A model generated the notes under the pieces. It was not told the origin of the DNA and searched no databases. It saw only the letters and a program-made list of their open reading frames with translations. Shown piece after piece: positions 1 to 46,301 of a stretch of 46,301 nt of DNA. Within the stretch, counting starts at the first letter, position 1; every line of letters begins with the position of its first letter. Made by a program: the position numbers and the translations under genes. The stretch is from the sequence record SRR31156797_403. One strand, given 5' to 3'.

Positions 1-2411
1 ATCCGCCCATGCGTGGCCAGGATTATTTTAACGATATGATCGTGGGTGGATATAATTATGATGAACACCCTGGCCAGAACGGTATTTCCACAACAGAAGG
101 CAGCCATAGCTTTGGTTCGATTGTCTTTAACGGTCTTGTATTGATGATCACCGAATCACCCGGCGACCTGGAAACAGCAAACACATGGATCCTGTTTGGT
201 GACCCGGCCATGCAGGTGCGTACAGCCACACCATCAAGCCTTACATACTCCAATAATGTGATGTTGGTAGGAACACCATTCGAGACCACAGTTTACAAAG
301 ATGGCGCTCCGCTCGAAGGCGCTATGGTGGCCTTAACACAGGGTGGCGAAACGATGTCGGCGGTGTCTGATGCGTCAGGGTTTGTTTCCATTGCCAACGA
401 ATTTCTGCCCGGAGATGTACAGCTTGTAATCACCGGCTTTAACTGCGAAACCATTTATGAAAATATCCAATGCATTCCGCCGACTGGGCCATATGTTATT
501 TTCGACAGCTATGAACTGAACGATACTAACGGAAACAACAACGGAATCCTTGAATATTTTGATGGTGAGGTAACCCTGGATTTCAGCATGAAAAACGTGG
601 GTGTAGAAAATTCTGTGGGTGTGGATGTAACGATTTCTTCCACCGATCCTTATATAACCATCACTGATAACACTGAAAACTTTGGCACCATCAATGCCGG
701 TGAGTCTGTTGCCGTGGGCGATGCTTTTGCCTTTGAGGTAGCCGGCGATGTTCCTGAAGGCCACTCTATCGTCTTCAATGTGGTTGCCGATGCTGAGGAA
801 ACCTGGGAAAGTGTTTGCTCAATCATGGCTTTTTCAGCGCTGCTCGAATATGATTCATTTGTGATTGACGATTCCAATGGAAACAACAATGGCATCCTCG
901 ATCCCGGTGAAACTGCTGACCTGGTGGTTACGATAGCAAACAATGGTTCTGCCGATGCCTTCAATGTTTTTGGCAGCCTTGAAAGCCTCGACACCCATGT
1001 GATGGTAAATACTGCCGATCCACAGGAATTTGGGGACATTCTTGGAAATGAAGTCGGCACGGCTACTTTTAGTGTAACAGCCATATCAAGTATCCCGGGT
1101 GGATATATTGCTGATCTGACAGTGAACTTCACTGCCGACTATGATTTTGCAGGAGAAGCTACCTTTGGCCTGCTTTTCCCGGATTACTGTTATGGAGAGG
1201 CCAGTTGCACCTATGGCGATGGTATTACCGGTTTTGCCCTGGAAGAAATTGACAACATGGAAAATGGCTGTAGCGATGATAATGGTATAAACGGTTATGG
1301 CGATTTTCTGGATATGAGCACTACGCTCGATCCCGGCCAGACTTACACAGCATCTTTCACTACAGGATATTCAAGTCAGTATGCATGTTTGTGGATTGAT
1401 CTGGATGACGATAAAGAGTTTGAAGAATCTGAACGGCTGGTTACTGATCTGGATATGTCGAATTCAGGACAGATATATACAGCTGAATTAACCATACCAG
1501 AAGGTGCGCCAACCGGACAAAAACGAATGCGTGTCCGGGCGCAATGGCTCTATAGCGCTGTTGATCCCTGCGAGGATTGGAGCTATGGTGAAACGGAGGA
1601 TTACACCGTTTTTATTGGAGAACCTATGTACATGCCGCCACCTCAAAACCTTACAGCCCAGGTTTCAGGAAATGATGTTACGCTTTCGTGGGAAGAACCT
1701 GACATGCGACTTGAACTGATGGGTTACAACGTCTATCGGGATGGCGAAATGGTGGCATCGATGATGAATGAAACCACCATGACGGATGAAGACTGTCCTG
1801 ATGGAAGTTACTGGTACGCCATTTCAGCTGTTTATGCCGAAGGCGAATCCGGGCATTGCAGCCCCGTACAGGTAACTGTTGGTGGATTTGTCGGAAAAAT
1901 TCAGGGCTTTGTGCGTGATGCGCTCACCAACCAGGGCATTGACGATGCGTGGGTTTCAGCATTGAATACTGAATATGGTGCCGTAACTTACGAAACACCA
2001 TTTGGTAGTCATTATGTATTGAGCCTGCCTGGCGGCTCCTATGGCGTAGTTTGCCAGGCGCCCGGTTATCAGGATGCGGTAATAGAGGATGTTATGGTGC
2101 TTGATAATGGAACAAGGAGCATCAATTTCTACCTGTATCCGGAAACCGGCGATGAAATCCTTACCAGCATTGCAGATATGGACGAACGCACGGTAATGGT
2201 ATATCCCAACCCGGCCAACGAGCTGGTGAATATGGAAGTTCCCGCAGGAAGCCTGGTGCAGTTATTCAGCCACACCGGCCAACTTGTTTATAATAAAACC
2301 AATCAAGGCCAAAACTTACAGGTTGGCCTCCATGAGTTTGAGGCAGGTATTTACCTGGTTCGGATTATTTCAGGAAATCATATCTACAACGAAAAGCTGA
2401 TCGTAAAATAA
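1..2411 (+). CDS. C25 (gingipain-family) peptidase, 5'-truncated, with repeated Ig-like domains, GEVED, FN3-like and T9SS type A sorting domain
   Basis: Frame is open to the window edge (CCG CCC ATG...). PPMRGQD and TWILFGDP are C25 C-terminal motifs. Two DxNGNNNGIL repeats, WIDLDDDKEF...GETEDY (GEVED), and VYPNPA...GIYLVRI...EKLIVK (T9SS CTD). Confidence 0.85.
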   Translation, partial: PPMRGQDYFNDMIVGGYNYDEHPGQNGISTTEGSHSFGSIVFNGLVLMITESPGDLETANTWILFGDPAMQVRTATPSSLTYSNNVMLVGTPFETTVYKDGAPLEGAMVALTQGGETMSAVSDASGFVSIANEFLPGDVQLVITGFNCETIYENIQCIPPTGPYVIFDSYELNDTNGNNNGILEYFDGEVTLDFSMKNVGVENSVGVDVTISSTDPYITITDNTENFGTINAGESVAVGDAFAFEVAGDVPEGHSIVFNVVADAEETWESVCSIMAFSALLEYDSFVIDDSNGNNNGILDPGETADLVVTIANNGSADAFNVFGSLESLDTHVMVNTADPQEFGDILGNEVGTATFSVTAISSIPGGYIADLTVNFTADYDFAGEATFGLLFPDYCYGEASCTYGDGITGFALEEIDNMENGCSDDNGINGYGDFLDMSTTLDPGQTYTASFTTGYSSQYACLWIDLDDDKEFEESERLVTDLDMSNSGQIYTAELTIPEGAPTGQKRMRVRAQWLYSAVDPCEDWSYGETEDYTVFIGEPMYMPPPQNLTAQVSGNDVTLSWEEPDMRLELMGYNVYRDGEMVASMMNETTMTDEDCPDGSYWYAISAVYAEGESGHCSPVQVTVGGFVGKIQGFVRDALTNQGIDDAWVSALNTEYGAVTYETPFGSHYVLSLPGGSYGVVCQAPGYQDAVIEDVMVLDNGTRSINFYLYPETGDEILTSIADMDERTVMVYPNPANELVNMEVPAGSLVQLFSHTGQLVYNKTNQGQNLQVGLHEFEAGIYLVRIISGNHIYNEKLIVK

Positions 2412-2443
2412 ACCAGAATTATTTTTAAGTACTTCATAGTTAG

Positions 2444-2472
2444 AGTCCCGGTTCATTGCCGGGACTTTTTTT
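2444..2472. terminator. Intrinsic terminator between convergent genes
   Basis: AGTCCCGG-ttcattg-CCGGGACT followed by a T-run. Confidence 0.85.
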
Positions 2473-2476
2473 ATTA

Positions 2477-4351
2477 CTAAAACTCCCTCAGCGTCAGGTG
2501 AATGCCCTTGTGCACTTCATACCAGTACTCTTCGGCTGCTTTGTATTTATCCTCTTCGAACAGGTTGAGCCAATAATCAAACTTTTCACTTTTGTTTTGA
2601 TCCACTTCTTTCTTTCGCTTCATGAAATACCAAATGAAATCAATGTTTCTTTCGCTTTCCCAGAAAACGGAGGCATTTCTACTGTTGGCGCGGGTGGTAG
2701 TCATTTTCAGCTTTTTCAGGAATTCGTCTTTTTTACCCCATAGGGTTTCCACAATTTCGGGAAGCATTTCTTCGGCCCATGCCCGGTGAAAACGGCAAAA
2801 TCCCAGGTTGTCAAGGATCAGTTCTTTGTTGAACCTGTCGGCATTAATTTCGCCAAGCTCGCGGGGCGCCACAAATTCGCTGCCATAGTACATAAAATAT
2901 TTCCCCATGATCGACATGGGCGACAATACTCCGGGTGTCCAGTATTGGTTTGGTACCATCCAACCTTTTCGTGCAAAAGAGTTAAATACAAACTTGTTGA
3001 TGATGGCTTTTCCGCGTTCGCGCGAAAGTTTCCGTGCCAGTTTCCTTGCGCCCTCCTCAAAATTCAGGATGCCTTTTTGCTCCACAATTGCATCCAGTAT
3101 TTCACAAGCTATGGTGGCATTGTGCATTGAATCCTTTACAGCATCAAAATTATCTGGTGTGAAAACGGGCTTTGCAGTGGCGCCCACCTCTTCCGGTTTT
3201 AGTAAATCGTCATCCAGGCATTCGAACAACCAGGCCAGAACTCCGCCTACTGAAATGGCGTCGAAGCCATATATGTCAGCATGATGATTTACCTTTTCGG
3301 CAGCCCGCTGGTCGAAGATACCGATTAACGGCCCCATGGTCTGGTAAGGTTCGTAGTCCTTTTTATATTCCCCGTTCATTTTTTTGCACACAGCAGCACA
3401 GGGTTCCCCGCAATTAAATTGTTGTTTCTTTCTGATGGTCTCCTCATTAAATTGTTTCAGGTAATGATTCGTGATGAGCCTTTCATTTATTTCCAGCCTT
3501 TTTTCTTCTGTCCAATAAATACTTTTGTAGTTGAATGAAAGCAGTTCACCTTTAAGCTTATGGTAATTGACCCCCAGGGTTCCGCCGGTGTTAAAGTTGG
3601 GATCGTAGCGGTATTTCGTGGTGGCTTCCACATCTTTGGCAGCCATCTTTTTCTGGTATTTGTTTTCAAACCATTCGTTGGCCACTTTTCTGTCGGTAAA
3701 ATCTTCATCGATGTATGTGCCCCCATAAATTACAGAAGCAATACCATGCTCCTGCAACATTTTTGATCCAAACCCTCCTCTGCCGGCCCAGGTATCAACA
3801 TAAGTATTCTGCCCCTGCTTAACCGGCGCAGAACAGATTCCACCAAAATCGGTAGTTAATGCCGACTTTCCGACAGCGAGAATCCGGGGCTGGGTTACGT
3901 ATTTATCGATGTATTGTTCAAGGGTGTAATCCATAACAGCATACACACCTTTTCGGCCCTCATTCCATATACGGTTCAGGTCGAGTATTTTTAATTCCAG
4001 TTCAATTTCTTCCTCATGAATTCGGTTCAGGTATAACATCGAAGGCTGTGGTGCTTTACCGATTATCGAGATCATATTGATTCCAAGGTTATCAAAAACC
4101 AATGAGGCACCTCCCATTGTTGAAATATAAAATCCTTGCCAGGCAGGTGAGTGTCCGGTGAAAATAAGTCTGTTGGAACCCGGAAATATGGATCCTGCCA
4201 ACAGGCCTGTACCTATATTCAGGCTGTTGTATCGCCGTGATAGGCTGATCCCCAAATCAACCGGCCCAAAAAAATCGCCGACTTTAAATCGTTCGACTCT
4301 GTAAAACCCATTGGTTGCATCAATTCTTAATACCCGGATTGTTGATTCCAT
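2477..4351 (-). CDS. Aldehyde:ferredoxin oxidoreductase family W/Mo enzyme, GAPOR (glyceraldehyde-3-phosphate:ferredoxin oxidoreductase)-like
   Basis: PGSNRL, STMGG, WAGRGGFGS, KYRYDPNFNTGGT, CGEPCAAVCKK, YEPY, GFDAI, DNLGFCRFHRAW and VFWESER match my recollection of Pyrococcus GAPOR. Confidence 0.85.
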   Translation of the reverse strand: MESTIRVLRIDATNGFYRVERFKVGDFFGPVDLGISLSRRYNSLNIGTGLLAGSIFPGSNRLIFTGHSPAWQGFYISTMGGASLVFDNLGINMISIIGKAPQPSMLYLNRIHEEEIELELKILDLNRIWNEGRKGVYAVMDYTLEQYIDKYVTQPRILAVGKSALTTDFGGICSAPVKQGQNTYVDTWAGRGGFGSKMLQEHGIASVIYGGTYIDEDFTDRKVANEWFENKYQKKMAAKDVEATTKYRYDPNFNTGGTLGVNYHKLKGELLSFNYKSIYWTEEKRLEINERLITNHYLKQFNEETIRKKQQFNCGEPCAAVCKKMNGEYKKDYEPYQTMGPLIGIFDQRAAEKVNHHADIYGFDAISVGGVLAWLFECLDDDLLKPEEVGATAKPVFTPDNFDAVKDSMHNATIACEILDAIVEQKGILNFEEGARKLARKLSRERGKAIINKFVFNSFARKGWMVPNQYWTPGVLSPMSIMGKYFMYYGSEFVAPRELGEINADRFNKELILDNLGFCRFHRAWAEEMLPEIVETLWGKKDEFLKKLKMTTTRANSRNASVFWESERNIDFIWYFMKRKKEVDQNKSEKFDYWLNLFEEDKYKAAEEYWYEVHKGIHLTLREF

Positions 4352-4640
4352 TTTTTTGTTTTTTTTAAACTTAATTGGCTAAAAATATGCTTTTCATATC
4401 GATTGTGCAAATCAGATGTAGAATCAAAAAGTGAAAGTAGCTCATATCTCAGTTTTCAACTTATTTGTTGTTAAGACCAATCTAAAAGATAAAGTGGCGT
4501 TAATAATTGTGTGTTAAAAAAGATTTTAAAGTGTCACCTTTCTTAAGTTGTATTTGGCATCTGTTACCTCCGAAAGAGATTTATTGGTAAAGGAAATCTT
4601 CCTTGCATGATATTTTTTGTTAGTGATTAAATTAATTCAT

Positions 4641-5213
4641 ATGAGAAAATTTATAATCGTGATGGCCTTATTTTTTTTGATGAGTCCTATGATGGTGCTG
4701 GTTGCACAAAATTTAGTAGCTCAACGAAAACCAGCCAGTGAACAGGCAATTCCAAAGATTGTGTTGAACATCTTTAATAAGCAATACACTGATGTAATGA
4801 TCAGAGGCTGGTATGTTACCCATCTCACCTATTGGCAAAACGACTACAGTTCTGATTGGTATAATGGTTGGTATGGCCAACGCACCATCGTAATCTATAC
4901 CTATGAGAAACCCAATTATTTTGAAGTTGAATTTATCGCTAATCCCGGAGAGCTAAGCAGAGCTATATATAACATATACGGTTACTGGTACGAAACCCGA
5001 ACCCAGATCAAAGGCCTCCCGATCGGAATACATGATGCGCTTAAAGCATCGAAGTTTAAGGATTGGAAAATATCGCTCACCAAAGAAAAATTGGAATCTC
5101 CTATGTGGCCCGACGAAATATACAGGTTCCAGGTTTCGAAAGGTTTGAAGTCTCAGATAATCCGCATGGATGAAAAGGGGAACGTTATCCAGGTAAAAGA
5201 TATTGAAGATTAA
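4641..5213 (+). CDS. Secreted PepSY-like/BLIP-like domain protein
   Basis: Signal peptide MRKFIIVMALFF. Pattern IP..V...F..QY...W...FEVEF...G.WYET...LP..I..AL. ATG 4641 is preferred over TTG 4617. Confidence 0.6.
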   Translation: MRKFIIVMALFFLMSPMMVLVAQNLVAQRKPASEQAIPKIVLNIFNKQYTDVMIRGWYVTHLTYWQNDYSSDWYNGWYGQRTIVIYTYEKPNYFEVEFIANPGELSRAIYNIYGYWYETRTQIKGLPIGIHDALKASKFKDWKISLTKEKLESPMWPDEIYRFQVSKGLKSQIIRMDEKGNVIQVKDIED

Positions 5214-5319
5214 AAGACAACCAAAATTGCAAACACAGGCATTTCAAATTATATTTGTCTAAAAATATCCTCTTTTATTCATTTGGATAATTTTGTAAAC
5301 TTCGGATAACATCATTAAA

Positions 5320-6396
5320 ATGAAACTACAGGACCTAGGATACAGCGCCAAACTGGAAAACCTTCGCCAGGAGTACAACCTTCAGGATTTTGAAATCGGC
5401 CGCGTAATCGCAGAGCATAAGGAACGCTACATTGTTACCACAGAACAGGGTGATACCTATGCTGAAATCACTGGAAATTTACGGTTTTCGGCCCAAAGCA
5501 GGGATGCATATCCAGCCGTTGGCGACTGGGTGGCACTCATGGCTTATGATGAGGGGTTGTCCATCATTCACAAAATCCTTCCACGATTTTCCACACTGAC
5601 CCGCCAGGCAGTTGGGCGGTATGGTGAAGTGCAGATCATTGCCGCAAATATCGATTTTGCATTTGTGGTTCAGGCTGTGGACAGGGATTTTAACATCAAC
5701 CGGCTAGAACGGTATCTTACTGTGTGCCATGCTTCAAAAGTTTCCCCGGTTATTGTCTTTACCAAAACCGATTTAACTGATAGTGCAAGGGTGGAAGAAA
5801 TTTCGGCAAGGGTACGGCAACGAATTAAGGAAATTCCGGTGGTGGCTATCAGCAACCAAACACAGCTGGGATATGATGCCCTGAAAGGTTTCATCGAAAA
5901 GGGAAAGACCTATTGTATGCTGGGGTCATCAGGTGTTGGAAAATCAACGTTGGTGAACAATCTTTCGGGAAGAGCTTTGATGAAAACAGAAGAGATCAGT
6001 CACAGCTCCAATCGTGGAAAGCATATTACCAGTCATCGAGAGCTGGTGGTGTTGGAGGGAGGTGGTATTTTGATTGATAATCCCGGAATGCGTGAAGTAG
6101 GCATAACAGATAATTCAGCAGGATTGGAAACAACATTCGACGAAATTACCCGCCTTGCGGAGGATTGTAAATTCAAGGATTGTACCCATACTAATGAAAC
6201 CGGATGCGCAGTGATAGAAGCTGTAGAGGAAGGAAATTTTGATCGGGGTGCATATGAAAATTTCCTCAAACTGGAGCGGGAAAAGGATTATTTTGAATCT
6301 ACAATTGCTGATAAACGCAAGAAAGATAAAGAATTTGGGAAGATGATCAAAAACGTTAAAAAGGATATAAAAAAGATCAAGGGAAACCGTCAGTAA
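5320..6396 (+). CDS. rsgA: Ribosome small subunit-dependent GTPase A
   Basis: PAVGDWV, AANID, TKTD, GSSGVGKS, GKHIT, DNPG and the CKFKDCTHxxExGC zinc motif. Confidence 0.95.
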   Translation: MKLQDLGYSAKLENLRQEYNLQDFEIGRVIAEHKERYIVTTEQGDTYAEITGNLRFSAQSRDAYPAVGDWVALMAYDEGLSIIHKILPRFSTLTRQAVGRYGEVQIIAANIDFAFVVQAVDRDFNINRLERYLTVCHASKVSPVIVFTKTDLTDSARVEEISARVRQRIKEIPVVAISNQTQLGYDALKGFIEKGKTYCMLGSSGVGKSTLVNNLSGRALMKTEEISHSSNRGKHITSHRELVVLEGGGILIDNPGMREVGITDNSAGLETTFDEITRLAEDCKFKDCTHTNETGCAVIEAVEEGNFDRGAYENFLKLEREKDYFESTIADKRKKDKEFGKMIKNVKKDIKKIKGNRQ

Positions 6397-6435
6397 AATG
6401 GCGTAGTGCCTTGATAAATAAAAACTGTTTTTAAA

Positions 6436-7431
6436 ATGACATCCGAGAAAAAAATCAATTGGGGCATAATGGGGCTTGGGAAAATTGCACGCACTTTTGC
6501 GGAGGACCTTCAGCGTGCGGAAAATGCCTCTATCCAGGGTGTTGCCTCCCGAAGCGAAGAAAAATCCAGGGCTTTTGCCACCGAGTTTGACGCTGTCAAT
6601 AGTTATGGGTCCTATGCTGAGTTGGCTGCCGATCCCGAAATACACATCGTTTATGTGGCTACACCACACCCCATGCATTTCGAAAATACCATGATGTGCC
6701 TCAAACAGGGCAAGCATGTACTTTGCGAGAAGCCGATGGGCATGAATGCCGCAGATGTATCCGCAATGATTGCAGAAGCCCAGGAAAGAAATTTATTTCT
6801 GATGGAAGGTATCTGGACCCGGTTTATCCCTGCTACCAACCTGCTGCTCGCTCTTATCGAAAAAGGATCCATTGGTGAAGTCATATCTGTTCGTGCAGAC
6901 TTTGGTTTTAAGGGCAATCCTGACCCAAAAGCCCGGCTTTTAAACAAAGAACTTGGAGGTGGTTCACTAATGGATATCGGGATTTACCCGGCCTATCTGA
7001 GTTTACTCGTATTGGGTGTACCTGCTAAAATTCAGGCTATGGCCCGTATGTCAGAAACCAGCGTAGATACTTTTTGCGCCATGTTGTTTGAATACCCGAA
7101 GCAGAGTGCCGTGCTTGAATCGAGTTTTGTAACGGATACACCCACCGAGGCATTTGTTTTTGGGGGCACCGGAACCCTCAAACTCCATGGTGATTTCCAT
7201 CATTCCAGAAAAGTTACACTTTACAGAAAAGGTCAGATGGAGCAAACTTTCAAAATTGAATTTTTGGGCAATGGCTATGTGCATGAAATTGAGGAAGTGC
7301 ATCATTGCCTGAATAATAAACTGATGGAAAGTCCAAAGCTTCCTTTGAAAACAAGTCTTGAACTGATCACGGTCCTCGATCGGGTGAGGACAGAGATCGG
7401 GTTGGATTATCCTGTTGATTTTGATAATTAA
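6436..7431 (+). CDS. Gfo/Idh/MocA family oxidoreductase
   Basis: WGIMGLGKIA, VYVATPH, HVLCEKP, GGGSLMDIGIY. Confidence 0.9.
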   Translation: MTSEKKINWGIMGLGKIARTFAEDLQRAENASIQGVASRSEEKSRAFATEFDAVNSYGSYAELAADPEIHIVYVATPHPMHFENTMMCLKQGKHVLCEKPMGMNAADVSAMIAEAQERNLFLMEGIWTRFIPATNLLLALIEKGSIGEVISVRADFGFKGNPDPKARLLNKELGGGSLMDIGIYPAYLSLLVLGVPAKIQAMARMSETSVDTFCAMLFEYPKQSAVLESSFVTDTPTEAFVFGGTGTLKLHGDFHHSRKVTLYRKGQMEQTFKIEFLGNGYVHEIEEVHHCLNNKLMESPKLPLKTSLELITVLDRVRTEIGLDYPVDFDN

Positions 7432-7442
7432 AACCATAGTAA

Positions 7443-7876
7443 ATGACAAAAACTAAGATAATCTCAAACCCGCGGGTAAATGAGGTTTTTGAAAATTACC
7501 CTGATCATATCCGTGATAAAATGCTGAATCTGCGCAGGCTGGTAATAGAGGCAGCAGATGAATCAGCAGAAATAGAAAACATTGAAGAAACCCTGAAATG
7601 GGGCGAACCCAGCTATCTCACCAAAATAGGCAGCACAGTTCGGATGGACTGGAAGCAAAAGTCGCCGGATCAATATGCAATTTTTTTCAAATGTACGAGT
7701 AAGCTGGTTTCCACATTTAGAAAGATTTACGGGGAAGCTTTTCAATATGAGGTGAAAGGGCCATTGTTTTTAAACTGGAAGATAGAATTCCGGAGCCGGA
7801 ATTAAAAAAATGCATACGCACTGCACTTACCTATCACAAGGTGAAGCAATTACCAAACCTCGGATTGTCATTGTAG
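7443..7876 (+). pseudogene. DUF1801 (YdhG-like) protein with a frameshift near 7750 (pseudogene or sequencing error)
   Basis: EETLKWGEPSY and STVRMDWK in frame 0. The family-like C-terminus GERAIVFKLEDRIPEPELKKCIRTALTYHKVKQLPNLGLSL* lies in the -1 frame, 7751-7876. Confidence 0.75.
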
Positions 7877-7959
7877 TTTCGAGTGCTGCCATTATTTACC
7901 TAACATCTTTGTGCAAAAGGTAAAGCCTCCAGCCATAAAAAAAACAACTGTTGGACAGC

Positions 7960-10104
7960 TTACAGCTCCATCAAAAGGTTGGCCAGCAATGCAGAGCGTT
8001 CCAAAAGGCTGTGCTTTAAAATATATTCTGATTTATTGGAAGGCTTTATTCCTGCGGGGCCCAAGCCGTCAATGAGAGATTTATCATCCCTGATGAAACA
8101 AATATCGGCCGAGCTCCAGCGATGCTCCTCCTTCAGATTGATGTCAAGTTTTGTGGCAATCTCTCTTAAAGTATGGAAAAGCTGCACCGTTTTTTCGGTT
8201 CTTACCATTGGGGGCCTTCGTATACCACCCTCCAATTGTACTTCAAAATCCCGGTTACCCTTTCTGGGGATCATTTTTTTAATTTTCCGGTCGGTTTCTT
8301 CCATTTGTTCCGGATGGTTGAATCTTACGCTCAGGTTGGCTGACCCGTGTGCAAATGGTTCTGTAATATTCGATTCGAGTTGCATTTGCGATGGTGCAAT
8401 TACAAGGCCTTCATCGGGATTGGAAAATTCAGTCCAGGTTGCGATTAGTTTGGTGAATTTACCCACTGCACCGGATACAAAACGGGCGTCAGTAGTATTC
8501 ATCAGGTTAAGCTGACAAAGGAACGCTGCAGCACCGGACCTTGAGGTTACCACGGTATCATCAAGTGATGCGCCGTGTGTACCAATCACATAGGTTGCAT
8601 TTTGTGAAACCCGTGTGATAAGGCTTCCGGTGTATTTCCCCTGCAGTGTGTTATCGCTTGTTATCAAAACACCGACTTTTAGTTTTCTGAGTTGCCTTAA
8701 AAATCGCAGTGCCTGCAGTGCCGAGATTATTACTGCCAGACCTCCTTTATTTTCCCATACACCACTTCCGTAGATCTTTTGTTCGTGGTCCTGGTAATAT
8801 TCGTGCGACGAACTCTTTGTGTCATTATCGAGGTTGGCCAATAAAAGGATGTCGGCGGTTTCATTTTCAGCATTGGTGAAATACATGGCACTTCCCACCT
8901 CTATCTGTGGGTAGGGTTGAAATGCAAATCCTAACTGGCTGAATTGCGTTTTGATGATATTTGAAAGTTTCTTGATCCCCTCAATGTTTCGCACATGTGT
9001 GTTGATGTTCACCATTTCCCGGAGCAGGCTTTCCACCTGGCTTTGACGGCCACGAAGAAATCCACGTATCCTCACATGCGATGGAACTTTGGTGTAAACT
9101 TTTTCTGCTTCAGTAGCAAATTCTGAAGTGGTAAAATAACGGTTTACTGCAACATCGAGCATCTTATTTACCAGCGCTTTATAGTCATATCCGGCCACAT
9201 TTGCTGCATGGGGATACGAACCTGTGGGGCCAAGACTGGCCATGGAATTCAACTCCAGGATATATGCATTACCCTGCTCGTCCATCCTGAAATCCACACG
9301 TGCAAAGTCCTTTAGCTGCAATGCATTAAAAGCATCTACGCTAAGCTTTACCATTTCATTTGTTTTTTCTTCAGACAGCGGTGCCGGACAAAGTTTACGC
9401 TTGGGTTTATTGCTTTTGTGCTCAAAGGTCTGAATGGCATTGGGATCGTTTTCCAGGTCGATTTCCAGCACGGGAAGTGCTTCAACGGGATTGTTGCCCA
9501 GGAGGCCAACGGCAAATTCACGACCTGCGATAAATTGCTCAACAAGTGCCGCTTGGTTAAACTCCCCGATAATATATTTTATGGCCTCACGTAAATCCTT
9601 GTAGTTGTCAACAATACGCAACCCAAAAGATACTGATTCCATTTTTGGTTTTACAATTACAGGAAACTCCACATCGCCTTCGTTGAATTTTTCAGAAGAA
9701 AACACCCAGAATTTTGGGGTGGGGAGGCCGTGCTGCTGAAGGATCATTTTGGTTACTACCTTGTCGAGGGCCAGCGCATGTCCGGCAGGGGAAGATCCCA
9801 CATAAGGGATGCCCAGCATTTCGAGCATGGCAGGGATGTGTGTGTAGCGGCTTTCGCCCTGAATGCCATAAGCCATATTAAAAACCATGCCCATTTTTTT
9901 GCCTTCTACCTCACGAGGCATAAAATCCTGCAAATGCTCAATTACGTGCATGTCGCCATCAATGATGCCTACATTGTGCCCACCTTCTTCCAGGCAATTG
10001 GCCACTTTTTTCACAACTTCGGGATTGTACATTTCACGATTTTGCATCCCGAACTTATTGATCACCTTTGAGGCGTCTTTGTTATAAATTATTGCAACTT
10101 TCAT
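7960..10104 (-). CDS. Fusion of a D-Ala-D-Ala-ligase-like ATP-grasp domain and a degenerate M20 (carboxypeptidase G2-like) peptidase domain
   Basis: N-half: FNMAYG, GIPYVGS, LDKVVTK, IVKP, EQFIAGRE, ARVDFR, LELNS. C-half: M20 landmarks IYGSGV..KGG, RPPM, IDGLGP...EY, but with substituted metal ligands. Confidence 0.85.
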   Translation of the reverse strand: MKVAIIYNKDASKVINKFGMQNREMYNPEVVKKVANCLEEGGHNVGIIDGDMHVIEHLQDFMPREVEGKKMGMVFNMAYGIQGESRYTHIPAMLEMLGIPYVGSSPAGHALALDKVVTKMILQQHGLPTPKFWVFSSEKFNEGDVEFPVIVKPKMESVSFGLRIVDNYKDLREAIKYIIGEFNQAALVEQFIAGREFAVGLLGNNPVEALPVLEIDLENDPNAIQTFEHKSNKPKRKLCPAPLSEEKTNEMVKLSVDAFNALQLKDFARVDFRMDEQGNAYILELNSMASLGPTGSYPHAANVAGYDYKALVNKMLDVAVNRYFTTSEFATEAEKVYTKVPSHVRIRGFLRGRQSQVESLLREMVNINTHVRNIEGIKKLSNIIKTQFSQLGFAFQPYPQIEVGSAMYFTNAENETADILLLANLDNDTKSSSHEYYQDHEQKIYGSGVWENKGGLAVIISALQALRFLRQLRKLKVGVLITSDNTLQGKYTGSLITRVSQNATYVIGTHGASLDDTVVTSRSGAAAFLCQLNLMNTTDARFVSGAVGKFTKLIATWTEFSNPDEGLVIAPSQMQLESNITEPFAHGSANLSVRFNHPEQMEETDRKIKKMIPRKGNRDFEVQLEGGIRRPPMVRTEKTVQLFHTLREIATKLDINLKEEHRWSSADICFIRDDKSLIDGLGPAGIKPSNKSEYILKHSLLERSALLANLLMEL

Positions 10105-10106
10105 TT

Positions 10107-10688
10107 TTAATTGATTTCAAAACCACACATTTTTAAAAAGTTAGATACGATGAGCAACCCGTCTTTTCCGGAAACTTCAGGATGTGCCTGGAAACCATAG
10201 ATGGGTTTATCCTTGTGCCGGATGATTTCGTTGGGCGTAACTTCCGATTCGGCCAGGCATATAAAATCCGGAGGCAAATCCGAAACATGAAAATGATGAC
10301 GCCTGGTGAGGAAAATTTCATCTTTGTTTAATCCTTCAAAAATGGGGTCATCAGGCATCGTGATTGTGATTTTCTCTTTTTTCTGATGGTATTCGGGCAG
10401 TTTTTTAATCCGTCCGCGGTGAGCTACTGCTATGATTTCGTGACTCAGGCAAAACCCGATTGTGGGTACGTCAAAGTTTATGAGCGACACAAAATCTGCC
10501 GTGAGGTTTAGTGGCTCATAGGGGTTTCCACGTCCTCCCGAGAGCATAAGTCCTTTGATCTCGGTTCTTTCCGAAAGAATGATGGGCTGATTATGATCAA
10601 AAAAGATATAATCAAATGATTGTTCAGACAAAAAGTTCCGTTTGAACTTTTTAATGAAACTACTTTGGTTGTCAACAATGAGTAGCAT
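10107..10688 (-). CDS. Stand-alone class I glutamine amidotransferase (paralog 1)
   Basis: LSGG, GFCLSHE (Cys nucleophile), QAHPE (His-x-Glu). Stop lies 2 nt before the ATP-grasp start. Confidence 0.9.
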   Translation of the reverse strand: MLLIVDNQSSFIKKFKRNFLSEQSFDYIFFDHNQPIILSERTEIKGLMLSGGRGNPYEPLNLTADFVSLINFDVPTIGFCLSHEIIAVAHRGRIKKLPEYHQKKEKITITMPDDPIFEGLNKDEIFLTRRHHFHVSDLPPDFICLAESEVTPNEIIRHKDKPIYGFQAHPEVSGKDGLLIVSNFLKMCGFEIN

Positions 10689-10850
10689 GACAATGTCTTG
10701 AATTTAAATGAATAAAGTGTAAAAAGAGTAACTATGTGCACCGGGTGGGAAGTATGACACTGTCAATGCCTCTTGATCGGTTGCAAGGCAAAAAAAACCT
10801 GTTTTTGGCTTCCCGGAATCCTCACGAACAAATCTTTCAGAAAAGCGGCG

Positions 10851-10858
10851 CGAAAATA
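10851..10858 (-). promoter_or_regulatory. Putative Bacteroidota sigma-A -7 element for the GATase/ATP-grasp transcript
   Basis: TATTTTCG on the minus strand, one mismatch from TAnnTTTG, about 160 nt upstream of the ATG. Confidence 0.45.
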
Positions 10859-11042
10859 AAATAATTTTGATTCAGCGGTTATTTCTTTCGATTTTTTTTA
10901 TTCTTCACTCAAGACTGTAATTTCGGGGGATGGTGTGACTGTGATATGCTTTGATTAAAATTACCAATCGGGTGAAGTACACCAGAATATTTCTCATTAT
11001 TTCCCCGACCTGAAAATTGTAAACCCCTTTGTTGTTAAGGTG

Positions 11043-11621
11043 TTAAAGATCATACCCGCAAATCCTGAAAAAGTTTTTCATGATTTGTAACCCTACTTGT
11101 CCGGAGGCCTCCGGGTGGCCCTGAAATCCATAAATGGGCTTTGCTCGATGTTTGATGATTTCATTGGGGGTGATCTCTGATTCTGCCAGCCTGACGAAAC
11201 CATCCGGCAATACAGAAACATGATAGCTGTGCCGGCGTGCAAGGGTAATTGTTTCGTATGGGATGCTTTCAAAAATCCTGTCTTCAGGATGTAAAATGTG
11301 GATGGGTTCTCTTTTGGTGTAGTAGCCGGGAAGTTTGTCGATCTGCCCACCGAAGTTAACCGCAATAATTTCATGCCCCAGGCAAAACCCCATTACCGGA
11401 ACATCAAAATTGGAGAGCGCAATAAAGTTGGTTGTGAGGTTTAAGGGTTTAAATGGGTTGCCCCTGCCACCCGACAAAATTACACCTGATATTTTTTGGC
11501 TTTGCAACCCCACTATTGGCTGATTATGATCGAGCATTTTGTAGGGAATATTCCGTTCAGCCATGAAAGTCGCTTCAAACTTTTTGATGAATGCATTTTG
11601 GTTGTCGATGATCAACAGCAT
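11043..11621 (-). CDS. Stand-alone class I glutamine amidotransferase (paralog 2)
   Basis: MLLIIDNQ start at 11621 aligns with the paralog 1 start. GFCLGHE and QGHPE triad. The upstream extension to 11810 overlaps the kinase and is probably spurious. Confidence 0.9.
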   Translation of the reverse strand: MLLIIDNQNAFIKKFEATFMAERNIPYKMLDHNQPIVGLQSQKISGVILSGGRGNPFKPLNLTTNFIALSNFDVPVMGFCLGHEIIAVNFGGQIDKLPGYYTKREPIHILHPEDRIFESIPYETITLARRHSYHVSVLPDGFVRLAESEITPNEIIKHRAKPIYGFQGHPEASGQVGLQIMKNFFRICGYDL

Positions 11622-11622
11622 T

Positions 11623-14600
11623 TTAATTATCGCTTTTGGGGATAGAAAAACAAAATGTGCTTCCTTTTCCTGGTTCACTTGCCACGGTAAATTCACCGTT
11701 GTGTTTTTTAATGAATTCGTGGCTAAGCACCAGGCCAAGGCCTGTGCCCGTTTCTCCCTCTGTGCCTTTGCTGGTATTCCGGTATTGCAAATTAAAGAGC
11801 TTTTCTGCAACTTCCTTTTTCATGCCAACGCCGGTATCTGTTACACAGCATTTTGTTTCGGTTGAGCCTTCGCGCGCCGTAATGGAGATTTTGCCATTTT
11901 TTTGGGTAAATTTTATGGCATTGGATATCAGGTTTCGCAACACAGTGTGCATCATGTTCTGATCTGCCACAATTTCGATATCCTGTTCAATTTCATTAAG
12001 CACCCTGATGTTTTTGAAAAATGCATCTCCTTTTAATTGGTTAATCACATCGCGGGCTATGGAGTTTAATTTTAATTGTTCAGGGTTGAACTTGATTTCC
12101 TTTTTTTGAATCCTTGACCACTCCAGTAAATTCACCAGCAATTGAAAGGTGTCTTCGGTTGTGTTGCGGATGATTTGAATAAATTCTACCTTTTCTTCTT
12201 CATGTAAAACCTCCCAGTCGTTAACCAGGATGTCACTAAATCCAAGCATACTATTGAAAGGGTTTTTCAGGTCGTGTGCAATAATAGAAAAGAACTTATT
12301 GCGTGTTTCATTGGCTACTTTTAGCTCACTGTTGGAGTGTTTGAGTTCGAGAGTTCGCTCTTCAACAATGCGTTCAAGTTTTTCGTTTTGCTTTTTGATT
12401 TCGCCCATACGCCACCAATAAATTGCAAGGATGGCAACACCTACCAGGACAAGGATGATGAGTTTAAAGTATATGGTTTCATGAAAAAATGGAAGAATTT
12501 CTACCTGTATCTTTGTAGTTGTTTTACACCACTCACCTGAATTATTGGCTACTTTAAGTTCAAAAATATGTTCGCCCGGAGGAAGTGATGAGATGGTGAT
12601 CTTTCGTTCATCTTTCAAATCAATCCACTGGTCGCTGTTTTTATCAATCTTAATGGCATAGTGATTATCATGAGAGATAAAATACTGCAGGGACGAAAAA
12701 TATAAGGTAAAAACATTCTGCTCAGGCCTGAGGATAATTGAATTGCTATATGATGGAGAAATATCATGTAAAGCCGTATCACCAATAATTTGAACGTCAC
12801 TAATTACAGGGCCTGGAGGTGTGGGGTAAACACGCACCTTTGAAGGGTTAAAAATAACAATACCGTTGATCCCTCCAAAAAACATCCGGTTTTTGCCATA
12901 CTGGGCAAATGCTGCACTGTTGAATTCATTGGATGGCAACCCGTCCTCCCTGGTGAATGACACAACAGATTTGTCGTCAGGATTAAACCTGCAAATACCC
13001 ATGTTTGTACTCAACCACAAATTATTTTTTTCATCTTCAAGAATGCCATAAATAAAATTATTGGGTAAACCATTACTAATTGTGTATAGCCTGTGACTGT
13101 GATCTTTAAATTTGAGATTGTAAAGGCCTGTTGATGTTCCAAGCCAGTACTCGTTGGTTGCAGATTGAAAAATACAGTTTACTCTTGAAATTTCTTTTGC
13201 AAGGCCTTCAAATTTATTTAAAATGTTGATGAATGTATTTTGCTCTGGGATGTACTGAAAAAGATACCCCTGGTACGAAGTGACCCATATATTCCTGTTT
13301 GTATCAATCAGAATTCCATTTAGGCCAATTAATTCGCCTGTTCCACTATTTTGGTCAGTAATTGTAAAAAACTCATATTCCCAGGTTTTTTTGTTAAATA
13401 TGTGGAAACCGGCACCGGAGCAAATGTACAAATGACTTTTGTCCTTATTGGCAAGGGCAAAAATATCATTTCCCTGTATACTAACAGGCGAACCTTTTAC
13501 TTTTGGTAATTCCTGCCACGTTGGGATGCTTGTGATTTTATTTTTCTTTTTGTCAAGAAAATACAAACCTGTTCCTTCGTTCCCAATCCATATCAGGTTT
13601 TCATCGGCATTATCCTGGCAAAGGGAATAGCTTAGATTAGGAAAGAAAGTTTCTGTAGTATTTGTTGCCAGGTTTATTTTCTGCAGGCCCACGTAACCGC
13701 CTACCCAAATATGGTTTTCATTTTCGGGTAATATACTTCGAACGCTCGAAAAGTTGAGCTTCATGGATTCGGGGCGTTTATGCGTAATTGTCAGGAAATT
13801 TCTGGTATTTGGGCTTAAAATATTTAACCCTTTTCCATTTGTTCCGAGCCAGATATTGCGATCCCGATCCTGAAAAATGGTTTTGACTGTCTTGTAATTA
13901 ATATCATAATCAGTTTCACCTTCCCGGTAATAAGTTACCTCATCCGATTGGATGTTATAAACTCCGGCACCATCCAAATCAGTTCCAAACCAAATTATTG
14001 AATCATTGGTCATTTCTAAATCCCAAATCACAATAGACACATATTCAAATTTGTTTAAAATTTCATTAACCTGTTTTGCTACCAGGTTGCTTTTATTCAC
14101 CTTTAATAAAGATCTGCCATAGGTTGAAATCCAGATATGATTGTTTCTGTCCTCAATAATACCGGTAACAATATTTTGTGACCTTTTAAAGGCATCAAGT
14201 GGTCCGAAATCCACCGGTACGCAGCTCATTTTCTTATTTTCCAGAAAACACATATCCCCCGATTCAAAACCTACCCAAACGTCGTCGTTGCTATCCACAA
14301 ATAGCGCAGTTACCCGGTTGTCAGGCACATATTTATTTTCGGGCATGCCAGGAGAAAATGGTATAACCGTGTCGTTGATAAAATCGATATAAAAAAAGCC
14401 GGTACTATATGTGCCTACCCAAAGATTGTCCTGCGAATCTGATTTGATTGTTGTAATGGAAACGGTTTCGCTTTCCCTGATAAACTCATATAAACCGAAC
14501 ACGCCTTTTTTTGTATCGAAATAGTTCAGGCCATGTGCTGTACCAATCCAGATATTTCCTTTTTCATCGCAATGAATCGATTTAATTTCATTGGAACTGA

Positions 14601-14877
14601 TTGATTTTCCATCGCCGGGATCATGTCGAAATATTTTTATATCATAACCATCATAACGGTTTAATCCATCATTGGTGCCAATCCATATAAATCCCTTTTT
14701 ATCCTGCGCAATAGCGTTTATTGTTCCCTGCGAAAGACCGTTATCGTTGGTGAGTTTGTGAAATATGGGGGAATCAATATTGATACGTTCCGGGTTTCCT
14801 GTAGCCAGAAAAGTAATCGAAAAGGAAAAGAATATGAGTCCAATGAATTTTCGTAAAGAAATTTCCAATGCATTCAA
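11623..14877 (-). CDS. Sensor histidine kinase with periplasmic beta-propeller (Reg_prop) and Y_Y_Y domains, no receiver domain
   Basis: GLSQGTINAIAQD, repeated IWIGT blades, GLPSNEFN, TM helix, IAHDLKNP (H box), RNLISNAIKFT, DTGVG, GTGLGL. Confidence 0.9.
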   Translation of the reverse strand: MNALEISLRKFIGLIFFSFSITFLATGNPERINIDSPIFHKLTNDNGLSQGTINAIAQDKKGFIWIGTNDGLNRYDGYDIKIFRHDPGDGKSISSNEIKSIHCDEKGNIWIGTAHGLNYFDTKKGVFGLYEFIRESETVSITTIKSDSQDNLWVGTYSTGFFYIDFINDTVIPFSPGMPENKYVPDNRVTALFVDSNDDVWVGFESGDMCFLENKKMSCVPVDFGPLDAFKRSQNIVTGIIEDRNNHIWISTYGRSLLKVNKSNLVAKQVNEILNKFEYVSIVIWDLEMTNDSIIWFGTDLDGAGVYNIQSDEVTYYREGETDYDINYKTVKTIFQDRDRNIWLGTNGKGLNILSPNTRNFLTITHKRPESMKLNFSSVRSILPENENHIWVGGYVGLQKINLATNTTETFFPNLSYSLCQDNADENLIWIGNEGTGLYFLDKKKNKITSIPTWQELPKVKGSPVSIQGNDIFALANKDKSHLYICSGAGFHIFNKKTWEYEFFTITDQNSGTGELIGLNGILIDTNRNIWVTSYQGYLFQYIPEQNTFINILNKFEGLAKEISRVNCIFQSATNEYWLGTSTGLYNLKFKDHSHRLYTISNGLPNNFIYGILEDEKNNLWLSTNMGICRFNPDDKSVVSFTREDGLPSNEFNSAAFAQYGKNRMFFGGINGIVIFNPSKVRVYPTPPGPVISDVQIIGDTALHDISPSYSNSIILRPEQNVFTLYFSSLQYFISHDNHYAIKIDKNSDQWIDLKDERKITISSLPPGEHIFELKVANNSGEWCKTTTKIQVEILPFFHETIYFKLIILVLVGVAILAIYWWRMGEIKKQNEKLERIVEERTLELKHSNSELKVANETRNKFFSIIAHDLKNPFNSMLGFSDILVNDWEVLHEEEKVEFIQIIRNTTEDTFQLLVNLLEWSRIQKKEIKFNPEQLKLNSIARDVINQLKGDAFFKNIRVLNEIEQDIEIVADQNMMHTVLRNLISNAIKFTQKNGKISITAREGSTETKCCVTDTGVGMKKEVAEKLFNLQYRNTSKGTEGETGTGLGLVLSHEFIKKHNGEFTVASEPGKGSTFCFSIPKSDN

Positions 14878-14962
14878 TTTTGATTCAAATCAAAAATAGG
14901 CATAATCCCTCATCTGACACAAAAAAAGTTGTTAAACTGAATTGTTAAAAAAAGTCCTTTGT

Positions 14963-17608
14963 TTAATCCGGTTTCTTAAATTTAAAATTGATGCTGATTT
15001 CTCCCGATTTGGCATGATATTCAATATGGTCTTTTTTTAGGTCAATATTTTGTCCGGTGCCGGCTTCGATCAATTTTGTTATGAATATGAGTCCGCTGTC
15101 GATAATCTCATCCATGGTTTCCTTATCGGGATTGAAGCAGGTAGTTTTTTGATTTTCAGATTGCGTATTCTCCATCCCGGTGGCCTGATCTGTGGCAAAG
15201 ACTTCCGGTTCATCCTCATCAAAATTTAGCTGCATTTGTCCAATGTTATCCCTGGTTTTTGGCTCCCTGGCGTCATCAGATAATATCATTTGCTCAATAC
15301 TATCACGGAGTGCAGAGGTGAGTTGTTGGCGGAGAGGGGTATTCATTTCTGTACTAACCGGTTTATTGTTATCACCGAAAAGGCGGTCTGCCAGGTTGAA
15401 CTCAATCTCAAGTCCGGCAGCAATTTTAGATTCCAGCGAATTTTCTGCAACCAGGTTGATGATAGTAAAGTGGCTGTCTTTTTTGTTCAGGTCGCCAATG
15501 CTGCCAAATCGGTCATCCCGATCTCGTGCAGTTTTTGGTACCTCCATGTTGATGAATGTATCAATTTCATTCAGATGGATAAACGCTATGGATTCAGGGC
15601 CTGCAAGTAACAGGTTATAATTTGAAAGCGCTTTGGTATTTATGGATTTTGCATTGGACGGCACCTCAATGTAAGGCAATTTGTTGAGGGTAAGCATGCG
15701 TGCTACCATGTTCTGCATTTGTTTCCACTCGGTGAAAATAACCACCCTGTGATTGCTTTTTCTGATGTGGATTTTTGAAATCAAAAGATGTTTTAATTCA
15801 TCAATCTTTGGTGAAAAGCCGGCGGAATTATCTACTAAGTATGCAGCATTTGCTACCATACGCAATTGGCCAACAAGCTTAAATACGCGCTGAAGTTCGT
15901 AAGAACTCACAATTTTCTTTTCAAGCAACTGGATGATTTCCCGTGCAAATCTGATGTGTAATTTCTTTTGGGATGAGGTAAGTTTTACCGGTATGTCAAA
16001 CTGGTCGAGGTTTGGCAATTGTTTTATTACCTCCTTACGCTGCCGGCGGATCAGAACAGGTTTGAGCTTTTCATTCAGTCCGGCCAGGTCGTAATAACCA
16101 ACGATGGTATTTTGGGTTTGAGAATCGAAATAACAATGCTGATATGAAAACTCCCAAAGTGGCGCGAGCAATTCGGGATCGACAAACAGGATGATGGAAT
16201 AGAGTTCGATAAGCTCCGATTCAACAGGAGTGCCCGTTAATACGAGTGAATGTTTTCGCTGTATGGATTTGATGGTGGATGAGGTTTTAGATGCGTAATC
16301 ATGCAGGCGCTGGGCTTCATCCAGAATTACAAAATCCACATCAATCTCCGAAACCATTGCTTTGTCGCGCAAAACAGTTTCGTAACTAACAACCTTAAAA
16401 AAGGCTTCTTGGCCGAAATACTTCTGTTTCCTTTCTTCAGGATTGCCCTCTATCAGGATAGCCTTTTCGTTCGTGAAATCCGCTATTTCATCGATCCACT
16501 GTTTTTTTAAAGTTCCGGGACAAATGATTAGTGTACTGGTAAATCCCAGAATCTCTTTTTTGAATAATGCAGCCGAAATGGCCTGGATGGTTTTTCCTAA
16601 CCCAAGTTCATCGGCAATCACTGCACCCTTCCTGAAAGTGGCAAACTGCACACCCTCTTTTTGATAGGATAGCAGTTTGGGTTTTAGTTTTGAAAAGTCA
16701 AGTAGGTTTTCCTGTTCAGCTCTATTTAATGCGTTGATTTCAGAAATGTTCTTCACCTTGTCGTAAACTTCAGGCCTGACCATGATTTGCCTGAAGTTAT
16801 CGAGCGCGTTGAAAAAACCGAGAAGTCTTTCTGCATCCTTATACTCCAAATATTTTTTGTTCCCGAAGTATTTATAAAAAAGTTCGGCAACCTCACCATA
16901 AATTTTCTCAGGATAGTACCAGGTGATTTTGTGATCCCTGAATGGGTCAAGGTAAACTTCAATAAATGGGTAAACCGGGGGAGAGGTAGGATTTAGTATT
17001 TGTTTTTTTTGAAGGTGATCGAAAGCAAACATCAGGTGCTTGCATGTGCCCAGTTTGTTGGTGCGGTAATCAGGGCATGAGCAGTAACCGGTCTGGTTTT
17101 TCAGATCACGAAAGGTGAGCATATATTCCACACCCCGCTCGTTGGTAAGCAGGTGTTCACCAAAAATATTATCGGCATACTGGATGGTATATTTGGCTTT
17201 GAGTGCCTTTTTTCTGCGTTCTTCGGACACCCTTTTTATCATGCCATCGCGGGTGTATTTAATGCCTGCCGCCGGAACAGGATCAATATCCAGTTTTATG
17301 AGTTCGTGCAGTTGCATCAGTGCAGCCGTGCGATGACGGCAAACCTGGCCTGAATTACAAGTGCAGTTTGATTGCAAACCCGGTTTGGTGTCAATTTTCA
17401 CCAGGTAATCACCATAGGTGTCATTCACCGAAAACTCGAAATGATGCTCCGAAGCTGAAAGTCGTGAACACTGGCCATTTAGATAAAGACTGTAACCCTG
17501 TTTGTAGATCAATCCTGAGGAGCTATTATCGGAAGATATCTTACGGAGTTCGCTGCTTATGGCATCCAGTGTTTTTTTTGGCATGATATAATCTTTAAGG
17601 TTTATCAA
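14963..17608 (-). CDS. Double SWIM zinc-finger / SNF2-family helicase-like protein with degenerate C-terminal lobe
   Basis: CTCNSGQVCRH and CSCPD...TCKH (SWIM). ADELGLGKT, DEAQR and LTGTP are present; motifs V/VI are diverged. The start may be ATG 17584. Confidence 0.85.
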   Translation of the reverse strand: MINLKDYIMPKKTLDAISSELRKISSDNSSSGLIYKQGYSLYLNGQCSRLSASEHHFEFSVNDTYGDYLVKIDTKPGLQSNCTCNSGQVCRHRTAALMQLHELIKLDIDPVPAAGIKYTRDGMIKRVSEERRKKALKAKYTIQYADNIFGEHLLTNERGVEYMLTFRDLKNQTGYCSCPDYRTNKLGTCKHLMFAFDHLQKKQILNPTSPPVYPFIEVYLDPFRDHKITWYYPEKIYGEVAELFYKYFGNKKYLEYKDAERLLGFFNALDNFRQIMVRPEVYDKVKNISEINALNRAEQENLLDFSKLKPKLLSYQKEGVQFATFRKGAVIADELGLGKTIQAISAALFKKEILGFTSTLIICPGTLKKQWIDEIADFTNEKAILIEGNPEERKQKYFGQEAFFKVVSYETVLRDKAMVSEIDVDFVILDEAQRLHDYASKTSSTIKSIQRKHSLVLTGTPVESELIELYSIILFVDPELLAPLWEFSYQHCYFDSQTQNTIVGYYDLAGLNEKLKPVLIRRQRKEVIKQLPNLDQFDIPVKLTSSQKKLHIRFAREIIQLLEKKIVSSYELQRVFKLVGQLRMVANAAYLVDNSAGFSPKIDELKHLLISKIHIRKSNHRVVIFTEWKQMQNMVARMLTLNKLPYIEVPSNAKSINTKALSNYNLLLAGPESIAFIHLNEIDTFINMEVPKTARDRDDRFGSIGDLNKKDSHFTIINLVAENSLESKIAAGLEIEFNLADRLFGDNNKPVSTEMNTPLRQQLTSALRDSIEQMILSDDAREPKTRDNIGQMQLNFDEDEPEVFATDQATGMENTQSENQKTTCFNPDKETMDEIIDSGLIFITKLIEAGTGQNIDLKKDHIEYHAKSGEISINFKFKKPD

Positions 17609-17620
17609 AAATTCCGGTTG

Positions 17621-19927
17621 TTAATCAGTAATCTTTAGCCGGGCAAATTTTAGCAACAATTGTTTTTGACCTACAGCCGGGAAAAATACCGTGGCTTTGC
17701 GGCTTGCTCCGGCACCCTCTATATTTAACACCTTGCCCTTTCCGAAGCGCTGATGTTCTACCTGCATTCCCGACTGGATTTCATCAGATGGGGAAGGCGC
17801 AAATTTTTCGTTGTTGCCACCCTTGTTTTCCTGGTTTCGTGAATCGGCAATTTTTTTTAATCGTCCCTGGCTGAATGCAGGTGGCTTTTTGAGTTTGGTG
17901 GTAGAATCTTCCAACCTGAATCTGGTCTTGTCGCTGGGATGGTTGATCACTTTACGTGGAAACTCAATATATTCTTCGTCGATTTCTTCGATGAAACGGC
18001 TGGGCTCGCTTATGGTTAGATTTCCCCACCGGTACCGGTTTTCTGCGTATGATAGTGTTGCCTGTGTTTGCGCACGGGTGATGGCTACGTAAAACAGCCT
18101 GCGTTCCTCCTCAAGGTCTGATCTGGAATTGAGTGACATGATAGAGGGAAATAGGTTTTCTTCCAACCCAACCACAAAAACATAAGGAAACTCAAGGCCT
18201 TTTGCGGCGTGGATGGTCATTAGCGACACCTTGTTGGGGTCATCGTCTTTTTGATCGGCATCGGTGAGTAACGACACATTTTGAAGGTACTTGTCCAACG
18301 ACCGGATCGAACTGTCTTCTTCATCACCGGGTTCCGGTTCAGCTTCCGAAAATTCCTTAATACCATTGAGCAATTCCTCGATGTTTTCCACCCGGCTTAT
18401 GCCTTCAGGCGTTTTGTCGTCTTCCAGGTTTTTCAGGATGCCGCTGGCTCTGGCAATGTCTTTTGCGATTTCGAAGGCATTTCTTGTTTTGTGCTCAACC
18501 ATGAACCGCTTCATCAGGTTGATGAAGTTGAAGATTTTGGTTTGGATGCCCTGGTTGATGCGCAGATCATACTCACCGAGGGATTCCATCATCTCCCACA
18601 TCGACTTGCCCAGTTTATCGGCTGCAACGGTAATCCTGTCGATGGTGGTGGATCCGATGCCGCGTGAGGGATAGTTGATGATGCGTTTCAGGGCTTCTTC
18701 ATCAGCGGGATTTACCACCACCCTGAAATAAGCCAACAGGTCTCTAATCTCTTTCCGGTTGTAAAATGAAAGCCCTCCATAAATCCGGTAAGGAATGTTG
18801 AGCTTTCGGAGTGCTTCCTCCATGGACCGCGATTGGGCATTTGTGCGGTAAAGGATGGCGAAATCGCTGTTGGGCAACTGGTTATTCATTTTGGTTTCAA
18901 AGATGGCATTGGCCACCATATTGCCTTCCTCTGTATCTGTGCTGGCCCGGAAAAGCCTGAGCCGGTTACCCTCTACGTTGTCAGTCCATATTTTTTTAAA
19001 AATCTGCTCCTTGTTTTTAGCGATTACGCTGTTGGCAGCATTCACAATGTTTTGTGTTGAGCGGTAATTCTGCTCCAGTTTGTAAGTTTTAAAATCCGGG
19101 TAATCATTTTTAAAATTCAGGATGTTTTGGATGTTGGCGCCGCGAAAAGCGTAAATACTTTGAGCGTCATCACCCACAACGCAGATGTTTTCGTGACGGG
19201 CTGCCAGCTTTTTCACGATCAGGTACTGGGCATAATTGGTGTCCTGGTACTCATCCACCAGGATGTATTTGAATTTTTCCTGGTATTTCAGCAGCACATC
19301 AGGGTGGTCGCGCAGGAGAATATTCATGTTGAAAAGCAGATCGTCAAAGTCCATTGCGTTTGACTTTTTGCATCTGGCGGTATAAATGGAGTAAATATTC
19401 CCGATAAATGGTTTACCCGAATTTTTATCCTGGTTGGTCAGGTCAACGTTGGAATTATAGTCATGTGCTGAAATCAAATTGGTTTTGGCCGATGAAATGC
19501 GCCCTAAAACATGGCCGGGCTGATAGGCCTTGGTGTCCAGGGCCAGTTCCTTAACGATTGCGCGGATCAGGCTTTTGGAATCATCTGTATCGTAAATGGT
19601 GTAGTTGGAAGGATACCCCAGCAGGTGCCCGTCCACACGTAAAACTCTTGCAAACACGGAGTGAAAGGTGCCCATCCACACACTTTTGGCATCTGTATTT
19701 CCAACAATTTGCAGGATGCGGTCCTTCATTTCGCGGGCAGCTTTGTTTGTGAAGGTTAGTGCCAAAACATTAAAGGCGTCAATGCCTTGCTGAAGCATGT
19801 ATGCAACCCTGTAGGTCAGTACGCGGGTTTTCCCCGATCCCGCGCCGGCAATCACCATGGCCGGACCCTCAAAGTTCTTTACAGCCTGCTGTTGGGCATC
19901 ATTTAATTCTTCCAGAAAATTTCTCAC
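17621..19927 (-). CDS. pcrA: ATP-dependent DNA helicase UvrD/PcrA
   Basis: AGAGSGKT, TFTNKAA, VDEYQDTN, VGDDAQSIY, NYRST, TIHAAKGLEF, EERRLFYVAITRA and C-terminal Tudor-like HQRFGKG. GTG start. Confidence 0.95.
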   Translation of the reverse strand: MRNFLEELNDAQQQAVKNFEGPAMVIAGAGSGKTRVLTYRVAYMLQQGIDAFNVLALTFTNKAAREMKDRILQIVGNTDAKSVWMGTFHSVFARVLRVDGHLLGYPSNYTIYDTDDSKSLIRAIVKELALDTKAYQPGHVLGRISSAKTNLISAHDYNSNVDLTNQDKNSGKPFIGNIYSIYTARCKKSNAMDFDDLLFNMNILLRDHPDVLLKYQEKFKYILVDEYQDTNYAQYLIVKKLAARHENICVVGDDAQSIYAFRGANIQNILNFKNDYPDFKTYKLEQNYRSTQNIVNAANSVIAKNKEQIFKKIWTDNVEGNRLRLFRASTDTEEGNMVANAIFETKMNNQLPNSDFAILYRTNAQSRSMEEALRKLNIPYRIYGGLSFYNRKEIRDLLAYFRVVVNPADEEALKRIINYPSRGIGSTTIDRITVAADKLGKSMWEMMESLGEYDLRINQGIQTKIFNFINLMKRFMVEHKTRNAFEIAKDIARASGILKNLEDDKTPEGISRVENIEELLNGIKEFSEAEPEPGDEEDSSIRSLDKYLQNVSLLTDADQKDDDPNKVSLMTIHAAKGLEFPYVFVVGLEENLFPSIMSLNSRSDLEEERRLFYVAITRAQTQATLSYAENRYRWGNLTISEPSRFIEEIDEEYIEFPRKVINHPSDKTRFRLEDSTTKLKKPPAFSQGRLKKIADSRNQENKGGNNEKFAPSPSDEIQSGMQVEHQRFGKGKVLNIEGAGASRKATVFFPAVGQKQLLLKFARLKITD

Positions 19928-19949
19928 AGTCGTCCTTTTTTTAGGCCGT

Positions 19950-19957
19950 CAAAATTA
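19950..19957 (-). promoter_or_regulatory. Bacteroidota -7 promoter element of pcrA
   Basis: TAATTTTG on the minus strand, about 22 nt upstream of the GTG. Confidence 0.6.
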
Positions 19958-20027
19958 GTGTTTTTGAGGCAACAAGCGGGCGATGTTGAAAAGTTCGGCA
20001 GGCCATATTTGCCCAACCTCAAACTGT

Positions 20028-20234
20028 CTAAAAATCATAAAACCAGTAAATGTAGCCACAGCTTTCACAGATGTAGTTGGTGGCGCTTTTGTTGGCCCAG
20101 TCGAGGTTGAAAAATGTTAAGCCACGTGTGTTGAGTAAGCTGGTTCTTGTGAAGAATCGTTTATGTCCGCAAACCGGGCATTCCAGCCTTTTACCTTTAA
20201 TGGTGATTGGTGATGATTCTTTTAGTTTTTGCAT
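20028..20234 (-). CDS. Small zinc-ribbon protein
   Basis: CPVC...CESCGY in 68 aa, directly downstream of the XRE gene. Confidence 0.8.
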   Translation of the reverse strand: MQKLKESSPITIKGKRLECPVCGHKRFFTRTSLLNTRGLTFFNLDWANKSATNYICESCGYIYWFYDF

Positions 20235-20264
20235 TTTGAAATGTTTTTATTGGTTAATGTCGTC

Positions 20265-20492
20265 TTAAATCAGTTTTTTTTCTTTCGTGTCCGAACGATA
20301 TTCGAGTATCTCTCCCGGCTGGCAGTCGAGGGTTTCGCAGATGCTTTCGAGCGTTGAAAACCGGATGGCTTTGGCTTTGCCCTTTTTCAGGATCGAAAGG
20401 TTGGCCATGGTTATTCCTACTTTGTTTGATAATTCGGTGAGGCTCACTTTGCGTTGGGCCAGCACCACATCCAGATTTACAATTATTGCCAT
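20265..20492 (-). CDS. XRE/Cro family HTH regulator (YozG-like)
   Basis: MAIIVNLDVVLA...VGITMANLSILKKGKAKAIRFSTL...CQPGEILEY. Confidence 0.92.
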   Translation of the reverse strand: MAIIVNLDVVLAQRKVSLTELSNKVGITMANLSILKKGKAKAIRFSTLESICETLDCQPGEILEYRSDTKEKKLI

Positions 20493-20496
20493 GACT

Positions 20497-21126
20497 CTAA
20501 ATTGTTAGTTCGTTGTCTTCCCTGAGTTTAGCACCATACTTAAAAATGTGTGAAAGCATAATTAGCAGCAGGCTTACAAAAACCACCTCCATATGAAATT
20601 CCATGTCACCGGAGTACCTGAGGGTTTCAAATTTGAGGTGTTGTGCAATCAGAAAATTTTGGGAAATTGAATATACAATGATGATTCCCCAGAAAATCAA
20701 GAGCCCATAACCCATCAGATTGAGCAGTTTAAAGTTTTGTTGTTCAAAGACTTTACCTTCATAAACGTTGGTGATGAATTTTCTGAACATTTTAAAAATG
20801 TAAAAGAAAATGCCGATGACTAGCAAAATAAAAAAACCATAAATCCTCCCGATGAACGCCGGAAGTTCAGCAAAGGCAACTTTGCCATAGGCTTCCTTGA
20901 ATTCAACCGGAATCCTTTTTGATAAAAGCTGTAGATTTCCCTGCTCAACGGCGTCGAAGGCAACCGGTAACCCAACATGCAGGTTCAAGCCGTTGTTAAA
21001 CAAATTGAAGATCAGGCCAAAGGCAATTCCGATCATCAAAATTCCAGCAAATACAAAAAGCCAGAATGCTACCTGGGTTACCCAGTAAATAATTTTAATG
21101 CTTAGATGTTTTTGTTGTGTTTCCAT
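20497..21126 (-). CDS. DUF2975 family membrane protein
   Basis: Four TM segments and C-terminal IFKYGAKLREDNELTI, coupled to the XRE gene. The start METQQK (21126) lies downstream of a TATCTTTG promoter. Confidence 0.85.
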   Translation of the reverse strand: METQQKHLSIKIIYWVTQVAFWLFVFAGILMIGIAFGLIFNLFNNGLNLHVGLPVAFDAVEQGNLQLLSKRIPVEFKEAYGKVAFAELPAFIGRIYGFFILLVIGIFFYIFKMFRKFITNVYEGKVFEQQNFKLLNLMGYGLLIFWGIIIVYSISQNFLIAQHLKFETLRYSGDMEFHMEVVFVSLLLIMLSHIFKYGAKLREDNELTI

Positions 21127-21149
21127 AGATTTAATGTTTAATGACCCGG

Positions 21150-21235
21150 CAAAGATAATGCGCCATTTATCAAAAAGCAAGAAAAAATTATTGATAAACA
21201 ATAAATAATAATTGAAATAAAATAATTAATTATTG
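21150..21235 (-). promoter_or_regulatory. Promoter (TATCTTTG, 21157-21150) with an array of putative XRE operators
   Basis: Perfect TTATTG-N5-CAATAA at 21188-21204, with degenerate copies starting at 21167, 21209 and 21230. Confidence 0.65.
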
Positions 21236-21456
21236 TTTTATGGGTAGAAATTGGTTGATTGATCGATGGTTATGGATAATCCGCTAAATCCATTTTAACT
21301 GAGAAGTCTGGAGTTTGTTATAAAAAGTTAGACGGTTGTGCCGGTGTCACGAACTGCAGGGATAAAAAAAATTAGGATCACACAATGATGATTTGTTTGT
21401 TACCAGGTGAAGCAAATAAACCATAGCTTTAAGAGTCATTCTACACCTTGTGGATG

Positions 21457-22947
21457 TTATTCAGGGATCAGGTTGCTGTAAATTTCATACGTTTCAAAAA
21501 TATCTCTCACATATTCATAAGGTTCCGAACCCCGTGCATAACCATATTCAACAACTGGATGGTTATAAAATTTCGGATTCGATTTTTTAAGGATAAACTC
21601 CTCTACATTTCCGGTCCAGATATTCGGATCGGCATCAAATTTTTCGGCAAGCTTACGTGCATCGTTGATGTGATTTTTCCCCACGTTGTACGACGCCAGG
21701 ATAAATTTTATCCGCTCCATGGAATCAGGGATATGACTCCAATAGGATTGCAGGTAGGCCAGGTAATCGGTTCCTGCACTGAGGCTTGTTTGTGCTTTTT
21801 TCAGGTTTTTCGGTTTATATCCCAGTTCTTTTGCAGTGGCTGGCATCAATTGCATAAGTCCGCGCGCCCCTGCCCATGAACTGGCAGTTGGATCAAACGC
21901 TGATTCTTTGTAGACCTGTGCAGCGAGCAACCGCCAATCCCAACCCAGGGTATCGGCGTATTCTTTAATAAGGTTATCGTACTTTGATATCCGGCCGCTT
22001 TTTGTGGAAAGTAAATCACTATTGGCTCTGCTCCGATAAGCTCGTCGGTTCTTAAAATATTTATTGTAAATCACATAATAGTCGCTGCTCTTTTTCATTG
22101 TCGAAATCCAATTATTTACAGCCTTGAGCAGGTTTGGAGAATTCGGTCGGACAGCCCAGGCAATCCGTTGGTTAAAACTTACAGCGGTTTCCACATCCAG
22201 GATAGGGTAGTAAGCCGCATTTATGTATGCTATGTTTTGGTCGGCCACTGTAAAATTAATTTCACCCTCCGCTACCATGCGAATAATCTCCTCTGTTTCC
22301 AGGTTCCCGGATACCGGAACAATTTCTATTTCACCACCAATTTCTTCTGAGAGGTTTAGCAACCTGTTGTAATATGATGAGTTTTTACGTACATGAACTT
22401 CCTTACCGATCAATTCGAGCGGATCTTTGATCAGGGCTTCATCAATTTCGTGGAGCTTCATCTTCCGCCAGTTTTTTGGCTTTCGCTGTACCAGCACCTG
22501 ATGAGTGGTGGAGTGATGCTCGGTAAACTGAACCCTCTCCCGGCGTTCTTTCGTAACTGTGAGCCCATGTGATATGATGTCGCCCTCACCACGCAGCAAC
22601 ATATTAATGATTTGGTCCATATCATCAACTACTTTAATCTCTAACTCAAGTTCAAGGTGGTTTGCCAGACGCTTTAAAAGTTCATATTCGTAGCCCATCA
22701 CCTGCCCACGATAAATAAAATAACTTGTGGAACTGTAAGAAGTTAATGCAGTGAGTTTTCCATCCTGTTTGATTTTTTTGAGGTCTTTATTTACAGGATT
22801 TATCAAAGTCTGCGGCATGTCCCGGGTTTTGTCCTGCCTATTTTGTTGCGTACTCTTATCTCCGTTACAGGATGCGGCAGAAAGCAACACTGCCATCATA
22901 ATAACACTAAAAATGTGTAAAAAATTTATGTTTAAATTTTGCATCAT
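21457..22947 (-). CDS. mltF: Membrane-bound lytic murein transglycosylase F-like (substrate-binding + SLT domain) lipoprotein
   Basis: GYEYEL, TVTKER, DWRLLAAQVYKES (catalytic Glu), GARGLMQLMP, ASYNVG. Lipobox-like AASC. Confidence 0.85.
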   Translation of the reverse strand: MMQNLNINFLHIFSVIMMAVLLSAASCNGDKSTQQNRQDKTRDMPQTLINPVNKDLKKIKQDGKLTALTSYSSTSYFIYRGQVMGYEYELLKRLANHLELELEIKVVDDMDQIINMLLRGEGDIISHGLTVTKERRERVQFTEHHSTTHQVLVQRKPKNWRKMKLHEIDEALIKDPLELIGKEVHVRKNSSYYNRLLNLSEEIGGEIEIVPVSGNLETEEIIRMVAEGEINFTVADQNIAYINAAYYPILDVETAVSFNQRIAWAVRPNSPNLLKAVNNWISTMKKSSDYYVIYNKYFKNRRAYRSRANSDLLSTKSGRISKYDNLIKEYADTLGWDWRLLAAQVYKESAFDPTASSWAGARGLMQLMPATAKELGYKPKNLKKAQTSLSAGTDYLAYLQSYWSHIPDSMERIKFILASYNVGKNHINDARKLAEKFDADPNIWTGNVEEFILKKSNPKFYNHPVVEYGYARGSEPYEYVRDIFETYEIYSNLIPE

Positions 22948-23091
22948 AATCGCTGTTCCAAACTTGCAAGATATAATTTTTCATGAACTAGCTGTTTTTA
23001 CTAAAAACAAGAAAATCAGAAAAATCCTGATCAAAACCTGAATTTCCCAAAACAAATTCCGAATTTTGCCGATCTGATAAACAGGAAAAAC

Positions 23092-23772
23092 ATGAAATAC
23101 ATTTTACAATTGTTAATGGTTCTTTTTATAACCATGGGCGGGTATGCACAAAGCGGATCTGGAAAATTCTTTGTGTTTTTGAATACAAATCCTAACCGTA
23201 CTGCTTTACCTGAAGCCGAAGTCAACGAGATTCAACGTCAGCACATGGCCAACATGGATAGCCTGGCAAATGAAAAATTGCTGCTTGCTGCAGGTCCGTT
23301 CCATGGGGGTGGTGGTTTACAGGTCATTTCTGCATCAAAACCTGAAGACGCAGAAACGCTTGTAAATTCCGATCCTGCCGTTCAGGCCGGAAGGTTCAAT
23401 ACCGAAATATTACCGCTAAAGATGGGTGTTGGAGGGGTTTGTCCGGTTCAGGAACCTTATGAAATGGTTGAGTACCAGTTTATCAGATATATTCCCGTAA
23501 AAGATGCCATCGCAGCGGAATCCGCTAAGAAACTGGAAAAATATATCAAGCGTCATTTAAATTATGTGAAGGCAAACTACTTTAAAAACAAATTGATTGC
23601 CAATGGCGACTTTGGGCCCGGGCTGGGCGGTTTCCTGCTCGCATATAAAAATGATAATGAAGATTTTGAAAATTTCCTGAAATATGACCCCTATGTTAAG
23701 TCGGGGTTATACACCCTGGATATCCGCATTCTTTGGATTGCACAGGGTACATTTTGTGAAAGGCCGCAATAA
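23092..23772 (+). CDS. Secreted tandem YciI/YCII-domain protein
   Basis: Signal peptide. Two repeats, HMAN...AGPF...DPAVQAG and HLNY...NGDF...DPYVKSG. Confidence 0.75.
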   Translation: MKYILQLLMVLFITMGGYAQSGSGKFFVFLNTNPNRTALPEAEVNEIQRQHMANMDSLANEKLLLAAGPFHGGGGLQVISASKPEDAETLVNSDPAVQAGRFNTEILPLKMGVGGVCPVQEPYEMVEYQFIRYIPVKDAIAAESAKKLEKYIKRHLNYVKANYFKNKLIANGDFGPGLGGFLLAYKNDNEDFENFLKYDPYVKSGLYTLDIRILWIAQGTFCERPQ

Positions 23773-23811
23773 TAAATATCAATAATCTAAAAGGCGTTTA
23801 TCACCTCAAAT

Positions 23812-24900
23812 ATGCTGAAAAATATGAAAACAAGTGTTTTAGTTCATTTTCTTTTGGTCCTTATTCTTGCAATTCCATCCATCACCTATGGTCAACCCGA
23901 CAATGGAAAACTGAAGGTGGCACTTCGTTCATCACCACCCTTTATTATGAAATCTGATGCCGGTTATTCCGGGGTAAGCGTTGACTTGTGGGAGGAGATA
24001 GCGCCGTTAATTGGCAGGGAATTCGAATACCGTGAATATGATGATCTGGGCAGAATGCTGCGTGATATTGAAAATGAAGAAGTTGACCTGTGCATCAACC
24101 CACTTACCGTAACTTCAGAACGACTAACCCGATTTAGTTTCACCCAACCCTATTTCATTTCGGGGGTTGCTATTGCTGTAAAGGCAGAACAGTCAAGCGG
24201 CATTATTACCTTCATCAAAAGCCTGTTTTCAATGCGGTTTCTGGAGGTTGTTTTATTACTTGTTTTTGTAATTTTCATTTTCGGGTTTCTGATCTGGATT
24301 GTCGAGCGCAGGAGGAACCCTGATCAATTTGAGAAAGGTTTCAAAGGCATTGGGCAGGGCTTCTGGTGGTCGGCTGTAACCATGACTACTGTTGGGTATG
24401 GAGATAAGGCGCCGGTTTCAGGCATAGGACGATTTATTTCAATCATCTGGATGTTTACAGCCGTGATAATAATCTCAAGTTTTACAGCGAGTATTTCAGC
24501 AGCACTTACTTACGATAAATTCAAAACCAATATCAGGGGTATTGAAGATCTGCGAAATGTAAATGTGGGAACGGTGAGCAATTCAAGTACTGCAGGTTTT
24601 CTCTTTGAATCCAGGATTAAGTTTAAAAGTTTTGAAAAACTGACAGAAGCCATTGATGCCCTGGAAGCAAATAAACTTGATGCAGTCGTTTACGATGAGC
24701 CCATATTGCGTTACCAGATATTTTCGAAAGGTTTGGACAGCCAGGTGGAATTGATCCCAAGCGGGGCAAATTCAGTTTATTTTGGCTATGCCTCAAAAGA
24801 CCTGCAGTTTCTCCAGGAAATCAACCCTCATCTCATCGAAACCATCGAAGGCCGGGCCTGGCGGAGGCTGCTTGAGTCGTACAACCTGCGACTGGAATAG
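23812..24900 (+). CDS. GluR0-like ligand-gated K+ channel (amino-acid binding domain split by a K+ channel pore)
   Basis: SPPF...GVSVDLW...TVTSER...FTQPY (S1), TM1, FWWSAVTMTTVGYGDK (selectivity filter), TM2, S2 with SST and YDEPIL. Confidence 0.85.
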   Translation: MLKNMKTSVLVHFLLVLILAIPSITYGQPDNGKLKVALRSSPPFIMKSDAGYSGVSVDLWEEIAPLIGREFEYREYDDLGRMLRDIENEEVDLCINPLTVTSERLTRFSFTQPYFISGVAIAVKAEQSSGIITFIKSLFSMRFLEVVLLLVFVIFIFGFLIWIVERRRNPDQFEKGFKGIGQGFWWSAVTMTTVGYGDKAPVSGIGRFISIIWMFTAVIIISSFTASISAALTYDKFKTNIRGIEDLRNVNVGTVSNSSTAGFLFESRIKFKSFEKLTEAIDALEANKLDAVVYDEPILRYQIFSKGLDSQVELIPSGANSVYFGYASKDLQFLQEINPHLIETIEGRAWRRLLESYNLRLE

Positions 24901-24946
24901 TTAGAGCAAACCACCAAATAATCCATCTGTTTAAACATATTTATCA

Positions 24947-25885
24947 TTGAAACTTAAACCCGTTTATACCTACATCCTGGTAACCCTTTCGATGTTGTTT
25001 TGGGGGATGAGTTTCGTGTGGTCCAAAATTGCCCTGGACTATTACGATCCCGTAACAATCCTGGTTTTGCGCTTAATTCTGTCATCCGGATTGCTGTTTT
25101 CCGGGCTTGCTATTTTCGGGCGGTTGAAAAAGTTAAATCCCAAAGACTGGAAATTGTTTTTACTTTCTGCGCTTTTTAACCCATTTCTATATTTCCTTGG
25201 CGAAAATTATGGCCTTAAATTTTCTACGCCTACAATTACAGCGGTAATCATAGCAACAATTCCTGTGTTTACGCCTGTTTTTGCCTGGATTTATTTCAGA
25301 GAGAAATTGTCGGTTTTGAATATTTTTGGACTGACCATTTCATTCCTGGGTGTATTGGTCATGCTTCTTGATAACAACTTTAACCTGAATGTTTCTGGAG
25401 TCGGAGTTGCGTGGCTCTCCCTTGCGGTAATCACTGCTATGTTTTATTCCGTGCTTTTAAAAAAGCTGGCCGTAAAATATGATCCATTTCTCATCATCGC
25501 ATGGCAAAACCTTATTGGTGCGTTATATTTCCTGCCCTTGTTCTTTATTTTAGATTTCCAGCATTTTATCAGCGTAAAACCAACAACTGAACTGGTTACA
25601 TCCCTGCTTTTGCTTGCATTTTTTGCTTCTTCTCTTGCATTTGTGTTTTTTACTATTTCTTCCCGTGAAATCGGCATCAGTAAAACAAACCTCTTTGCAA
25701 ACCTGATCCCTGTTTTTACAGCCGCATTTTCATTTGTTATCCTGGGCGAGTTGCTCGAAATGCAAAAGGTATTGGGCATGTTTGTGGTTATTGCCGGTGT
25801 TTTAATGTCGCAAATGACCCGCGATAACCGGATTGTAAATATCTATCGCTACATGTTCGTAAGAAGAAAAGGCAAACACGAGTAG
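24947..25885 (+). CDS. DMT/EamA family transporter
   Basis: About 10 TM segments. FWGMSF, ATIPVFT...REKL, NLIPVF...LGE. TTG start. Confidence 0.9.
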   Translation: MKLKPVYTYILVTLSMLFWGMSFVWSKIALDYYDPVTILVLRLILSSGLLFSGLAIFGRLKKLNPKDWKLFLLSALFNPFLYFLGENYGLKFSTPTITAVIIATIPVFTPVFAWIYFREKLSVLNIFGLTISFLGVLVMLLDNNFNLNVSGVGVAWLSLAVITAMFYSVLLKKLAVKYDPFLIIAWQNLIGALYFLPLFFILDFQHFISVKPTTELVTSLLLLAFFASSLAFVFFTISSREIGISKTNLFANLIPVFTAAFSFVILGELLEMQKVLGMFVVIAGVLMSQMTRDNRIVNIYRYMFVRRKGKHE

Positions 25886-26000
25886 CCCAAAATTCCAGGC
25901 CTGCAAATATTCCATCAATTTATCCGATAACTCCATTTTAACATTCATAAGTTAAATCGTTGCAAATCAGTCTGAAACCAAATCTTGTTGGCTGGTTTGG

Positions 26001-26066
26001 AATTCAGCCAAATTTTTTGTTCATGGATTTCAGCTATGTCTTCAGGCGGTCGGGGATTTACTTTTG
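26001..26066 (+). promoter_or_regulatory. Conserved upstream box and TACTTTTG promoter, copy 1
   Basis: 30/38 identical to 26692-26729, at the same distance from TACTTTTG (26059-26066). Confidence 0.65.
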
Positions 26067-26113
26067 TGCAATTAAGTTCTTGAAAGACAAACATTAAAAA
26101 AATGGAGGTTTTT

Positions 26114-26452
26114 ATGAAAACATTAAAATTTGGTTTAGTAGCAATTCTTCTTACCGTGTTTGCTGTTGGTTTTGCCGACAATGAGCCTGAATTGAAATTT
26201 GGAAAATCATGCTGCATCAAGATTTCGCTTGAAGATGCATGTGCAAGCCGCAGTTTTGTAAGGGATATTTACCACCAGGTTGATCATTCCATTCTGCGGG
26301 GTGGAGACCAACACAGGCTGATTTATGCGAAAGTACGGCATGGCCGTGGCATATACCTGGTGTTTGGAAAATACCGGGAATGGGAAGATTTTTTCCTGCG
26401 TGAAAGAGGAATACTTGGCCCGCCCAACTGGAATGCCGGAGATCAGAAGTAA
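26114..26452 (+). CDS. Small secreted hypothetical protein (tandem paralog 1)
   Basis: Signal peptide MKTLKFGLVAILL, GGAGG 5 nt before the ATG, clear homology to 26802-27155. Confidence 0.8.
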   Translation: MKTLKFGLVAILLTVFAVGFADNEPELKFGKSCCIKISLEDACASRSFVRDIYHQVDHSILRGGDQHRLIYAKVRHGRGIYLVFGKYREWEDFFLRERGILGPPNWNAGDQK

Positions 26453-26478
26453 TTTATGAGGTTAGATTTGCAAACCTG

Positions 26479-26511
26479 AAATCCTGCGCTGAACAGTGGC
26501 GGGATTTTTTT
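26479..26511 (+). terminator. Intrinsic terminator
   Basis: AAATCCTGC...GCGGGATTT plus T-run, homologous to the terminator at 27180. Confidence 0.8.
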
Positions 26512-26691
26512 ATGATTGGATCTCTGATTGAAGTTGTCAAAAAGGAATTGGAAAATATGTCGCTGATTTAAATCCGCCATTGACACTTACCATGTTTTTA
26601 ATGCTTGCCCGGTTGGCAGTAACAAATGCTACGCCGATTCCAAAACCCACACACCCTTATTCTCCGGTCCACTTTTGCTTATTTCATTTGT

Positions 26692-26757
26692 GATTCTGCT
26701 AAAATTTTTTCTCATGGAATTCTGCTATGCCCGTGGGTGATTACGACCCTACTTTTG
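26692..26757 (+). promoter_or_regulatory. Conserved upstream box and TACTTTTG promoter, copy 2
   Basis: See copy 1. TACTTTTG at 26750-26757. Confidence 0.65.
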
Positions 26758-26801
26758 TATCATTAAGTTCTTTAAATCATTTATCAAAAACGGAGGATAT
26801 C

Positions 26802-27155
26802 ATGAAAGCATTAAAATTAGGATTAACCGCAGTTTTGCTCACATTGATGGCATTTAGTTACGCCGCCAATGATCCACAGTCCAAATTCGAAAAGTCAGGG
26901 TACATAATGATATCCCTCGACGATGCGAAAGCCAGCCGCAGTTTTGCGCTTGACATCTACAATCAGGTTGAAATGTCATTCCTTTTGACTGGCGGTAACC
27001 AAAATAAGCTTATCTACGCCAAGGTTACGCATGGCAATGGAGTGTACCTGGTTTTTGGTAAATATCGTGAATGGAAAGCATTTTTTTACTTATCCGGAGG
27101 TGGCAAGCTGGGCCCTCCTACCAAAAGATCAGAGCTAATAAGACGTACAGAGTAG
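26802..27155 (+). CDS. Small secreted hypothetical protein (tandem paralog 2)
   Basis: MKALKLGLTAVLL. Shares ISL.DA.ASRSF..DIY.QV and LIYAKV.HG.G.YLVFGKYREW..FF...G.LGPP with paralog 1. Confidence 0.8.
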   Translation: MKALKLGLTAVLLTLMAFSYAANDPQSKFEKSGYIMISLDDAKASRSFALDIYNQVEMSFLLTGGNQNKLIYAKVTHGNGVYLVFGKYREWKAFFYLSGGGKLGPPTKRSELIRRTE

Positions 27156-27179
27156 TAAAGTAGAAGCAGAATAGTTTGG

Positions 27180-27211
27180 AAATCCCGCCTTGAACAAAGG
27201 CGGGATTTTTT
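27180..27211. terminator. Intrinsic terminator, probably bidirectional (also serving dcp)
   Basis: AAATCCCGCCTT-gaaca-AAGGCGGGATTT plus T-run. Confidence 0.88.
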
Positions 27212-27280
27212 ATATTAGTGGGTTCATAACGTGGAGATTTAATATCAAAAAATCAAAAATCACACATCGGACACCTGATA

Positions 27281-29395
27281 TCAAATGAGCCCTTTCCGCT
27301 TTAACATGGCATCTTTCGCCGGCTCGCGGCCTCTGAATTTTTTGTAAAGCTCCATGGGATCTTCGGTTCCGCCCTTTTCAAGAATGTTTTCACGGAATAC
27401 CCGGGCAGTTTCCTGATCAAATAACCCGTTTTCCTTAAAGGCTTCAAAAGCATCTGCGTCCAGAATTTCAGCCCAGATGTAGCTGTAATAGCCTGATGAG
27501 TATCCGCCTGCAAAGATGTGCGCGAAATAGGACGAGCGATATCGAACCACAATTTCCGGGATCATCCCGATCTTTTCCATTGAGCCATTTTCAAAAGCGA
27601 GTGCCTCCTGATTTTCAGAAGTTGTGAGTGAATGCCAATCCATGTCGAGGTAACATGCTGAAAGATATTCAAGGGTAGCAAAACCCTGGTTGAATTTAGA
27701 GGCATTTTTAATCTTTTTGATCAACTCGTCCGGAATCGGTTCTCCGGTTTCATAATGTTTGGCATAACTTTTCATAACAGTCGGCTCTGCCGCCCAGTTT
27801 TCCATAATTTGGGAGGGGAGTTCCACAAAATCCCTTGCCACCGAAGTGCCTGATAAAGTGATGTAGTTACAATCAGAGAGCAGTCCGTGCAGGGCATGGC
27901 CAAATTCGTGAAACATCGTGGAGACTTCATCAAAACTCAGCAGCGCAGGTTTGTCGCCAGTAGGCTTCGAAAAGTTCATTACCATAGATATAACCGGTGC
28001 AACATTTTTTTCATTCTCCCTGTATTGCTTGCGATAGCTGGTCATCCAGGCACCGCCGCCTTTGGAAGCACGCGGATAAAAATCCATATACAAAATTCCA
28101 ATGTGGTCGCCGTTTGCTTCGGTAACTTCAAATGTTCTGACTTCGGGGTGGTATTCAGGAATATTATCCAGCTCTTTAAATTGAATGCCATAAAGTTTGG
28201 TTGATACGTCTAGCATGCCTGACAGCACATTTTCCAGTTCAAAGTAGGGGCGGAGTTGTTCCTCATCCAGGTCGTATTTTTGCATCTTCAGTTTTTCTGC
28301 ATAATACCACCAATCCCAAGGCTCCAGTGTGAAGTTTCCACCTTCGGCATCGATCATTTTTTGGAGTTCTGCAGCTTCCTTTTTGGCCATGGCCACTGCC
28401 GGCTCAAGTACTTCATCCAGGAAACTGTAAACGGTTTCAGGATTCCCGGCCATGTTCACTTCAAGCACATAATCGGCATGTGTGGGATACCCCAGCAGGT
28501 TGGCACGATCTACACGCAGCGCAGCCATTTTTGATGCAATTGCTTTATTGTCCTGCTCATTGTTGTTGTTTCCACGATTGATGTAGCCTTTAAATAATTT
28601 CTTTCTCAGATCGCGGTCTTCAGCATATTGCAGAAAAGGAATCAGGCTTGGCTTATGCAGCGTAAATAGCCATTGGCCCTTTTTTCCTTCTGCTTTGGCA
28701 GCTTCGGCAGCGGCATTTTTCACGGATTCAGGTAATCCTTTCAGATCATTTTCATCTGTAATAAACAATTGGAAATCGTTGGTTTCGGCAAGCAGGTTTT
28801 CATCAAATTGCAATGAAAGGAGTGATAGCTCTTCATTGATCTTTCTGAGTTTTGCTTTATCGGTTTCGTTGAGTGCAGCACCATTTCTGGAAAAGCGTTT
28901 GTAGGTTTTTTCAAGTAATGTGTTTTGTTCGGTGGTAAGATTCAATTTGTCCTTTTGGCCGTATACAGCAGCAACCTTTTCAAAAAGCATTTCGTTGAGC
29001 ATGATATCATCCTGATGAGCTGAAAGAAGCGGAGCGGCTTCTTTCGCCAACTTTTGCAGTTCATCGTTTGTATGTGCTGATTGCAGGTTGTAAAATACGT
29101 TGGTCACGTTTCGTAACTTTTTACCGCTGGCATCCAGCGCTGCGATGGTGTTTTCAAAAGTTGCTGCATCGCGGCGCCTGATGATGTTATTGATTTCGGC
29201 TTTTTGTTCATCAATTGCTGCTTTAATCGCAGGCAGGAAATGTTCGTTTTTGATCTCCCCGAACGGCGGAACATTAAAGGGTGTGTTGCAATCTGTTAAA
29301 AACGGGTTCATGTTTTCTTTGGTTTTTTTAGTTTGGGTGTTGCAAGCCGTCATGGTAAAGCCCACCACAATCAGTAAAGTCAGTGTTCTAAACAT
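27281..29395 (-). CDS. dcp: Peptidyl-dipeptidase Dcp (M3 metallopeptidase), lipoprotein
   Basis: MTAC lipobox, NPFL...PPF, KGGGAWM, FHEFGHALH, DFVELPSQ, HIFAGGYSSGYYSY. Confidence 0.92.
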   Translation of the reverse strand: MFRTLTLLIVVGFTMTACNTQTKKTKENMNPFLTDCNTPFNVPPFGEIKNEHFLPAIKAAIDEQKAEINNIIRRRDAATFENTIAALDASGKKLRNVTNVFYNLQSAHTNDELQKLAKEAAPLLSAHQDDIMLNEMLFEKVAAVYGQKDKLNLTTEQNTLLEKTYKRFSRNGAALNETDKAKLRKINEELSLLSLQFDENLLAETNDFQLFITDENDLKGLPESVKNAAAEAAKAEGKKGQWLFTLHKPSLIPFLQYAEDRDLRKKLFKGYINRGNNNNEQDNKAIASKMAALRVDRANLLGYPTHADYVLEVNMAGNPETVYSFLDEVLEPAVAMAKKEAAELQKMIDAEGGNFTLEPWDWWYYAEKLKMQKYDLDEEQLRPYFELENVLSGMLDVSTKLYGIQFKELDNIPEYHPEVRTFEVTEANGDHIGILYMDFYPRASKGGGAWMTSYRKQYRENEKNVAPVISMVMNFSKPTGDKPALLSFDEVSTMFHEFGHALHGLLSDCNYITLSGTSVARDFVELPSQIMENWAAEPTVMKSYAKHYETGEPIPDELIKKIKNASKFNQGFATLEYLSACYLDMDWHSLTTSENQEALAFENGSMEKIGMIPEIVVRYRSSYFAHIFAGGYSSGYYSYIWAEILDADAFEAFKENGLFDQETARVFRENILEKGGTEDPMELYKKFRGREPAKDAMLKRKGLI

Positions 29396-29426
29396 AGTAA
29401 GATGATTTTGGTTTTGAAATTCGCGG

Positions 29427-29434
29427 CAAATGTA
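29427..29434 (-). promoter_or_regulatory. -7 promoter element of dcp
   Basis: TACATTTG on the minus strand, about 31 nt upstream of the ATG. Confidence 0.6.
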
Positions 29435-29733
29435 AGGAATTGGAGATTGAGAAAGGGTTTAAATTCTCGTAGGAATATGCAATTATTTTGGATTGGCTAA
29501 AGAACTTATTGGGAGAAGCTGGAAGTCTTTAATGAATGATTTTAGAATTGCAGGGTAATATTCAAACTGTTAGTACCATCCTGATGAAAAAATCCAATTC
29601 TTGGTTTGTAAAGCCATTTAGCATCTTATAAATCTTCCCTGCTCTGGGTGCGAAAGTACTGGTCCTGGTTCTTCTGGCGAATGTGAACCAACTATTATTG
29701 CTTGAATGATTTTATTTTCAAGTGATTGTTATT

Positions 29734-30111
29734 TCAGTTAGTTAGCCATTTCAGCCCGGCTGCCCGTGTTGAGAACACCCTGACTACAAATCCTACCTGT
29801 TCGTTCACGTCACCTTCAAACAGTAATGATAGGGCGGTTGTCATAGGTTCGCTCATAATGAGTGCCTGTTTCTTGCCTTCCAGAATGGGTTTAAGTTTCA
29901 AGAGAAATCCCGTGATTTCATCGATATCCTAGATGTTCATGTTGAATTTTGCATCCGCATAATCCGATAAAAGGTTATATCCCAATTCTGTAAATTCTTT
30001 CATCTGCAGGAATTCCTTCCAGGCATATCCAATATCTTCTTTACCAATAAAACCGGAATGCTTATAATGTATGATCCTGGTTTGGTGATCGATTTTGATG
30101 CTATAATTCAT
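29734..30111 (-). pseudogene. SpoIIAA/STAS-SEC14-like small protein interrupted by an in-frame TAG at 29931-29929
   Basis: The frame continues past the TAG as DIDEITGFLLKLKPILEGKKQALIMSEPMTTALSLLFEGDVNEQVGFVVRVFSTRAAGLKWLTN*, ending in a typical VF.T...A/G..WL. Confidence 0.7.
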
Positions 30112-30160
30112 AATTTTAAATATACTAACCTATGACAGGGCTAAGTTATTGAGTAGAAAA

Positions 30161-30196
30161 TTTAAAAGGCCATCCTTAATTATTTGGATGGCCTTT
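30161..30196 (-). terminator. Terminator of katG
   Basis: AAAGGCCATCC-N10-GGATGGCCTTT inverted repeat with a U-tail on the minus strand. Confidence 0.8.
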
Positions 30197-30231
30197 AGTT
30201 ATTTAAATCGTTATGGGTTGAGCTTCAATTG

Positions 30232-32466
<2,235 letters not shown>

Positions 32467-32611
32467 TTAACAAGTCCTGAGGGGATAAAGTTTAATATTC
32501 AGGTAAAAAACACCAATTGTTTTATCATCTGAGGTTCACACGGCATGTTTCATTTACAATTCTACCTCATAACGCATATTTTACACCTCAAACCAGCGTT
32601 GATTGTATAAA

Positions 32612-33265
32612 TTATTGAATCAGTACCTTAATGTGTTTCTTGTCAGATTTTAAAGCCACTTCAATCAAATAAACTCCTGAAGTTAAACCTGCAGTTGGAA
32701 TATATTGTATGGATTCAGATGCATCCTTTAAATCATACTTTCGGATCAGTTGTCCGGTTATATAATATAAACGGATGTTTTCAAGCAGTTCCTCCTGATT
32801 CCCCAGGCTAAGGGTAATGAAATCTCCGGCTTTTACCGGATTTGTGATCAAGTACATTTTATTTTTTTGATGTTCCTGAAGGTCGATAAGTATATCATAA
32901 ATGTACGCTGAATCAACTGCCGGTGATAAGCTTGAATCGTTGTTGTATACTGCCCTCACTTTTAAGTAGAAAGGTATTCCGTTATAAAAATCGGGATATG
33001 TACATGGTGAATAACCTTCACATCCAACATGGGTTGCGCCGGTAAAAATCCAGGATTCGCTGTCTTTAAAAAGCATGTAGCCAATGAGCGTATCCATTGA
33101 ATTGTCAGGGGATGACCAGTTTACCACGAAACAGTTGTAGGTTGGGCAGTTCGGGTTTCCAAAATCATAAAACTGTGAATAGTCAAAATCATTTACAGGG
33201 TTCAACTGGGCAATCAAAGCTATCTTGAGAAGAATAAACCAACAGGTTAAGGCCAAATTTTTCAT
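32612..33265 (-). CDS. Secreted protein with T9SS type A sorting domain
   Basis: Signal peptide, small Cys-containing FN3-like domain, ITNPV...GQLI...SGVYLI...KVLIQ. TATATTTG promoter at 33310-33303. Confidence 0.75.
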   Translation of the reverse strand: MKNLALTCWFILLKIALIAQLNPVNDFDYSQFYDFGNPNCPTYNCFVVNWSSPDNSMDTLIGYMLFKDSESWIFTGATHVGCEGYSPCTYPDFYNGIPFYLKVRAVYNNDSSLSPAVDSAYIYDILIDLQEHQKNKMYLITNPVKAGDFITLSLGNQEELLENIRLYYITGQLIRKYDLKDASESIQYIPTAGLTSGVYLIEVALKSDKKHIKVLIQ

Positions 33266-33466
33266 TTCTTTTTTTTGGAAATTTTCAATACGTTAATTCC
33301 AACAAATATAGCGGATTGTGGATTTAAATCATAGGTATCCTGATAACTTTTATCGATTTCTCCCGATTAAGCCTTTTAACCAGACAACAGTTTGATTTAA
33401 AGACACCTTCAAATACACGGCAATTCGAATATTCAGAACATATTTGATGGTGATTATTTAATCCGG

Positions 33467-33491
33467 GCAACTTTTTCTTAACTTGCTGCAT
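33467..33491 (+). promoter_or_regulatory. Putative ECF-type autoregulatory promoter
   Basis: GCAAC (33467-71), 16 nt, then GCAT, about 12 nt before the sigma ATG. Confidence 0.45.
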
Positions 33492-33503
33492 TTATCATAT
33501 CGA

Positions 33504-34064
33504 ATGGCCGAACGAACGATCTATAGCGAAGAGATTTTAGCGGAGTGGTGCCGCAAAGGCGACCGGAAATCGCAGAAGTATCTCTACGAAACCTGGGCAA
33601 ATCCCATGTTCAGATTATTGTTTCGTTACCTGGGAAATGAACAGGATGCCGATGACGCGCTGGTAACTGGATTCAGGAAGGTGTTTGAAAAAATCGGTAA
33701 TTTCAGGTTCAGGGGTAAGGGCAGTCTTGAGGCATGGATCAGAAGGATTATGGTGAACGAGGCTTTGATGATGCTTCGTGGAAGAAAACCGTTTGAAGAT
33801 TTACTGGAAGATGACAATCAAAATGCAGATTATGTTGATGCCGGAACAGAACTGGAAGCAGAGGATGTTTACAACCTGGTGAAAGCGCTGCCGGTGGGTT
33901 ACCGAACCGTTTTTAACCTCTTCATTATCGAAGGATACAACCACGCTGAGATTGCTGAAAAACTAAACATAACCGAAAGTACCAGCAAATCGCAGTTATT
34001 GAAGGCCAGAAAAAAATTACAGGAACAAATCATACAAACAAAAACAGGCTATGAACTCGGATAA
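33504..34064 (+). CDS. ECF sigma-70 factor
   Basis: DADD...GF..VF...SLEAWIRRIMVN (region 2) and LPVGYRTVFNL...EGYNHAEIA...TSKSQL (region 4). Confidence 0.92.
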   Translation: MAERTIYSEEILAEWCRKGDRKSQKYLYETWANPMFRLLFRYLGNEQDADDALVTGFRKVFEKIGNFRFRGKGSLEAWIRRIMVNEALMMLRGRKPFEDLLEDDNQNADYVDAGTELEAEDVYNLVKALPVGYRTVFNLFIIEGYNHAEIAEKLNITESTSKSQLLKARKKLQEQIIQTKTGYELG

Positions 34065-34722
34065 AATGGATCAATATATCAGGGAGAAAATACAAAGCCT
34101 TGACAGGGTGAAGGTACCGGAGACTTCCTGGACACCGCAGAGAAGCTGGGATCGTATTAAGCCAAAGAAAAAAAGAGCTGCCATTTTTTGGTGGAGTGGG
34201 GGAAGTGTGGCAGCTGTAATTTTGCTGTTGATTGGTTACTTGTGGTTATTCCCGCAGCCAAATATTCAAAATAACACTATTGCCACTCATGATCTGCCTG
34301 AACAAGAATTTGATAAGGTTGATACCCACGTAGAAAATATACTTGAAGAAGAAAACAAATTGGTTGAGGGCCAGCTTGAGGAAAATGCGCTTGCGGATGA
34401 AGGCAAAGTGGCAGAAGTCGAAGAGCCATTAAAGAGATATCATGATGATATTTCACCTGCTTACATGCAGCCAAATTTTATCACCGGCCTTTTGGCAAAA
34501 AATGATCTAAACCTGGATGCACCCTCAAAGAGAAATATGCAAATTGATGAAGATCAAAAAACAGAGGAAAAAATCGCATTCAACAGGGTGTATGTTTTTA
34601 AGAAAAATTCGGGTGGAAAAATGACTGTTGATCCAACCAGGCCCGAGTTAGCCATTCGAATTGACCTTACAATGAAAAGTTCAAATGAACCGCCTCGCGG
34701 GATCTTAGCCGGGCTGCGGTAA
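34051..34722 (+). CDS. Probable anti-sigma factor (single TM)
   Basis: Overlaps the sigma stop. Short cytoplasmic P...W..I N-terminus, one TM, acidic linker. Confidence 0.65.
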   Translation: MNSDKMDQYIREKIQSLDRVKVPETSWTPQRSWDRIKPKKKRAAIFWWSGGSVAAVILLLIGYLWLFPQPNIQNNTIATHDLPEQEFDKVDTHVENILEEENKLVEGQLEENALADEGKVAEVEEPLKRYHDDISPAYMQPNFITGLLAKNDLNLDAPSKRNMQIDEDQKTEEKIAFNRVYVFKKNSGGKMTVDPTRPELAIRIDLTMKSSNEPPRGILAGLR

Positions 34723-34812
34723 TTCAATTTTACGTCGAGCTGAGCATTTTTTAATAAATTAAAATTAGTATAAAAGTTAGACAGTTTTATATAATCTAAA
34801 CCATTCAAAATC

Positions 34813-35841
34813 ATGAAGAAACAATTATTACTGGCCATTCTGGTGATGGCAGCTGCTACTGTTGTGCTTAGTGCGCAGGAAAAAAAAACATCGATTTTTG
34901 CCGATACACTCTATATAAGCGGCAATGCGGATTACAGGCTGATGATCGTCAGTGAAAATATCGGGAAGTACGAACCGGCAGATACTTTGAATCGTGTTTT
35001 CGATGATATTTTTAATAATTTACTGGTAATTGAATTTCCGGATATGCGCGACCGCTATTTCAAAGTGTTTTATAACATGGATGCGCAGGGGAATTCCTCT
35101 TTGCGATTTAAGGATGTTTCGGATGAGGACAAAACATGGGTGGTGCTTGAAAATGGCGAAACCCTTCCACCGGCACCGGTTGAACTGGTTGTATCGCAGG
35201 GGCCGGCCACTAGGATTCATTGCTTTTTAAACTCCATGCTGGATGTGGAAATGCTTATTAATGAAGATTTGCATGCTTTGATAGTTGACGTCCTTACAAA
35301 ACAACGGGAGGAGATCCATGAGATCAGGCGCGTTGCCACAACCACCATGTGGGACCTGCAAAACGGGAAACCAAAGGATAATGCAACGCAGTATTACCGG
35401 AACACAAAAATTAGCGACCAACTTGAACTAAGTGGAACCGTTGGGGCTTCACTGATCCGGAATACGCTGGTTCCATCCATAGACCTGATGCTTGGGGTTG
35501 GTATTGCCAATAAAACCCGGATGAAGCACAAGGCCAATATCGACCTTTCGATGAACTATATTTTTAGCGAAAAAGCAGAAAGCGGATTCAGCACCGACAT
35601 CAACACCTTTATTGGTGCAAGCTATTTTATCAATACTTCAAAATACAGTGGAAACCCTAACTGGTATGGGATAGGCGTGTCGTACCTGGCCTGGCGAAAT
35701 GGGGATTTCTTTGAAAAGGACACCTGGCGAATATCACTTGGAGCAAAATTTGGAGATCGTTATTCAATTATGCCGGAACTTTATATAGGCGATAATTTCA
35801 ATTCGTTGATTCCCGGCCTGAAACTTAAAATATGGTTTTGA
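34813..35841 (+). CDS. Hypothetical outer-membrane protein, probable ECF regulon member
   Basis: Signal peptide, alternating beta-strand C-terminal region, terminal Phe (GLKLKIWF). Confidence 0.6.
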   Translation: MKKQLLLAILVMAAATVVLSAQEKKTSIFADTLYISGNADYRLMIVSENIGKYEPADTLNRVFDDIFNNLLVIEFPDMRDRYFKVFYNMDAQGNSSLRFKDVSDEDKTWVVLENGETLPPAPVELVVSQGPATRIHCFLNSMLDVEMLINEDLHALIVDVLTKQREEIHEIRRVATTTMWDLQNGKPKDNATQYYRNTKISDQLELSGTVGASLIRNTLVPSIDLMLGVGIANKTRMKHKANIDLSMNYIFSEKAESGFSTDINTFIGASYFINTSKYSGNPNWYGIGVSYLAWRNGDFFEKDTWRISLGAKFGDRYSIMPELYIGDNFNSLIPGLKLKIWF

Positions 35842-35893
35842 TGCCTGACCTGCCTGGTGCTCCAAATCCAGGCATTGTTTTTATTTTTGAAAA

Positions 35894-36580
35894 ATGAAAA
35901 CATTTGCGCAAAAAGCCATAACCTTTCACAAAAACCTGAACCTGGAATTGCCCGGAGGCGAAATTGAGGTACTGAATCCTTTCCGGAGCGAAAATGTGAT
36001 GAATTATGTTTCCGCATTTTTTATGAAATATTTTAATGATGACCGACCACGGACTTTCTTATTCGGAATAAACCCCGGGCGGTTCGGGGCCGGCATTACC
36101 GGGATATCATTTACCGACCCTGTGAACCTTCAGGGAAAATGTGGTATTGAAAATGATTTTGAAAAACGCCATGAATTGTCATCACAATTTATTTATGAAG
36201 TAATTGATGCCTATGGTGGTGTGAAACCATTTTATGATCAGTTTTTCATGACTGCTATTTCACCACTCGGTTTTGTGAAGCAGGGCAAAAACATCAATTA
36301 TTATGATGAGAAAGTGTTGCAGGAAATATGCACTCCCTTTATCGAACAGACCATGAAGGAACAGATGAACCTGGGTGCATTCAGGAAGCGGGTAGTTTGC
36401 ATTGGTGGGGGCAAAAACCTGAAGTACCTCAGTAAGCTCAATAGCAGGCTTAGCTTGTTTGAGGAGATCATTCCGGTAGAGCACCCACGTTTTGTGATGC
36501 AATATCGCCGGAGGTCTAAGGCTCAATTTGTTAAAAAATATTTGGACGCTCTTAAATTATGTGAATCAGTCAATATTTGA
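35894..36580 (+). CDS. SMUG2/DUF4918 uracil-DNA glycosylase superfamily protein
   Basis: GINPGRFGAGITGISFTDP, ELSSQF, SPLGF, NYYD, EHPRFVMQY. Confidence 0.85.
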   Translation: MKTFAQKAITFHKNLNLELPGGEIEVLNPFRSENVMNYVSAFFMKYFNDDRPRTFLFGINPGRFGAGITGISFTDPVNLQGKCGIENDFEKRHELSSQFIYEVIDAYGGVKPFYDQFFMTAISPLGFVKQGKNINYYDEKVLQEICTPFIEQTMKEQMNLGAFRKRVVCIGGGKNLKYLSKLNSRLSLFEEIIPVEHPRFVMQYRRRSKAQFVKKYLDALKLCESVNI

Positions 36581-36625
36581 TATACCCTTAAGTTTATTTT
36601 GCGTTACACGGCAAATAAACTTACT

Positions 36626-36739
36626 ATGGACAACTACGAAAAATCACTCCGGAAAAAACTCGTGCGCGATGCCTTCATAGGCCTTGGCGTGATCGGATTT
36701 ATTTTAATGCTGTTTGTTGTGATCACTGTTATGCTCTAA
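36626..36739 (+). CDS. Putative 37-aa single-pass membrane protein (below the ORF-track cutoff)
   Basis: MDNYEKSLRKKLVRDAFIGLGVIGFILMLFVVITVML*, with an A-rich upstream region. Confidence 0.5.
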   Translation: MDNYEKSLRKKLVRDAFIGLGVIGFILMLFVVITVML

Positions 36740-37430
36740 CCGGCAACAGATCCAAAAACCAAAATCCTGGTTTAACTTCAATACCTTTCGGAGATGAATA
36801 ATATTTCTTGACCGTTTCCCCAAATTTGAAATCCAGTTTGGATGAAAATAGCGGTCCGTCAGTGACCAGGGTATGAAATTCACCGTTTTCTCCGCAAGGG
36901 TCAACATCATATGGTAGCTCAGAAATAAAACTTTTGTCATAATCCCTTCCCAGGATTGCCTTTCCAAAATGTTTCGCATCAGCCGAAACAATTACGGCCT
37001 TAAAGCCATCATCAAGAAATTGCCTTGAAAGCATCCTTGTATTCATTTTCCAAAGTGGGAACACGGCTTCCAATCCAACGCTCTGCATCTGCTTTTCCCG
37101 AAACTGTCGTAGATCTTCAAGAAAGATATCTCCGAACACAGAATGATGAAATCCCTCCCTTTTCAATTGTTCATATTTCTTTCCCGTTAAATTTTCATAG
37201 GTAGTATTATCAGGGCTTTCAGGTAAATAGACCTTTTCGACAGGGATTCCCAACAATTGAGCCTGTAAATCAATTATTTGTTCCCGTATTCCGTGCATGC
37301 TAACACGGTTTGAAGGTATTGAAATCGAAGTTAACAGCCTGACCTCAACCGCCGGGAACTTCTCTCTTAGCAGGTATAAAGCATAAGAGCAATCTTTCCC
37401 GCCACTCCAATTTATTATTGCTTTTTTCAT
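36729..37430 (-). CDS. Dph6-related PP-loop ATP pyrophosphatase (diphthine-ammonia ligase family)
   Basis: WSGGKDC, RVSMHG, FGDIFLEDLR, FPLW, DPCGENGEFHT. Confidence 0.88.
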   Translation of the reverse strand: MKKAIINWSGGKDCSYALYLLREKFPAVEVRLLTSISIPSNRVSMHGIREQIIDLQAQLLGIPVEKVYLPESPDNTTYENLTGKKYEQLKREGFHHSVFGDIFLEDLRQFREKQMQSVGLEAVFPLWKMNTRMLSRQFLDDGFKAVIVSADAKHFGKAILGRDYDKSFISELPYDVDPCGENGEFHTLVTDGPLFSSKLDFKFGETVKKYYSSPKGIEVKPGFWFLDLLPVRA

Positions 37431-37529
37431 TTTATTGCTTTTACTTTGAATAATCTTTCTATCTTTATCTTAATTAAAGTAGTTCGACAAAAATCAAAAT
37501 TATAAAAGTACTCACCAAAATTATTGATT

Positions 37530-38852
37530 ATGAAAATTTCTATTGTTGGTACTGGCTATGTAGGACTGGTTACCGGAACTTGTTTTTCTGAAGTTGGTAT
37601 TGATGTTACATGTGTTGACATTGATGAAAAAAAGATCGAAAACCTTAAGAAAGGTATCATACCCATTTTTGAGCCTGGGCTGGAGCCAATGGTGCAGCGC
37701 AATGTTGAAAAGGGCAGACTTCATTTTTCTACAAATCTGGCATCTACACTTGATGGGACAGATGTGATTTTCTCAGCTGTAGGAACTCCACCTGACGAAG
37801 ATGGAAGTGCCGACCTGAAGTATGTATTAGATGTAGCACGCGAAGTTGGTAAAAACATGACCGATTATGTTTTGATGGTAACCAAAAGCACCGTGCCGGT
37901 TGGTACTGCAGCAAAAGTGAGAACAGCTATTCAGGAAGAACTGGATAAACGTGGCGTTAATATTGCCTTTGATGTGGCTTCAAATCCTGAGTTTCTTAAA
38001 GAAGGCGCCGCTGTTGATGACTTTTTGAAACCGGACAGAATAGTTGTGGGGGTTGAATCGGAAAAAGCAGAACATATCATGAAAAGGTTGTATAAGCCAT
38101 TTACGCTTAATGGGCATCCTGTGATTTTTATGGATGTTCCTTCAGCGGAGATGACAAAATATGCAGCTAACTCCATGCTTGCTACCAAGATCAGTTTCAT
38201 GAACGATATTGCAAACCTCTGTGAAATAGTCGGTGCAAATGTAAACCTGGTCCGAAAAGGTATTGGCTCTGATTCACGAATTGGAAAAAAATTCATTTAT
38301 CCGGGTATTGGATACGGCGGATCCTGCTTCCCCAAAGATGTTAAAGCCTTGATTAAGACTGCTGATCAAAATGGATATACCTTACGTGTTTTGAAATCAG
38401 TTGAAGAAGTTAACGAATCTCAGAAATCGGTACTTTATAATAAGCTCTCCAGGCATTTTGATGGGAACCTTGAAGGTAAAACCATTGCTATGTGGGGGCT
38501 GTCGTTTAAACCACAAACTGACGACATGCGTGAAGCTCCGGCCCTGGTGCTTATCGAAAAGCTGATTGCTGCCGGAGTAAAAGTTAAAGCTTATGATCCC
38601 GTTGCGATGGAAGAATCGAAACGCCGGATTGGCGATGCCGTGGAATACTCCAAAGACCAGTATGAAGCACTGATTGATGCAGACGCATTGCTGATCGTTA
38701 CAGAGTGGCCGGAATTTAGGTTCCCTAACTTCAATGTTGTTAAAAAACTTTTGAATGCTCCATTGATTTTTGATGGCAGAAATGTTTATGATCCCGAGGA
38801 GATGCACGAAACTGGATTTGACTATTTCTGCATTGGAATCAATACAAAATAA
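37530..38852 (+). CDS. ugd: UDP-glucose 6-dehydrogenase
   Basis: GTGYVGL, VGTP, KSTVPVGT, NPEFLKEG, KYAAN, GYGGSCFPKD, FKPQTDDMRE. Confidence 0.95.
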   Translation: MKISIVGTGYVGLVTGTCFSEVGIDVTCVDIDEKKIENLKKGIIPIFEPGLEPMVQRNVEKGRLHFSTNLASTLDGTDVIFSAVGTPPDEDGSADLKYVLDVAREVGKNMTDYVLMVTKSTVPVGTAAKVRTAIQEELDKRGVNIAFDVASNPEFLKEGAAVDDFLKPDRIVVGVESEKAEHIMKRLYKPFTLNGHPVIFMDVPSAEMTKYAANSMLATKISFMNDIANLCEIVGANVNLVRKGIGSDSRIGKKFIYPGIGYGGSCFPKDVKALIKTADQNGYTLRVLKSVEEVNESQKSVLYNKLSRHFDGNLEGKTIAMWGLSFKPQTDDMREAPALVLIEKLIAAGVKVKAYDPVAMEESKRRIGDAVEYSKDQYEALIDADALLIVTEWPEFRFPNFNVVKKLLNAPLIFDGRNVYDPEEMHETGFDYFCIGINTK

Positions 38853-38869
38853 ACTTATCATAAAACCGG

Positions 38870-38918
38870 ATGCCTGTGATTACCGCAATAAATTTGACGG
38901 ATTCACAGGCATTTTTTT
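38870..38918 (+). terminator. Stem-loop with U-tail between ugd and uxs
   Basis: ATGCCTGTGA...TCACAGGCAT followed by a T-run. Confidence 0.6.
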
Positions 38919-38930
38919 AATATACGGACT

Positions 38931-39878
38931 ATGAAGAAGAAGATATTAGTTACCGGTGGTGCAGGCTTTTTGGGTTCACACCTTTGCGAAAAACTGTTGA
39001 AACTGGGAAACGAGGTGATTTGCCTGGATAATTATTTTACCGGCCAAAAGCAGAATGTAGTTCACCTGCTCGACAATCCTTATTTTGAATTGATCAGGCA
39101 TGACATCACAATGCCCTTTTTTATTGAGGTCGATCAGATATACAATCTGGCTTGTCCTGCATCTCCAATACATTATCAGTACAACCCGATTAAAACCATA
39201 AAAACATCTGTGATGGGTGCAGTTAACATGCTTGGATTGGCCAAACGTATTAATGCTACAATTTTGCAGGCTTCCACTTCGGAGGTATATGGTGATCCTG
39301 AAGTACATCCGCAAAAAGAAGATTACTGGGGACATGTTAACCCGATCGGTATTCGCGCATGCTATGATGAGGGGAAAAGGTGCGCCGAGGCCTTGTTTGT
39401 AAATTATCACCGCCAGAATGATGTGAAAATCAAGATACAACGTATTTTCAATACGTATGGGCCCAGGATGCATCCAAATGACGGCCGTGTGGTTTCCAAT
39501 TTCATTGTTCAGGCGCTCAAGGGGAAAGATATTTCAATTTATGGCGATGGGTTACAAACCCGGAGTTTCTGCTATGTTGATGATTTGCTTGAAGGTATGG
39601 TCAGATTGATGAACTCACGTGAAGATTTTTCAGGGCCGGTAAACATTGGTAATCCAAACGAATTTACCATTAAGGAACTTGCCGAACTGGTTATTGAACT
39701 TACCGGAACCAAATCAAAATTAATCTTTGAGCCACTGCCTTCTGACGATCCGATGCAGCGCCAGCCCAATATTGAGCTTGCCAAAAAAGAACTGGACTGG
39801 GAACCTAAAATTCAGCTGCGAGAAGGTTTAATCCATACCATAAACTATTTCAAATCCATCGACCTGAAAGATATTTAA
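38931..39878 (+). CDS. uxs: UDP-glucuronic acid decarboxylase (UDP-xylose synthase)
   Basis: [55 protein letters not shown]. Confidence 0.9.
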
Positions 39879-39879
39879 T

Positions 39880-40764
39880 ATGTTCAACATTTTAGTAACG
39901 GGATGCAACGGCCAGTTGGGAAATGAAATCCGTATTTTGTCAGGCGAATATCCGGATTACCGGTTTATATTCACCGATGTTGCGGAACTGGACATCACCA
40001 AACCAGAGGCGGTAGAGAAATTAATGGACATCGAAAATGTGGATTGTATCATTAATGCTGCCGCATACACTGCTGTTGATAAGGCTGAAGAGGAACCCGA
40101 ATTTGCAAATTTGATCAACGGGCAAGCTGTTGGGATACTTGCCCGGGCTGCCAAAGACAGACATGTTCTCCTGGTTCATGTATCTACCGATTATGTGTTT
40201 AATGGCAGGGCCCATCAACCCTTGAAGGAAGATGAAAAACCAGATCCTGTATCCGCTTATGCTTCGTCAAAGTTACTTGGCGAACAAAAGCTCCTGGAAG
40301 CCCACGGAAAAGGGGTGATCATGAGAACCTCCTGGCTTTATTCATCTTTTGGGAAAAACTTCGTAAAATCGATGATCAAATATGGACGTGAAAGGGAGTC
40401 GCTAAATGTGGTTTACGACCAGGTGGGAACGCCAACTTACGCCTCCGATCTGGCTAAAACAATCCTGGATTTAATCCCCGAATGGAATAAACTTGATGAA
40501 CCGGAAATTTTTCATTATTCCAATGATGGTGTGGCAAGCTGGTATGATTTTACTGTGGCAATTCACGAAATAGCTGGAATTGAATGCAAGGTCAATGCCA
40601 TCGAAACAAAGGATTATCCCCTTCCGGCGAAGCGACCGTTTTATAGTTTGATGGCCAAAGATAAAATCAGGAAAACATATCATTTGGATATTCCGCACTG
40701 GCGGGAAAGCCTTAAAAAATGTGTAAGGATAATTTTAAACGATGAAGCTGAAAACAAAGGCTAA
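39880..40764 (+). CDS. rfbD: dTDP-4-dehydrorhamnose reductase
   Basis: GCNGQLG, NAAAYTAVDKAE, STDYVF, YASSK, RTSWLY, DQVGTPT. Confidence 0.93.
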   Translation: MFNILVTGCNGQLGNEIRILSGEYPDYRFIFTDVAELDITKPEAVEKLMDIENVDCIINAAAYTAVDKAEEEPEFANLINGQAVGILARAAKDRHVLLVHVSTDYVFNGRAHQPLKEDEKPDPVSAYASSKLLGEQKLLEAHGKGVIMRTSWLYSSFGKNFVKSMIKYGRERESLNVVYDQVGTPTYASDLAKTILDLIPEWNKLDEPEIFHYSNDGVASWYDFTVAIHEIAGIECKVNAIETKDYPLPAKRPFYSLMAKDKIRKTYHLDIPHWRESLKKCVRIILNDEAENKG

Positions 40765-42829
40765 TAGATTTTTTAAAAGTCATATCATTTTCATGGGGTT
40801 GTTTTTATTAATAACCCCATTTGTTTACACAGAAATGGTACTTGACCCGGTTTTACTTCCACGAACAATTTACCTTACGTTTATAAATCTTCTATTCCTG
40901 GTTCATCTTTTTTTTCAGGTCAAACAAAAAAAAGTTAACGCGCAGGTGGTCAATAGTCCGCTTACCTTGATTTTTCTTGGTTATATTTTACTATCAGGTG
41001 TTTCAGTAATTTTATCAATAAACATCGGTGAAGGCATTTGGAAATTCATGAGAGGCACCCTGTTTTTTATGATATTCATAAATTTTGCACTTGCTTTTAG
41101 TAGAGCTGAAAAATACCACCTTCCAGTGTTAATGCTTTTTGTGCTGTTTTCTGCAATTGTCCTTTCGCGCGGAATAATCCAAACACTGGAAGTGGCTGCC
41201 AGTGGGCCGCTAAACCATGCATCATCCTACCAAATTAATTCATGGTTTGCACACCGGAACTTATTTGCCCAGGTTTTGCTGTTTACTTTGCCCTTTATTG
41301 GACTGGCTGCTTTTAAGCTTGGTAAAATATGGAGAATAATTTCTGTGGTTTTGGTCATACTTTCCCTCGTAATGATTACCATGCTTCTTGTTAGATCGGT
41401 ATGGCTTGCATTGGTTGTTGCGGTTGTAACTTGTATCCTGATGGTCACAGTCTTTAGAAAATCTATTGGGGTTTCGGGGCAGATATTCCGTAAAATGAGC
41501 GTCTACCTTTTTGGGGGGCTTTTGGTGATCATGATTTCCATAGCAGTTTATGCCCGTTTCGAATCCATCGAGACATTCGAAAAGCAAACCTATGTACTTC
41601 AGAACTACCGTTTTGGATCTGCAATCGAAAGGGTGCACCTCTGGGAGAAGTCGCTGGAGATGTTTAAAGAAAGTCCTGTAATCGGTATAGGATCAGCCAA
41701 CTGGCAGGTTTACCTTCCCAATTATGGCACCGAAGGCATGCGGTCTTCGGAGGGCGAAATTATTTATCAAAGGCCACATAATGATTTTTTGTGGGTACTT
41801 TCTGAAAACGGGATCGTAACTTTTATTTGTTTTGGGTTGTTGTTTCTAATCCTTTTATTTTACCAGGTTCAGGTGATCCGCAAAAGTGATAATCAGGATT
41901 CAAAGCTGTTTGTGTTGTCACTTTTCTTTTTCATGATCAGTTATGGAATTGTGGCGTTTTTGAGTTTCCCGTCCGAACGGCCTGTTCCTTCATTATTATT
42001 GATGGTGGTTTTTGCTTTTACCCTGGTTGAATACCAAAAGGTTAATCCGGCCAAGAGTTGGCTCGCAAAGTCCACGTTACCAGGTATTTTGGTGGTTTTT
42101 GTGCTTTTGTCTTCGATAATCGGATATGTGGGCGTCAGAAAATTGCAAAGCGAAAAGCATGTGCGAAACGCCTTACAGTACCGCGTTAACAATCAGTGGC
42201 AGCAGGTGATTGATGAGGTTGAACAGGCTGATGATTTTTTTACCCGACTTGATCCAACAGCAACACCTTTGAGGTGGTACAGTGGGCTGGCATGGTTTAA
42301 CCTGGGAAAAAAGGATAAGGCCCTGGCTGATTTTTATGCAGCCTATAAATCAAATCCCTATCACATGCATGTACTCAATAACCTGGCTACTATTCTTGGG
42401 GAAAAGGGTGATTATGCTTCTGCAATCGAATATTTAAAAGAGGCAGTTCGAATATCTCCTTATTTTAATGACGCTGTTATTAACCTGAGTTCTTCACTCT
42501 TCAACATTAGGAAAACAGATTCGGCTTACATGATAATTAGAAGTGGACATGAAATAAAGGGTCATCCCAACTATCCCAAAGTTGTCCAGGCACTGGTTTA
42601 CAGAAAAGTGGAAAACCTGAAAAAGGCTATTGAGGATCGTGACCTGAAAATGACCCTGACCAGGATCAGGAATTCAGGCGAATGGATGATCAAAGTGCAT
42701 GAACAGTCGGTAAAGGATGATGTGCCGCTAAATGACCAGCTGATAATTGAATCCATTTATCTGCTCGAACGTGTTGATAAATCCATCGACAGTACCCGGG
42801 CAAACTACCTGAGAAAAAAATATTTGTAA
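40742..42829 (+). CDS. O-antigen ligase family (Wzy_C) membrane protein with C-terminal TPR
   Basis: About 12 TM segments. HRN, RSVW, ERVHLW...PVIGIG, RPHNDFL...ENG. TPR with HVLNNLA. Confidence 0.85.
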   Translation: MKLKTKANRFFKSHIIFMGLFLLITPFVYTEMVLDPVLLPRTIYLTFINLLFLVHLFFQVKQKKVNAQVVNSPLTLIFLGYILLSGVSVILSINIGEGIWKFMRGTLFFMIFINFALAFSRAEKYHLPVLMLFVLFSAIVLSRGIIQTLEVAASGPLNHASSYQINSWFAHRNLFAQVLLFTLPFIGLAAFKLGKIWRIISVVLVILSLVMITMLLVRSVWLALVVAVVTCILMVTVFRKSIGVSGQIFRKMSVYLFGGLLVIMISIAVYARFESIETFEKQTYVLQNYRFGSAIERVHLWEKSLEMFKESPVIGIGSANWQVYLPNYGTEGMRSSEGEIIYQRPHNDFLWVLSENGIVTFICFGLLFLILLFYQVQVIRKSDNQDSKLFVLSLFFFMISYGIVAFLSFPSERPVPSLLLMVVFAFTLVEYQKVNPAKSWLAKSTLPGILVVFVLLSSIIGYVGVRKLQSEKHVRNALQYRVNNQWQQVIDEVEQADDFFTRLDPTATPLRWYSGLAWFNLGKKDKALADFYAAYKSNPYHMHVLNNLATILGEKGDYASAIEYLKEAVRISPYFNDAVINLSSSLFNIRKTDSAYMIIRSGHEIKGHPNYPKVVQALVYRKVENLKKAIEDRDLKMTLTRIRNSGEWMIKVHEQSVKDDVPLNDQLIIESIYLLERVDKSIDSTRANYLRKKYL

Positions 42830-42955
42830 ACCGGGTAGCAGCATCTTTTTGTTTTTTTTGACAAAAAGCTTTACACTCCCCCCACAATTTTTGTATTTTT
42901 GTAAATACATTCTGCTAATTTGCAGATGTTTAAGCTAAGGTAAAAAAGCAATTTC

Positions 42956-44503
42956 ATGAAAGCTATATTTCCTTTAATCAGCAAATTCAGTAATCGTATG
43001 GTATTATTACTGACGATTTTACTGGCTTTCTCAAACGTTATGATTTCACAGGTGCTCACCGGAGTTGATCCCGATGAGGGTATGCAGGGCGAAACACTCG
43101 ATCTGGTAATTTCAGGCCAGAATACGCATTTCCTCCAGGCTACATCCATTACGGTAAACCTTCAACAGGGGTCCGCGACAATCATCATGCCTGAGCAAAT
43201 TGGTTTCATGTCAAACCAGGCTATTCAGGCAACATTTGGGTTTTCCTTTTCACACGACCCTGGGATGTATGATTTAAAGGTGGCCAATGAAATTGACGAT
43301 ACCATGTACCTGTATGATGCCTTCGAAATTCAGGAAAATCCGGTTCAACCTGAACTTGTTGGTATTGACCCCAACACAGCTGTTCAGGGTGAGGAACTTG
43401 ATTTGATCATTTCCGGTCAGAATACCCATTTTCAGGCAAGCACAACTACTGTAGCACTCAAACAGGGATCAGTGACCATATTGCCACAATACAAGCAAGT
43501 TTTAAACGATAGCGAAATCAGCGCACATTTTGCATTTAGTGTTTATCACCCCATAGGTGTTTATGATTTGCATACAGACAATTACTTTGATGGCCCGCTA
43601 ACCCTTCCTGATGCATTTATCCTTGAATTGGGCGAAGCTCCATCACTTGCAGGAATTGAGCCGGCATCAGCACCCAATGGCACGTTGTATAATTTTAACG
43701 TATATGGTGAAAATACACATTTCCTTGATGCATCCGGGCATATGGCCTGGCTAATGCAAAATGGCACGGAGATAATTGGCCTGGAGTACGATGTGATAAA
43801 TAATGAACACTTGCAGGGTACTGTTGTGTTGCCACATATTAGCCCGCCAGGTTCGTGGGATTTGCATGTGGTGAATAATCTTGATGGAGAGGTTATTTTG
43901 GAAGATGCTTTTGTACTGGAAGAAAATCCCGAGGATCCTGTGGTGCTTTATATGGAGCCTGATTCAGCTTATCTTGGACAGTCAGTGGAAGTTAACACTT
44001 TTAGCCAACATACGTTTTTCGACTGGGCGCTATCCCTCAACGCCTGGATGAAAAAATCAGGTTCCTTCCAGAATATTTATAACCAGGGTATTCAAATTAT
44101 TGGAGATGAGGAATTGAAAATTGATTTCATTATATCCCAGGATGCCATTCCGGGTTATTATGATATATACATCACAGACAATCTCGATGGCGAAATGGTT
44201 GGCATTGAGCAGTTTTATATTATCGATACCATTACGGGTGTTGAGGAGTATTTAAAAACCGGATGGCTTAACCTCTATCCAAATCCGATCAGAAGTGAAG
44301 TTTATATTTCAAGTTATGAAACATTGAAAGCATGCAGGCTCACGATCAATAATTTTGCAGGTCAGCAAATTGAAGTTTATTATTTTGATTTGTATAAGGA
44401 TGTACCTTTTAAAATTGATTTTAGCAATTTACCTGAAGGGATGTATTTCCTGAACCTGGTTAACCAGGAGCATGTGATTAGCAAAAAAATTATAAAATAC
44501 TAA
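42956..44503 (+). CDS. T9SS-secreted protein with four tandem IPT/TIG-like repeats
   Basis: Four repeats of about 100 aa (L.G.DP....QG....I.G.NTHF) and a CTD LYPNP...GMYFL...KKIIKY. Confidence 0.8.
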   Translation: MKAIFPLISKFSNRMVLLLTILLAFSNVMISQVLTGVDPDEGMQGETLDLVISGQNTHFLQATSITVNLQQGSATIIMPEQIGFMSNQAIQATFGFSFSHDPGMYDLKVANEIDDTMYLYDAFEIQENPVQPELVGIDPNTAVQGEELDLIISGQNTHFQASTTTVALKQGSVTILPQYKQVLNDSEISAHFAFSVYHPIGVYDLHTDNYFDGPLTLPDAFILELGEAPSLAGIEPASAPNGTLYNFNVYGENTHFLDASGHMAWLMQNGTEIIGLEYDVINNEHLQGTVVLPHISPPGSWDLHVVNNLDGEVILEDAFVLEENPEDPVVLYMEPDSAYLGQSVEVNTFSQHTFFDWALSLNAWMKKSGSFQNIYNQGIQIIGDEELKIDFIISQDAIPGYYDIYITDNLDGEMVGIEQFYIIDTITGVEEYLKTGWLNLYPNPIRSEVYISSYETLKACRLTINNFAGQQIEVYYFDLYKDVPFKIDFSNLPEGMYFLNLVNQEHVISKKIIKY

Positions 44504-44510
44504 TATTGAT

Positions 44511-46253
44511 ATGGGAAAAAAGCAAATCGATCCAAATGTAATGGAAAGAGCCAACGAATGGCTGAGTGGAGATTATGACAAAGCGACCAGAGCGTCCGTT
44601 AAAAAAATGATGGACAATAGCACGGATGAACTGGTAGAATCCTTTTACAGAGACCTGGAGTTTGGTACAGGCGGGCTTCGCGGAATAATTGGAGTGGGCA
44701 CCAACCGAATGAACAAATATACTGTTGGCGCTGCAACACAGGGTATTGCCAATTATCTGAAGAAAGTGTATCCCAAAGAAAAAGAATTGCGGGCAGCCAT
44801 TGCATACGATTGCCGGATTAAAAGTGATGAATTTGCAAAAGTTACCGCTGATGTTTTTTCAGCAAATGGCTTTAAGGTTTATCTCTTTGATGCTTTGCGG
44901 CCAACACCGGAACTCTCTTTTGCTATAAGGCATTTCAATTGTCATACTGGTGTAATGATAACTGCATCACACAACCCGAAGGAGTATAACGGGTATAAAG
45001 CGTACTGGAATGATGGTGCCCAAATGATCCCGCCTCATGATAAAAATGTGATTGATGAAGTAAAGAATATCAAAGTAAAGGATGTGAAATTTCAGGGTGT
45101 TGAGAAAAATATCGTGATGATAGGAGAGGAGATAGACGATTTATACCTTGCAGAAATTAAAAAACTATCAGTTTCTCCGGGCTCCAACAGGCGCCAGTCC
45201 GAGTTAAAACTCATCTACACGCCACTTCATGGTACAGGGGTTCATCTTGTTCCAAAGGCGTTGGAAATGTTTGGTTTCGAAAATGTGTTTAAAGTATATC
45301 AGCAGGATGTAAACGATGGGAACTTTCCTACCGTTGTTTCTCCCAATCCCGAAGAACCCGCTGCGCTTGAAATGGCTCTCGACAAGGCACGAAAAGTTGA
45401 TGCTGAACTGGTAATGGCAACCGATCCTGACGCCGACAGGGTTGGTATTGCTGTTAAAAATCTGAACGACGACCTTGTGCTGCTCAATGGTAACCAAACA
45501 GCTTCGGTGTTGATCTATTACCTGCTGATGATGTGGGATAAAAAGGACAAGCTTACCGGCAACGAATTTATCGTTAAAACCATTGTTACCACAGAATTAC
45601 TGGTTGATATCGCCAAAAAATATGGCGTGGAATACTACGATGTGCTTACAGGTTTTAAATGGATCGCAGATAAAATTAAAGCAAACGAAGGCAAGAAAAC
45701 TTTCATTGCCGGCGGTGAAGAAAGTTATGGTTATATGATCGGCGATTTTGTACGCGACAAAGATGCCGTAGCATCATGTGCCATAATTGCCGAGGTAGCA
45801 GCCTGGGCGGCTAATCAGCGGAAAAGCTTTTTTGATATTTTGGTGGATATTTACGTTGAGTTTGGTTTTTACAAGGAGCGCCTGCTTTCGGTTACCAAAA
45901 AAGGAAAGTCAGGTGCCGAGGAAATCCAAAAGATGATGGAAGGCTTCCGTACCAAGCCACCCAAACAGATTGATGGTTCTGATGTGATTTCCATCAAGGA
46001 TTACCTTACAAGTACAGAAAAAGATCTGTTGAGTGTTAAGGAAAAGAAGATCGACCTGCCAAAATCAAATGTGTTGCAATTCTTTACCGCTGATGGTACC
46101 AAGATCAGTATGCGCCCATCAGGTACCGAACCGAAAATCAAATTTTACTTTGGGGTAAAGGATGAACTTCCCTCCAAAGAAATGTTTGACGAAGTGGATG
46201 CCAGATTAGAAGCTAAAATTGATGCGGTAATCAAGGATTTAAAACTGAAATAG
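44511..46253 (+). CDS. pgm: Phosphoglucomutase/phosphomannomutase
   Basis: FGTGGLRG, TASHNP (phospho-Ser), DPDADR, GEESYG, RPSGTEPKIKFY. Confidence 0.93.
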   Translation: MGKKQIDPNVMERANEWLSGDYDKATRASVKKMMDNSTDELVESFYRDLEFGTGGLRGIIGVGTNRMNKYTVGAATQGIANYLKKVYPKEKELRAAIAYDCRIKSDEFAKVTADVFSANGFKVYLFDALRPTPELSFAIRHFNCHTGVMITASHNPKEYNGYKAYWNDGAQMIPPHDKNVIDEVKNIKVKDVKFQGVEKNIVMIGEEIDDLYLAEIKKLSVSPGSNRRQSELKLIYTPLHGTGVHLVPKALEMFGFENVFKVYQQDVNDGNFPTVVSPNPEEPAALEMALDKARKVDAELVMATDPDADRVGIAVKNLNDDLVLLNGNQTASVLIYYLLMMWDKKDKLTGNEFIVKTIVTTELLVDIAKKYGVEYYDVLTGFKWIADKIKANEGKKTFIAGGEESYGYMIGDFVRDKDAVASCAIIAEVAAWAANQRKSFFDILVDIYVEFGFYKERLLSVTKKGKSGAEEIQKMMEGFRTKPPKQIDGSDVISIKDYLTSTEKDLLSVKEKKIDLPKSNVLQFFTADGTKISMRPSGTEPKIKFYFGVKDELPSKEMFDEVDARLEAKIDAVIKDLKLK

Positions 46254-46271
46254 GAATTAAATAAACGGCAC

Positions 46272-46301
46272 AAAAACGCCATCCTGAAATTTCAGGATGG
46301 C
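46272..46301. terminator. Terminator hairpin at the window end
   Basis: Perfect 24-bp palindrome GCCATCCTGAAATTTCAGGATGGC (46278-46301) preceded by AAAAAC. Confidence 0.75.

Follow-up and report, generated by a model that had tools for sequence, protein, structure and literature searches.

PuuA/PuuD and related gamma-glutamylation pathways are built on pairs of a ligase and a gamma-glutamyl-amide hydrolase, and glutathionylspermidine synthetase/amidase combines an ATP-grasp amide ligase with the enzyme that undoes its product. Gamma-glutamylpolyamine synthetases are related ligases (excerpt of PMC8998196), and the Pseudomonas Rlo system, according to an excerpt of PMC12239564, connects hypo-osmotic tolerance with an ATP-grasp enzyme and a protease that cleaves polyglutamate. 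Cleavage of gamma-glutamyl peptides is described, in excerpts, both for plant GGP1, an enzyme of the class I GATase fold (PMC12958103), and for yeast Dug2p-Dug3p, a GATase-named enzyme (PMC7617739). Here we analyse a gene set from a 46,301-nucleotide stretch of DNA (record SRR31156797_403; hereafter the window), in which a class I GATase adjoins a ligase fused to a degenerate peptidase. Our literature searches for a ligase/dead-peptidase fusion with a GATase found no paper describing this architecture, in agreement with an earlier note on this DNA, which knew of no such system; the gene set is widespread, yet we found no paper on it.

All genes of the set lie on the minus strand. The fusion gene (7960..10104), defined by its ORF and translation, Pfam/NCBIfam matches, AlphaFold and Foldseek, encodes a 714-aa protein composed of a Ddl-like ATP-grasp domain (residues 1-326, 9127..10104; Ddl structure alignments and conservation in 79 members), a flexible interdomain linker (residues 327-338, 9091..9126) and a CPG2-like M20 domain (residues 339-714, 7963..9090; VIA-align, mapping of the 1cg2 ligands and counts in 79 members). 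Upstream of it lies the gene for GATase-1 (10107..10688), a 193-aa class I triad amidotransferase (PF00117; triad C80/H169/E171). Since the GATase-1 TAA ends at 10107 and the fusion ATG stands at 10104, the two genes are 2 nt apart; the coordinates and gene order reported earlier, with an intact GATase triad, hold. A 354-nt intergenic spacer (10689..11042), delimited by reading the sequence, separates GATase-1 from GATase-2 (11043..11621), a 192-aa diverged tandem paralogue that also matches PF00117, shares 57% identity with GATase-1 over 192 aa and keeps the triad (GFCLGHE, GFQGHPE). The spacer probably holds a putative promoter of the GATase-1/fusion unit; across 7400-12200, no Rfam match was found at E ≤ 1. 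The start of GATase-2 is most likely the ATG at 11621, 1 nt after the TAA of a sensor histidine kinase gene (11623..14877; Reg_prop repeats, Y_Y_Y, HisKA and HATPase_c, from the ORF and its domain matches). This kinase is a possible regulator of the set, and its membership of the GATase/fusion unit is uncertain; in 11 of 80 related loci, kinases of the same ORF cluster are found no more than 8 kb away, at varying positions. The order kinase, GATase, GATase, fusion is shared by L002, the closest relative (86% identity), which is the only one of the 80 related loci with a second GATase copy, and we infer that the kinase-coupled GATase-2 is a lineage-specific duplicate.

In the N-terminal half of the fusion, Dala_Dala_lig_C matches residues 121-316 (Pfam, E 1e-35), and DdlB is the best structural match for residues 1-326 (Foldseek E 1e-24, TM 0.83, 28% identity). 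The ATP/metal residues D114, K115, K152, E189, R269, D271, E284 and N286 are invariant in 79/79 family members, as are 18 of 19 examined positions of the ATP-grasp domain, while Q190 is kept in 72/79 and D275 in 77/79; the domain also has an extra invariant residue, R273. The earlier statement that the ATP/metal residues are kept stands, and the alignments show that every residue predicted to serve ATP/Mg binding and acyl-phosphate formation is retained. Three differences from Ddl named in that note are equally apparent in the sequence and in HMMER alignments to solved Ddl structures: the GGxSxE motif is absent from residues 1-31, FNMAYG pairs with FPLLHG of Ddl, and TFEHKS pairs with DYETKY, so that the omega-loop Tyr of Ddl is replaced by S231. 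The Gly-Ser of Ddl is S157-V158 in the fusion, and all three residues of the substrate triad, which positions D-Ala, are lost. It is very improbable that the fusion is a D-alanine--D-alanine ligase for the cell wall that merely carries an extra domain. Ddl models are its top family matches (NF002378, E 6e-53), as DdlB is its top structure, but its scores lie under every Ddl cut-off (179.5 vs 243; 163.9 vs 245.65 for TIGR01205). Moreover, a separate canonical Ddl (263-322 bits) was found in 4/4 bacterial relatives tested, whose fusions score 163-171 bits, and the family extends to archaea, where the one genome tested has no canonical Ddl. A housekeeping Ddl identity was therefore rejected on the sub-cut-off scores, the lost triad and the separate canonical Ddl of relatives.

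The C-terminal half matches Peptidase_M20 over residues 436-712 (27.4 bits, cut-off 24.6) and the NCBIfam "glutamate carboxypeptidase" model PRK06133 over residues 352-714 (E 3e-29, under its cut-off). Both M20 lobes are present, and this half superposes on CPG2 (6xj5) with a VIA-align Z of 32.9 and an rmsd of 3.5 Å over 368 residues, the second-best structural match being the poly(aspartic acid) hydrolase 7ljh (Z 25.9). Foldseek also matches the fusion model to CPG2 (E 4e-28, TM 0.80 on the target). Within the aligned part, four metal ligands and the catalytic base of CPG2 1cg2 are replaced (H112 by N424, D141 by E451, E175 by N485, E176 by T486 and E200 by H510), with 1cg2 numbering taken by us to be chain position +22; the fifth ligand, H385, is presumably replaced too. 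The EE pair of CPG2 is found in 0/79 family members. By sequence comparison, then, the M20 domain is shown to lack the residues expected to bind two catalytic zinc ions, yet it is strongly conserved, with invariant motifs of its own (TSRSG with R522, EHRWSS with H661 and R662, and DGxGPxG), and its description as a fused pseudopeptidase is borne out. The AlphaFold model of the fusion (second model, 95-row alignment) has a pLDDT of 91.0, falling below 50 in the disordered linker 327-338, and its pTM of 0.58 means that the relative orientation of the two domains is not defined in the model.

The fusion is far beyond a chance arrangement, since it recurs full-length in 1890 database proteins and matches 389 stretches in a species-genome collection holding one genome per species (52-86% identity among the best 80). 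Among the 120 matches listed, full-length relatives show 56-86% identity, and bacteria and archaea both have the family, the archaeal records being labelled Methanosarcinales and Thermoplasmata. Partners were counted in 80 related loci, and residue counts and a tree were obtained from 79 fusions. The GATase family, of which GATase-1 is an orthologue, is linked to the fusion in 42/80 loci. A GGT (PF01019, E 2e-114) lies directly downstream of the fusion in 28/80, accompanied in 18 of these 28 by an FGase-like amidase (PF05013, E 1.5e-41); neither partner is present in 10/80, and GATase and GGT occur together in 0/80. The link between fusion and GATase, which the earlier note proposed to look for by gene-neighbourhood search, extends well beyond this window. 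Whole-genome checks gave the same picture: an orthologue of the GATase is missing from 5/5 GGT-type genomes (best matches 26-35% identity) and an orthologous GGT from 5/5 GATase-type genomes, so that 10/10 tested genomes of one type lack the partner of the other. In five genomes whose fusion has neither partner nearby, orthologues of both are missing from the whole genome. On the fusion tree, the partner label needs six changes, at least three of them forced by well-supported branches, and GGT-type rows surround the window's own five-row GATase clade. GGT replacement, partnerless loci and genomes, and at least three switches together indicate that the ligase does not depend on the GATase. The two sets of partners fall short of strict equivalence, since an FGase is found in 0/5 GATase-type genomes. 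In a 201-genome sample of the order, five genomes have the GATase family and four of these also the fusion, the exception being G170, where the fusion was not found.

These counts bear on the proposal, made in the earlier note, that GATase and fusion form a two-subunit glutamine-dependent amide synthase, in which an acyl-phosphate made by the fusion would react with ammonia from the GATase to give a carboxamide such as an uncharged compatible solute of the amide type. The GATases score 81.9 and 86.8 bits against PF00117, the triad C80/H169/E171 is intact and invariant in 19/19 aligned members, and the nearest sequence relatives are GMP synthase subunit A (7yc6, E 8e-22), then TrpG and PabA, all ammonia-donating subunits with a separate synthase. 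GATase-1 orthologues, from several phyla, are 70-93% identical among the 120 matches listed, as expected for a constrained subunit interface; the spacing here is 2 nt, 29/80 loci have a same-strand GATase at most 210 nt upstream of the fusion, and no other synthase partner is nearby. GGT is also capable of glutaminase action. Residue 157, in the lid loop, is Ser in 42/42 GATase-type and Ala in 25/27 GGT-type members, which hints that the active site may track the partner, but this association has a single independent contrast on supported branches, too few to count for much. Against a two-subunit enzyme stand the 28/80 loci with GGT instead and the 10/80 with neither, the GATase absence confirmed in 10/10 genomes (five GGT-type, five with neither), and the partner switches, across which the catalytic residues of the ligase stay identical. 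In addition, the GATase is on the opposite strand in three loci, and a mechanosensitive channel gene, MscS, lies between it and the fusion, inside the operon, in nine. There is also no CarA/CarB-type pair, as the CarA small-subunit model scores 41 bits vs a cut-off of 307 and the fusion has a single ATP-grasp module. In view of the GGT swaps, partnerless loci and switches, the synthase on the carbamoyl-phosphate synthetase model is not supported in the form stated, and we regard a two-subunit synthase in general as the less likely reading.

Recurrent neighbours offer a further view. In 25/80 loci the examined flank contains MscS, at a distance of at most 300 nt in 15, and this window has no MscS gene. 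On the two-subunit reading, an amidated product would suit the release of a neutral osmolyte by this channel. CorA is near the fusion in 12/80 loci, SpeY in 12/80 and SpeY with a ureohydrolase in eight, and homospermidine genes are among the recurrent neighbours. L006 has pyruvoyl arginine decarboxylase, SpeY, an agmatinase-like gene and the fusion, in that order. With SpeY found in only 30/50 fusion-bearing genomes, the link to polyamines is optional.

Another reading is that the ligase builds a polymer or tag, either oligo- or poly-glutamate or RimK-like glutamates on a protein C-terminus; the dead carboxypeptidase domain would recognise the C-terminal glutamate as the chain grows, and GATase or GGT would trim the chain. 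GGT-family and C26-family enzymes do trim poly-gamma-glutamyl chains, which favours it, but Ddl-type enzymes typically form one bond. The closest ATP-grasp paralogues (41-45% identity) either carry a fused RloB-like 7TM module or are tandem double ATP-grasp proteins, and the Rlo protease cuts runs of at least eight glutamates, its loss being suppressed by rloB and rloC mutations (excerpt of PMC12239564). The rank of 7ljh among the structural matches of the M20 half fits as well. However, the ATP-grasp domain is Ddl-type and gives no Pfam match to RimK (PF08443) at E ≤ 0.01, the fusion family has no 7TM module, and no candidate target protein or exporter conserved in all loci was found. We consider a polymer or tag improbable.

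Our preferred, still tentative explanation is that the gene set makes and recycles a glutamate-based small molecule tied to salt/ion balance; a single estimate, somewhat short of an even chance, covers this jointly with the 714-aa protein being a Ddl-branch ATP-grasp amide ligase that has switched to a new substrate, and with the GATase being one of two interchangeable gamma-glutamyl-amide-cleaving partners of this glutamate-centred ligase. The ligase would activate a carboxylate and join an amine to it, yielding a small amide that contains glutamate; of the candidates that fit all parts, the simplest would be gamma-glutamyl-glutamate or a short oligo-gamma-glutamate, and near homospermidine genes a glutamyl-polyamine is a possible product. 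The dead peptidase domain may hold the glutamyl end of substrate or product, or serve as a docking platform. The GATase (Cys80-His169-Glu171) would be the gamma-glutamyl-amide hydrolase, a role that GGT, with or without the FGase-like amidase, would fill in other genomes, and ligase and hydrolase would together set the free glutamate pool vs the bound form. The glutamate component is inferred from the family resemblance of four parts (CPG2-like M20, GATase, GGT and FGase), while MscS, CorA and polyamine genes nearby suggest osmotic and cation balance. Cleavage of a gamma-glutamyl amide bond is common to the alternative partners, and for this reason a ligase/gamma-glutamyl-hydrolase cycle, the alternative offered in the earlier note, fits better; the observation of that note is confirmed, and its interpretation overall is partly supported. 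The persistence of the ligase without GATase or GGT, the Rlo-type paralogues and the precedents of GGP1 and Dug2p-Dug3p also count in favour of our explanation. Against it, the GATase is by sequence nearest to true ammonia donors, with a weak Peptidase_C26 match (23.6 bits vs 81.9 for PF00117), and a ligase with its product hydrolase in one tight operon would run a futile cycle unless regulated. The missing FGase of GATase-type genomes, G170, the optional polyamine link and the lack of MscS in the window weigh on the same side.

Compared with known systems, the fusion shares with DdlA/DdlB/VanA the three-domain ATP-grasp fold over the whole Ddl length (PDB 8evz, TM 0.83, 28% identity) and the ATP, Mg and acyl-phosphate residues, but it differs in lacking GGxSxE, in the Ser to Val change of the Gly-Ser loop, the Tyr to Ser change of the omega loop and the extra Arg273, in carrying an M20 domain and scoring under the family cut-offs, and in being found both in archaea and, next to a canonical Ddl, in bacteria. 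With CPG2 (1cg2, 6xj5), it shares the two-lobe M20 fold, with a Z over those 368 residues clearly above other M20 enzymes, and the "KGG" and "D" framework motifs; H112N, D141E, E175N, E176T, E200H and its own TSRSG and EHRWSS motifs set it apart. GMP synthase subunit A, TrpG and PabA are the best relatives of both GATases, similar in length (~190 aa) and in their Cys-His-Glu triad. However, the GATases score far under the equivalog cut-offs (89 vs 198), have CL(G/S)HE instead of the CLGHQ with the Gln usual in class I amidotransferases, and adjoin no GMP, anthranilate or PABA synthase, being linked to an ATP-grasp ligase instead.

PuuA/PuuD-type pairs resemble the proposed cycle in that the glutamyl amide formed by an ATP-dependent ligase is the target of a stand-alone hydrolase of the class I GATase fold, and polyamine genes are near the fusion in some loci; their ligases, in contrast, are glutamine-synthetase-like, their hydrolases are typical C26 enzymes, and no dead peptidase domain is involved. 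In yeast (Dug2p-Dug3p)2, Dug2p carries an M20-like domain and Dug3p belongs to a different GATase class. A GATase-named subunit and its partner there cleave gamma-glutamyl bonds in glutathione as well as in gamma-Glu dipeptides (excerpt of PMC7617739), but the complex has no ligase. RimK/RimB and RloABC likewise encode an ATP-grasp amide ligase with an enzyme undoing its product, and RloABC adds osmotic tolerance and glutamate-rich substrates to the likeness (excerpt of PMC12239564). The ATP-grasp domain of the fusion is, however, Ddl-type rather than RimK-type and, in contrast to these two systems and to glutathionylspermidine synthetase/amidase, its hydrolase-like domain is degenerate, the active hydrolase being a separate, exchangeable gene.

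The four genes that concern us are all on the minus strand of the window and follow one another head to tail, in the order sensor histidine kinase, GATase-2, spacer, GATase-1 and fusion. According to the ORF calls, the kinase gene (1084 aa, Reg_prop/Y_Y_Y) occupies 11623-14877, the two small class I amidotransferase genes GATase-2 and GATase-1 occupy 11043-11621 and 10107-10688, with a 354-nt non-coding spacer between them (10689-11042), and the fusion gene occupies 7960-10104. The fusion gene, which encodes a 714-aa protein with a Ddl-like ATP-grasp module and a CPG2-like M20 module, begins 2 nt past the TAA of GATase-1. A single nucleotide separates the TAA of the kinase gene (11623-11625) from the ATG of GATase-2, which suggests that this pair is translationally coupled. 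The same order of kinase, GATase, GATase and fusion is found in the closest relative, L002. No response regulator adjoining the kinase was identified in the window, and an Rfam scan of 7400-12200, spacer included, gave no match at E ≤ 1 and thus no known riboswitch or leader in that interval. The flanks encode a T9SS-tailed protein, an aldehyde:ferredoxin oxidoreductase, RsgA, SNF2 and UvrD helicases and KatG. These are housekeeping genes, probably of an anaerobe from the Bacteroidota, phylum and lifestyle being judged from the gene families. Two helicase genes lie upstream of the kinase, at 14963-19927. One encodes an 881-aa SNF2-family protein with a SWIM zinc finger, which shows sub-threshold matches to the defence-system helicase models ZorD and DrmD, and the other encodes a 768-aa protein of the UvrD/PcrA type.

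At full length, the fusion architecture is present in 1890 database proteins. The best 120 of these have lengths of 714-731 aa and identities of 56-86%, and the sources named among them are Ignavibacteriota, Bacteroidota, Marinimicrobia, KSB1 and Planctomycetota. In a one-genome-per-species collection, 389 stretches were confirmed to match the fusion; the best 80 include cultured carriers (Marinifilum fragile JCM 15579, Carboxylicivirga, Draconibacterium, Propionigenium maris DSM 9537 and Desulfopila sp.) and, from the archaea, records with the labels Methanosarcinales and Thermoplasmata. A search for fusion forms longer than 1250 aa returned none, no triple fusion of about 910 aa occurs among the 120 fusion-family and 150 paralogue matches listed, and an ESM Atlas search with the fusion returned only the fusion family itself.

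ORF clusters were built from the 80 best of the 389 loci; the recurrent ones were named by Pfam and counted. The GATase family is linked to the fusion in 42 of these loci: at most 210 nt upstream and on the same strand in 29, further upstream in 10 (with an MscS gene in between in nine of the 10) and on the opposite strand in 3. The pairing that the earlier note had seen in one stretch therefore recurs in other genomes as a true and specific linkage, contrary to the lack of linkage elsewhere that the note had named as a ground for refutation. A different partner, a 542-aa GGT (PF01019, E 2e-114), is present in 28/80 loci, directly downstream of the fusion in every case and, by ORF calls, at most 60 nt from it in 24, the other four being over-extended or broken calls. 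An N-formylglutamate-amidohydrolase-like amidase (FGase family; PF05013, E 1.5e-41) accompanies the GGT in 18 of these 28 loci, and in eight of the 10 without it, 3.8 kb or more of sequence is available downstream. GATase and GGT occur together in none of the 80 loci. Neither partner is found in the remaining 10, of which four have one flank too short to judge.

The same question was asked of whole genomes of relatives, many of which are metagenome-assembled and may be incomplete. No GATase orthologue was found in five GGT-type genomes (best matches 26-35% identity), no GGT orthologue (best 31-35% identity or no match) and no FGase-family gene in five GATase-type genomes, and no orthologue of GATase or GGT in five genomes of the "neither" type. 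One "neither" genome, G018 (contig C23, 23933-24502), contains broken pieces of the fusion-linked GGT at 46-62% identity, two of which are interrupted by TGA or TAA stops; these look like a decayed partner gene. Of 201 genomes sampled from the order around Carboxylicivirga, five have the GATase family, four of them with the fusion (one of these as a contig-end fragment only), while G170 has a GATase and no detectable fusion. This lone orthologue (L081 6702-7280), which is 70% identical, has a uracil-DNA-glycosylase-family gene on one side and two GAPDH genes on the other.

Several loci without either partner have a setting of their own. In G158 (L082 1979-7850), the fusion lies 11 nt past the end of a radical-SAM gene and is followed on the same strand by MarR, a GNAT acetyltransferase and an alanine racemase. 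Two other loci (L016 6655-14291 and L027 706-8300) have a common context with an oxidative-stress flavour, composed of a peroxiredoxin, a Fur-family regulator, the fusion, an isochorismatase, a thioredoxin-reductase-like flavoprotein, a 315-aa protein and a sodium:solute symporter.

We placed 79 fusions in a maximum-likelihood tree (42 GATase-type, window included, 27 GGT-type and 10 with neither partner). Six changes of the partner label are needed, at least three of which are forced by well-supported branches, and the window fusion falls in a five-row GATase-type clade nested among GGT-type rows. A non-homologous enzyme has replaced the GATase repeatedly.

As for the ATP-grasp module, residues 121-316 of the fusion match the Ddl-type family PF07478 (E 1e-35), and DdlB is a structural match to our second AlphaFold model (E 1e-24, TM 0.83). 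The RimK-type family PF08443 is absent from the Pfam matches of the fusion at E ≤ 0.01 and present on only some family members in precomputed Pfam lists, which bears on the type of domain and not on its mode of action. Of 19 positions checked, 17 are invariant in all 79 members, with D275 in 77 and Q190 in 72; the ATP, Mg and acyl-phosphate residues D114, K115, K152, E189, R269, D271, E284 and N286 are invariant. However, the fusion scores far under the cut-off of every Ddl equivalog model in NCBIfam (179.5 bits versus 243 for NF002378; 163.9 versus 245.65 for TIGR01205). The GGxSxE motif is absent from residues 1-31, and FNMAYG and TFEHKS align to FPLLHG and DYETKY of solved Ddl structures. 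The residue-level description in the earlier note, with retained ATP/Mg residues, no GGxSxE and these two altered motifs, is thus borne out. Moreover, the omega-loop Tyr of Ddl corresponds to S231 and the lid-loop Gly-Ser to S157-V158. Taken with the missing GGxSxE, this shows that the fusion has lost the whole D-Ala-positioning triad (Glu15, Ser150 and Tyr216 in E. coli DdlB). A separate canonical Ddl scoring above cut-off (263-322 bits) is encoded in four of four bacterial relatives, whose fusions score 163-171 bits; the one archaeal carrier examined has the fusion and no canonical Ddl. Since it lies below all Ddl cut-offs and coexists with a separate Ddl in these bacteria, we rejected the fusion as the housekeeping supplier of D-Ala-D-Ala for murein.

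The lid loop of the family reads KPKME[S/A]VS[F/Y]G. Its residue 157 (codon at window 9634-9636) is Ser in 42/42 GATase-type members and Ala in 25/27 GGT-type members. When relatedness is allowed for, this covariation comes down to one independent pair on supported branches and is not significant. The ligase catalytic residues are identical across GATase-type, GGT-type and partnerless members. Because GGT replaced the GATase repeatedly, carriers with neither partner exist and the catalytic residues stay the same, the ligase family does not require the GATase. The two-subunit, glutamine-dependent amide synthase put forward in the earlier note keeps its genomic linkage, but the ligase family is independent of the GATase, as the GGT swaps and the 10/80 partnerless loci show.

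The M20 module matches PF01546 with 27.4 bits (cut-off 24.6), and residues 352-714 match the "glutamate carboxypeptidase" model PRK06133 (E 3e-29, under its cut-off). A first AlphaFold model (16-row alignment, pLDDT 60.6, poor ATP-grasp half) was used for the M20 fold search only. Against representatives, it gave CPG2 (6xj5) as top match with a Z of 32.9 and an rmsd of 3.5 Å over 368 residues, the next M20 enzymes following at Z 25.9 and lower. The second model, based on a 95-row alignment, has a pLDDT of 91.0 and a disordered linker at residues 327-338; its pTM of 0.58 leaves the relative placement of the two domains undefined. It also matches CPG2 1cg2 (Foldseek E 4e-28, TM 0.80 on target). 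The M20 half is thereby predicted to adopt a true two-lobe M20 fold, with a dead metal site. At the aligned CPG2 positions, the di-zinc ligands and the Glu general base are replaced (H112 by N424, D141 by E451, E175 by N485, E176 by T486 and E200 by H510); 1cg2 residue numbers are chain position +22, and the fifth zinc ligand, H385, appears to be replaced as well. The Glu-Glu pair is missing from all 79 members. Residue 424 (window 8833-8835), which corresponds to the first zinc ligand, in HxD, is His in 18/27 GGT-type members versus 0/42 GATase-type members; the latter have Pro, Asn, Ser or a different residue there. This suggests that the metal site is more decayed in GATase-type lineages. 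The M20 half nevertheless has invariant motifs of its own (TSRSG, EHRWSS and DGxGPxG), which argues that the domain is far from decaying and may be retained in a non-peptidase role.

Both GATases match the class I family PF00117 well above its cut-off of 22.8 (81.9 and 86.8 bits), and the Cys-His-Glu triad (C80, H169 and E171) is invariant in 19/19 aligned GATases. The two are 57% identical over 192 residues. The family has 531 database matches, and the 120 listed, from several phyla, are 70-93% identical. GATase-1 is the orthologue of the fusion-linked GATase family and GATase-2 a diverged copy, seen elsewhere among the best 80 loci only in L002. A carbamoyl-phosphate synthetase-type pair was rejected, as the GATase scores 41 bits versus 307 with the CarA model TIGR01368 and the fusion has a single, Ddl-type ATP-grasp module in place of the double one of CarB; the CPSase_L_D2 match of the fusion is weak (E 1.7e-5).

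The relatives of the GATase bear on what it may do for the ligase. The closest is GMP synthase subunit A (7yc6, E 8e-22), followed by TrpG and PabA, all true ammonia-donating subunits. The scores are below the cut-offs for these functions (89 and 101.6 bits versus 198 for NF001975, GMP synthase subunit A; 57.7 versus 121 for TIGR00566, component II), and no GMP, anthranilate or PABA synthase partner is adjacent to the GATases in the window. The Peptidase C26 family PF07722, to which gamma-glutamyl hydrolases and PuuD-like enzymes belong, is matched more weakly than PF00117, over residues 70-171 only (23.6 and 24.8 bits versus 20.5). We keep the possibility that the GATase donates ammonia to the ligase because of this kinship and weak C26 signal, the unusual conservation of the GATase, the futile cycle that a co-expressed ligase and hydrolase would run unless regulated, and the fact that GGT, too, can release ammonia from glutamine; the Ser157/Ala157 difference is suggestive, as one independent contrast. 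However, we consider this role less likely, the ligase family being found without a GATase at the GGT-type and partnerless loci.

We tentatively favour the other reading of the earlier note, in which the ligase is paired with a hydrolase of gamma-glutamyl amides. Cys-triad GATases and Ntn-type GGTs both attack the gamma-glutamyl amide bond, and other parts of the system appear glutamate-flavoured as well, namely the CPG2-like domain and the N-formylglutamate-amidohydrolase-like enzyme. The ligase would then make a small amide that contains glutamate. Only gamma-Glu-Glu or a short oligomer could be bound or acted on by each of the four parts, which makes it a speculative candidate for the product.

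Relatives of the ligase were found in other arrangements. Among the matches listed, stand-alone ATP-grasp relatives are ligases of 325-350 aa, and the paralogues include stand-alone degenerate M20 proteins and tandem double ligases; other ATP-grasp relatives are fused to a Gate/nucleoside-transporter-like membrane domain. In a 733-aa protein (P0278), an ATP-grasp module that shares 50% identity with fusion residues 1-327 is joined to a KamA-family radical-SAM amino-acid 2,3-aminomutase, which hints that relatives of the ligase act on beta-amino acids. As a conserved neighbour of the fusion, a KamA-type aminomutase was rejected, being nearby in only 2/80 best loci. In four other proteins (P0291, P0298, P0301 and P0287), a Ddl-type ATP-grasp 41-45% identical to that of the fusion is joined to a 7TM module, which in the two scanned with NCBIfam (P0291 and P0298) matches RloB, an "osmotic stress tolerance membrane protein". 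According to PMC12239564, the Pseudomonas Rlo operon, encoding an ATP-grasp protein, the RloB membrane protein and a polyglutamate-cleaving protease, is tied to hypo-osmotic tolerance.

The neighbours of the fusion in the best 80 loci include MscS (25/80 within the examined flank, 15/80 at 300 nt or less), CorA (12/80) and SpeY (12/80), the last as a SpeY/ureohydrolase pair in 8/80. In L006, for example, the fusion is preceded by a pyruvoyl arginine decarboxylase gene, SpeY and an agmatinase-like gene, in this order. Li et al. 2026 (PMC13625781) describe the SpeY/ureohydrolase pair as converting agmatine to homospermidine, and a term search of the paper finds no mention of the fusion ligase. 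An obligatory link to polyamines was rejected: the DHS/SpeY family is present in only 30/50 carrier genomes, including archaea, which need it anyway, so that the link is optional. Together, the MscS, CorA and polyamine neighbours and the Rlo-like paralogues point to a role in osmotic and ion balance, although none of these neighbours lies in the window, where relatives of GGT, FGase, MscS, CorA, SpeY, PLP decarboxylase, agmatinase and the GNAT-CN-hydrolase were sought and not found. The last of these is a 507-aa GNAT acetyltransferase-carbon-nitrogen hydrolase fusion (ORF cluster c21) that is near the fusion in 6/80 loci (e.g., L073 4996-6519); in L056 and L073, both from Prolixibacteraceae, it lies upstream of the unit made up of GATase, MscS and fusion.

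It is possible, if rather doubtful, that these parts form an unknown, horizontally spread, ATP-gated glutamate-buffering cycle of anaerobic sediment bacteria and archaea. In it, a dead glutamate-carboxypeptidase domain would guide a retargeted Ddl-type ligase in tying up glutamate as a gamma-glutamyl dipeptide, oligomer or amide, and non-homologous gamma-glutamyl-cleaving enzymes, the triad GATase here and the GGT elsewhere, would free it on demand. Together with MscS, Mg2+ and polyamines, such a cycle could allow fast, ATP-gated change in the numbers of osmolytes and counter-ions.

The family is at present annotated as "D-alanine--D-alanine ligase", "M20 hydrolase" and "GMP synthase" in hundreds of species. 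If our interpretation is true, it forms a metabolic module of its own, which would bring a new glutamate-derived metabolite or solute into microbial osmotic and cation physiology. It would also show clearly how a ligase can recruit a pseudo-peptidase domain and how, in nature, a Cys-triad GATase and an Ntn-type GGT can replace each other without being homologous, and it would correct the misleading annotation of "Ddl" in archaea and of stand-alone "GMP synthase" genes. Since cultured carriers exist, the question is directly testable.

Amidoligases are reportedly treated by Iyer et al. (Mol Biosyst, 2009), and Dug2p-Dug3p is said to be the subject of Kaur et al. in 2012. Searches of the full-text literature found no paper on the fusion architecture, in agreement with the earlier note, which knew of no such system; the 2009 amidoligase survey by Iyer and colleagues may mention it. 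As a pairing of an amide ligase with an amidohydrolase, the system is known in kind, and what is unusual about it is the recruitment of a dead peptidase domain and the exchangeable partner.
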